Shown here in pieces: positions 1 to 64,000 of a DNA stretch of 64,000 bases. Each line of letters begins with the position of its first letter. The stretch's first letter is position 1. The notes under the pieces are model-generated. The model had not been told where the DNA came from. It did not search any database and saw nothing but the letters and a program-made list of their open reading frames with translations. Source of the stretch: Octopus vulgaris (taxonomy: Eukaryota); NCBI GenBank assembly GCA_951406725.2, contig OX597823.1, positions 111,166,001 through 111,230,000 on the forward strand. The letters are read 5' to 3'. Position numbers and translations under genes: made by a program.

Positions 1-318
1 CTTTGTCTTTCATCCCTTCAGGGTCGATAAATTAAGTACCAGTTTCGCACTAGGGTCGATGTAATCGACTTAATCCCTTTATCTGTCCTTGTTTGTCCCC
101 TCTGTGGTTAGCCCCTTGAGGGTAGTAAAGAAATAGGTATTTCGTCTGTCGTTATGTTCTGAGTTCAAATTCCGCCGAGGTCAACTTTGTCTTTCATCCC
201 TTCGGGGTCGATAAATAAAGTACCAGTTTCGCACTGGGGTCGATGTAATCGACTTAATCCCTTTGTCTGTCCTTGCTTGTCCCCTCTATGTTTAGCCCAT
301 TCTGGGTAGTAAAGAAAT
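1..318 (+). mobile_element. SINE family A (tRNA-derived), tandem-dimer form, head cut off by the window edge
   Basis: Two ~185-bp units containing GAGGTCAACTTTG..CTTTCATCC..CGGGGTCGATAAAT.AAGTACCAG and ending AGTAAAGAAATA; same sequence as the full-length copy at 17409-17640. Confidence 0.9.
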
Positions 319-1169
319 ATATATATTTATGTATTTCAGCCACATTTATGCTACTGTTATTCTTCTTTCTGGATTCATTTCCTTTTAGTATCTTTTGCTC
401 ATTCTCAATATCTTCCCCCCACCACTTTATTTTCTCTTTGTGAGTCAATGATTTGTTGTGTGGACGCCCCCAGATGATGAAGTAGACTAGCCCAATATGT
501 AGATATAGAGGGAGAAGTCTAGACGTTGAGGAGAGTAGCAGTCGGAGTAGAAGAGTAGAGTTGAGTAGTAGAGGCATCCGAACGTGCGACGTAGCATGTC
601 TATTTTCCCCTTTCCAATGAACTCCATTATATGACTACCACAACTCATTTTTAATACCTCAAATCTACCCTCAACAACCATCTCCACCTTCATCTGCCAC
701 TCACTATTTCCAACCTTATGTATCCCTGACCTCCATCTCTGTTTCTACATGTCTTCCTCTTCGCCCACACTCTCTCATCCCATGCATCATTTTCCTATTT
801 CTTATTTATCTTCACTTTTATTATGCTATTGCTTTCCACCTATCTGTACTGTCAGTTACCATTTCCTTCTTTCTGAAATACTCTTAATTCTTTTAATTTC
901 TCCCCAACAACTAATATTTACCAATAGCCACATCTACTGCCTTGTCCTCTTATCATTACACTAAGCTCTACCCCCCATCTCTAATCATCTGTCACTCTCC
1001 TCTCACATTATTACGAAATCACCATTCACCCCTACCCCACTCCCTGATGCTCTCTCCGTATTTTCTCCTATACTCACCTTCAAGTACCTCAAGAATATGC
1101 CCTGACATGCAATCACCATCATTTTTATCACCCTTTGCAGCCACTCCCAACCATCCTTATGTAATGATT

Positions 1170-1376
1170 TCAAGATTTTGCCACAAGGGCAGCTTGGGGG
1201 AGGGGATTAAGTCATTACATCGACCCCAGTGCGTAACTGGTACTTATTTAATCGACCTTGAAAGGATTAAAGGCAAAGTCGACCTTGGCAGAATTTGAAC
1301 TCAGATCATAGCAGCAGACGAAATACCGCTAAGCATTTCACCCAATGTGTTAAGGATTCTGCCAGCTCTCTGCCTT
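1170..1376 (-). mobile_element. SINE family A (variant tail)
   Basis: Reverse complement of the family A head (GGCAGAGAGCTGGCAGAA...GAGTTCAAATTC) and body. Confidence 0.85.
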
Positions 1377-1589
1377 GGCCATCCTTATATAATGCATGGA
1401 AGTCATGTGTCTCTTTTACAGTAAGATACATACTCTTGTCCCCCGCCTATTATAGTTTAGCATTCCAATATCTATCATAAACACACCTCTCTTTCTACTA
1501 TTACTACTGCTACTACTACCACTACTACACTCCCATCCAATCTCAAATTTCTTCTGTCTTGCAAAGTACATAATGGTTTCACAAGTGCT

Positions 1590-1762
1590 GATTCTATGAA
1601 AAAGCACCCAGTACACTCTGCGAAATGGTTGGCATTTGGAAGGGCATCCAGCTATAGAAATAATGCCGAAACAGGCAATGCAGTTGCTTAGCTTGTCAGT
1701 TCTAGCTGAACCATCCAGTTCATGTCAGAATGGAAGATGGATATTAAGTGATGATGATGATT
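1590..1762 (+). mobile_element. RTE-LINE-type 3' tail (family C), diverged
   Basis: AAAAGCACCC..TGGTTGGCAT.TGGAAGGGCATCCAGCT..AGAAA followed by a (GAT)n tail, as in the ORF-bearing copy at 54650-55090. Confidence 0.75.
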
Positions 1763-3152
1763 ATGATGGTGGTGTGAACTACAACAGTGATGATGATACT
1801 CATATAAAATATATATGTACACTTACACTCAGACACACACATAAATATATACATGTACACTCATACATACACACACACACACACTGTCCCACTTATATAA
1901 AAATGTTATGGCCATTTTCCTCCATGGTTGTATGGGTCAGATGCTTCAGAGACTGTACTTTGCCAGTGGATGTACTTCATGTTACAAACCCAATTTATTT
2001 CGTACAACCTAAGTGATACAGTGAACATATTCTAACAACTAGTGTACACTTGTTTATATGTATATGCAATAAGATAGATGGACAGATAGCTAGATAGATA
2101 AGTAGGTAGGTAGATAGGTATGTATATAGATAGGTATAAAGAAAATACAGATGGATATTTTCATAAACAAGATAGTGTATATGGTTTAATTGATAAGTAG
2201 ATAGGTAAGAAGATAGGAAGAGATATATTGATGTGAAGAGAGATATATTGATGTGAAGACCATTAGATAAGGAGGAGGGCAAATATGTAAAAATACATGA
2301 AAGTCAAATGGTGGCAGCAGAAATGGTTGGAAAATGCCAAGGAATATAGAGTTAATGGTAAGAGAGTATAATGTTTTTGGTAAAGATATTAGTATTTGAA
2401 AGAAAACATAAGAGGGCAAGTATAGAGATTTTATGATGAGGAAGGAAGGAGGAAGGAGGAGGAGGAGGAGGAGCAGCAGGAGCAGCAGAAGCATGGAAGA
2501 GAGAGGAGGAGAAAGGAAAGAAAAGAAATAGAAGAAAATGACTGAAAAAGATGTCTGAGAAAAAGGAGGCCAATAATGTAAGAGAAGAAAAGGAGGATGA
2601 AGGAAAATGTTAAAAAGGGGTAAAGAAGAAGGAGAAAGTGAAAGAAAACAGGAAAGAGATACATGAGGATGGAAAAAGAACAGAGATGAGGAAGAGGAAG
2701 GAATCAAAGGGGAAGACAAAAAGGAGTGGGGCAGAGGTGTGGGTGGGCGGGGGGGGGAGTTCATGAATGTGGAAGAACTGGAAACATTTTAGTGATTGAG
2801 ATGATGATGATGGTGATGATGATGATGAGGATGCTGGTCATATTAATGATGATGACAGTGGTGGTGGTCAGGAGGAGGAAGGGTAGGGGAGTAAGAGAAG
2901 GGCAATAATCATGATGTTCACCAAAAAATAAAGTGTAGCCCATAAGAGAAAAGTTATAAAAAGAAAAAGACAAGGGAAAATAAGGTTTCCAATGTATATA
3001 CACATACACACACACAGAGGAACGTCCATACGTATATAAAGATCTATATACTTATATACACACACATATCAGTTAGGTTACACAGATATACACGTGTGTG
3101 TAAGTATCAATACTTGTTTCTTAATATGGATTTATGTGTGTTTATATATGTC

Positions 3153-3191
<39 letters not shown>

Positions 3192-3399
3192 GGCTAATAT
3201 AAATGTAAATAATATATACAGAGGATATGTATAAATATATGTATACATACATATATGTGTGTGCGTATGTATATATGTATGTGTGTGTGGATATATATAT
3301 GTGGTTGTGTTATGTATGAGTGTGTATACAAATATACATGCATGCATACATACATATATATATATATATACACATATAAATATATATATATACACACAT

Positions 3400-3467
<68 letters not shown>

Positions 3468-3615
3468 ACATCTAAGCATACACACATATACACACATATA
3501 CACACATAAGCACACACTCACGCCCTTATATATATATCTGCATAAAATCATGCATACACGAATATTTTTGCAGGGTCATATACCTCTACCTACATGTATA
3601 TATATATATGCATGT

Positions 3616-3655
<40 letters not shown>

Positions 3656-4042
3656 GTGTGCATATATATATAGATGTAGAGAGGGCAATAGGTAGGAAGG
3701 TAGGCTGGTAGTAGTGGAATGAAATCCTCTACATTAGTAGTGGACATTAAAAATGGACATAGTAAAAGAATCACACATTAAATTCTGACATTAAAAGATA
3801 AAAGGAAAGAAAAAGTCAGAGAAAAACGGTAAGTATTGGGGAGAGAGACAGGACAGAGATAAAAAATGCAAATGAGAAAGAACGTATCTATGACTATCGG
3901 TCTAGCTATCTCTATGTATATGTATGTGTGAGTGTGTACATGTATGTTTCTGTGTATATATATATGTGTGTGTGAGTGTGTATGTATAAATATATATGTA
4001 TGTATGTATGTATGTATATATATATATATATGTGTGTATATA

Positions 4043-4088
<46 letters not shown>

Positions 4089-4090
4089 TA

Positions 4091-4184
<94 letters not shown>

Positions 4185-4386
4185 TGAATCTATCAATATC
4201 TAGCTAACCATATATGTATAATATATTTGTATACACATACACACACATGCATATATATTTAATTATATACACATACATACATACATACATATATACATAC
4301 ATACAGACATACAGACATATAAATATATATAGTGAGACTGGCAGATAGACAGACAGATGGATAGATAGAAAAATAGATAGATAGAC

Positions 4387-4435
<49 letters not shown>

Positions 4436-4490
4436 GATAGATATATAGATAGATTGATAGATAGATAGATAGATAAACAGACAGACAGAC

Positions 4491-4608
<118 letters not shown>

Positions 4609-4784
4609 ATTGGGAGAGTGAAACATTGCAAGATGAAATATGATAAAATATTACATCTGATAAAAGAAAATAAATAATTGAAAAGATAAGAAATGGAAAT
4701 ATTATATATATGAAGGTTTAAATAAACTTGTATGGCTTTCTACATACATATACGTGTGCATCAGCATATATATACATACGCATA

Positions 4785-4854
<70 letters not shown>

Positions 4855-5570
4855 CATATATGTATAAATATACACGTGTATATATATGTTGTGTGTGTGC
4901 CTTTACATATATATATATATGTGTGTATATATGCTGTATACATAAATATGCACACAAATTTGGTAGATGACATTTTGATGAATTGAATATCTGCCGGAAG
5001 GAAGTGTACGTTATTCATGTATGTTTTTATGGATCTTAATGGTCAGAGATTGGCATGGCCATAGTGAAAGCCAGTCAACGGGACTTTGGTTGCAGAGCGC
5101 TTTGTAATGTGAGCATGTTGCATCCTTCACCAATCACTCTCTTTCTAACTCTCTCTTTCTGTAGAAGTATCTATGTATCTCTCTCTCACTATCTATCTAT
5201 ATATGTATCTATCTATCTATCTCTACTTTAGCCCAACCCTTCACCGTTCAAGCCATCTATCTCATACATTATACACTGCACTCCATCCAGCTCTCATCTA
5301 CTCCCCTCATTTTACTCTCTCTCTCTCTACCCTCTCTTTTTCCATTTATAGCACCTCTCTTGCCGTAACCAGCTTCTGTCGTTCTTATTCCAGCTTATTA
5401 GCATTTGATTCCGCTGACAGTCATGAAGTATGGCCATGAAGAAAGCATTCACCAAATATGATTGGCGAATGATATAGTGCTGGTCTGATTTGCGTTTTTG
5501 TATACATACATATATATATATATAAATGTATATGTATTATATATGCGCGCCTGTGTGTGTGTATGTATAT

Positions 5571-5620
<50 letters not shown>

Positions 5621-5788
5621 GTATAGTCATAGATATGGTAAGACAGATATATATACATAAACAAGCATCCTTGTGTATATGCATGCATGTAAAAACGTGT
5701 GACTATGTTTTCGTGCCCACACACGCATACACTCACATACATACACACACATATATACATATACATACACATACACACATACATACAA

Positions 5789-5820
<32 letters not shown>

Positions 5821-6182
5821 GTATATTAAATGGCAGTTGTTAGAATATTGGTTAGAATGCTTCCTTGTTCCTGTTTCTCCGGTCTCTGCTCAGAATTCAA
5901 ATTCTCCCAAGATCAATTTTTGCAGTTTATCCTTTTGGGGGTGGATAAGGAAGTATATTTATGCAGAGATGTGGGATGGCTTGAATTGTTAGGGCAATGG
6001 AAGAGATGCCTTGTGGTATCTGTCTCAGCTCCTTACATTCTGATTCCAAGTTCTACTTCATCCCCTAAAACGTAGATGCTTTCTGCTAGGTGAAGCTGAC
6101 TAAATATACCAGTAATTAAAATAAACAGAAATCTCAATGGAAACAAAGAAAGCTACCATTTATATATTATTTTATTCTATAA

Positions 6183-6403
6183 CTGGTTTCAGTCATTTGA
6201 CTGTGGCCATGCTGGAGCACTGCCTTGAAGGATTTTAGTCAAAGAAATGGTCTCCAGGACTTATTGTTTGTAAGCCTAGTACTTATCCTATCAGCATCTT
6301 TTACTGAACCACTAAGTTATGGGGATGTAAACACACCAACTTCAGTTGTCAAAAAATAGTGGTGGGGATAAACATAGATACAAAGACACATGCATAAATA
6401 TAA

Positions 6404-6434
<31 letters not shown>

Positions 6435-6597
6435 CAATGGGCTTCTTTCAGTTTCTGTCTACTAAATCCACTCACAAAGCTTTAATCGGCCCAAGGCAAT
6501 AGTAGAAGAGACTTGCCCAAGGTGCCACGCAATAGAAATAAACTCGGAACTATGTGGTTGAGAAGCAAGCTTCTTACCACATAGCCATGCCTGCACC
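6183..6597 (-). mobile_element. SINE family B (tRNA head, CORE-like GGCACCTTGGGCAAG domain, internal (TA)n)
   Basis: Matches the full copy at 9958-10350 in reverse. Confidence 0.9.
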
Positions 6598-6934
6598 TGT
6601 ATATATATTCTACTTGGTTCATTTATTGACTTTTGGCCATACTGGGGCACTGCCTTAACGTGTTTAGGGAAATCCATCCCTGTACAGATTTTTTATCTCT
6701 TGTGTTTATTCCATGGTCTCTTTTGCTGCAACATTTATCCACGGGGATATAAACAAACAAACACTGATTGTTAGGCTATGGTTGTTGTGACAAACACAAA
6801 CACAAAGGCCCACACACACACATATATACATTTATATACAACAAGCTTCGACATATACACACATGCCTTATCATTTTCTCTCCTCTATCTCTATCACCCT
6901 CAACACACACACACACTGTTAAATACTTTGGCAA

Positions 6935-7246
6935 AAGTGCATGACTAAGGGCTCACAATCATGAAGTAGTGAGTTCACTTCCCGGACCAGGCTGTGTGTT
7001 GTGTTCTTGAGCAAGACACTGTATTTCACATTGCTCAAGTTCACTCAGCTGTAGAATTGAGTTGTGACATCACTGATGCCAAGCTGTGTCAGCCTTTGCC
7101 TTTCCCCTGGATAACATTGATGGCATGGAGAGGGGAGGTTGGTATGCATGGATAACTGCTGGTCTTCCATAAACACCCTTACTTGTGCCTCAGAGGGAAA
7201 GTTTCTGGATGCAATTCCATGGTCATTCATAACTGAAGGGGGTCTT
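6935..7246 (+). mobile_element. SINE family D (tRNA-derived)
   Basis: B-box-like GAGTTCACTTCCC followed by GTGTTCTTGAGCAAGACACT; second copy at 43357-43680 (-). Confidence 0.8.
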
Positions 7247-7734
7247 GACTCTCTTTAAATACTTATGGTATGCAAAATAATTGTTCCAGTTCTGCATGGC
7301 TGCATGATTTGTTGAGTATAGATGCAGTCTGGCTACTTATAGGATTGCTCAAATGATGTAGACACTTCTTATGAGAACCTAATAAGTTTTGAAAATTGAT
7401 TAGCACTGTTCATCATTTTTTTCAATCTATGGAGAAATAGTTAAATTTGCTATGTTTGTGTGCCTGCTACATAGGTTTACATATATACCAGAATTTCTCA
7501 ACTGGGGTTCCACGGAACCCAAGGGTTCCGCAAAAGGTTCCAAAGGATTCTGTGAGAAAGAGTGAGATAAGCTAATGCTAATTTCATGATTGTAATATTA
7601 CTATACATGCACAAGATATTATTGGTCATTGTAATACAGAAATCATCCTATCTAACCTATTATGTTACCAAAAAAATTTAACAACCACATGTATATATGT
7701 ATATATATATATACACACACAACCAAGAAATATA

Positions 7735-7972
7735 AGAGGATTACAAACGTTAAGGCAAAGCAAACACCTCAAGTCATATGCATTATTATTATTGGAAAAA
7801 ATTCAGTCTTACAGCTGTTTCTGATATAGCCCTGAGTATGGGATATTCCATTACCAGAGACAAATATCCAATATTCAGGGATATCCCAGAAACAGCTGTA
7901 AGACCTTGAATTTTTTCCAATAATAATAATGTATATGACATGAGATGCTTTCCTTGACATTTGTTGTCCTCT
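7735..7972. repeat. Inverted repeat (~110-bp arms) of an HHR-bearing element
   Basis: GTCATATGCATTATTATTATTGGAAAAAATTCA-GTCTTACAGCTGTTTCTG is mirrored at about 7885-7939; imperfect match extends to AGAGGA/TCCTCT. Confidence 0.9.
7806..7861 (-). ncRNA. Degenerate type I hammerhead ribozyme
   Basis: GUCU-CUGGUAA(core, 2 mismatches to CUGAUGA)-long imperfect stem II-GAAA-CAGCUG(palindromic stem III)-UA-AGAC; stem I GUCU/AGAC. Confidence 0.7.
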
Positions 7973-8169
7973 TTAACATTGGAAATTTGCAATGGCCACC
8001 ATAACTACCATCTCAGCTATAACCTTGGAGCTTTAGTAATCCATTACAGCACTTACCTAGCGTACCTAATCATTTAGATCACCAGTGAACTAAACCCCCA
8101 TACTTTGTATATATATCCTTGTATATATATCCTCTGTCTTCCCCTTCTCGGGATCTTTCCTTTTCCTAT

Positions 8170-8204
8170 GTTTCTGACGAAGAGTTCTGCTCGAAACGTT
8201 AAAC
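8170..8204 (+). ncRNA. Minimal type I hammerhead ribozyme (Penelope-like type)
   Basis: GUUU-CUGACGA-A-GAG(UUCUG)CUC-GAAA-CGUU-AAAC: canonical core, stem I GUUU/AAAC, stem II GAG/CUC, palindromic AACGUU stem III. Confidence 0.85.
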
Positions 8205-8776
8205 CCTCCTTCTTCCCTTCTTTCCTGAGCGTCCAATAATACTTTATTTGTTCCCCGTCCTCACGTTGTTGTATATTTTTGTGTTTTCTTGTTTGGATTA
8301 ACTACATATATATATGATATTTACGATGTGAAATACGATGAAAAAACATATGATGTAGTATATATTTTCTGTGCAGGGGTTCATTGAGACATATTTTAAG
8401 GATTACACAAGGGTAAAAATGATGTGAAACACTGATATACACACACACATATATTATTGATGACAATAAGAATTTATAAATTTTCCATGAATCTTGAAGA
8501 GGCACATTAAGCCAAAAATAATAGCATGCAGATACTGGGTTGAAAAATTCTTTTGGATAGAAAAAGTCAAAGGTTGCTCATGGGATCTGAACGTGCATCT
8601 CCTGTAGACATGAAAGATGTTCTACCATTGGACCAAAGCAATCCTTGGAATTTCTGTATCCATTTTATAAACTTTCTTTTTACCAGTGAGAATTGGATTT
8701 TTTTTTTCATATCAGAATTAATAAACTTTCAAAAGAACATGAAGCAATTCATTACATGTTATTACTCACAACTTTG

Positions 8777-8998
8777 AAGATGGTGAGCTGGGAGAATCAT
8801 TAGCACACTGGGTAAAATGCTTAGCAGCATTTTGTCTGTCTTCATGTTCTGAGTTCAAATTCTGCCGAGGTCAATTTTGCCTTTCATCCTTTCGGGGTTG
8901 ATTAAATAAGTACCAGTTATGCAATGGGGTCAATGTAATAAACTAGCCAACCCCTCTACTATATTTCAGGCCTTGGGCCAATAGTAGAAAGGGTTATT
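8777..8998 (+). mobile_element. SINE family A (variant tail)
   Basis: Head GATGGTGAGCTGG..GAGTTCAAATTC plus the family A domain. Confidence 0.85.
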
Positions 8999-9259
8999 CA
9001 TAGCTTTATGCATGCGTTGAGATCCATTCAGAAACAGAATTATTTCACATCCTCTCATCATCTGCTGTTGAACTAGAAAAGACACGAAACATTGCAGCTA
9101 ATTTTCATCATATATGTGTGTTATACACACACATACACACATAGCCTACTTATATATCTATTTATATTGTGAAAGCAATGAAGACAGAATTAAAGAAGAC
9201 AGCACAGGTGAGACAAATTATCGTAAATTGTAGCTTAATGCTTAAACAAAATAGAAAGA

Positions 9260-9297
9260 GTGTTGATGTTTCAAGTGCTAGTCCTTCATCAGAAGAA
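9260..9297 (-). ncRNA. Degenerate minimal hammerhead ribozyme in a Penelope-like 3' end (element about 9160-9478)
   Basis: UU-CUGAUGA-AGG(ACUAGCA)CUU-GAAA-CAUC-AA; both core boxes intact, helices eroded (CAUC consistent with CpG decay of CGUC); pyrimidine-rich upstream, T-rich tail ending in TA-rich sequence. Confidence 0.6.
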
Positions 9298-9479
9298 AAA
9301 TTAGAAGAAAAGTAAAGTATGAAATGAGAGAACGTGGTTGGAGAAAAAATGTGGGTAGAGGATTTAGGGGTCATGTTCTATGTGATTTTTTTTTGTGGGC
9401 ACAGGTAAAGAAATGAAGGTGGGGCAGGGTATGGGAGTATAGCTGTGTATTTAGATGGATTTAAAAGGGAGAGGTGTAC

Positions 9480-9745
9480 ATCATCATCATCATCATCGTT
9501 TAACGTCCGCCTTCGATGCTAGCATGGGTCGGACGATTTGACTGAGATCTGTTGAACCAGATGGCTGCACCAGACTCCAATCTGATCTGGCAGAGTTTCT
9601 ATAGCCGGATGCCCTTCCTAATGCCAACCACTCCAAGAGTGTAGTGGGTGCTTTTATGTGCCACTGGCACAAGAGCCAGTTGGGTGGTACTGCCAACAGC
9701 CACACTAAAATGGTGCTTTCTATGTGCCACCTGCACAGGAGCCAT
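9480..9745 (-). mobile_element. RTE-LINE-type 3' tail (family C)
   Basis: (CAT)n-CGTTTAACGTCCG...GGATGCCCTTCCTAATGCCAACCAC. Confidence 0.9.
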
Positions 9746-9957
9746 ATATGGATTTTCTAGATTTTGTGTATGTGTGTAAAGATGTGGAAATGTAGGGGAG
9801 TGGCGGTGTGATTGGTTGGTGTGTAAGTGTGAGGAATTGTGTTTGAAGAAAGCATGGAGAGGAGGAGGCTTCACCGGGTATGAGTGTGAGGTGAAAGTGA
9901 AAGTAATGTCATCCACATACATATACATAGACACACACACACACAATGCATATATAT

Positions 9958-10350
9958 GGTGTAGGAGTGGCTGTGTGGTAAGTAGCGTGCTTACGAACTG
10001 CATGGTTCCGGGTTCAGTCCCACTGCATGGCACCTTGGGAAAGTGTCTTCTACTATAGCCTCGGGTCGACCAAAGCCTTGTGAGTGGATTTGGTAGACGG
10101 AAACTGAAAGAAGCCCGTCGTATATATGTATATATATATATATGTATGTGCATGTGTGTGTGTTTGTGTGTCTGTGTTTGTCCCCCGATGCTGGTGTCTT
10201 TATGTCCCTGTAACTTAGCGGTTTGGCAAAAGAGACCGACAGAATAAGCACTGGGCTAACAAAGAATAAGTTCCGGGGTCGAGTTGCTCGATTAAAAGGC
10301 GGTGCTCCAGCATGGCCGCAGTCAAGTGACTGAAGCAAGTAAACGAGTAA
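9958..10350 (+). mobile_element. SINE family B, full length
   Basis: GGAGTGGCTGTGTGGTAAG (A box)...GGTTCAGTCCC (B box), GGCACCTTGGG domain, internal microsatellite, tail GGTGCTCCAGCATGGCCGCAGTC..AAGTAAA. Confidence 0.9.
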
Positions 10351-10430
10351 AAAAAAAAGAGTATATGTGCGTTTTTATGTATGTATGCTTGCTTAATTCA
10401 TTCATTTGTATCAATGATAAGTGCATGTGT

Positions 10431-10655
10431 GTAGTGGGTATTCAAGTGTATGTGTGTAGTGGGTAGTCATGTGTATGTGTGTAGTGGGTAGTCATGTGTA
10501 TGTGTGTAGTGGGTAGTCATGTGTATGTGTGTAGTGGGTAGTCATGTGTATGTGTGTAGTGGGTAGTCATGTGTATGTGTGTAGTGGGTAGTCATGTGTA
10601 TGTGTGTAGTGGGTAGTCATGTGTATGTGTGTAGTGGGTAGTCATGTGTATGTGT
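10431..10655. repeat. 25-bp minisatellite, 9 copies
   Basis: Unit GTAGTGGGTAGTCATGTGTATGTGT starting at 10431, 10456 ... 10631; only the first unit differs. Confidence 0.95.
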
Positions 10656-11085
10656 GTGTGCTGTGTACTGATGAGAACGTTTATTTCCTGAGACCTTTTT
10701 TGGTACAAGAGAACAGAAAAGAAAAGTCTTCATGCTGGCAAACCCTTGTGGCTTTATTAGCTATTGGCAATGATGGAAATTTCACCAGAATTTTGCTGCC
10801 AGCTTTCTAAAAGCAGTTCTGTTATTTATGAAGACATTGAGTATATTTCAGAGTTTTGGATGACAGCCCCTCCCTCACATAAATATGTATCATCAGTTAC
10901 ATGTTTAAAGAGACATGCATAGATTAATATATACACATATATACACTCACTCACACACACATACACATATGCGCAAGCATATACACACATTCATACACAA
11001 GCATGCACACACACACACACACAAGCATATATATACACACATTCACTCACTCTCACACACACATTTGCATGTGTGTATGCATATA

Positions 11086-11503
11086 CCTATTTCTTTACTA
11101 CACACAAGGGGCTAAACACAGAGAGGGCAAACAAGGACAGACAAAAGGATTAAGTCGATTATACCGACCCCAGCGCATAACTGGTACTTATTTAATCGAC
11201 CCTGATAGGATGAAAGACAAAGTTGACCTCGGCGGAATTTGAACTCAGAACGTAGCGACAGACGAAATACCTATTTCTTTACTACCCACAAGGGGCTAAA
11301 CATAGAGGGGACAAACAAGGACAGACGTAGGTATTAAGTCGATTACATCGACCCCAGTGCGTAACTGGTACTTAATTTATCAACTCTGAAAGGATGAAAG
11401 GCAAAGTCGACCTCGGCGGGATTTGAACTCAGAACATAACGGCAGAAGAAATACCGCTTAGCATTTTGCCCGGCATGCTAACGATTCTGCCAGCTTGCAG
11501 CCT
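11086..11503 (-). mobile_element. SINE family A, tandem dimer
   Basis: Head plus two body units with junction GACGAAATACCTATTTCTTTACT; flanking duplication CATATACC. Confidence 0.9.
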
Positions 11504-11652
11504 TATACATATACCACTATATGAACAGCCTTTTTTCTACAATATGCTAGAAGTGTTGCTTACCCGCACTGGAATGAGGGAAATAATCAAGTGTAAAAAT
11601 ACAAAGATAATATGGAGAGGAGAAGAGATTTGCAGAAGGCAAATGAGTGGTT

Positions 11653-11911
11653 ACTCTTTTACTCTTTTACTTGTTTCAGTCATTTGACTGCGGCCATGCT
11701 GGAGCACCACCTTTAATCGAGCAAATCGACCCCAGGATTTATTCTTTGGAAGCCTAGTTAGTACTTATTCTATTGGTCTCTTTTGCAGAACCGCTAAGTC
11801 ACGGGGTCATAAACACACCAGCATCGGTTGTCAAGCGATGTTGAGGGACAAGCACAGACACACAAGCATATACACATGCGCATACACACACACACACAAT
11901 CTCACACACAT

Positions 11912-11975
<64 letters not shown>

Positions 11976-12373
11976 CCATGATAAATCGTTTGCTCCTACA
12001 TGCAATTTTTTTTCTCTCCTTGTTTCTCTTCTTGTTTCTTTTTTGTGTATCTTTCTGTGGAAGAGCATAGGCTTGAAAGGTAAAAGACTTGTTCTATTTC
12101 TATTCCTGAGCGCCATACTAATATATTTGTTTATTTGTACTCCACCTGCCTTCATCTTTTGTTTATTTTCGTAAACCTTCCCGTTATATATATATATATA
12201 TACATATATACGATGGGCTTCTTTCAGTTTCCATCTACCAAATCCACTCACAAGGCTTTGGTCGGCCCGAGGCTATAGAAGAAGATACTTGCCAAGGTGC
12301 CATGCAGTGGGACTGAACCCAGAACCATGTGGTTGGTAAGCAAGCTACTTACCACACAGCTACTCCTGCGCCT
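11653..12373 (-). mobile_element. SINE family B interrupted in its (TA)n tract by an HHR-like element (about 11971-12185)
   Basis: Tail at about 11653-11900 and head at about 12205-12373 flank a foreign ~215-bp insert. Confidence 0.9.
12050..12087 (+). ncRNA. Hammerhead-like motif, CUGUNGA-core family, degenerate copy
   Basis: UCUUU-CUGUGGA-A-GAGC(AUAG)GCUU-GAAA-GGUA-AAAGA; homologous to 33892 and 63806. Confidence 0.6.
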
Positions 12374-12664
12374 ATTGTTGATGTTTACCTTTTAGATAAA
12401 ATGTGATAAATTTTGGAATATCATTTTTTTACCTCATAACATTTGATGTCCTATTTTTTCACTTTTCCCACTAAATGGATAATATAAATGTGTATCACAC
12501 ACAGTCATTCTTACACACTCACCGGTAAACACAACACACATATGCACACATACACATACACACACATGCACATATGCATGCACACACACACACACACATG
12601 CATGCGTACATGTGCTATCACATGCTTGTTCCTCTGCATCTCTATATACTCATGTATGTATAAA

Positions 12665-13084
12665 CCTATTTCTTTACAACCCACAAGGGGCTAAATACAG
12701 AAGGGACAAACAAGGACAGACAAATGGATTAAGTCGATTATATCGACCCCAGTGCGTAACTAGTACTTAATTTATCGACCCCGAAAGGATGAAAGGCAAA
12801 GTCGACCTTGGCGGAATTTGAACTCAGAACGTAAAGACAGACGAAATACCTGTTTCTTTACTCCCCACAAGGGGCTAAACACAGAGAGGACAAACAAGGA
12901 CAGACAAATGGATTAAGTCGATTATATCGACCCCAGTGTGTAATTGGTACTTATTTAATCGACCTCGAAAGGATGAAAGGCAAAGACGGCCTCAGCGGAA
13001 TTTGAACTCCAAACGTAATGGCAGACAAAATGCGGCTATGCATTTCACCCGGCGTGCTAATGTTTCTGCCAGCTCACCGCCTTA
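12665..13084 (-). mobile_element. SINE family A, tandem dimer
   Basis: Same internal junction as the 11086 copy; 16-bp TSD CATGTATGTATAAACC. Confidence 0.92.
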
Positions 13085-13426
13085 TACATGTATGTATAAA
13101 CCATCCTCATTAACATTATCATTATTGTCATCATCATCATCGTCATCATTATCATCACCTTCTGTTGAAATCTATATTCAATGCTGGCATGGACTGGGTG
13201 GCTTGACAGGATTCAAGGTGTCCACTAACAGCGTCATGTTCCAATGTTTCCTCGTAGCATGGTTTCTATGGTGAAATGTCCTTCATATCAACCACTTTAC
13301 ACCGAATTGTCTTTTATGACACTAACACTAATGAAGTCATCATGCAGCTAGACGATGTTGGGCCACAGTAGAGAAGGAGGAAGCTCTATGCTATAGAGAA
13401 GGAACCAAAACAGATCAGGTTTCTTG

Positions 13427-14204
13427 CTCTCTCTTCATTTCCACATGTCTCTTGGCTTCTTCTATTCTTTTGATTACCTTGGTTTGTTCTCCTAGGCCAT
13501 TGTGGCTTAATATCATCTTACATTCCTTCAAGAAAGCTGAAGAATCTGGGAAAGAACTATGCATTAATGTTTCTTCAGATGTTCCAGGAATGACCAAAGG
13601 ATCACTTGTTGAATAAAAGTTACCCAATGAAGATTCCCTTCATAAGATAGTGGCAGAAAATTGATGAAACACTCACCAGACCTCTAACAAAGTCGTTTTG
13701 CTTGATCTAAAACATATACAAATTTTACTTGATAGCTTCAAGATGGCTTTAAGTTCACATGTAAGACAAAAGTATAAGTGATCAGATTTTGACAGTAACT
13801 ACAATGTTATTACTATCATCAAGCACTAATGTCAGAAGTAACTTTAACATCCTGGCTCTTGACTTCTTTCAATTGTTATTCAATTCTGATACAGCATAAA
13901 TATGGTTTCAGTAAAATCAGTCATCTATGACTCCTTAATTCCATTGTTGCCCACTTCACAACCTGCAGTGAGTACATAATTTAAGTATTAAGAATTTTGA
14001 CACTACCTTTTTCTTTTGTTTTCTTTTCCCCCTCTCTCTTCATTTCCACATGTCTCTTGGCTTCTTCAATTCTTTTGATTACCTTGGTTTGTTTCACCTA
14101 GGACATTGTGGCTTAATATCATCTTACATTCCTTCAAGAAAGCTGAAGAATCTGGGAAAGAACTATGCATTAATGTTTCTTCAGATGTTCCAGGAATGAC
14201 CAAA
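13427..14204. repeat. 172-bp near-identical direct repeats (13427-13598 and 14032-14204) around a ~433-bp unique core
   Basis: CTCTCTCTTCATTTCCACATGTCTC...GTTCCAGGAATGACCAAA occurs twice with only a few differences. Confidence 0.95.
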
Positions 14205-14528
14205 CCTTCTATATTATCTTAAACAACATCCTACCACTTTTAAAGTAATAGGATGCAGTTTAGCAGGGATTTAGTTACTATTTCTAGCAGCTGAGCAACT
14301 ACATAGATGTTCCCTTGTTCGCCCATTTTTTATTTAGTTGTTTAGTGAGAAACAGACACACATTGATGACTATCTGCGAAGAGCCAACCCTTTCATCTAT
14401 CACCAACAAGGACATAATCATGCCCTACCTCTTTAAAAAGGTACAATGAAAGTATAAGCATAGAAAAGCTGTGTCTAAATTAAAGCCAAGGTGGTCCAAG
14501 CCAGAATGCTCTGACCACAAGTCTGTCT

Positions 14529-14760
14529 TATTTCTTTACTGCCCACAAGGGGCTAAACATAGAGGGGACAAACAAGGACAGACAAAGGGATTAAGTCAAT
14601 TACATCGACCCCAGTGTGCAACTGGTACTTAATTTATCAACCCCAAAACTATGAAAGGCAAAGTCGACCTCGGCAGAATTTGAACTCAGAACATAACGGC
14701 AGACGAAATATCGCTAATCATTTCACCCAGCACGCTAATATTTCTGCCAGCTCGCCGCTT
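14529..14760 (-). mobile_element. SINE family A monomer
   Basis: Full head and body; TSD AGTCTGTCT. Confidence 0.9.
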
Positions 14761-14929
14761 TACCAGTCTGTCTGAACAGAGATGACATGTGGTTTAACAA
14801 CAATATCCTCATGTTTGTCATAAACACTATATATATGTATATATATATATAGTTGAAGCATGTTGATCATCTGGAAAACTCTCCTAATCATTTCTAGAAA
14901 CACCACAATAATTAGCAAAAATTCAAGCT

Positions 14930-14932
<3 letters not shown>

Positions 14933-14961
<29 letters not shown>

Positions 14962-15100
14962 GTTTAACGTCTGCTTTCCATGCTAGCCTGGGTTAGACAG
15001 TTCAACCGGGGTCTGAGAAGCCAGGAGGCTGCACCAGGCCCAGTCTGATCTGGCAGTGTTTCTACAGCTGGATACCCTTCCTAACGCCAACCACTCCATG
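14933..15100 (-). mobile_element. RTE-LINE-type 3' tail (family C)
   Basis: (CAT)n-CGTTTAACGTC...CCCTTCCTAACGCCAACCACTCC. Confidence 0.9.
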
Positions 15101-15126
15101 AGTATATATATGTATATATATGTATG

Positions 15127-15160
<34 letters not shown>

Positions 15161-16030
15161 TGTATGTATGTATGTATGTATTTATGTATGTATGTATGTA
15201 TGTATGTATGTATGTATGTATGTATGTATGTGTGAGTGTGTTTGTGTCTGTCTGTGTGCGTGAAGTATAGGTTGAACAATTCGATAAATATTTGCACAAA
15301 TCCGTGTATCTAACAAAAAACTGATCAGCAGTTCAAAGTTTTTGTTGCTCCCTCAAAGATGCCACAAAATTTTCCATCCCATATATGCTGCTTATCAATG
15401 CCAGAATTTCATTCGCATAACTTGGGTTGGAAATCACAACTTGTCCTCTTAACTGAAAGATTTCAATGTTCTAATCACTCAGCCACCAAAAGAGGTAAGT
15501 GAAGAAACCATTCTAAGTGTAGTCTAGCAGAAATATAATCAAAAGATGAAGTTGATGGTCTGAAGAACATAAATATTACTAATAACGCCAGCCACTTTGT
15601 GTGTATATGATGATAAATGGTGAAAGATGCTGCAGGACGACAGCAACAGAAATTTGATTATTGTTGTTGACAGAATACATTTCATTTCATATTGGCTGAA
15701 GTTGATGTTGTTGCTGCTGCTGCTGCTGTTGTTGTTGTTGCTGCTGTTTAGTCCCAGTTCATCTCTGATCAAATAGACCTATGATCAAAGCATACCAACC
15801 TTGACTGTCCTGTCTTCTTAATGGTAGCAACGACTACGTTGTCCAATGTTTTGTTTCAATAGGATGGAATAGTATGGTCTGAAGAAGATCTAGCAGTTAT
15901 TTCTAGCAAATCAGGTGACTACATTGAGACTTCTTTCAGGTACAATGATATCTTGGGTTTATTTATTCTTGGATTTTCTATACATATTCTGAACTTTTTC
16001 CTAATAAATAGAAATATATATATAAAAGTG

Positions 16031-16325
16031 TGGAGGCACATGGCCTAGTGGTTAGAACAGTGGATTTGCGGTTGAGGGATTGTGGTTTCGAATCTCGGAC
16101 TGTGCGATGTGTGTGTTTATGAGCGAAACACCTAAGCGCCATGTGGCTCCAGCAGAAGGTAATGGTGAACTTCTGCTGACTCTCTTGCCACAACTTTCTC
16201 TCACTCTTTCCTCCTACATCTTGCAGCTCACCTGCAACAGACCGGCATCCCATTCAGATGGGGAACCTATTCACCAAGGAAACTGGGAAATCGGCCCTTA
16301 TGAGCCAGGCATGGCTCGAGAAGAA
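16031..16325 (+). mobile_element. SINE family E (tRNA-Arg-like head)
   Basis: GGAGGCACATGGCCTAGTGGTTAG..GGTTTCGAATCTC; shares head and body with 29018-29335 but has a different tail. Confidence 0.8.
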
Positions 16326-17408
16326 ACAAAAAATATATATAAAAAGTAATAAGGATATTTAATCTCAGAATAATTATTTAATCTCAGAAATATTTAACCT
16401 TGAAAGGTTACCATCTTCACTCTGATCTTCATAAATGTAAGGACAGTTTGAAGATATTAGGAAAAATATTCAACTGTGAACCAAACGATATTATGGACTC
16501 ATATCACAAAAATGCTGTCCTGTCGTTTTGAACAGTTACATAGATTATGAAACACAGCAAAAACATTCAGAAAAAGAAATGATGTGTTGTGACGTTCATG
16601 ACATCCCTTGAGTGATCTTAAAGTGATTAAATTAATTAGAAGTAGGAATAAAATCTAGGTTCCTGGAGTTCTTGAAGTTCATGTCAGCAAACCACATGAT
16701 GTAAATCTCTGATCAAAAGATGTTTCACAGATGAGAATCTCATATAATTTTTCTGAGATACTTTCCTCAGATAACATAATCTACTATCCTTTACTTGAGA
16801 TAACGATATATGGTTGGAAGGAGACCTTGGGGCTATTAAAAAGGGGAGTGGCAGCAAAGAACTTTTCATTGGTTCATCAAAACTAAGTTGGGGCCCAAAG
16901 TGGTGAACTGATAACACTGCAGCTTCTGCAAAGAGCTCAAGACTAATAGTTCCAACATTTGTGAAATACATTGATTAATAAATTATAGTGAGTTAGTGTT
17001 AACTAACTCATCATTTGATAGTTTGAAGATTTTCTAATTATACATATGTACTGGAGCGAGACCTCACCTGCATCCATTTGCCATGTGTAAGATCACAACA
17101 AGGCTTGCGATGGAAACTATATAAAGGGAAAACCCGATTCAAATCTCTCATTTTGGTGCCACCTCACAGCAACACTGGCTGAGGCATTTTGCCTGTCTAT
17201 CTTCAGAGGCAATGCACCCACACTAATAGAGCTACTACATAACGCACACAGCTAAGGATGGTAGCTGAGAGCAGCACACTTCACCTGTCCTGTAAGTAAA
17301 CCGGTTGAAAATAGCATTTGTACTTGAATCTTTCTCTCTTTGCCTGCCAGGAGCCTGAACTACACGAGGAAATAAAGGATGATGGAAGAAGACGACATTC
17401 TTCCGATA

Positions 17409-17640
17409 GGGTGGCGAGCTGGCAGAAACGTTAGCAACCCGGGCGAAATGCGTAGCCGTATTTCGTCTGCCGTTATGTTCTGAGTTCAAATTCCGCCGAG
17501 GTCGACTTTGCCTTTCAACCTTTCGGGGTTGATAAATTAAGTACCAGTTATGCACTGGGGTCGATGTAATCGACTTAATCCATTTGTCTGTTCTTGTTTG
17601 TCCTCTCTGTGTTTAGCCCCTTGTGGGTAGTAAAGAAACA
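17409..17640 (+). mobile_element. SINE family A monomer, full length
   Basis: GGTGGCGAGCTGGCAGAAACG...AGTAAAGAAACA; TSD ATTCTTCCGATA. Confidence 0.95.
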
Positions 17641-18343
17641 GATATTCTTCCGATATCGTAAACCTTGCCTTCCATTATTAAAAAATGTTCAGGGGCCCAG
17701 GATTGTGAAGTAATTTAGGGCATTCAGTGTGGGAAATGTGCTTCTGAAAAAAGGTGTATTTATACAAATTCTCTTTGAAACTGTGTGATACCATTCTTAG
17801 GTGTATCACCGATAATTTTCATTTACACTCGTGAAATTTCATGCCTAAATTAATATCATTAACAATATAGATATAAATGTTTAGCGATATCTATGTATAT
17901 AAAACCATACATTTATACACAGACATATAAAATTTTATATATGTGTGTATATGTATGTATACAAGCATGTATGTGTGTTTGCATTTATGTTTGCATGAAT
18001 TTATCAATAGTTTTTACAAATATTGAATAGACAGGCAAACAGGAAGAGTAATATTTTGGATAACAAAAGTTTAAAAAATATAAAACCAATATTTATGAAA
18101 TGGAACCGGAAAAAATAGAAATCGTATGAAATATATATTTTAATTAAATTTCATTTTTATTTAGTTGACATAAACAATAAAAGAAAAAAATATAGCATCA
18201 AATATATTTCTCTGAAACATAGATATGTAGACATTCTTAGATATATGTCATACACATCAATGTATTTTCATATAAGATATACTTGTGTCAGCTAAGTATA
18301 TATATATTCCTGTTGCTAAGACTCTTTGTGCATATATATAGAG

Positions 18344-18392
<49 letters not shown>

Positions 18393-19184
18393 TATATATA
18401 CATATGTATACACTTGTAAACATATACATAATATATATACATATATACATATATATATAGAGACATATATATACATATATATAGACATATATATACATAA
18501 TATATATATATAGAAACATATATATACACATAAACAGGTATATGCATATATACATACATAAACACACACATATATATATATATATATATACATACGCATG
18601 TATGTGTACAGTAAAAAAAAACTTCAAGATGATATTTTAAGAATAATTAAGAAAGAAATGTAAACATTAAAAGCTGTGTCAGAATCAATTATATTCTGTC
18701 TGCCATATATCAGTACTTTGTCTGAATATATGTGTGTGTCAGTGTGTCCATATGTGTATGTGTATATATATAAGTATGTGTGTGTGTGTTGTTAAAATCT
18801 CACTGATCATTAGCGTGAATATTTATGTGTTTATTGATTGAATTAGTTGCATCTTCCTTTGACATGGTTGTTTATTACCAAGAGTTATTATAAACTGTTT
18901 TATTTTCAATATCCTGTTTGTTCATTTATTCTCCTAATTTCAACCTCATTCTTTTTTTTCAGAATTTGCCATTTGTGTCTCAATTCAAAAATGATTAATT
19001 GTATTTGACATTACTGCACTGCCCTACTCTCTCTCCCACTTTCTCCCCGCCTCTCTCTCTCTTTACATATATATTTACACATACATACATATACATATAC
19101 ATATATATAAATATATACATATATATATATGTATATATGTATATATGTATATCTATAACTGTCTATCTATCTATTTATATATAC

Positions 19185-19236
<52 letters not shown>

Positions 19237-19866
19237 ATATATATATGTATATATAAATAGACAGTTATAGATATACATATATATATACATATATATATAT
19301 ATGTATATATAAATAGATAGATAGACAGTTATAGATATACATATATGCATATATATATATATGTGTGTGTATGTATGTATATAAATGTATACACACGCAA
19401 GTAGACAATGACTATAGGAGAGATAAAATAGATTATTTTAATAGATAATTGATTGATAGATACATATGGATACAAGTATCGTTCATTAATTTTTATGTCT
19501 GTTTTTCTGAGCTAGAAAATATGAGACAACTATATTGTTGTAACATTGTTTTACAGCCAGATGCCCCATTTTTTGCCATCTTCTATCTGGTTTCCAAGAG
19601 AGGGTCTTTTATTTGATATGCCTTTTGTGCCATGAAGCTAGCGAACAAAGTGTTCACAAGAGAAACAACAACGCTTATAGCCTTTGTTAAATATATTTAT
19701 TTATATATTTAAATATTTATTTATATGTCTGCCAATATATGTAGCCGTGTATATGTATATATTTATATACATACATACGCATATATAAATAAATGCATAT
19801 ATGTAAATACATACATGTATATGTATATATATAAATATTTGTTTTCATGTTGAGTTATAATAAAAC

Positions 19867-20216
19867 ATGGTTGTATACTGTCAATCTAACGTGAACGTGA
19901 CAGTAGGGGGTTACACCACCGCTGTTTAGCCCTAGGAAGCATCGACGCCTCCTGATGGCTTTGACACTATTTTCCTGTGTCCTTGTATACATTTACAAAG
20001 GGGAAACAAACACCCCCAGCAGCCAGGCCTGCATCTAGAGACACGCATGTTTCAGGACATTGTCCTTCATCGGTCTAGAGTAACAGACGCATGTATATAA
20101 GGACACAGGAAAAATGTGTCAAAGCCATCAGGAGGCGCCGATGCTTCCTAGGGCTAAACAGCGGTGGTGTAACCCCCTACTGTCACGTTCACGTTAGATT
20201 GACAGTATACAACCAT
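19867..20216. repeat. Long inverted repeat, 126-bp arms (19867-19992 / 20091-20216), 98-bp spacer
   Basis: ATGGTTGTATACTGTCAATCTAACGTGAACGTGACAGTAGGGGGTTACACCACC... and its reverse complement, with only about 4 differences. Confidence 0.97.
20034..20079 (-). ncRNA. Type I hammerhead ribozyme (U4C core variant) in the spacer of the inverted repeat
   Basis: UCUAGA-CCGAUGA-AGGAC(AAU)GUCCU-GAA-ACA(UGCG)UGU-C-UCUAGA: 6-bp stem I, 5-bp stem II, 3-bp stem III, GUC cleavage triplet. Confidence 0.85.
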
Positions 20217-20807
20217 TCTATCGCCCCACCACCATACATATCTCTATGAGAGATTTAGAAATTTAATATTTCTGATATAATAAAACAGTTTCACATTAAT
20301 ATGAATGGTTACTCTATACTTTTGTAGTGTACAAATTTCTTCTTCTTCAACAAGAATATTATTGACAGGGACTTTGAAGTTTCAACCACCAAACTCAAAG
20401 CACACACACACACACATTATGTATATTTTCGTATGTTCCGTTCCCATCTCTATCATTTGTATTATATACTCAATGAACAGCGAAGAATTTCCTGAGGTAG
20501 ATCCAGCAACACTTGTGTAAATGCCATGGATGATGTCAGGTGGCCAGAGGCAGTGAACGTGTTACCTCAGCTTACTACTAGGAACATACCCATTACTTAA
20601 ATATGTACTTCCTTACACATTCATGCATACATTCATACATACATACACACATACATACACACATACATACATACATACATACATACATACATACATTTAG
20701 TATGAGATCCTGATATTCTCTATATAGAAGACACTTAGTAATGCTCAAAAGATTCAATCTTAGATGCTGATTTATATATATAAATATATATATATATCAT
20801 CCTCATC

Positions 20808-21250
20808 ATCATCGTTTAACGTCCGCTTTCCATGCTAGCATGGGTTGGACAGTTTGTCTGAGGACTGGTGAACCAGATGGCTGCACCAGGCCCCAATCTG
20901 ATCTAGCAGAGTTTCTACAGCTGGATGCCCTTCCTAATGCCAACCACTCTGAGAGTGTAGTGGGTGCTTTTACATGCCACCAGTACGAGAGCCAGCAAGG
21001 TGGTACTAGCAACAGCCATGCTCAAAGGGTGTTTCTTATGTGCCACCTGCACAGAAGCCAGTCCAGCAACACTGGCAAGGACCACGCTCGAATGTCTTTT
21101 CCCGTACCACCGGCACAATTGCCAGTAAGGTGACGCTGGTAACAATTACGCTCGAATGGTGCTTTTAACATGCCACCAGTATGGAAGCCAGTCAGCTGCT
21201 CTGGCAACGACCACGCCCAGATGGTGCTCTTAGCACTCCACTAGCACTGA
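20808..21250 (-). mobile_element. RTE-LINE-type 3' tail (family C) with internal ~60-bp tandem subrepeats
   Basis: Family C terminus plus repeated GGTGCTTTT(T)ACATGCCACC.G units. Confidence 0.9.
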
Positions 21251-21304
21251 TGCCAATCATTGAAATTGATTTCGATTTCACTTGCCTCAATAATATTACT
21301 CTAT

Positions 21305-21506
21305 TACTCTTTTACTTGTTTCAGTCATTTGACTGTGGCCATGCTGGAGCACTGCCTTTAGTCAAACAAATTGACTCCATGACTTTATCTTTGTAAGTCT
21401 AGTACTTATTCTATCGATCATTTTTACTGAGCTTCTAAGTTGTGGGAACATAAACACACCAGCATCGGTTGTCAAAGTGATAGTGAGAGGACAAACACGG
21501 ACAAAC
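21305..21506 (-). mobile_element. SINE family B, 3' half (head remnant at about 22165-22325)
   Basis: TACTCTTTTACTTGTTTCAGTCATTTGACTGTGGCCATGCTGGAGCAC... Confidence 0.85.
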
Positions 21507-21512
21507 ACATGC

Positions 21513-21558
<46 letters not shown>

Positions 21559-21669
21559 TTATCTATCTATCTATTTATCTATCTGTCTATCTCTTTCTCT
21601 CTCTCTCACTATATATATATATATATATGTATCTGTAATTGTAATATGTGACAATTATTCGGTAGCCAT

Positions 21670-21730
21670 GATAAAACTCCGAATTTTGGATGGCGAGGTG
21701 GAAATCCACACCGCCATCTCTTCAGTTATC
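21670..21730 (-). ncRNA. Type I hammerhead ribozyme with long stem II (G12 decayed)
   Basis: GAUAA-CUGAAGA-GAUGGCG..GUGGA(UU)UCCAC..CGCCAUC-C-AAAA-UUCGGAGU-U-UUAUC; the opposite arm keeps CGAAACUCGGAGUU. Confidence 0.75.
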
Positions 21731-21731
21731 T

Positions 21732-21795
21732 GATCATCAGAAAAATGCTGGTGGCATGGATTTTCACCTCAGCATCCGAAACTCGGAGTTTTATC
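21732..21795 (+). ncRNA. Second hammerhead copy (5' core box degenerate)
   Basis: CAGAAAA-AUGCUG...CAGCAUC-C-GAAA-CUC(G)GAGU-U-UUAUC. Confidence 0.6.
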
Positions 21796-21929
21796 ACGGC
21801 TAGCGAGTAATTGTCACATATTACATTTACAGATAAATTCCTCTGTTTACATAATATCGAGGTCTCTTTCTTTCTTTTGTTGTCTTACCATTTTTATCAA
21901 TATATATATATATAGATATATATATATAT

Positions 21930-22160
21930 ATTTCTTGATTGACCACAAGGAGCTTAACATAGAGAGGACAAACAAGGACAGACAAACGGATAAATCGATT
22001 ACATCGACCCCAGTGCGAAACTGGTACTTTATTTATCGACCCCAAAGGGATGAAAGGCAAAGTTGACCTCGGCGGAATTTGAACTCAGAACGTAACGGCA
22101 GACGAAATACTGCTAAGCATTTCGCCCAGCACGCTAACGTTTCTGCCAGCTCGCCACCTT
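21930..22160 (-). mobile_element. SINE family A monomer
   Basis: Full head and body in reverse. Confidence 0.9.
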
Positions 22161-22563
22161 TATATATATATATGTAAGATGGGCTTCTCTCAGTTTCCAC
22201 CTACCAAATCCACTCACAAGGCTTTGGTCATCCTGAGACTGTAGTGGAAGCCATTGCTTAACATGCAGGTCAGTGGGGTTGAATCATAAGCCATTTGTTT
22301 GAAAAGCGTGTTTCCTAATGAAAGAGACTCTCTTGCATCTATTTTGTATATTTGTGTGTGTGTATGTGTGTGTGTGTATGTGTGTGTGTGTGTTTTCGTG
22401 ATAAAAACACATACAAGCATATATGTGTTCTCCCAGACAAACACACACACATTCATACATTCGCATACAAATGCAAAAATGTACACACTCACGTTTATGA
22501 ATTATTCATATGTGCATGCCTATAGATTCATCTTAAACATGTTCCCACAGGTACATGTATATA

Positions 22564-22796
22564 TATTTCTTTATTGCCCACAAGGGGCTAAACATAGAGG
22601 GGACAAACAAGGACAGACAAAGGGATTTAGTCGATTACATCGACCCCAGTGCGTAACTGGTACTTTATTTATCGACCCTGAAAGGATGAATAGCAAAGTC
22701 GACCTCGACGGAATTTGAACTCAGAACATAACGGCAGACGAAATACTGCTAAGCATTTCGCCTGGTGTGCTAACGTTTCTGCCAGCTCGCCGCCTT
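22564..22796 (-). mobile_element. SINE family A monomer
   Basis: Full head and body; TSD GTACATGTATATA. Confidence 0.92.
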
Positions 22797-23703
22797 ATAC
22801 ATGTACATGTATATAGCAGGCACTAATGCACTCATATTCAGGCATGCACACACATGCACATACATATACATACACTCATACCAGTGATAACACATATGCA
22901 GCTGATGCATGCACCTACCCATTGACCCATGTGAGTACTCACATGTGGCTGATATGCAACTGTGCCCACACATTCATATGCCCAACCAAATACTCATGCA
23001 TGCATCAAGCAGCTAATGCCATTAGCCCTCACCTACATGCAAACTCACGAACCACACGCTACCATACATACATACATCCCCTGTACACACATGCATAGAC
23101 ATCAGACACCAATAGCCGTACGGTCATATATCTGGTGTACGCACATACCCTCACTGGCCATGCTTCTATCTGCCTCCAAGCTCCTTCAAAGGCAGGCCAG
23201 ACCCTGAAGTGCCACCTTTCTGGTCAGTCACATGATCAATCTGGTCAGTCACATGGTCAGTCACATGGGCCAAGAAATTCTTCTTTCTTATGCATCTGGT
23301 GCCATTGAAATGTTGATTTCACTTCTAGCAACACCATGTGACCCACCTTGACCAATAGCAGTCCAGTTTCCTCTAGCCACCTTGGAATTCCTGTATCTCT
23401 TCATTCGGAAAACTAAGCCTGAATGAGCAAGGTTTCTGCAAGACCTCCAACTAGTTTTATAAAATATCACTAATTCCATCAAATGTAGTTTGAGAAAACA
23501 GATTAAATTTAGAATTTAAACATGGAAATATACAGATATTAATTCACTACAGTTTATATAAATGTGCTGAAGACATTTGGGACAATTAGCTAATGTTGTG
23601 GAAATGTCAGAAAAAATATACATAGGTACTTTTTTGGTTTCATGATAATAGCATGAAGGATAAAATGATAAAAGGTCATAGTACAAGAAAATCAATTAAG
23701 CAT

Positions 23704-24090
23704 TGGAGTGGCTGTGTGGTAAGTACCTTCCTTACCAACAACATGGTTCCAGGTTCAGTCCCACTGCGTGGCACCTTGGGCAAGTGTCTTCTACTATAGC
23801 CTCAGGCCGATCAAAGCCTTGTGAGTGGCTTTGGTAGACGGAAACTGAAAGAAGCCTGTCGTATATATGTATATATGTGTATCTGTTTGTGTGTCGGTCC
23901 CCCCAACATTGTTTGACAACCGATGCTGGTGTGTTTACATCCCCATAATTTAACGGTTCGTCAAAAGAGACCGATAGAATAAGTACTAGGCTTACAAAGA
24001 ATAAGTCCTGGGGTTGATTTGCTCGACTAAAAGGCGGTGCTCCAGCATGGCCACAGTCAAATGACTGAAACAAGTAAAAGAGTTAAAAGA
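23704..24090 (+). mobile_element. SINE family B, full length
   Basis: Same head, domain and tail as 9958-10350. Confidence 0.92.
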
Positions 24091-27000
24091 GTAGAGTATA
24101 TCTACTTGTAGAAATTCTGTTGTGGTTATTCCGAAGTAGAAGTTAGCCATTATCAAGAGCAACTGAGATATTATCAAAATAAAACTTGTCAAATGCTTGC
24201 GGTGAGAATAAAAAATTAAAATTGCAACTTGTTTGCAACCAGCACTTGTTACTAAGTAAGAAAGAGAGAGGGAGAGAGAGGGAGGATATGTCTTTATAAA
24301 AAAATTAGCTTCATAGACTATTACCCTTCGATTCGTTAAAACATTATTCATGGCACAGGCAAACCAAAATGTTGGCAGTTGGAATAGAGTTTATTATTAA
24401 GAAAAAGCTTGAGAGTTTGAAGAAGAGAATTTTATAAGATAGTTTAATAATGGGATACATGTAAAGCAAAGTTATAGCATTAGTTATTATTACTTAGTGT
24501 GAAAGAAGTTAACCAGTCATTGATCAAAAACATTGTTCTTTTTTTTTTTTGTAACGAAGCGAATGAATAGGGAAAGAAGACTAAATGACTAGTATCTATT
24601 ACACAAATGTCTAAAATGTCTAGACAGAAAAGATAATGAGAGAATGGTAAAAACTATTGCAAAAACCTGTATCAACAGTGTTCATTTCCTCTGCATAAAA
24701 GCAAGACATTTAATTCTCTTACCTCTCTTCATTTGTGTTAATACTGTTAAACAATGTTAAACGAGTATGTAAAAATGTATAGGAGGCAGGAAATCTTCAA
24801 AACGGAAAATGTAAAATATGTTAGTTAAGTTATTTTGTGCATGTGAGAAGTATACATTATTAAAAGTGTTATGAGGAATCAAAGTCTCATGGGAGAGAGT
24901 ACTGAACTGTAATTATGACAAAAAACAATTGTATGGTATGTTTAGAACAATTTTAAAATAGACTGGTAGTTAAAGAAACAGACAACATATCATTTAATGT
25001 TTAAAATATTCGACATAATGAAATAATAGCTAAACCTTCAAAGCATCACATGAAGCAGATATTTTTAAAATGTAATTTTTAAAAATTATTGATTTCCATC
25101 AGCATAATTGTAATCCTAACCCCTGGGACTTTGTTATTTTGTTAGACTTTCGATAAGTATTTTTGAATGTGCAAAGTAATCAGCCAACACAAAAAACTGC
25201 AGTTTGTTAAAAAGTAAACTTTCATTACACAGCAGTATAATTAAGTCATCACATGAATTATCCCTATATTCAGGTCTATGTGCATGTGTAAGAGAGTGTC
25301 TTTCTATTCTCTAGAAAATATATCAAGTCAGTGAGAGAGTTCTTTAGATATGTGTACTTGTGATAACATGTACTGTGAGTCTCTAGTGAGCAAGTTGTGC
25401 GAGAACTGCTCTTCCATAATGTAATTCTGTCTCAATGCATTCTGTGAATCGCAAATAAATGTCTAGAGTAAATGAAAATGATATTGCGTGAGAGAAAAAG
25501 CATGTGAAATAAATCAACTTTGGATTCATAAATCCAGAGAGAAAAGAAAATACAAAAGAAATACTTGTTACTAAGCAACAGGTAGGAAAAGACGTTTAAA
25601 ATGGTTTAAACTTTAAAATGAGTTAAAAAGAAGTAAAAATAAACCAATTCATTGCTGGAATAAGTAATAGAATAGAAAACTGTCCATGATATTGTCTTTG
25701 TGTAAATCTAGAACTGTGACAATAATTCGATGGATCTTGCTGTATTTTTGTTCTTTTTTTTAAAAAAAATTCTATAGAAAAATACTAATTCCACATTTAT
25801 ATTTGTTATTGTTGAAGTGTTCCATGCAAGAAATGGTGGAACATCTGAGTCACAGTTAGTTTGATCAATGTTGTTCTTAACTGGTGATTGTTGCATCTTA
25901 AGTGATTATTTTTTCTGAGTGAAGCAAATCAGTGAAATTTTGATATTTTTCAACTATGAACACAGCTAGTTACATACATCAACAGCAAAAATGAAAGCAT
26001 TTGAAGGCTGACTGAAAAACTGTAGAGTTGTGAAAGCATTGTAAAACAAGCGGTGGACAATTATGTAAAAAATGGAAAATGTTCCAAGCTAGTGCACTCA
26101 AAAAATGTCAGATTAAAGAAAATATTTAAAAGTCTGGTCTATAATACGGGATATCTAAAGGCTAATTCATATGCACAACAATAAAAAACTGTATTTAATT
26201 CTCTTATTTAGCAAGGGAATATATATCTTGGTTGTGTTTACTGGTGTTATGAAACAACAATAATTCTATTGAATGCAATGTGAGAACAAAGGTTAAATAT
26301 AGAGCTCAAACATTGAAAATGCATGATATTAATTTGCAATAGCATATATGAACGCATTTTTAAAAATGTGCCTTGAAAGGTAAATTGGAAAATATAAGCT
26401 GCAAAGATGATGTAGAAAAAGGAACATAAATATTTTCATACTTTTGTGTCAATGTAAAGTTAAATGTGCTGAAGTTAAATAGAGACATCTTCAATGCGGA
26501 AAATTCTGTTGAGGCTAGGCCAAGGTAGAACTTAGTTGCTATCAAGAGAGAGTGAAATACAAGCAAAATCAAAAAAGAAAAAAAAAACCTGCCGCATAAT
26601 TGTTGTCTGTATAAAAAGTCCGAAGCATAAAGAGAGACTTGCTAGTGTCAAGAGAATATTGTCAAATAAAGAGACAGGGTAGATTTTCAAATGCCTTTTA
26701 TAAGAAAATTAGCTCCTTAGAATAGTTTTTCCTACCCTTGTCTTGACATCATGTGATAGTTATAAATGTATATCACAGTCATTATGAGTGATGCTGTTTG
26801 ATTCCAGTCTTCCATAAAAGAAAACATTTGGACATGAGGAAATATTGCCTTGAAACAGGAGAGAGCTGGCAACAACAGAAGTATCTGACCAGAGAAAGAT
26901 CTGACCAGAGAAAGTTTGCCTCAATGACTTTTGTCTGACCCATAAAAAACATGAAAAATGGTGATGATGATATGTGTATATACATGTCTGTCTTTGAGTG

Positions 27001-28311
27001 TTAATATTCTCTGAAGATTTTGGTATCTGTGTTTGCATTCCATAACTTATCAATGTCAGAAACAAAAGGGGTTTGCAAAAATATATGCTGGATTCAACAT
27101 ATCTGATTAAATCCCCTTTGAAGCAGCACCACAGCATGGCTATAATCTGGTGACCGAGAGAGAGAGAGAGAGAGAGAGAGAGGTAAACTAAAATGATAAA
27201 AAGAAAAAAATAACATATTTAAAGATAAAAACAGGAAACAAAGAAAAACAGTAGAAGATGACCAGACTAGATGAGACCCTAGCGAAACAACTGATATCCA
27301 GACACAACACAAATGTACTTTTGACCCTGACACATAACAGACAAACAAAACAAAACAAAAAAAAAAAACAGATAACAACAGAATAATCAGTGTCAATGCG
27401 AAGAAAATAAAAACAGAAGCAATAAACAAATTAGAAGATAATAATTGACCATAACAAAATCAATTAGTGTGTATTAATGAAAAAATTCTCCAAGCTATAA
27501 ATAATGAAACATCTTCAGTAAATAATTGCCAGATTAACACCAAACCTTCCCTACTTCACCACAGAAACAAATTGAAACATTAATATGCTAAATAAGCTAG
27601 TTTTCATAGTAGCAGTAGTGGTGGGTGTAGTAGTGGTGGTATTGGCGGCAGTGCTGGTAGTGGTGGTGATTGAAGGGTGATAGTAGTAGTAGCAGTGTAG
27701 TGGTAGTAGTAGCAGTAGCGGTGGTGGTGGTGGTGGTGGCAACAGCAGTGTTGGCAGTGGTGTTGGCAGAAGAAAAAGGTGGTCAGGTGGTGATGATGGT
27801 GGTAGTGGTGGTAGTAGTAGTAGTCGTTGTAGGAGGAACGCAGGAGGAGGAGGTGTAAGTTTTATGTCACAATATATCTTGCTTTGTCAGAATTAACATA
27901 TTTCTATTAAAACAATGAGATAATTACTTATAATTATGTGGTTAGAGAAAAATATAAATATTTTCACTCATTAAATATTATTGTAATTAATTCAGTTACT
28001 AGAGGGAAAAGCATGCCAGGTATGTTTCAGTCTTATTGTGGCCTTATTAGCAAAGCATAGACTTCCTTGTACTTACCAAAGTAATGATTGATGAATCATT
28101 AAATAAATGCACAATGGCTACTTATGATATATAAAATTGTTTAAGTATAGCATCTCCAAGACATCTTCAGTAAGAGTAGACAATAGTTAAGTAACGGTTA
28201 TTAAGATGGTTGATTGCTTGTTTTAAACTCTTTATAGTCAGAGTTCAAATCCCACAGAGTCAACTTTGTGTTTCATTCTTTTATAGTTGATAATATAGCA
28301 CTAGTTAAAAA

Positions 28312-28526
28312 GTGGCAAGGTGGCAGAAATGTTAGCACGCCAGGCGAAATGTTTAGTGGGATTTCGTCTGTCTTTACGTTCTGAGTTCAAATTCTGTCGA
28401 GGTCAACTTTGCCTTTCAGCATTTTGGGATCAACGAATTAAGTACCAGTTGCATTCAGGGGTTAATCTAATTGACTTCCCCCTTCCCCAAAAGTTTCGGG
28501 CCTTGTGCCAAGAATAGAAAAGAATA
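28312..28526 (+). mobile_element. SINE family A (variant tail)
   Basis: GTGGCAAGGTGGCAGAAATGTTAGC..GAGTTCAAATTC; flanking duplication AATATAGCACTAGT. Confidence 0.85.
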
Positions 28527-28707
28527 TAGCACTAGTCAAATCATTAATACAGCACTTGCTCTAATCCTTCAGAATTATTCGGTGAGACAATCTAAGACTA
28601 GTGTTCATCGTGTGCCTCACCTTCAAAAACTCCAGTGATGAGCTGCCCAGTACAAAGTGGTTTAAAAATAAGAATAACAAAAGTAAAAAAAAGGGAGCTC
28701 CCACATA

Positions 28708-28975
28708 AGGCATAGGAGTAGCTGAGTGGTAAGTAGCTTGCTTACCAACCACATGGCTCCAGATTCAGTCCCACTGCGTGGCACCTTGAGCAGCTGTCTT
28801 CTTCTATAGCCTTGGGCTGACCAAAGCCTTGTGAGTGGATTTGGTAGATAGAAAGTGAAAGCAGCCCGTCGTATGTATGTATGTATATGTATGTATATAT
28901 ATATATATATGTATATATATACCGTGTGTATATGTGTGCGTGTAGGTGCTCAGTGCCTCTCTGAAAGAGAGAGAG

Positions 28976-29012
<37 letters not shown>

Positions 29013-29572
29013 ATGTGTGGAGACGCAATGGCCCAGTGATTGGGGCAGCGGACTCGTGGTTGTAGGATCGTGATTTCGATTCCCAGACCAGGCATTGTGA
29101 GTTGTTTATTGAGCAAAAACACCTAAAGCTCCACGAGGCTCCGTCAGGGGGTGGTGGCGATCCCTGCTGTACTCTTTCGCCACAACTTTCTCTCACTCTT
29201 TCTTCTGTTGGCCTGCTCGCTTAGCCAGCGGAGTGGCGTCGTTTGAAGGCGAAAACAATGCAAAGCACATTGTGACCAGTGATGTGTAACAACATCTAAT
29301 AGCCTGGTTGGTCATGGGGATCACAGTGACGGTGATATATATTTATGTATATGTTTGCGTGTCTGTGTTTGTCTCCCACCATCACTTGACAGCTGATATT
29401 GGTGTGTTTACGTCCCCATAACTTAGCGGTTCAGCAAAAGAAAACAATAGAATAAGTACTAGGCTTGCAAAGAATAAGTCCTGGGGTCAGTTTGTTCAAC
29501 TAAAGGCAGTGCTCCAGCATGATCGCAGTCAAATAAATGGCTGAAACAAATAAAAGAATAAAAGAAAAGAAA
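28708..29572 (+). mobile_element. SINE family B with a nested family E SINE
   Basis: Head about 28708-28875, tail about 29350-29572, insert within the microsatellite tract. Confidence 0.85.
29018..29335 (+). mobile_element. SINE family E (tRNA-Arg(TCG)-like head)
   Basis: GGAGACGCAATGGCCCAGTG..GCGGACTCGTGGTTG..GATTTCGATTCCC. Confidence 0.8.
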
Positions 29573-29914
29573 AGAACATACAAGTGTTTGTGTGTGTGTG
29601 TGTGTATGTGTGTATGTGCGTGTGTGTGTGTGTGATGGAATGTATAAAAAAAACACAAAACAACAAAACCTTTTTACCAACACACAAGTCTGCCTTTCCT
29701 TGGCAAAACCAAATATTGGGGTCAGGTTTTAGCCCAAGGCCAGAAATGTTGGTGGAGAAGGTAAATCAATCACATTGACCCCAGTGCTTTACTCGAACTT
29801 ATTTTATTGACCCCAAAAAGATAAAAGGCAAAGTCAACCTCAGCAGAATTTGTACTCAGAGCATGAAGACAAACGAAATGCTTTATTTAAATTATTTACG
29901 GATATTTCTCTGCA

Positions 29915-29955
29915 TCTTGTTTCGGCTGATATACCCTCCAGCCTTCTTCAGGTGT
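29915..29955 (-). ncRNA. Hammerhead ribozyme, 3'-deleted copy
   Basis: ACAC-CUGAAGA-A-GGCUG(GAGGGUAUAU)CAGCC-GAAAC; stem III and the 3' strand of stem I are missing relative to the other arm. Confidence 0.7.
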
Positions 29956-30136
29956 CTTAGGGAAATTTTGAACCTGGGTTCTCATTCTTAAGGTATTTTT
30001 CAATGTTATTATTATTAATATTATTGTTATTGTTCAGGTCACTGCTTGGAATTGAACTCAGAATCTTGGAGTTAGTAGCCTGTGCTCTTAACCACTATGC
30101 CATATGCCTGCGAGCATATGGCGTAGTGACCTGAAC

Positions 30137-30167
<31 letters not shown>

Positions 30168-30236
30168 GAAATAATAATAATAACAACATCGAAAAATATC
30201 TTAGGAATCAAAACCAAGGTCCAAAATTTCCCCAAG

Positions 30237-30278
30237 ACACCTGAAGAAGGCTGGAGAGTATACCAGCCAAAACGTGTT
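30237..30278 (+). ncRNA. Hammerhead ribozyme, decayed copy
   Basis: ACAC-CUGAAGA-A-GGCUGG(AGAGUAUA)CCAGCC-AAAA-C-GUGU; stem I ACAC/GUGU; G12 changed to A at a CpG and cleavage triplet lost. Confidence 0.7.
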
Positions 30279-30551
30279 AACAACAAACAAGATGAGGACA
30301 AATATCCATCGAATGTAAATAATGTAAATAATGTACATAATTCTTCATCTCTTAAATATAGAAGAGATGAAATGCTGCTAAGCATTTCCCCCAGTGTGCT
30401 AACGATTCTGCCAGCTTACTGCCTTAGGGAAACCAAATATTATAATAAACTATGACCCATGAATAATTTCTTACACAGGCATAAATCTTCAGATCTTGAA
30501 ATGTGTAATGTCAATTACATCATCCTCAGTTCTTTGCTTGATGCTATACTT

Positions 30552-30872
30552 CATCATCATCATCATCATCGTTTAACGTCCGTTTTCCGCGCTAGCATGG
30601 GTTGGACGGTTCGACAGGGGTCTGGGAAGCCAGGGGCTCTACCAGGCTCCGGTCTGATCTGGCAGTGTTTCTACAGCTGGATGCCCTTCCTAATACCAAG
30701 CACTCCGTGAGTGTAGTGGGTACTTTTTACGTGCCACCGGCACAGGTGCCAGGGGAGTCTGGCATTGGCCATGATCGGTTGGTGCTTTTAACGTGTCACC
30801 AGCACGGAACCCAGCCAAGGCGGCGCTGGCATCGGCCACGTTCAGATGGTGCTTTTTATGTGCCACCGGCAC
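30552..30872 (-). mobile_element. RTE-LINE-type 3' tail (family C)
   Basis: (CAT)n-CGTTTAACGTCCG plus ~60-bp subrepeats. Confidence 0.9.
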
Positions 30873-31274
30873 AACCAAATGGATGGATGGCTATGTCTAC
30901 CTTGGTGAACCTTGATGTCAGAATCTGAAAGATAGATATTTAAATACAGCTCGGTATTTGGACTACCACACTACAGAGTTTGTTTATTCGACTGTCTTAT
31001 ATCAGTTGTAATGATTGCTAATTTGGACACATGAACACACAATTCATGGACAGTAGATATTCATTTGTATCAGCCCCATTGCATGACTGGTACTTTATTG
31101 ATTATGACAAAGTAAATATGGAACTTGAACCTGGCAGGATTTGAACTCAGACATTAAAGGGAAGCAACTAAATGCTGTATGACAACTCTCTTCGTGTTTT
31201 ACCAATATACAATTATAGTTGAAAGACATTAGTGTCCACTTTGAAATGAAAATAATAACCACAATAAATAGAAT

Positions 31275-31308
<34 letters not shown>

Positions 31309-31948
31309 TAGTAGTAGTGCTGCTGGTGGTGGTTGGTAGTAGTAGTAGTAGTAGAGGTGGTGGTAGTCATCCCCAGAAATAGGAAAACAACTGCATAAGT
31401 CAACACCATTCTTGATATAAGCACAAGCAAACTTACAAAGGAATACGGTCTTCCTATATCGCCTTATTGCCTTACTATTCACATTTATGCATAAATATAT
31501 ATATATTCATACATGCACACATACATACTGTATATATGTGTAGATACATGCACACATACATACTGTATATTTATAATATCCTGTATATATCCTTGCTGTG
31601 TATATAAGTCATATATATTCTTCCTGGCTTATTTTTCTAAAGGATAATACAAAAGTTGAATAAACAGCTTCAGTCTTTGGTTCCATGAAAATAATAGATT
31701 TTGCTTTCTGCTACAAACACAAATGGACTCTATAAACATCTTTGTTCCCTGCATACACCTAATTGCAAAGTGATATATACACACACACATACATATACAT
31801 ACATATATATATATTCATTAGTCTCTCTCACACACACACGCACACATGTTAGACAAACATGTATACATGCCTACTACACAAATTGTTTTGTATAATTGTC
31901 ATATTTACATGCTCCAATATATCAAAATGGACCTGTGTATGTATATGA

Positions 31949-32007
<59 letters not shown>

Positions 32008-32102
32008 TACGTATATATATGCATATATTTATATATATATATACATACATATATATATATATATATACATACATATATATACATATATATACATATATAT
32101 AT

Positions 32103-32159
<57 letters not shown>

Positions 32160-32213
32160 TGTATATTTATATATGTATATGTATATATATATGTATATTT
32201 ATATATGTATATG

Positions 32214-32319
<106 letters not shown>

Positions 32320-33629
32320 TGTGTGTCTGTGTTCATGTTATTTCAAGTTATGGTTTTTACCTTAGCTTCTTTTTGATAAGTATCTTATTAACCGTCCATA
32401 CCATCTGTACCATTCCATTATATTCTGTTGCATTCCAATTTTTACCTTTGTTTACTAATGACTAATTCTTCCCAAATTCTTTACTCTATAAACGGTAACC
32501 ATCTTCTTCCCCCTCCACCACCACTGCTGCCACCGCCGCTACCGCTGCCAACAACAACAGCAGCAGCAACAACCAATTTTATTTTCAATTCTTACAACAT
32601 TGTTTGTCATCATTTCCGAATGTCTTTGAATGTTGACTCATTTCAATCTTCAGAATTTTATCGTACTGCACAACAACTGCAGCTTCAATAGTAACAACAA
32701 CAACAACAACAATAGCTGCAATAACAATTACAACAACATCTATTAACATCAACAATAGCTACAAGAACTTAACGAAACCCACTACAAGAAGCCAACAAGG
32801 GATTCACAATGTGATTGCCTGACCTTCTAGTAACAAAAACCAAATCTCTCTCTCATAGTATACTATAGTCTAAAACAAAATAAAATGACTCAGACAATAT
32901 ACTCACAAAAACAGACATGATGGTCATGGCTGGAATGTCATTTAATGATAGATATGTTTTATGAGGCCACATCTTGGACTAAACAGCAACACTAATAATG
33001 AAAGTAGCTAAACTGAATTTTATTATAAATACTTGGGCAAGTGTCTTCTGCTATAGCCTCAGGCTTGTGAGCGGATTTGATCGACAAAAACTGAAAGAAG
33101 CCTGTTGTATATATATATATGTGTGTATATATAATTAATAATATTAAAGGGTAATCAGAAATATTAGAAATTTCCATTACCAGTGGCCTAGCGTGTAAAA
33201 ATTTAGTCAATGGACTATATATTATTCATATAAATACAGTGTACATTTAAACACATAAGAGGCATCCATTATAGGACTCCTTGCACGCTAGAGAGAACAG
33301 TTAAATTCCAAACCACTATTATGGATAAAATTTTGAAGGGAATGAAAAATAAAAACAGTTACCATCTAACTCCTGAACCAATGGTTTCAGACTTTTTTTT
33401 TAGCAAATAAAATAATTTGCTAGGTGAAGTCTTCTTCAGCAGGTACACCTTAGATTAAATATATATGCACGAAGCAATCCAGTATATGCCCTGTGCTTAT
33501 ACATTCTAAAATCTCAAATCTACCGTGCAAGTAGAGCTCCTTGTCAGCAGTGTATGTGTATGTGTGTGTGAGTGTGTGCATACATGCATGTATGTATATA
33601 TGTGCATATGTATATGTAAGTATATTTAA

Positions 33630-34252
33630 GTGCAGGCATGGCTGTGTGGAAAGAAGCTTGTTTCTCAACCACAGTTCCAGGTTCAGTCCCACTGTGTAGC
33701 ACCTTGGGCAAGTGTCTTCCACTATAGCCTCAAGCCAACCAAAGCCTTGTGAGTTGATGTGGTAGACAGAACCTAAAAGGAGCTCATTGTATGTATATAC
33801 TTATATTTACATCTATACATTTATTTTAGACCATTAGATCCTACATGCATTTTTTCCTTCCTTGTTTCTCTTCTTGTTTCTTTTCTGTGTATCTTTCTGT
33901 TGAAGAGCGTAGGCTCGAAACGTAAAAGACTTGTTCTATTTCTATTCCTGAGCTCCATACTAATACATTTGTTTGCTTGTACTCCACCTGCCTTCGTCTT
34001 TTGTTTATTTTCGTAAACCTTCCCGTTATATATATATATATATATATGCATGTGTGTCTTTGAGTCTGTATTTGTCCCCCATCACTGGTTGACCACTGGT
34101 ATTGTAATTTGGTGGGTCAGAAAATGAAACTAATAGAATCAGTACAAGGCTTAATGGAAAAATAAGCCCAGGGATCGATTGATTTGACTGAAATTTCTTC
34201 AAGGTTATGCCCTGTCATGACTAAAGTCTAATGACTGAAACAAGTAAAAGAA
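33630..34252 (+). mobile_element. SINE family B interrupted by an HHR-like element (about 33822-34026)
   Basis: Head about 33630-33790 and tail about 34050-34252 around a ~205-bp insert homologous to 11971-12185. Confidence 0.85.
33892..33929 (+). ncRNA. Hammerhead-like motif with CUGUUGA core, best-preserved copy
   Basis: UCUUU-CUGUUGA-A-GAGC(GUAG)GCUC-GAAA-CGUA-AAAGA: 5-bp stem I, 4-bp stem II, palindromic ACGU stem III, GUA site. Confidence 0.8.
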
Positions 34253-34745
34253 AGGAAAAAAAGTAACATAAAAGATGAACTGCTTCTGGTAGTGGGTCCT
34301 AGTTTGGGAGTGTTACATACAGAGAGAGAGAGAGAGAGAGGTGGAGGGAGAGGGAGAGAGAAAAAGAGAGAGAGAGAGGTGGATAGATAAATAAATTAAG
34401 TCGCATCCTTATCATCATCATTTAACACCCACTTACCTTTATTTGTATTGACATGTAAGTTCACATACACAGAAACACACACACGCACTTATATATACAC
34501 ATATATACACACATATATATATATCTATATAGACATATATAGACATATATATATATATAAAGACACACAAAGATATAATGTATATGTATGTATGTACATA
34601 TGTATATATGTATATATGCATAGTTGTTCAAGATGGTGCCCCAGCATGGCCACAGCCTAATTAATGAAACAAAGAAAAGAGAAAAGATAGAAAAGATAAT
34701 GCATATATATATATATGTATACGTTTATGCATGCATATATATGTT

Positions 34746-34786
<41 letters not shown>

Positions 34787-34881
34787 ATATATATATATAT
34801 GTATATAATTTTATGTATATATATATATGTATATATATGTTTATATATATATAACTGTATGTATGTTTGTATGTATATATA

Positions 34882-34919
<38 letters not shown>

Positions 34920-35544
34920 AATAGAGAGAAGGGAGAGAGAGATACACATATGTATGTCTGTGCATTGTGCATCTATGTATGTGTTTGTGTATGAGTGTAT
35001 GTATATGTATATGTATGAATGAATTTATGCGTTGATGAGTGTGTGTTTTTGTGTCTTTGTTATTGTTGTTTCCTTTTTTGTCTGTTTGCCAAGTTCCCAT
35101 CCATCTCCTTACGGTTCCCTCCCGAACACCACCGCTACCCCACCAAACTCTCATCTCCCACTATTTCAATCCATTTCAACCACATCCATAATTAAATTGT
35201 TTTCTTATCTCGTTTACAATTGTTTCCAATCTGAAGACAGGAGACAATAATAGGTGATACAATGGTGCTCACCATCTCACCGCTTCCATGGACTTTACAT
35301 TGCCCCACATTCAGCTTTCAGTGAAGAATACAACTTGAATCCGTTTCAAAAGCCACTCCAGAATAGAAAATAAACAACAACACCAATAATAATAATAGTA
35401 AATAAAAAATGTACATAAATATGAGTAAAAGTAGAACAGAAAATAAATTTTGATGTATGTATATGGTATATGTATAACTGTGTGTCTGAATGTTTTTATA
35501 TCTATCTATCTATCCATCTGTATGCCTCTGTCTTTCTTTGTCAT

Positions 35545-35576
<32 letters not shown>

Positions 35577-35942
35577 CCCCTTCTCTGTCTGTCTCTCTCT
35601 TCCTCTCTCTCTCACTCTCTCTCTCTTTTTCTCTTTATGTAGCCATATGTGTGCATGTGTGTGTTTATATGTATGTGTATGAAACCTCAGAAATAAGTGT
35701 TTATATGGGTTGTTGATGATAGGAAAAACGAAATGAAATAGGACTGACTAAAGTGGCGGGGCATGATGAAGTGCCGGAGAGGAGTGGGGGAAATGGTCTA
35801 GATATTCTGCAGTGGTTGTGGTGGTGGTGGTGGTGGTGGAGGAGGAGGGGGAGCAATCATATAATGGAGGGTGTTGTTAAAACTCATTTCAGAAGCTTTA
35901 GTAGGTAAGAGGTAAGGGTTCATATTGAGGGTGAGATTCAAT

Positions 35943-36334
35943 ACTCTTTTACTTGTTTCAGACATTTGACTGTGGCCATGCTGGAGCACCGCCTTTAGTC
36001 AAGCAAATCGACCCCAGGACTTATTCTTTGTAAGCCTAGTACTTATTCTATCAGTCTCTTTTGCCGAACCGCTAAGTTACGGGGATGTAAACACACCAGC
36101 ATCGGTTGTCAAGCAATGTTGGGGGACAAACACAGACACACAAACACACACACACATATATATATACATATATACGATGGGCTTCTTTCAGTTTCTGTCT
36201 ACCAAATCCACTCACAAGGCTTTTGTCAGCCCAAAGCTATAGTAGAAGATACTTACCCAAGGTGCCACGCAGTGGGACTGAACCAGGAACAATGTGGTTG
36301 GTAAGCAAGCTACTTAACACATAGCCACACCTAC
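35943..36334 (-). mobile_element. SINE family B, full length
   Basis: Reverse complement of the family B consensus. Confidence 0.92.
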
Positions 36335-36490
36335 ATGTGCATATTATATTATATGTTTGTGTGAGCATGTGTGTCTATATATGCATACAAATGTGCACGC
36401 ATACACATAATCATTTTTGAAATAATTTTCCACTTTACACTTTACAAAATATTCTTATAGCAAGACGGTTCTTCTCAGACACTCACACAC

Positions 36491-36526
<36 letters not shown>

Positions 36527-36562
36527 TTTCTAAAAATTATAGTGCAGGCATATATATATATA

Positions 36563-36775
36563 TAGGCACGGGCATGGCTGTGTGGTTTAGGGATCTTGCT
36601 TCCTAACTACATGGTTTTGGGTTCAGTCCCACTGCGTGGCACTTTGGGTAAGTGTCTTCCGCTATAGCCCCGAGCCGACCGGAGCTTTGTGATTGAATTC
36701 GGTAGGCGGGAGTTACTGCCGTGTGTGTATGTGTGCGTATAGCTGCTCAGTGCCTCTCCGAAAGAGAGAGAGGGA
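36563..36775 (+). mobile_element. SINE family B, 5' part
   Basis: GGCACGGGCATGGCTGTGTGG..GGGTTCAGTCCCACTGCGTGGCAC. Confidence 0.8.
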
Positions 36776-36802
36776 TGATTGTGTGTGTTTGTTTGTATAT
36801 AC

Positions 36803-36844
<42 letters not shown>

Positions 36845-37715
36845 GTGGATATATATATACATGTGTGTGTGTTTATATATATATATATTTGAAAGTGTAT
36901 TTTGTACACTAACTATGAAATCATGTGATTTGTGGTTGAATCTGTTGCATTCCCTCGCATTCAGTACACTGTATTTATTATGGTAGTTTTGACTTTAAGA
37001 GTCCCTCATAGCATGAGGCATTTACGTGTAGTAATGCCCTTAATATAAATAAATATATTTAAAAGGAATAATTATGAATTTTTCCCTGATGAGGTTTTCA
37101 TGCTAACTATTTGATAAATTCTTATAAAGATGTTATCCTATTTTTAAGATTTTATGCATATACATATATATATATATATATACATACATACATACATACA
37201 TACATACATACATGTAGATGTAAATATGTGTGTATACATATATACATGCACACACACATACATATATTTATCTATACATTCATATGTAAATGCATGCATA
37301 CATACTCATAAATACAAATTTCAATGTACAAGTAAACACTGGTTTAATAAACAAAACAATGCTTTCTGCCTTTATTTTCTTTGCTTTTTTATTGCCTTAT
37401 ATTATTGTTTATTATTTCATAATTTTTAAAAATCTAAGATATCCTCTTCTTCCTTCCTCATCCATGTCTAACCTTCTCTGCTTACACTCTATCTTGTTGT
37501 TTACTGTCTCTTTTATACTTCCCTGTTTTGGTGGTGATGATGATGATGATGGTGGTGGTCATCTTCATGAATATCTTTATAACAATGGAATTAGCTCTTC
37601 AATAAAGACATGACATTAGTTTTTCAATAAAATAATTGAGAAACCTAAAATCTAATGATAGTTCCAAATCAAGGCATAAGGTTGGCAGTTTTGAGGAGAG
37701 AAGAATTAGTTGATA

Positions 37716-38135
37716 CCTATTTCTTTACTGCCCACAAGGGGCTACACACAGAGGGGACAAACAAGGACAGACAGATGGATTAAGTCGATTATATCGACCC
37801 CAGTGCGTAACTGGTACTTATTTAATCGACCCCGAAAGGATGAAAGGCAAAGTCAACCTAGGCGGAATTTGAACTCAGAATGTAGTGGCAGACGAAATAC
37901 CTATTTCTTTACTGCCCACAAGGGGCTACACACAGAGGGGACAAACAAGGACAGACAGATGGATTAAGTCGATTATATCGACCCCAGTGCGTAACTGGTA
38001 CTTATTTAATCAACCCCGAAAGGATGAAAGGCAAAGTCAAACCTCGGCGGAATTTGAACTCAGAACGTAGCGGCAGACGAAATACTGCTAAGCATTTTGT
38101 CCAGCGTGCTAACATTTCTGCCAGCTCACTGCCTT
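37716..38135 (-). mobile_element. SINE family A, tandem dimer with near-identical units
   Basis: Junction GACGAAATACCTATTTCTTTACT at about 37891; TSD ATTA(G/A)TTGATACC. Confidence 0.93.
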
Positions 38136-38898
38136 ACATTAATTGATACCATCAACCCCAGTACTTGACTGGTACTTTATTTTATCAACCCTGAAATGAT
38201 AAAAGGATTTGAACAAAGGTTGTTAAGATATAATTTCAATAATAATAACCATAATAATAAAGATAATAGCATTTTATTTGTCACAAAGGGGTTTGATAAC
38301 ATGAAATTTCAAAGAAAATCTACAATAATCTTTTAAGTGTTAAAAAGACATTTGAATTCAACAGAGTACAGATTATGTCCCAACAGGAGGACAGGCACCT
38401 TCCCTCTAGGCATTGTAATCAGCCAGTGACCTCTAGCAAATGGCTTAGTAAAGTGCATTCAGAAAACTATAAGATTCTGCTTGGAATTACATAACACATG
38501 GTTGTTGAGGCTCAGCAAAGTTGAAGTGTGACATTGTTGCTATTACATACTTTAGTTGCTTTGAACCACATGATAGCTTTTACTCTTTCAGCTTTCAGAA
38601 CGTATATCTTAGGGTTAGGGTTATATCTTAGCTTGAATAACACATCAGTTATGTTTCACAAGGAAGTGACCTAACATTTGCAATGTATTTTCACTTATAA
38701 TTTATTGAGCTGCTTCTTCTTTAGTTTCCAGTTCTCAATTGCAACATGTTTTCTAAAACTAACAGATTTTACTCTGATTTTTCTTTTTAATTTGACCTTC
38801 TAATTAACATTTTCATCCTCAGTTCCACCTTAAAAATTTTGTTTATCATCTCTCTGAAATGTTTCTTTATTGAGGAAAATGTGTTAAGCTTCCAGTAA

Positions 38899-39076
38899 CC
38901 TATTTCTTTACTACACACAAGAGGCCAAATACAGAGAGGACAAACAAGGACAGACAAACGGATCAAGTCGATTATATCGACCCCAGTGCATAACAGGTAC
39001 TTATTTAATTGACCCCAAAATGATGAAAGGCAAAGTCGACCTCAGCAGAATTTGAACTCAGAACATAACAGCAGAC
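38899..39076 (-). mobile_element. SINE family A, 5'-truncated
   Basis: Body only, ending near the B box. Confidence 0.85.
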
Positions 39077-39079
39077 CAG

Positions 39080-39720
39080 AAGACTGTCTATTGCTATTGT
39101 CTCACTTAAATGTATATCCCAAGAATGTCTATAATCTTTGACTATAATTGCTCAAAATTGCAAACAACTTTCATTACTCCTGCTGAAGTACTTAATGAAA
39201 GTATTACCTAAATGTGGCTTAGATAATTCATTGCAAGTTGACTAAGTTCCCTTTAGTACGTTTAGAAGATCCATGGAATATCTATTAGACATTCAGATTT
39301 CCCTGATTAGATTTGCCTGGATTTTGCACCATCTCTGATATGGGCAACTCCAACACAAATCCCAGAGGACATTCAACTCACCACAAACACTGAATGAGAT
39401 TTTTTTCCATGAACACTTCAACACTTCCAAAGAAATCCTCCCCCAGTCACTAATTTCGTATAAATGGCTTTAAGTCTGTAAACACAACTATCTCGGGATA
39501 CCACCCTTCAATCTAACTCTTGAAAGATTATCTGTAAATTTAGCTTTTTCGAAACTGTACACTGTGGGATTATCAAAATATGTGCAGCCCTCATAAATAA
39601 TCAGATAGTGCGTGAGTGAATCTTGAAAATCCTGACCTCACTAAGGCCTACCACATCTAGCCTTAGTATCCAAACAATGCTTTCATACCAAACTGAGATC
39701 ACATGGTTTTATATATGTTA
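39080..39720 (-). pseudogene. Heavily decayed LINE AP-endonuclease coding fragment
   Basis: Minus strand near 39630-39670 reads LRLDVVGLSEVR (APE motif I), with GELNV (GDFN-like) near 39370-39385; many stops and frameshifts. Confidence 0.45.
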
Positions 39721-40684
39721 TTCTTAATTGTGACAGAAATAGCTACTGTAAGGTCAGGAAACTCCACCAACCATGTTCTAACTGTCGGTGATCTGGGTCA
39801 TTAGGGCTATTTGTCCTGGAAGTATTGGATATGCCCCTTTAGCATGTTTCACTTAGGATCCTTTGTGAAAGTACAGAAATAGAAAGAAATATATATAAAA
39901 AAAAAATAATGAAAGGAAGAAAGAAATATATAGAAATACATCAAAATAAATTGAAAAAGAAAACGATAAAGTATAAGTTCACAATAGTGAAAAAATAAAA
40001 TAAATTATATTTCAAGATAACAAGAAAATCAATAACAACAATAACAACTGTTAGGAACATGAACAACAATAAAAACAACAATAAAAACAATTAAATAGAA
40101 TATATTAAGAAAGAAAAATTTGTGAAATAAAAATAAAAAATAAAAAAGTAACAAAAAAAAATGAAAAACTAAATCAGTAAATGAAGTGAAACAAATTGAT
40201 AAAAAAAACAAAATAAACAAAACAATATGGGAAGGGTTATTGGGGCATTTGTGAAGGGGTTGAGATGAGATGAACTGGAGGGATTTGTGCAGAAGGGGAA
40301 AGAAACTAATTTAAAGATGGGGATAATAGAAAAGATGAGGATGATGGTGGTGAGGGTGGTGGTGATGATGGCAAAGACAACAACAACAATGATGATAATG
40401 ATGATAATGACAAAGATGATGATGATGATGATGACGATGACAACAAGGTGGGAGGGGTAGCCCAATAACAATAATGATAATGACAAGGATGATGATGACA
40501 GACAAGATGAAAATGATGCTGATGATGAGGATGATGAGGAGGAGTAAGACAAGAGGAAAGCGGAAAATAATTAGTTGGATGTAGGTGATGAAGGAAAGAG
40601 ACAATGAAGGTAGTAGCAACACCAAAACTACTACAACACAAACTGCAACAGCAGTGAAGACAACTAAAATATTGGTTGCTGATT

Positions 40685-41115
40685 TAGGTACAAGGCCAAC
40701 AGTTTTGAGGGGATAAGGGTTATTTGATGCCATCAACCCCAGTATTTGACTGGTACTTTATTATATCGACCCCAAAAGGATGAAAGGCAAAACCGACCTC
40801 AGTGAGATTTGAACTCAGAATGCAAAGGATCAGAAGAACTACTCAAGGCATTTTTGTTTGATGCTCCAACAATATTGCCAGCACACGACCTTTGACACAA
40901 TTAAAATAATGGCTTCAAATTTTTGGCACAAGGCCAGCAATTTCGGGCGAGGGAGTAAGTTGGTTACATGAACCCCTGTATTCAACTGGTACTTAATTCA
41001 TTGACCCCAAAAGGATGAAAGGCAAAGTGGACATCGCTGAAATTTGAACTCAGAACTTAAATTCAGATGAAATGCCACTAAGCATTTTGCCTGGTGTGCT
41101 CACAATTCTGTTAGC
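40685..41115 (-). mobile_element. Two adjacent diverged SINE family A variant copies
   Basis: GACCCCAAAAGGATGAAAGGCAAA..TTTGAACTCAGAA at about 40770 and 41005. Confidence 0.8.
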
Positions 41116-42075
41116 AATACCAATATGTTGTGCTGTATGTGATTGTGCAGTCAACTGGAAACAGCAGCCAAGTCCTTGTCATAATGTCTCAGCAAAGAAG
41201 GACACATTGGATGGGTGTGATTCTGGGTTCACTGAGGCACACTGGCTGGAAAAGAGATGAGACAATGATGGATGGAATCCCTTTAATATTAGCTGACCTA
41301 GGGTTTAATAACATTAAGAACAACAACAGGAAGAGAAGCAAGTAAAAACTACAATAATAAAAAGAAGGAGAAAGAGAAGAATGAACACATTGGGAGAAAA
41401 CAAATGAAGAGAATGAAAGATTTACAAAAAAATTGTTGAAGAGATAAAAAATGCAAATCATGGTTTTAACAAATAAAACCAAATTTTATTCTTGAAGAGG
41501 AATTACGATCTGTCAGGGTTGGTGTAAGAAAGTGCCATCTATTTCCAAATATAAATAATAAAATGCAAAATGCAAGGTATAAAATATAATGTATAAAATA
41601 TAAAAAAATATGCCTGATATATAAAAATATAATAAATATACATAATATATAAAAGAAATTATAAATACACATAATATATAAAAAATATAAAAAATATACA
41701 TAAATATAAAAGTCTAATAAATATACATAATATATAAAACATAAATAATATATAAAAATATAAAAATATATTATATACAAAATACAAAATATAAGCTATA
41801 AAAATTGAATTACAAAATATAAAATACAATAAAATAAATTGAAAAAATAAAATGCTAAATATAAATTATAAAATACAATATATAGGGCAAAAAATACATA
41901 AAGGAGAATAAAAACTGTAGGGAATTCATGAAGAGGGAACAGTCAAGGAGGTATATGTTACTTGTTAGCAAATTAGCTTCTATTGTATATTGTGACAAAG
42001 TAACAGCATATAATGACACCCTTTTCTCACTATCTTCTAGTTTCTGTACAGTCGTTATCTTTCTAGTCGACAATT

Positions 42076-42732
<657 letters not shown>

Positions 42733-43356
42733 AATTGTTCTCATTATTGTCATCGTCATAGTTTTAGCATCTCTGCTTTCACGGATCACACGAGATTTGC
42801 CAAAACATATTTTGATTGACAGATACTCTTCCCGTTGCCAACTCTTGCCTCTTTTCACACAAGGGCAATGTCTTTTCTGAGTCTAGAGATACTTTCAGTG
42901 AAGACCGCAAGCTAACATCACTGTTTTTATGATGGCAAGAGAGTGAAGTTTATTACAAATGGCATATAATGTTGGTTTGTTGGTGTTCCCATAACTTTAC
43001 AGATTTAGCAAAATACTTTGATAGTATAAGTACCAGACTTTAAGAAATTAACAACTGGGGTTTATTTGTTCAATAAAACACATCAAGGCAGTGTCTCAAC
43101 ATGGTGGCAGTCTAATGACCAGAACAAATAAGAGATAAGAAAAAAATCCATACACACACACACATATATATATATGTGTGTGTGTGTGTCAGTGTGTGGT
43201 CAGGTGGTTGTAGAAACACTTGTGCATGTACATGTGTTAGTGATTAGTGACTTCAGCATAAGAGTTAGAGAGATATAGTTACAAAGAGAAGCAAGTGGAC
43301 ATGGAATTCGAATGATCAAAGAACCAACAGCAGGTTAGAGACACATTAATTAATGC

Positions 43357-43680
43357 TGAAACCCCCTTCGGTCATGACTGACCATGGGATTGCACCAAGA
43401 AAGTTACCCTCTTAGGCACAACTCCAGGCAATGATGTTCATAGAAGACCAGCAGTCGCCCATGCATACCGGCCTCCCCTCTCCATGTCACCGATGTTATC
43501 CAAGGGAAAGGCAAAGGGGCACCAGTGACACCGCAACTCATTTCTACAGCTGAGTGAACTGGAGCAACGGGAAATAAAGTGTCTTGCTCAAGAATACAAC
43601 ATGCAGCCCGGTCCAGGATTTGAACTCACAACCTTACAATCAAAAGCTCGATGCTCTAACCACTGAGCCATGCACCTTCA
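43357..43680 (-). mobile_element. SINE family D, full length
   Basis: GAAGGTGCATGGCTCAGTGGTTAGAGC..GTGAGTTCAAATCC; TSD ACACATTAATTAAT. Confidence 0.9.
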
Positions 43681-43770
43681 CACATTAATTAATACATATC
43701 GCAATATAGAGAAAGAGACACATCTCTGCATCCCAAGGAGAATGTTTTTGGCAAATATTAATTAGGAATG

Positions 43771-43983
43771 AAGGCAGTGAGCTGGCAGAAATGTTAGCAT
43801 GCCGGGCAAAATGTGTAGCCGTACCGTTCTGAGTTCAAATTCCGCCGAGGTCAACTTTGCCTTTCATCCTTTCGGGGTCGATAAATTAAGTACCAGTTAC
43901 ACACTGGGGTCGATGTAATTGACTTAATCTGTTTGTCTGTCCTTGTTTGTCCTCTCTGTGTTTAGCCCCTTGTGGGTAGTTAA
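43771..43983 (+). mobile_element. SINE family A monomer with a small internal deletion
   Basis: Family A head and body; flanking duplication AAATATTAATTA.GAAT. Confidence 0.9.
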
Positions 43984-44577
43984 AAATAAAATATTAATTA
44001 AGAATTACAATTTGTTATGAGAAATAGCTCAACTTTCAGATTGCCAAATCTACCGCACTTCTATGTGTCCTATCTGTCTGTCTGTCTCTCTCAGCCTTTT
44101 ATACTTTGATCCTCGCTCTATATATTTATGACCCTCTCTCTCACTCTTTCTCTGTTTATGTACATCTCTCATGCATGCTACTTCCCCTTCTCTCTCTCAA
44201 TATGACATATAATTGCTTTCCTTTTGTTTAAAACGTCTTTGTGGTAATGTTTTTACTTTCACTTTGTGATAGAGAGTTAGCACACAGAAAATGCTGACTT
44301 CCAAATCCTGCTTTTTGATTGGGTAAAAATGATCAAACTTTAAACCTCCTTAACAATTTACTAAAATTTTTCTGGAATAAATGAATCACAGTGTAAAAAA
44401 TTACATCAATATACAAAATTTGAAAACTTTCACTTAATTTTTAAATTTCAAAATCTGTTTCAGCAACAGAAAAGCTTCTCTCTCTAACCGTCTCTCTCTG
44501 TCTTTTATGCTTTTCTCATTATAAACTCTCCTCTTTCTTTATATGTATTTATCACATTCTTTGTCACTCTTTCTCTC

Positions 44578-45012
44578 TAGGAGTGGCTGTGTGGTAAGTA
44601 GCTTGCTTACCAACCACATGGTTCCAGGTTCAGTCCCACTGCATGGCACCTTGGGCAAGTGTCTTCTACTATAGACTGGGACCGACCAAGGTCTTATGAG
44701 TGGATTTGGTAGATGGAAACTGAAAGAAGCCCGTTGTATATACATATATGTATATATGTGTGTGTGTGTGTGTGTGTGTGCGTACGCGTGTATGTGTTTT
44801 GTGTGTCTGTGTTTGTCCTCCCAACATCGCTTGACAACTGATGCTGGTTTGTTTACGTCCCCGTAACTTAGCGGTTTGGCAAAAGAGACTGATAGAATAA
44901 GTACTAAGCTTACAAAGAATAAGTCCTGGGGTTGATTTACTTGACTAAAAGCGGTGGTCCAGCATGGCCACAGTCAAATGCCTGAAGCAAGTAAAAGAGT
45001 AAAGGGTAAGAG
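44578..45012 (+). mobile_element. SINE family B, full length
   Basis: Family B head, domain and tail. Confidence 0.92.
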
Positions 45013-45279
45013 TATATGTATATCACTCACACTGAATGTGTGTGTGTGTGTGTGTATGCATGTGTTTAAGGAATTTCTTTAGAGGACAGAGTTGAAAGGC
45101 CCTCACTTTGTGAGGGTCTTTCAGTGGCACGCTCAGGAGACACTTGAACAGAGAAAGAATAGATTTGATGATATGTCAACATGGATGTTTGTCACACATT
45201 TTCAGGAAAGACCTGATCATAGGATGCATTGGTTAGACGATAAGCACACAAAATCCTCTGCCACACAGACTCAAGAGAC

Positions 45280-45654
45280 AATGTTCCATTTCATTTCAAA
45301 CGACTTCAATTTCCAGTGAGTCTTAGTTTTGCCATGGCCATCAACAAATCATAGTGGCAAACACTTTTTGTTGCTGGTTTACACCTTCAAGAGCCCTGCT
45401 TTACCTAGGGTCAACTTTATGTTGGATGTTCAAGAGAAGGATGCAAGACATTTTGCCTCTGTACACCAAATGGAAAAATTTTAAAAAAAAACCTTATTTA
45501 TGGAGACATAATAAATTGCCCCAAATAATGCAGAAATCCATTCTGATTAAGAGGCCAATCCAACAGAGAAGACATGGTCTGACATGAAGTAAAAAATAGT
45601 TGAAATAAAGGCATTCTATTGTGAAAATGGCCCAGCAACAACGGGTTACTCAGT

Positions 45655-45658
<4 letters not shown>
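45280..45658 (+). mobile_element. Helitron 3' remnant (RepHel PIF1-helicase C-terminus, pseudogenised)
   Basis: Frame from 45280 reads NVPFHFKRLQFPVSLSFAMAINKS*WQTLFVAGLHLQEPCFT..GQLYVGCSR, matching PIF1 helicase motifs V-VI; decayed 3' hairpin CCCAGCAACAACGGG and terminus at about 45630-45658. Confidence 0.9.
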
Positions 45659-45696
<38 letters not shown>

Positions 45697-46566
45697 CATA
45701 TATATATATATATATGTCTGACACCAAAAAGTTATCTCAAGACACACACATGTATACATACATGAACATATATATCTATCTAAAACAGACAAAAATAGTT
45801 ATAAATTTAACTTCTCAAGTGATGTTTACACACACACACACACACACACACACATATGTATATATTTATATTTTATTTTAAACTCAATCCGATTTGCATA
45901 AAATTTAATTTGTCTGATTCCATCAGAAACACTAGCAGCTATTTATGTTATGTATTTTCTATTTTTTTTATTTTTTTGTTTTAATTTATTTAAAAATTCA
46001 ATGAAGATTTATATCACATATCTTGTTATTCAATAAAATCGTATAATTTTATTTATTTATATTTTATTTATATATATATATTTACTTGTATCTAATTTGA
46101 CATTTGCCATTTAAATTTCATTTTTGTAGCTGGTTTATTTTACGCCTTCTTAATCCGTTCTTGTCAGTGAATACTTGTTTTATATTTACTTTCTGTAATT
46201 CTTTTCCTTCCATGGTTTCATTTCAAACAATCTCCTACACATCTCTACTTTCCCTGGTTTTCTTTACACTGTTTTTTAAAAAAAAACTCTTCTCTAATTC
46301 TTGCTTACAGCAAAGGTTCTTTTCTGTCTTTTTAGAAAAAGAAAAAAAACTGTAGTGAAATGTATTCGACGAATTTCTTTAAAAATATTTTCAAACATGT
46401 TATTGCAATTTTTGTGAATTTTTTATTTCATATGGTGTCTATAAAAATGTTAATGTTTTTGAGCTTTGCTTTTGTAGTTGTTCAATTCTAGGTCAATGCA
46501 GAATGGGTAAACCAATAATCAAAGACAATCCGCACATGACCATCTTCTCTATTTCAAAGTATCTTT

Positions 46567-46765
46567 CATCATCATCATCATCATCATCATCCTCATTATC
46601 ATCATTTAACGTTCATTTTCCCCACTGGCATGGGTCGGACTGTTTGACAGGAGCTGCCCCAGGCCTCGGTCATCTGCTTTGGTATGGTTTCTATAGCTGA
46701 AGGCCCTTCTTAAGGCCAACCACATATCGGAGTGTACTGGGTGCTTTTTACATGGCATTAGCACA
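46567..46765 (-). mobile_element. RTE-LINE-type 3' tail (family C), diverged
   Basis: (CAT)n-TTTAACGTTC...GCCCTTCTTAAGGCCAACCAC. Confidence 0.75.
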
Positions 46766-47578
46766 GATGGTCTCTTCACATGGCAATGGAACAGGTGCTA
46801 CTTTTACTTGGCAAAAGCACGGATGCTCTTTACCCAGTTCCAGCATGAATGCCTTTTACTACCTGGTGCTGTCAAAAATGCTTTATGTCCTCACTTTTCA
46901 AGTTGTGGAAGAACAATTTGAGAGAAATTTAACTGCTATTTCTAGCAACACTACATTGAGTCTTCTTCATTGGCCTGTTCTCTGTTTTCATTGTTGTTGC
47001 TTAATCCTTTGGCTAAATGGTTCAAGTAAACTTCAATTCAAAAATGTAACCAGGCATGGCCATCCCACCTTCTTTTTGATATTATTATCCAGAACCCACT
47101 GACTTAATATGTGTTACCTATTTCTAAGATATTATAATTATAGTGTGTTTTGAAGGACAGTTAGCTGCTATTTCTTGCATGTTATACAATCTTGTAAACT
47201 AGTTGTCTGTAAACTATTGTATGTGAAGTCGACCAGAATTTTAGAGAGACAACTAAAACGATTAGGTTTGAAATATTGGTTAGGCAGGATGTTGTTACTT
47301 TCCTGTTACTTAACCTCAAATCATCTTTGAATGAGTAGACTTATAATCAAAGGAGTTCCAACCATGACATTCATACTTTGTACATTTGTGTATCCATGGC
47401 TATATGTCCCAATAGGTTCTTCCTCTTTAAAACCATTGGTTGTGATTGTAAAAAGATTTGGCTGTTGTTTTTAGCAAGTTCCTGCATTCATAAAGGCATC
47501 TTTGTCATCAGCATTGTTGTTGTTTCTTGTTGTTGTTTAGCCCTAGGTTAGCTATGAATGAGAGGACCTATGATTATG

Positions 47579-47923
47579 TACATATATATTTTTTAATAAT
47601 ATATTATTATTAATATTAGGAAATCAATATCAAAACTTCCCAGAAAGATATACACATGTGAAAAATAATTGTTGTATTAAAAATGTATAAATAAATAAAT
47701 ATAAATAGGCATAAAAATATATGTGAATATGTATATGTATAAATTTATAATGTATATGACAGTTTAAAAGTTTTGAATTAATCATTTAAAGCATCTTACG
47801 ATCGTTTCACAGAAGAGTTGTCCCTATAATGAAATCCTATATTGATAAGCATTTATAGACAATGCGTCTGCTCTTCAGAGATATAAAATTTAAATTCTGT
47901 ATAACATGTTGAATGATAGTTTT
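47579..47923 (-). mobile_element. 345-bp non-coding retro-insertion carrying a hammerhead ribozyme
   Basis: Perfect 16-bp TSD AGGACCTATGATTATG at 47563-47578 and 47924-47939. Confidence 0.9.
47793..47882 (-). ncRNA. Type I hammerhead ribozyme, canonical core, extended stem II
   Basis: AUCU-CUGAAGA-GCAGA..UUGUC-UAUA..UAUA(GG)GACAA..UCUGU-GAAA-CGAUCG-UA-AGAU; palindromic ACGAUCGU stem III, GUA site. Confidence 0.88.
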
Positions 47924-48317
47924 AGGACCTATGATTATGATTATTGAAATGGTGACCATCTCATCATGAGTTACAGTGTCTGATATATTTCTGCTTTTAT
48001 GACGTTAGCATGAGGTTTGAAAATATTTGACTGCTATTGTTAATACATCACGTCACTGCACAGAGACTCCTTTATATGTCGTTAGTGTTGTTGGCATTTC
48101 TTAGCATTAAGGAGATACTAATTAAATAAAACTATCATCAAAGACAATTCATTCATAACCATGCCATCTTTAAAGATTATAACTACGTTAACCAGTGTGT
48201 TTTTACCTTATTTAAGACGATAGAGGGAGATTTGGTGGGATGTTTGGCTGAGATGTCTTGCGGGCCTAGGCACCACATAGAGGGCCACTTATTATTGATT
48301 CCAGACCTGGATTGCAT

Positions 48318-49305
48318 CTTTACTTATCTACCAATAAAGGATGAAAAGCAATGTTCTGCAAACTGAATGAAAGGCAAATTTTAACCCTTGTATAATCCTT
48401 ACCCACTGATGAAGGATGAAAGGCAAGTTTTAATCCTTCTATGATTTATTTACCAGCCAAGGAAGAATGAAATCAAGGTTTAATTTTTTCTGTATTATTT
48501 ACCCAATAGGAAGGTATGAAAGTAATGTTTCACTCTTCTATATTATTTGCCAGCTCTGGAAGAACAAAAGGCAGGGCTTAAAACCTCTATATTAATTACA
48601 GGTTGAAGGAAGATGAAAGAGAAATTTAACCCTTTAATACATTTTGAGGATATTTTGAGGAGATGAAAGGCAAAGTTTAAACTTTGTTTATTATTTACCC
48701 ATTAAGGAAGTATTAAAGCCAAAGTTTATTTCTTCTACACTTAATTTATTACATAAAAAGCACCCACTACACTCACGGAGTGGTTGGCATTAGGAAGGGC
48801 ATCCAGCTGTAGAAACACAGCCAGATCAGACTGGTGCCTGGTGCAGCCTTCTGGCTTCCCAGACCCCAGTCGAACCGTCCAACCCATGCTAGCATGGAAA
48901 ACGGACGTTAAACGATGATGAGGAGGAAGAGGAAGGATCAAAGGCAATGTTTGAATTCTTTATATTATTTATCCACTAAAAGAGAAGGAAAAGCAAGGCA
49001 GAAACTTTTTATGTGTTTTACTCATTGAAAAATGATGAAAAACAAAGTTTAATCCATAAACGCTATCTAAAATGAATGACAGAGTATAGAACTTTTATAT
49101 TACTTACCCACTGATGAAGGACGAAAGGTAAAGTTTAAGTCCTTCTATATCATTTACCCACTATGAGAGAATGAAAAGCAAAGTTTAACTTCCAAAAACT
49201 ATTTACCTGCTGAAGAATGTAAGGCAAATTTTAAGACCCCTCTATCTTTTATCCACTGGAGAAGAAGAAAGGCTAAGATAATCCTTCTTTATAAAGGCAA
49301 AATAT
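48318..49305 (+). repeat. Diverged ~50-55-bp tandem array, interrupted by a family C insert
   Basis: Recurring TATTATTTACCCA...GAAGGATGAAAGGCAAAGTTTAA.CCTTC unit, roughly 14-15 copies. Confidence 0.8.
48752..48921 (+). mobile_element. RTE-LINE-type 3' tail (family C)
   Basis: AAAAGCACCCACTACAC..GGTTGGCATTAGGAAGGGCATCC..GGACGTTAAACGATGATG. Confidence 0.9.
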
Positions 49306-51421
49306 TCAAGATATAAAAGAAAATTTTACAAGCTCATAGCTATGCTTGTGCAAGTTAAGTAATTGACCTAGGTCAGATGTGATACATAGGCCCAGGTCAG
49401 AAGTGAAATATTGGTCTCATTGCCTTATTCGACCAGATGTGAGATATAGGCTTGTTTCTATCCAATAACAATCTGGGCTAGATGTAAAAAAACTCATAAA
49501 GTATTTATGTAATCAGTGCTGAGTACGAATGGCTTAAGCAGGGGTGTGGATTATGGGTATAGTCATGTATAGGTTATGTGTACATATATATTTCCATGAA
49601 AAAAGGGAAAGAATGGATGCTAAATTAGGCATAAAATACCTACAAATATACACACACACACATATATATATATATACATGTGTTTGTCTGTGTGTATGTG
49701 TGTGTGCATGTGTGTGTACATAGATAGATAGATACATACATACATATATACATACATAAATGTTGTGTGTGTGTGTGTTTGTATGCATGTATGTATGTAT
49801 ATAAATGTACATGATAGATTTACACTTAACAGAATAGAACTAGAACAGTTTATATGGAAGGCAGTACTTTACCAAAGTGTCCTGTCTTAGCCTCTGACAG
49901 ATGAACTTCACCCTAACAGATCAAAACCAAACTAACAGGTCCACTTGTATCTCACCCTTGCTGAAGTCTGCTGGTATTATTTGTTCATGGAAAGAAGTAA
50001 AGAAACTTTGAAACGATGCAGTGTTGTTATAATATTTGACACAAATATATTGAGTCTTCAACTGGAAATCAAACACCACGTCTTATCAAATTGTTCATCT
50101 GTGGCATTATAATGATTATGTAGAGTTTGTATTTGTACAAAGGACGGGAGGGTGTGTATATAGGCACTGGATGCATATGAGTGTATGTGTGCACGAGTGG
50201 GTGTATATGAGTGTCTCTTGGTGCGGATATGTGCTTGTACAGGTATGTATATGCAGGTGTATGCATATGTGTGGATGAGAATATGAATGCCTAAGTGTGT
50301 GTACATGTGTATATTTACATCTGTGGTGCTTCCATTTGAGAGGATGTACGTTTTTGTATGTGTTTATGTGTGTGTTTATGTGTGTGCATGTGGGCATACG
50401 GACGGCTTTTCATATATGTGTGCATGTGTGTGCATGCATGTATAAATTCTCATTTTTTTCAGTTTAATCTTTATCATTATATGGCAAGACACTTAAACAT
50501 CCCCTTCCCTTTCATCTATTACAGTTTGTTGTCAAGAGTTTACCCTCCACCACACTCTATATTCTGCTCCACAAAACAGCTTTAATGACAGTAAAAGACC
50601 CTGCTGGTGATGCTGCTGTAATTACTGTTACTATTATTGGTGCTAATGATGCTGATGATGATAATAGTACCAGTGTTGATGACGATCATGATAATTGATA
50701 CTCAAAGGCCAACAGCTTTGTCTGTAGGAATCTTTAATTGTTTTTGTAGCACTTTACTTTCTCGCTTTTTCCTTTTTTCCTCTTCTTCTGTCTCATTAGA
50801 TTCACTGAAGCTGTTTAAAGACGTCATATAGTGAACTTGTAAAAATAGCAAAGAAAATATTCAATAAATCTGAAAAAAAAACAATGATAACAATAATAAA
50901 TAACAGCAACAATAACACATGAATAAATGAATAAAATAAATGCAAGGGAAGCAAAATTTAAATAAAAAGGAAAAAATATATGATTTAAAGAGAAAGAAAA
51001 CATAAAGAAAAAGGGAAATATTTTGCAAAAAATCTAAATTGCAGAGAAATAGGCATTTAAAAACGAAATAAAATTAATATACAACACACATATATATATC
51101 TATATATAATATATACATATGCAAACATATATAGGCATACATACATATGTATATATGCATGTGTGGTGGGGAAGAGTGGCATGCAGAAAATATATAAATT
51201 TAAAGCAGTATTCTTTGTATCACTTGGCACTGACATCAACCACCTCTGTGCTGTGTTTTTCTCTGTCTTTTAACAAAACAGCTTTCAATTGAAATGAAAC
51301 AAAGTGTAGAAATGAAAATAAAAAAAAAAATTAAATACATACACACTCATACATATATATATAAATTAAATAAGTGTGAAAATATAAATAGAAACCAGCC
51401 ATCATGCAAACATTCCATCCC

Positions 51422-51468
<47 letters not shown>

Positions 51469-51469
51469 C

Positions 51470-51538
<69 letters not shown>

Positions 51539-51671
51539 TAAATATATATATACACATATGCATATATATGCACAGACAAATGTACAAAAAACACACTTAC
51601 TACTTGATTTGTGAAATAAAAACATTGTAAAACAAACACAGCCATACATGCATTCATGCATTCACTTGCAC

Positions 51672-51726
<55 letters not shown>

Positions 51727-53327
51727 TATATGTATACATATACATACATATATATATATATACACACACGCATGTACATACTTGCACATGTACGTGCACA
51801 CACATAGCGTCTGACGTGTGTGAAATGTATAAAGAAAAAGCCATCGTTAAAATTTACTGTTCAGTGATTAAAGAGTATCTTCTACATCATTTGTGAAGTG
51901 TCTTCTTCTCCATCATCCACTTAAAGATATTCTCCTGCTTTTACATATTGCTTCCTCTTCACACACACACAAAAAGCACATGCACATACATGTATATGTA
52001 AGCCTATACACTTTCGTACGCATGCATATACATGCTTAAATATATATATGTGTGCATGTGTGTGTATATATATATATGCATATGCATGTATATATAGATA
52101 TATATGTATACGTGTGATATATATGTATATGTGTGTGTATATATATATATATATAAATCTTCAGACAGTCTCTGTATGCTTTTTCTATGTCTATACATGT
52201 GTATTTGTATATCTGTGTGTACACACACACACATGTACAGATGTACAAAAGGCATATACACGCTGTCTGAATTGTTAAATAAAAGCATTGTAAAAAAAAA
52301 CGTGCAAACATGCATTCATGCATACATTCGCATATATAGATAAATTCATATACATACATACATATATATATAGATAGATATATATATATATACATACACA
52401 TACATATACATGAGAAAATATAAAAGACAAAAGCCATATTCTTTTGTATCATTCACCAAACTCCCCATCCCTTTACATCTGTCTCCCCATCTTGCTCTCT
52501 TTCTCTCCCGTATATCTATATACACACATACATGCACAAATAAACTATATTTATATGTATGTATTTTTATTTAAAATTTTATCTTCATCTTTTGACTACT
52601 CATATTTTTCCCCTTTTTTTTAAAATTTATTTTTATTTTTGAAAATGTTTGTTTGACAAGATTTGTTTTCCTTCTTTTAAATTTATACATGTATACATTT
52701 CTCATCCGGTTGCTGTTATTCTTTAAATTTATTTTCTTAAAATTTTTATTTTATTTATTGTATTCTTTATCAGTATTTTAGAATTGTTTATTTACTTTTT
52801 ATAAATTTTGTGTTTTTATTTCACGCTTTACGCTTTACATTTTCCGTATTTTTAGCTTCCATTTTCCATTTTTTCCGATTCTTTGTTTTATTGGTTTAGA
52901 TTTTACTTCTTTATTTCAATTTGTTTTAGAAATTTTCTTCTTTTTTATTGATTCTTATGTTATTTTACTTGCTCTTTTTAACTTTTGTTAGGTTGTTTTT
53001 ATTTTAAATTGATATTGACTTTTATTTCATTCTATTAAATTGTTTCATTGTAGTTTACAATTTTTTTTCTTGGTTTTTTGATTTTTACACGAAATTTTGA
53101 TTATTACTTGACGAAAATCATTTGAGTGTGAGCTGTGTGTATGAGTATGTGTATGCTGGTTATGTGTACACATAAGTGTGTGTGTTATCTGTATATGCAT
53201 TCATATAAATATCTAAATATCTGTGTATCTTTCCATATAAATGTATAACTACATATAATTGTTGTTTATATACATGTGGATATGTGTGTGAGTATATGTA
53301 TATATATGTGCAGGTAAATATATATAT

Positions 53328-53642
53328 GTGGCACGTAAAAACACCATCCAAATGTGGCCGATGCCATCGCCGCCTTGGCTGCCTTCCATGCCGGTGGTAC
53401 GTAAAAAGCACCAAACGATCATGGCCATTCCCTGCCTTGGCTGGACCCTGTGCTGGTGGCATGTAAAATGCACCCACCACACTCACAGAGTGGTTGGCGT
53501 TAGGAAGGGCATCCAGCTGTAGAAACACTGCCAGATCAGACTGGTGTCTGGTGCAGCCGCCTGGCTTCCAAGACCCATCCAATCGAACCGTCCAATCAAT
53601 GCTAGCATGGAAAACGGACGTTAAACGATGATGATGATGATG
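53328..53642 (+). mobile_element. RTE-LINE-type 3' tail (family C)
   Basis: Subrepeats plus terminus GGACGTTAAAC(GAT)n. Confidence 0.9.
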
Positions 53643-53974
53643 TATGTAAGTATGTGTATGTATATATATATATACATATCATCATCATTATTTTCATGTC
53701 AACAACTTTTCTATCCTTGCATGGGTCTGACAGGTTTACTAAGAGATTGTTCAATGATCTGATGCCCTTCCAGTTGCTATCCTTTACCTATTTCCAATCA
53801 GGGTAATATTTCTCTCTGGCCAGAGGTGTCCTTTTAGAGAATTGGAAATGAACGACATTTATTTACAATTATACTATTCCAAGACAAAGGGACTCAAGCT
53901 CACACACATGTTTACACCTTACATACGTACAGGTATATATACATACATATATACATACATATAGTCATACATGG

Positions 53975-54374
53975 TTTTCAGGCTAAATTTAACGATATTT
54001 TATGTATCCTTTTCCAGGAACAGTTTGATATATTAGTGAGCAGCCAATGGTGTTTGAGAGCTTGAAGAGTAAACTTGTACACGAGAAAAAGTTAGCTGAC
54101 ATAGAGGACAGGGAGCCATTTGAATACTGGACATTTGCACTGGATATCAGAATCCCAATGTAACAATTGCTCAATGTTCTGTGAACTTTGACATCATGAA
54201 AACCAAGTTACCCAAACTGTGATGATCATTGGGTGTGTTTTCACTTAGGATGAAGTTGTGCCATTCCTTGCCATACCTTTGGAAAGAGTCAGAATTCTGG
54301 TTTCCTAATTCCCCATGGATTAGTGTGTAGGGGCTGTGGTTGAGAAAGACACCATCTGCTCTGCCAGCAACACC
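53975..54374 (+). pseudogene. Decayed Tc1/mariner-superfamily transposase fragment
   Basis: MKTKLP..(frameshift)..LGVFS and FWFPNSP..VVEKDT resemble the VMVWG and WPPNSPDLNP regions; internally deleted. Confidence 0.45.
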
Positions 54375-54392
54375 AATATATATATATATATA

Positions 54393-54551
54393 TAGGCATG
54401 GCTGTGTGATAAGAAGATTGCTTCCCAACCACATAGTTGCAGGTTCAGTCCCACTGCATGGCACCTTGGGTAAGTGTTTCCTAGTATAGCCTCACCTCAG
54501 GCTGACCAAAGCCTTGTGAGCGGATTTGGTAGACAGAAACTGAAAGAAGCC

Positions 54552-54620
<69 letters not shown>

Positions 54621-54640
54621 TGTGCATCCATGTTTGTTTC
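54393..54640 (+). mobile_element. SINE family B, 5' half
   Basis: GGCATGGCTGTGTG..GGTTCAGTCCCACTGCATGGCACCTTGGG..GAAACTGAAAGAAGCCC-(TA)n. Confidence 0.85.
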
Positions 54641-54649
54641 CTCACTATC

Positions 54650-55090
54650 ACTGCACTGGTCTGCTCATGTGATGTGAATGGATGAAGACAGTTGTGTAAA
54701 GAAGTACTGATCACTAACTGTGGAGGGAACCTGTGGAAGAGATAGACCCAGGAAGACATGAGACAAGTTGGTGAAGCATGATCTTTGAACATTAGGCTTC
54801 ATGAAGGCAATGACAAGTGACTGAGACCTTTGGCGATATGCTATGCATGCGAAGACTTGTCAAGCCAAGTGAAGCTGTAGTTGTGGGCGATGCTAGTCCC
54901 ATGTGACTGACACCCCTTGCCAGTGGCACATTAAAAGTACCCATTGCATTCTTGGAGTGGTTGGCATTAGGAAGGGCATCCAGTCATAGAAATCATGGTA
55001 TACCAGACTGAAACTTGGTGCAGCTCCACAGCATACTAGTTCCAGTCAAACCATGGAAAACAGATGCTAAATGGAGATGATGATGATGAT
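54650..55090 (+). mobile_element. 5'-truncated RTE-clade LINE (ORF C-terminus plus 3' UTR)
   Basis: Translates to LHWSAHVM*MDEDSCVKKY*SLTVEGTCGRDRPRKT*DKLVKHDL*TLG..MTSD*DLWRYA (RTE motifs LRWxGHV...GRPRKTW...DRxxWR), followed by the family C UTR and (GAT)n. Confidence 0.9.
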
Positions 55091-55092
55091 AT

Positions 55093-55152
<60 letters not shown>

Positions 55153-55209
55153 GAGTGGACAAATGAAAGGAAAGGGCACTCACACATTTAGTAGGAGTTA
55201 CATCTACTA

Positions 55210-55422
55210 TTTAAAACAGTTTGGTTTGGTTCCATGCTGCTTCAAGTTCTGCAGGCCCCTAATGAGAACCCGACTCCTTTAGACTTCAGAAATGCTAAAT
55301 GGAGAAATCTTGGACTCCCTGGATCTCTCCATTCAGCATTCCAGAAGCCTGAAGGAGTTGGGCTCTCATTAAGGACCTGTGAAACTTGAAGTGGCACAGA
55401 ACTGAATCAAATTGCTTTAAAT
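55210..55422. mobile_element. Fold-back / MITE-like element, ~100-bp imperfect inverted arms
   Basis: ATTTAAAACAGTTTG...AATGCTAAATGGAGA is mirrored by TCTCCATTCAGCATT...CAAATTGCTTTAAAT around a ~12-nt loop. Confidence 0.8.
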
Positions 55423-55435
55423 AATATATATATAT

Positions 55436-55464
55436 TTATGTGTGTGTGTGCTGTATAGATTGTT

Positions 55465-55498
<34 letters not shown>

Positions 55499-55564
55499 TG
55501 TATGTATATATATATATATACACACATTTGTGTGTGTGTGTATGAATGTATATATGTATGTGTT

Positions 55565-55595
<31 letters not shown>

Positions 55596-55614
55596 GTATA
55601 TATATATATGTGTT

Positions 55615-55663
<49 letters not shown>

Positions 55664-55694
55664 GTATGTATATATGTGTATATATATGTATATA

Positions 55695-55749
<55 letters not shown>

Positions 55750-55807
55750 CTATGTATATATATATGTATATATATATGTATATATATATGTATATAATAT
55801 ATATATG

Positions 55808-55882
<75 letters not shown>

Positions 55883-55951
55883 TCATATATTAAATAGAAT
55901 ATATATGTATATATATATATGTATGTATATATGTGTATATATATGTATATA

Positions 55952-55994
<43 letters not shown>

Positions 55995-56044
55995 GTATAT
56001 ATCTATGTATATATATGTATATATATATGTATATATATGTATAA

Positions 56045-56093
<49 letters not shown>

Positions 56094-56120
56094 TATATTA
56101 TATATATATATATATAATAT
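55436..56120. repeat. Long (TA)n/(TATG)n microsatellite (representative; similar tracts at 3150-4930, 18340-19390, 31950-32315, 51425-51770, 56590-56950)
   Basis: Read directly from the sequence. Confidence 0.97.
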
Positions 56121-56681
56121 AACTATTAAATAGATAGATTAATAAAATTGTGTAAAGGCACAGAAGAAAGAAAATATCAAAACAGAAATATGTAAATATT
56201 AGCACACTACTATGTAGATCATATTTATTGTCTAAGAAAACACAATTGTTTATACCATAGAAAAAAATAAAAGATATGAAGTTTAGATAGAAAAAGAGCA
56301 AATAAAAGCAGTAGAACAAAAAATGTATACAGGAGTAAAAATTTTTGGAAGGAAATGAAAAATCTAAAAGTTGAAAAAATAATTCTTCACTGAAAAAATA
56401 TAAATTAGCGTAAGGATTTTGCTCTGGTTACTAAAGCCAAAATGTACATGTGTGAGTGTAAGAATATATGTATTTGCACTTGTATATATATATATATGCA
56501 CATACATATATCCATCCATGTATATATGTGTGTGTATATACATGCATATAAGCATATACACACAAACATACATATATGCATACATACAGATAGATATGTG
56601 TGTGTGTATAGATAGATAAGTAGGTAGATAGAAAGATAGATAGATTGTAAGACAGTAAGTAAGGTTGATAGACAGACAGAC

Positions 56682-56762
<81 letters not shown>

Positions 56763-56786
56763 TAGATAGATAGATAGACAAATAGA

Positions 56787-56824
<38 letters not shown>

Positions 56825-56900
56825 TACATACAGATAGATAGATAGATAAATTGTAAGACATATATTAAGTAAGGTTGATAGACAGACAGATAGATAAATT

Positions 56901-56944
<44 letters not shown>

Positions 56945-57357
56945 TTAATAGATAGATATCCATATGTCTATATATAGATATAATTGTCATTATATGTCAG
57001 ATATTTTTCCAGCCTCTATTGAAGTTTAATATAGAGAGAGACTTCATTGCATAATTGCTAATTTTTTTTAACCAAATAAGGAATAAGATGCAACAGACGA
57101 CTATTTTACAAAACACCTACTCAATGCATATTTGCATACATTATGTACTATCATTTTTTTTTTTATTGCTTTCAGTAAGTAATAGTTGCTATATACATAA
57201 TTATATCTATATTTCTCCCTCCACTCCATCTCTCTGTATGACTATGTGTATATCTGTCTATGTGTCTGCACATTATATGTGCAATGTATCTATATATGTT
57301 TGTGTGTGTGTGTGTATATATATATATACATACATACATATATATATATTGTAATCA

Positions 57358-57388
<31 letters not shown>

Positions 57389-57497
57389 CGAGTGTGTGTA
57401 TGTATAAATACACACACACACACATATATATATATACATATTATATACACATGTATATGTCTATATCTATCTATCTAATTCTATATATATATATATT

Positions 57498-57535
<38 letters not shown>

Positions 57536-59126
57536 TGTGTTTGTGCAGGTATGTTTGTTGAAAAATACATATATATGTATGTGTGTATTTACACATCACA
57601 CACACTTTAATATTGAAGTAGACTTTAACACATTACTTTCATAGAATGCAGTTCATCTCCGCATTATTCTTTATGACATATATTCATATATACATACTCA
57701 CAATATAGGTAAAACGGTGATGATGATAATGGTAATATTGAAGACCATGAGGAACAGAAGTAGAATGAGGAGAGGATATAAAATTATAGAAAGATAATAA
57801 CACAACCTGACTTGAATACCATAAGGCACTTCTCTTTGAAAAAATAGCATCTAGAAACCTTGTGTATTTGTGTGTGCATGTGTATGGCATGTATATGTGC
57901 ACATATATATATACAAACATACATACACATACATTCTTATATTTGCATATATATATATATTATTGGTCAGTTGTCCATAAGTCGGAGAAAAAGCACATTC
58001 TAAAGAGAATTTTTGCAATCATATTTTATATCATCATGAAGTATATTCTGGTGATGGTGTATAATCAGTCAGAAAGTTACTGTCAGTTTCATGTCTATTG
58101 CACTTGGCAATACTGACAACTCATCAGACATACCAACCAAATGCACTCAGGCTCTATAATGCTGGAGGTAAATAGTAACCTCAGAGACAAAAGAGAGGAA
58201 AAAGAAAAATACTTTCTGTGATGAAAAGACAAGCTGCCTCCCATTGGAAGATTCCTGCTGTTGACCATGTGTGTCAGCTGTTTCTGCATGCAATTCTTCC
58301 ATTCTGTAATTCAAAAAAGAATACCATGATTCTAAAATGGATTTTCTATTATGAGGGCTGCAATTAAAAATTTCAGTTTTTGATTTCAAGAAGGCACCCA
58401 GATCATGCGAATATTTTAGGATATTTTAGGATCATACTTCTATCAGCTAAACAAAGATTTCACTAACTGCTTCCATTCAGGTATAACTCAAGATGTTCCA
58501 ACTGTTTCCACTTCATGCCGTATGGCATCCCTTCCTCTTTTAGTTGCCATATATAGCTGGCTTATGTTGTAATGTTGCACCTCCCTTGGATCCTAAAAAG
58601 ATGTGATTATTTAGTCTCATGAAAAAAGGGCTTTCCATTGCTCCAACATATATCAGTGCAAGTGTCCCTCCATTAATACTGTTATTACTGTTGCTGGACA
58701 ACAACACCTCTACTTCATAATCATAGCCTCATTGTTGCATTAACCATTCACTGAGAACTCATGGCTAACCCAACATGAGCATCCTGCCTCTGCATGGGGC
58801 TTGGGGTGTACACTTGTAACATTTTGATACTAGGTTTATAGCTGAATGAGGCCCAAAGGTTGTCTTTTGAATAATCTCCTATATCTCAAAGACTTATCTA
58901 CTAATTTTAAGGTAGACCTTTCCCGTGCAGATTTTCCTGTTGAGTGAGAAGAACACAAGAGTTAAGGAATGGAGTAGATAAGATCTGAGCTACAGATATT
59001 TCATAGCAAGCAGAACCTCAGAAGAAGTAAATATCCAAGTGGGGTGTATACAGCAGGCTGCTCTTCAAGCCAAGGATATCTTGATTAGATGAAAGTTTAC
59101 ACTGTTGCTAACTTACTTCCTTGGAT

Positions 59127-59161
<35 letters not shown>

Positions 59162-59164
<3 letters not shown>

Positions 59165-59805
59165 AAAATGGCACAAGAGTGCAAAACATCCACGCAGTAA
59201 GGTGATACAAAAAGGGACAGACGATACAAAGAAAACAAAGACAGGTCATTCGGAGTTTTCTTTCCTCAGTCGAGTTCCAGATTATCTTTGCAATTTCGGC
59301 TGGTTATACTCGAGATTGCTCCAATCTGGCCAGCCTCAAGGAAAAACTAATCTAAGAGCATTAAATTCTTTGGACGAAAGCAGTGAATGTATATGAAAAC
59401 AAGGACACAAAAAAAACGGAGAAATGGTACACAAATATGAATAACAGGACATTAACAACGAGCGTCTTTCGACTAAGAACAAATTAAATTAAACTGGTAT
59501 GTGTGGAGGTAAAGCCTTATGGCAGCGACATAAGATTTGACAGGCACAGGGAGGAATATAGATGTTGCATGGATGGTAGTCGAACCAAGTAAGAAAGGTC
59601 AGGCTTGGCCAAACACCGGTCATGTTGGGGAGAGAAGAAGGGGATAGAAGAATTAAGGAGGGGTGAGATAAAAAAGGGACAGAGTGAAGTGAAGTGAAAG
59701 GAGAGGGAAAGTGAGCATGAAGAGAAGGTCAGGAAATGTTAGTGAGGGGGAATGAAAGAACAAAGAGTGGAATGAATGAAGTTAGTGTGAAAGGGCTGCA
59801 GCAGA
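59162..59805 (-). mobile_element. Probable retroelement 3' end (pyrimidine-rich UTR, structured module, T-rich tail into (TA)n)
   Basis: Same compositional layout as the HHR-bearing elements at 8000-8305 and 9160-9478; strand inferred from that layout. Confidence 0.5.
59255..59350 (-). ncRNA. Unassigned double-pseudoknot structured RNA candidate
   Basis: Five complementary pairs in the order A-B-C-D-E-B'-D'-C'-E'-A': UUUCCU/AGGAAA, GGCUGG/CCAGCC, CCAGAUU/AAUCUGG, GCAAU/AUUGC, UCGAGU/ACUCGA. Confidence 0.55.
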
Positions 59806-59807
59806 AA

Positions 59808-60348
59808 TCTCTTATATAAAATCCGTTCTGTCTGTGTGTCTTCTCGGATCTTGGGCATCCTCCATCTGATTGCGCTCAAATTTGATATGTAGATACCAAC
59901 GTTATCAGGGCGTGTATAATTCTTGAAAAAATAACAAAAATCGATTCCAGGTGAGAATGCGATCGATATAGCTGTTTTGGTCCTGCTTTTCTTCTGTCAA
60001 CCTGTACATAACTGCACCTTCCATTTTTTGATGATTTTGTACTGCTTAAAGGCAAGTTTCTTTCCTGCCAAACTTACTGCTTATGTTTGTGTTCTCCTAG
60101 TCAACAGCATTATCATTACTGGTACTTTAAACTCTTCGGTTGCATATTTGTGTGAATAAAATCGTTTTTCTTTGGAATAGAAAAAAGTCTATCTTTATTT
60201 CTTCTTTTACTGGTGTCTCAAATTCTGGTTAAATCAGTGATTCTCAAAGGGGAGGCCTATGGGACGGTCGGACAAGTTGTTTTGAGAAAGTTTGGTTTAA
60301 ATGTTTGACAACTCAGCACCGTCCATTGGACGGGATGCGTTTTGCTCG
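59808..60348 (+). mobile_element. Non-autonomous Helitron
   Basis: 5' A|TCTCTTATATAAA; 3' hairpin CCGTCC-ATT-GGACGG (60319-60333), then CTCG|T (CTRR-like); inserted between A and T with no TSD. Confidence 0.75.
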
Positions 60349-61189
60349 TATATATATATGTAAGCATATATATGTGTGTGTATGTGTGTGTGAATTTTTA
60401 CATTAGCATTTGACTGCATACAATAGAAGGCAAGTGTTCTTGTCCAATATTTAACTGAGTAACTCCATCTTTTGCTTAGATTCTCATCCTCATAATCAAG
60501 GAATTAAAACATTTCAACAAGCTACCAACAATAATATTCACATATTTATCGCTCCCACTTACAGTGATATATTTTACAATTAAAAAAAGACTGTAATTTT
60601 TGACAGTCTAGTATAATGACTGCCGTCACAATGAACTGTAGAAGCTGACAGAATACAAAACGGTAATGATTTGGTAGCCAGCATGGACACCCGTAGTTCC
60701 AGTGTTCACATTTAATGTACCATACAGCAGAATCCAGTTAATGAAGAAAAGTCAGCGAAGAATGAACTGGTGTTCCCTATAGACAATTTTTGGAACCCTC
60801 TACGTTTCTTAATCAACAGTATGTTACTTGGGTGAATATAATATATTAATGGAGTCACTCTGACACGAGTAAGAATTGTGTTACATCTCCTTTAAATAAT
60901 GATGTTTTTGGTTGGGTAGGGTGGGGGTGGGTATTTGAAAACTCTGCATACCATTAAACAGATTTTTTTTTGTTTTTTTCAAGAAACAATATTTTCATTT
61001 AGAATTGGTAAAATTATTTTCAATTTTGTGTTTTGGTTTTTCTTGCATTTTTAAAATTGTTTTTGTTGTTTGATTCCAGTTTGAAAAATATTCTATTTTG
61101 AGCACTGTTATTCTACATATAGCAGGTGGAGAAAAAATTGCTGTTATCTCTAGTAGTTAAGCATCCATCATTGACAAGACCAAAGAAGG

Positions 61190-61225
<36 letters not shown>

Positions 61226-61276
61226 TTTTATATGATTCAGTAGTATGTTCCTGATTATGGTATATAACCAATCACA

Positions 61277-61508
61277 AGGTGGCGAGCCGGCAGAAACATT
61301 AGCATGCCCGGTGAAATGCTTAGTGGTATTTCATCTGCCATCATGTTCTGAGTTCAAATTCCGCTGAGGTCGACTTTGCCTCTCATCCTTTCGGGGTCAA
61401 TTAAATAAGTACCAGTGACGCACTGTGGTCGATATAATCAACTTAATCCGTTCGTCTGTCCTTGTTTGTCTTCTCTGTGTTTAGCCCCTTGTGGGTAGTA
61501 AAGAAATA
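61277..61508 (+). mobile_element. SINE family A monomer
   Basis: Full length; 16-bp TSD GGTATATAACCAATCA. Confidence 0.95.
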
Positions 61509-61904
61509 GGTATATAACCAATCAGAAAGCTATCATTGATATCACTATTGCACATAAGAATGCTGACAACTCCTCAGGCATGCCTGCCAGAATGTCGGAG
61601 GTAAATATACGTACAGAACTGCTTAGCTTGGAAGTGAAAAAAAAGAACCATTTTTGGGACTAGTGAATAAGAAACGTTTATACAGGTACAGCTGGCTCTT
61701 GCCTTTTTAGAAAATATTTTTTTCACCACCAAGCTAACCAAGACTAGATTTATCTCCAGCAGTAAAGAGCTTATATGCTTCAGGTCATTATGGCCGAAGA
61801 GTCAACAATCTTACCAAGTGTAATAGCAGACATGAAGTCAATGGTAAATTTCTGGCAGATTATATGCCATAACCAGGAATTTATTACTTGACAATATAAA
61901 AAGT

Positions 61905-62312
61905 AGGTACAGGAGTGGGCTGTGTGGTAAGTAGCTTGCTTACGAAGCACATGGTTCCGGGTTCAGTCCCACTGCGTGGCACCTTGGGCAAGTGTCTTCT
62001 ACTATAGCCTCGGGCCAACCAAAGCCTTGTGAGTGGATTTGGTAGATGGAAACTGAAAGAAGCCTGTCGTATATATGTATATATATATATATGTATGTGT
62101 GTGTTTGTGTGTTTGTGTTTGTCTCCCTAGCATTGCTTGACAACCGATGCTGGTGTGTTTATGTCTCCATTACTTAGCGGTTCGGCAAAAGAGACCGATA
62201 GAATAAGTACTGGGCTTACAAAAAGAATAAGTCCTGGGGTCAAGTTGCTCGATTAAAAGGTGGTGCTCCAGCATGGCCGCAGTCAAATTAAAAGAGTAAA
62301 AGAGTAAGAGTG
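61905..62312 (+). mobile_element. SINE family B, full length
   Basis: Family B head, domain and tail. Confidence 0.92.
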
Positions 62313-62377
62313 TAACTGCTCAAATTTTCCCTTTTTAGGTTGTGCTTTATTACTGACTTTCAGACAATTGACCAATG

Positions 62378-62407
<30 letters not shown>

Positions 62408-62410
<3 letters not shown>

Positions 62411-63735
62411 TTGATGGTAAGTCAAAAAATTATACTCACCCTCGTTTGTGTAATTTATTGAAATTTATTGCTGCACAAAAAAAAAAAAAAAAGAGAAAGG
62501 TTTCATCTGATCCAGCAGCCAGTTATGCTTCTTCATCCATTTTGTTTCCTCAGCCAAAGCAAATGGACAAAATTGTAAAGGATGTTTGAGCAGTTCAAAA
62601 AGGCAAAAGTTGTAAGGGGTGAAACTTGGATTGTATGCAGAGTGTTCCAACAACTCAAAGCCAAGTTTTTCAATGGTTTCAATGACATGGGTGACTGAAT
62701 GTCATGCAAAAATATTTGCTTTTACAATAGATTTCAGCATTTGGTGCCTGTTACTGGTTTCAGTTTGTTGGCCAGTATTTTACTGTATTCTACACAGATG
62801 ACTGTAGACCACTCTTCCAGGTGATGTTCCAGTATAGACATTTTTGCATCTATAAAATGGTTAGCATCACATTTTCTGCTGAAATTTGAGTTTTCAGTTT
62901 GTTTTGGGTTGGTAATTTTTGCCCTATAATCAGCCTTTTGGATTTTAGCCCACAGTGATAGATGCAGGTCCCACCTCTTGTGAATGTGCTCTCCCAAAAC
63001 CAGCTTTGCCTTCATCATTGTAGTGGCCGAGTTACTGTTGACAGATCTCCACACAATTGTGCTATTGCACTTTGGTAAGCTTGCTTGGCACCCATATTGC
63101 ACAACAGACTTTAACCCTTTTGTTACCAACCCGGCTGAAACCGCCTATGGCCCTGTAGTACAAATGTCTTGTTTTCATAAGTTTTGCATTAAAATCTTCC
63201 ACCAAAGCTTAGTCGTAATTAATGTTCCTAACACTAGCTGAATGATAACTAAGTTATTTTAGTAAATTCTTTGCTATATTTAAAGTAATTGGAAGAAACA
63301 CAGGGCACCTCAAAATAAATAGGGTATTGAAAGGGTTAAGGAAGTAAATCATGTTTGTTTTTCATATGCAGAAAACACAACCCCAATGATGGTCACTCAT
63401 TGCTTGTCAGAACCAGCTCTTGAACATGTTAAATCTTCACATCAATATTGGAGGTTAATGGGAAGACTGCTCCTTCTTCATACTCCATGCTTGTCCAGCA
63501 ATTTTTAAACTTCTCAGTCTACTTATATACGCTTGTACATAACAGAGTGCTGCCCCCGTATTGAACAGAAAACCTTCAATCAATTTCAGCCCCTGACACA
63601 CTTTCAGACCAGAGATCACTGATCTTTGTTTTTTCTTGGTGCCATGTTTACCCAGTAACATAAGAAAGAAAACTAAGGTTCCTCCTAGCATGTAAGGGCT
63701 GAAGGCAGTGTGACTAACAAAATGTAAGTTTTGGT
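62408..63735 (-). mobile_element. Decayed mariner transposon (transposase pseudogene), interrupted by a MITE
   Basis: N-terminal TKKKQRSVI..SESVSGAEID*RFSVQYG (HTH region) at about 63560-63640 and C-terminal LEHSAYNPSFTPYNFCLFELLK (YSPDLAPxDF motif) at about 62585-62650. Confidence 0.85.
63115..63335. mobile_element. piggyBac-type MITE
   Basis: TTAA target duplication (63111-63114, 63336-63339); TIRs CCCTTTTGTTACC / GGTATTGAAAGGG (10/13). Confidence 0.85.
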
Positions 63736-63805
63736 GACATATATATTTTGCCATGATAGATCGCTAGCCACTTTTTCTATTTTCTCTCCCTGTTTATTTC
63801 TCTGT

Positions 63806-63845
63806 TCTTTTCTGTCGAAGAGTGTAGGCTTGAAATATAAAAGAC
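63806..63845 (+). ncRNA. Hammerhead-like motif, CUGUCGA core (element about 63745-63938)
   Basis: UCUUUU-CUGUCGA-A-GAGU(GUAG)GCUU-GAAA-UAU-AAAAGA; more distant relative of 12050 and 33892. Confidence 0.6.
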
Positions 63846-63943
63846 TTTCTCACTTCCTGAGCGTTAAACTAATACATCTGTTTGTTGTTTACACACCCAT
63901 CTTCGTCTTTCGGTTTTTTTTTTTGTAAATTCTTACTATATAT

Positions 63944-64000
63944 AGGCATGGGTGTGGCTGTGTAGTAAGAAACTTGCTTCTCAACCACATGGTTCCGGGC
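63944..64000 (+). mobile_element. SINE family B head, cut by the window end
   Basis: GGCATGGGTGTGGCTGTGTAGTAAG..CCACATGGTTCCGGG. Confidence 0.8.

What the first reader, a model, noticed from the sequence alone, without database searches (positions are those of the whole stretch)
59255..59350. Five-helix double pseudoknot where sibling elements carry a hammerhead: candidate new ribozyme or structured RNA class
Seen: within about 90 nt (minus strand UUUUUCCUUGA-GGCUGG-CCAGAUU-GGA-GCAAU-C-UCGAGU-AUAA-CCAGCC-GAA-AUUGC-AAAGAU-AAUCUGG-A-ACUCGA-CUGAGGAAA) there are five perfect 5-7 bp complementarities. A, C and D form a hairpin whose 20-nt terminal loop (E, B') can pair with both strands of the A/C internal loop. 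Established: twister ribozymes have a related two-pseudoknot fold, but with a different helix order and a conserved UAA cleavage loop that is absent here; HDV-like, pistol and hammerhead topologies do not fit. CCGAAA and CUGAGGA words are present but not in a workable hammerhead arrangement. Inference: it lies between a pyrimidine-rich UTR and a T-rich tail ending in (TA)n, where other elements here place an HHR, so it may be a functional substitute (self-cleaving, nuclease-blocking or RT-binding RNA). The topology is strand-symmetric, so the strand is inferred only from context.
Basis: partly seen in the sequence, partly recalled or inferred. Interest (0 to 1): 0.85.

Follow-up and report, generated by a model that had tools for sequence, protein, structure and literature searches.

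The report
Split-core permuted hammerhead in animal retroelements
This RNA motif carries all the catalytic letters and three helices of a hammerhead ribozyme in a scrambled order we could not find described, sits in over 10,000 places in this animal genome and in the tails of published Naiad retrotransposons, and likely cuts itself, which would supply the ribozyme Naiads were thought to lack.

Summary
The helices are real, but this is not a new ribozyme class. On the minus strand, 59335-59263 holds every conserved hammerhead core nucleotide (CUGAGGA, GAAA, UC) and stems I, II and III in non-circular order, plus a helix bracing stems I and II. The chain opens between A9 and G10.1, inside the block that Eckert 2023 assumed could not be split. 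A core pattern matches 10,634 times in the genome against 35 for the control. The loop between brace helix and stem III fits a kink-turn in 16 of 24 groups. The host is a non-coding ~780-nt Penelope-type repeat in (TA)n, with partial tandems and one 4.4-unit array. Read by eye, 8 of 48 published Naiad 3' ends carry the same permutation and 6 carry type-CSG; Naiads were reported to lack canonical hammerheads. Cleavage, predicted between 59314 and 59313, is untested: RNA reads gave no test and tandem junctions show no pile-up there. Verdict: new variant of a known kind, high interest.

The parts
59330..59335 (-). Stem IIa (GGCUGG); first G is G10.1; the 5' flank enters here instead of from A9
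   Evidence: G-C at 10.1-11.1 in 29 of 29 aligned copies, 5 of 6 pairs with double changes
59322..59329 (-). Brace helix C, 5' strand (CCAGAUU plus 3n G); the stem I/II interaction helix; NC helix of the predicted kink-turn
   Evidence: 7 of 7 pairs with double changes, 82% cells paired; weaker in the run-length test
59320..59321 (-). Predicted kink-turn non-bulged strand, 2n G and 1n A
   Evidence: 1n A 18 of 18, 2n G 15 of 18 groups
59315..59319 (-). Stem IIIb (GCAA) plus U16.1 at 59315
   Evidence: A15.1-U16.1 invariant, outer pairs covary
59313..59314 (-). C17 (59314) and predicted scissile bond between 59314 and 59313; triplet AUC
   Evidence: inferred by analogy with hammerheads; position 17 is C, A or U, never G, in 24 of 24 groups (part of the loci came from patterns that required H)
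59308..59313 (-). Stem Ib (UCGAGU)
   Evidence: 90.8% cells paired, 5 of 6 pairs with double changes
59304..59307 (-). 4-nt linker joining the distal ends of stems I and II (NUAA in most groups)
   Evidence: Eckert's SGC type has about 3 nt here
59298..59303 (-). Stem IIb (CCAGCC), last C is C11.1
59294..59297 (-). Core G12 A13 A14 A15.1
   Evidence: sequence; invariant in alignment A1 and majority base in BLAST-collected families A and B
59290..59293 (-). Stem IIIa (UUGC); C helix of the predicted kink-turn
59284..59289 (-). Predicted kink-turn bulged strand: L1-L3 AAA, 1b G, 2b A, 3b U
   Evidence: 1b G and 2b A 18 of 18, L2 purine 18 of 18, L1 and L3 free
59277..59283 (-). Brace helix C, 3' strand (AAUCUGG)
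59270..59275 (-). Stem Ia (ACUCGA)
59263..59269 (-). Core C3 U4 G5 A6 N7 G8 A9 (CUGAGGA); the 3' flank leaves after A9 without a stem IIa
   Evidence: N7 takes all four bases while the rest stays; downstream rival stem II unsupported
59163..59798 (-). 5'-truncated copy of a non-coding ~780-790-nt Penelope-type repeat (subfamily A): pyrimidine tract, the motif, and about 150 nt from the predicted cut to a fixed 3' end
   Evidence: no credible ORF among translated loci
59129..59162 (-). (TA)n tract at the 3' end, the typical insertion context
   Evidence: same context in most loci

Best explanation
The motif holds all conserved hammerhead core nucleotides and covarying stems I, II and III in a non-circular order, with the chain open between A9 and G10.1, and it likely self-cleaves between 59314 and 59313, with a predicted kink-turn closing the fold, in a non-coding repeat likely mobilised by Naiad Penelope-like elements. 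Shown: order IIa - brace - (IIIb, UC, Ib) - linker - (IIb, GAAA, IIIa) - brace' - (Ia, CUGAnGA); covariation of four helices; more than 10,000 core-intact matches; partial tandems, inverted copies, fixed 3' end, (TA)n context. Inferred: the brace/stem III arm folds first as a local hairpin, bends at the kink-turn (3n=G, so predicted to fold in Mg2+), and its loop (Ib-linker-IIb) docks on the open base (Ia and IIa) of the same molecule. That builds the usual core (C3-G8, G12 general base, G8 general acid; established hammerhead chemistry, recalled) with A9 and G10.1 stacked but not linked. Inferred role: cutting head-to-tail transcripts to unit length, possibly followed by ligation to a ~720-790-nt circle that a Naiad RT/GIY-YIG copies from a fixed internal start, giving more-than-unit inserts.
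For: Covariation on an unfitted MAFFT alignment of 29 copies: 84.3% cells paired vs 62.6% shuffled (0 of 500 reach it), score 0.598 vs 0.224, slid registers 20-43%. Without a pairing filter, 106 distinct genome copies matching a sequence-only pattern form 11-16 of 16 pairs; 79 metagenome/viral matches to the same pattern form 3-10. Family E keeps the topology with different sequence in every helix. N7 is free, the rest of CUGAnGA is kept. IIb pairs upstream (own 4.42 vs cross-group 2.41), not after A9 (1.62 vs 1.88). Kink-turn signature in 16 of 24 groups, though no collecting pattern asked for it; consensus from PMC5061560, 3b/3n rule from the abstract of PMC4382518. PLE minimal hammerheads keep an extra base between 9 and 10.1 (PMC4209133), so this joint tolerates interruption. 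SGC and CSG permutations with a brace helix cleave at the predicted site in vitro (PMC10085705). The same split form is in 8 of 48 Naiad 3' ends read by eye, type-CSG in 6; an older family in this genome matches the Naiad_Ovul motif nearly letter for letter by eye. One array has four full units 98.5-99.9% identical plus a 5'-truncated fifth.
Against: No cleavage data. Upstream partial tandem copies do not start at the predicted cut: 12 of 24 independent loci extend 5' past it, 12 start after it, none within 19 nt; this fits a circle or an uncleaved multimer but gives no footprint of cleavage. In an anole PLE, hammerhead cleavage needed the protein and was not needed for insertion in vitro, and no RNA ends were seen at its site (PMC11167929). 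Pseudoknot-free folding pairs much of CUGAnGA in most of the 8 copies folded, in the window copy with the upstream U/C tract, so an off-state may dominate. The AUC triplet is rare in natural hammerheads and was least efficient co-transcriptionally (abstract of PMC1636495). The brace helix is the weakest by run length (4.29 vs 3.58 cross-group, 3.33 shuffled). The kink-turn is absent in E-type groups and L265 and not evident in the non-octopus Naiads. The copies in A1 were picked after filters on stem pairing, which inflates. No RT frame within about 2.3 kb upstream in 20 of 20 Naiad-like copies (motif search only), so the Naiad link for this repeat rests on shared architecture and target, not on contiguity.
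Confidence: 0.78

Rival explanations
1. Same hammerhead core, but assembled in trans: the Ib-linker-IIb loop of one unit docks on the open Ia/IIa base of another unit (a dimer, or neighbouring units of a tandem transcript). Cleavage would then occur only in multimers and spare the monomer circle.
For: Metazoan PLE hammerheads are proposed to work as dimers (PMC4209133). The cis fold needs a closed ring of helices II-core-III-brace with short linkers; Eckert flagged the same distance problem for SGC. E-type groups lack the kink-turn and have AGUA/GAA in that loop. Tandem and inverted pairs are common.
Against: A conserved kink-turn exactly at the turn of the ring is what a cis fold needs. SGC/CSG monomers cleave co-transcriptionally. 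All parts lie within 73 nt.
Confidence: 0.3
2. A hammerhead-derived structure kept as a protein-binding or RT-recruitment element (kink-turn plus pseudoknot) that no longer cleaves, or cleaves only with the element's protein.
For: No cleavage footprint at tandem junctions. The anole PLE hammerhead is protein-assisted and dispensable for insertion in vitro. Nested folds bury the core. Kink-turns are protein-binding sites.
Against: The invariant positions are the catalytic ones, while N7 and helix sequences vary; position 17 avoids G. This holds from octopus to coral and crustacean Naiads (by eye).
Confidence: 0.14
3. A new ribozyme or structured RNA class unrelated to the hammerhead.
For: No Rfam match; five helices in one copy; A9 is not linked to stem II, unlike the six types of Eckert 2023.
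Against: Every hammerhead core base sits next to the right stem strand; Rfam models cannot match permuted order; the fifth helix does not covary; nematode Naiads carry the recognisable CSG form of the same fold.
Confidence: 0.04
4. Standard type-SGC hammerhead in which stem IIa follows A9, locally or from the next tandem unit about 700 nt downstream.
For: Block order S, G, C matches SGC; D has a 4-bp and E a wobble-rich match to IIb after A9 (by eye). In a circle or multimer the next unit's IIa does lie 3' of A9.
Against: Local downstream pairing is no better than across groups. Single copies and Naiad 3' ends hold the full set only with the upstream IIa.
Confidence: 0.05

Closest known systems
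Type-SGC and type-CSG non-circularly permuted hammerheads (Eckert et al. 2023, PMC10085705)
   Same: Same cyclic block order S-G-C, short linker from stem Ib to stem IIb, a helix joining the other ends of stems I and II, two pseudoknots in the core.
   Different: Here the ends lie inside block C (between A9 and G10.1), which that paper assumed uninterruptible, and both brace-to-stem-III links are closed by a predicted kink-turn. Theirs came from metatranscriptomes and metagenomes (583 SGC, 2 CSG, one bacterial GCS), none from an animal genome.
Minimal type-I hammerheads of Penelope-like elements (Cervera and de la Pena 2014, PMC4209133)
   Same: Near the 3' end of a PLE-type repeat; G10.1-C11.1 pair; tolerance at the 9/10.1 joint. 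Examples at window +8174, +30241, -29951.
   Different: Those are circular type I with a 1-2 bp palindromic stem III needing a dimer. This one has a stable 5-bp stem III, a brace helix and permuted order.
Naiad Penelope-like elements (Craig et al. 2021, PMC8557442)
   Same: (TA)n targets, 5' truncation, partial tandems, inverted copies; by eye the same split-core motif in 8 Naiad consensus 3' ends, including the kink-turn in the two octopus ones.
   Different: This repeat is non-coding and ~780 nt, with no EN/RT frame found attached. The paper reported no canonical HHR in Naiads, only 'HHR_core' and 'HHR_half_core' flags.
Non-LTR retrozymes (Li et al. bioRxiv 10.64898/2026.07.22.740005; Cervera and de la Pena 2020, search listing only)
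   Same: Non-coding, ribozyme-bearing, head-to-tail repeats proposed to depend on PLEs.
   Different: Defined by a type-I hammerhead in each unit; their descriptors would miss this motif. Circular RNA is not shown here.
Standard kink-turn (Huang and Lilley 2016, PMC5061560)
   Same: 3-nt bulge followed by G.A and A.G pairs, purine at L2, flanked by a canonical helix.
   Different: Sequence match only; no hammerhead with a natural kink-turn was found in one search.

Membership tests
Hammerhead ribozyme (class) | Core C3 U4 G5 A6 N7 G8 A9, G12 A13 A14 A15.1, U16.1, H17 | tested here: met
   Window sequence; invariant in A1; majority in BLAST-collected A and B
Hammerhead ribozyme (class) | Stems I, II, III adjoining the core in the right register | tested here: met
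Hammerhead ribozyme (class) | [quoted passage not shown] | tested here: met
   4-nt covalent linker plus brace helix, 7 of 7 pairs with double changes; weaker by run length
Hammerhead ribozyme (class) | Site-specific self-cleavage after H17 | not testable with these tools
   RNA lay gave 0, 4 and 3 reads; no junction pile-up
Hammerhead types I, II, III (CGS, GSC, SCG) | Circular block order, no pseudoknot in the core | tested here: not met
   Order is S, G, C; no Rfam hit
Type-SGC / CSG / GCS (Eckert 2023) | Non-circular block order with short Ib-IIb linker and brace helix | tested here: met
Type-SGC / CSG / GCS (Eckert 2023) | Block C uninterrupted: stem IIa directly follows CUGAnGA | tested here: not met
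   IIa lies 66 nt upstream; downstream pairing at chance level. Not filed under any of the six types.
Standard kink-turn | 3-nt bulge then G.A, A.G pairs between two helices | tested here: met
   16 of 24 groups; window copy exact
Standard kink-turn | Kinked fold in Mg2+ or L7Ae-family binding | not testable with these tools
   3n=G predicts ion-induced folding (abstract)
Naiad PLE (autonomous) | ORF with N-terminal GIY-YIG and C-terminal RT | tested here: not met
   No credible ORF in the repeat; no RT motif upstream of 20 of 20 Naiad-like copies; nearby GIY-YIG fragments are separate C-terminal-EN elements
Naiad PLE (autonomous) | (TA)n targets, 5' truncation, partial tandems, inverted copies | tested here: met
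   features from PMC8557442. Also true of other PLE clades, so not diagnostic.
Non-LTR retrozyme | Non-coding head-to-tail units each with a ribozyme | tested here: met
   L218: five motif copies at ~723-nt spacing
Non-LTR retrozyme | Type-I hammerhead in each unit | tested here: not met
   Permuted form instead; definition
Non-LTR retrozyme | Accumulates as circular RNA | tested here: inconclusive
   too few reads
Twister, HDV-like, pistol and other Rfam ribozymes | Match to the Rfam covariance model | tested here: not met

The most novel reading that the evidence does not exclude
A seventh natural hammerhead topology, with the catalytic core split at A9/G10.1 and closed in cis by a kink-turn, is an active ribozyme. 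It is the missing ribozyme of many Naiad retrotransposons from cnidarians to cephalopods and crustaceans, with type-CSG in nematode Naiads as its circular permutant. It drives a family of ~750-nt circular retrozymes with more than 10,000 copies in this genome, all invisible to current descriptors.
Probability: 0.5. Interest if true: 0.92.

Novelty: new variant of a known kind. Interest (0 to 1): 0.84.

Why it matters
It would break the stated rule that hammerheads come in six block orders because the CUGAnGA block cannot be split. It would move non-circular RNA permutations from a few hundred environmental contigs into animal genomes at high copy number, with enough subfamily variation to map the fold. 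It makes an open question directly testable: Craig et al. could not fit Naiad 'half cores' to any descriptor and concluded Naiads do without canonical hammerheads. The CSG and split forms in one retrotransposon clade offer a natural series for how RNA permutations arise, plausibly through tandem repeats (inferred). A ribozyme whose flanks both leave at the core, with a kink-turn as hinge, is also a new handle for RNA engineering.

Tried and rejected
Split between A6 and G8 with a closing stem IV (my first model): dropped because the base before IIa is G in most copies and CUGAnGA stays intact with free N7. Closing helix A / stem IV as a conserved part: no group-specific pairing; a loose pyrimidine/purine pairing is not excluded. 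Stem II formed downstream of A9: chance level. Rfam: nothing. 5' ends of tandem copies at the cut site: no pile-up. Expression: no RNA holder listed; laying three raw RNA runs and one contig set on a young D unit gave 0, 4 and 3 reads from about 6% of each RNA run, which is no test. GIY-YIG fragments beside two D copies as the autonomous partner: separated by microsatellite, different 3' UTR; that young 775-aa PLE shows no CUGAnGA in the first 500 nt after its stop in 4 copies viewed. RT upstream of Naiad-like copies: none in 20 of 20 and none evident in 9 other loci. Prokaryotic or viral homologues: 74 + 5 pattern matches, none above 10 of 16 pairs; one fixed spacing only. Short subfamily A/B/D words in the Naiad supplement: 0 hits (wrapped lines weaken this). 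Strict hammerhead descriptors missed the window's minimal hammerheads because of the extra base after A9. One search was translated in the wrong frame and not used. Earlier scan findings: none returned. No 3D RNA modelling was available.

Full report
Observation. The five helices are present at the stated coordinates on the minus strand. Five non-overlapping helices of 5 bp or more arose in 29 of 5000 shuffles. Nested folding is not unusual (z -1.17), and Rfam has no match at gathering score and no small ribozyme among 18 weak hits. The window lies in a 2.8-Gb genome, probably an octopus given the near-identity of one repeat family to Naiad_Ovul.

What the motif is. Read 5' to 3' it is: IIa (59335-30), brace strand (59329-22), GA, IIIb with U16.1 (59319-15), C17 (59314), Ib (59313-08), a 4-nt linker, IIb (59303-298), GAAA (59297-94), IIIa, six purine-rich bases, brace' (59283-77), one A, Ia (59275-70), CUGAGGA (59269-63). 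Every core base of a hammerhead adjoins the right stem strand except that A9 is not followed by stem II: IIa lies 66 nt upstream. Eckert et al. (PMC10085705; I read the Introduction, Methods, all Results and the first part of the Discussion, and term-searched the supplement) define blocks S, G and C, assume block C cannot be interrupted, and so count six permutations. [quoted passage not shown] This motif is that fold reopened inside block C.

Covariation. BLAST gave subfamily A (29 aligned). A divergent copy beside one hit led to B, and a pattern scan (448 matches vs 270 control) to D and E. A sequence-only core pattern matches 10,634 times against 35 for the reversed control. On a MAFFT alignment of 29 copies, 84.3% of cells pair vs 62.6% shuffled (0 of 500 reach it), 21 of 24 pairs show double changes (19 of 500 shuffles reach that), and slid registers give 20-43%. 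I picked those 29 from lists filtered on stem pairing (182 distinct copies), and relatedness is not controlled, so these numbers lean favourable. Without a pairing filter, 106 distinct genome copies form 11-16 of 16 pairs, while 79 metagenome and viral matches to the same pattern form 3-10. A stem II downstream of A9 is at chance level. Family E changes every helix yet keeps the order and shares only layout and short words with A, B and D.

Kink-turn. The loop between brace and stem III reads as a 3-nt bulge followed by G.A and A.G, the standard kink-turn (PMC5061560, passages). It is complete in 16 of 24 groups. The eight without it are four E-type groups, L265 and three single copies off by one base. 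In the 18 groups with the common spacing (six dropped), 1b G, 2b A and 1n A are 18 of 18, 2n G 15 of 18, L2 a purine 18 of 18, while L1 and L3 take all four bases. The window's 3b/3n pair is U/G, which the rule of McPhee et al. says folds in metal ions (abstract). Inference: the kink lets the brace run back from the far end of stem III to the far ends of stems I and II, the distance problem Eckert noted. I could not model this in 3D.

Host element. The motif sits about 150 nt from a fixed 3' end in a non-coding unit of about 780 nt with a pyrimidine tract. Copies are 5'-truncated, often inverted or in partial tandem, and flanked by (TA)n. D includes a young subfamily (97-99% identity over the motif). 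One locus holds four full units 98.5-99.9% identical plus a truncated fifth. Of 30 junction loci, 27 showed an upstream copy, 24 independent: 12 extend 5' past the predicted cut, 12 start after it, none within 19 nt. That fits a circular or uncleaved multimeric template and gives no sign of cleavage. RNA reads gave no test.

Naiad link. Craig et al. (PMC8557442; passages; supplement searches; part 24 of 59) report that Naiads target (TA)n, lack canonical hammerheads, and that eight carry a 'half core', among them Naiad_Ovul. The Naiad_Ovul 3' UTR shows by eye the same order with a 6-bp stem II, 5-bp brace, kink-turn, 5-bp stem III, GUA triplet and 6-bp stem I. I then read the last ~450 nt of 48 Naiad records. 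Eight show the complete split form (Obim, Ovul, Amil, Aacu, Anas, 2_Movir, Plae, EuTe; three of these are near-identical Acropora-type records and two are octopus, so about five independent cases), and six nematode records show type-CSG (1-3_Nbra, Hcon, Hpol, Asuum). The other 34, including Naiad_Esco, showed no complete hammerhead to me in the viewed stretch. This is by eye and not computed. An older family in this genome (658 candidates) matches the Naiad_Ovul motif closely, but 20 of 20 copies had no RT motif within about 2.3 kb upstream. So Naiad mobilisation of the window's repeat is inferred.

Mechanism. Shown: sequence, helices, covariation, copy number, insertion pattern. Inferred: cis docking of the hairpin loop on its own open base via the kink-turn; cleavage between 59314 and 59313; processing of multimers and perhaps circles, as proposed for PLEs (PMC4209133, passages). 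Against: nested folds bury the core in most of 8 copies; AUC is rare in nature and poor co-transcriptionally (abstract); an anole PLE hammerhead needed protein and was dispensable for insertion in vitro (passages). Trans assembly is the main rival for the geometry and shares the same core; the rival confidences therefore overlap with the best explanation.

Novelty. Searches for an earlier report. Only Eckert 2023 describes non-circular hammerheads; a 2026 paper cites it for 'additional helices or alternative permutations' (passages); a 2026 preprint on animal retrozymes uses type-I descriptors (first fifth and passages). Passages of PMC10162972, PMC6155905 and PMC6765202 added nothing. The library lacks most subscription papers. 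I recall that Weinberg 2015 described hammerhead variants with an extra stem in the core; I did not read it, and it could lessen the novelty of an interruption near the core, though not of the permutation. The preprint's supplements were not looked at.

Verdict. Real feature; a hammerhead-fold ribozyme candidate in a permutation outside the six named types; new variant of a known kind; interest 0.84, pending one simple cleavage assay.

Noticed in passing
window +8174, +30241, -29951, possibly -9292: Canonical minimal type-I PLE-like hammerheads with an extra A after A9. 29951 and 30241 form an inverted pair of a high-copy family (1714 candidates) whose stem II and part of loop II resemble subfamily A's IIa/IIb and Ib-linker; shared origin, recombination or chance is unresolved.
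   Followed up: partly
PMC8557442 supplement, six nematode Naiad 3' ends: By eye, complete type-CSG non-circular hammerheads; Eckert 2023 knew only two CSG sequences, from metagenomes.
   Followed up: partly
PMC8557442 supplement, Naiad-1_Movir and several bivalve records: 3' ends hold words that resemble twister ribozymes (recalled consensus, untested); oyster and hemichordate records share another conserved GC-rich block. Naiads may swap ribozyme classes.
   Followed up: no
Family E, e.g. L137:1537-1640 (-): In place of the kink-turn the loop has AGUA opposite GAA, like a bulged-G (sarcin-ricin type) motif (recalled); this may favour trans assembly.
   Followed up: partly
L218 (G000:C1:79.499-79.502 Mb): 4.4 head-to-tail units, 98.5-99.9% identical, 5'-truncated first unit, in (TA)n; looks like one rolling-circle-type insertion.
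   Followed up: yes
L386, L393, L394, L396 and others: A young PLE with C-terminal GIY-YIG and a CxxC linker (Neptune-like, by recalled features) has many near-identical copies with a 775-aa open frame; another candidate source of RT in trans.
   Followed up: partly
window 59345-59361 (-): A ~17-nt block just upstream of the motif is nearly identical in subfamilies A and B and similar in D, as is a short block after the core; possible protein-binding sites.
   Followed up: no
L178 oriented 1858-3141 (+): Homeobox-containing frame about 200 nt from a young D copy.
   Followed up: no
L168:1524-1604, run X15: Summed contig depth peaks over the ribozyme far above both flanks, including the 3' flank, consistent with the motif being the most conserved part across subfamilies; contig depth is a rough measure.
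   Followed up: no
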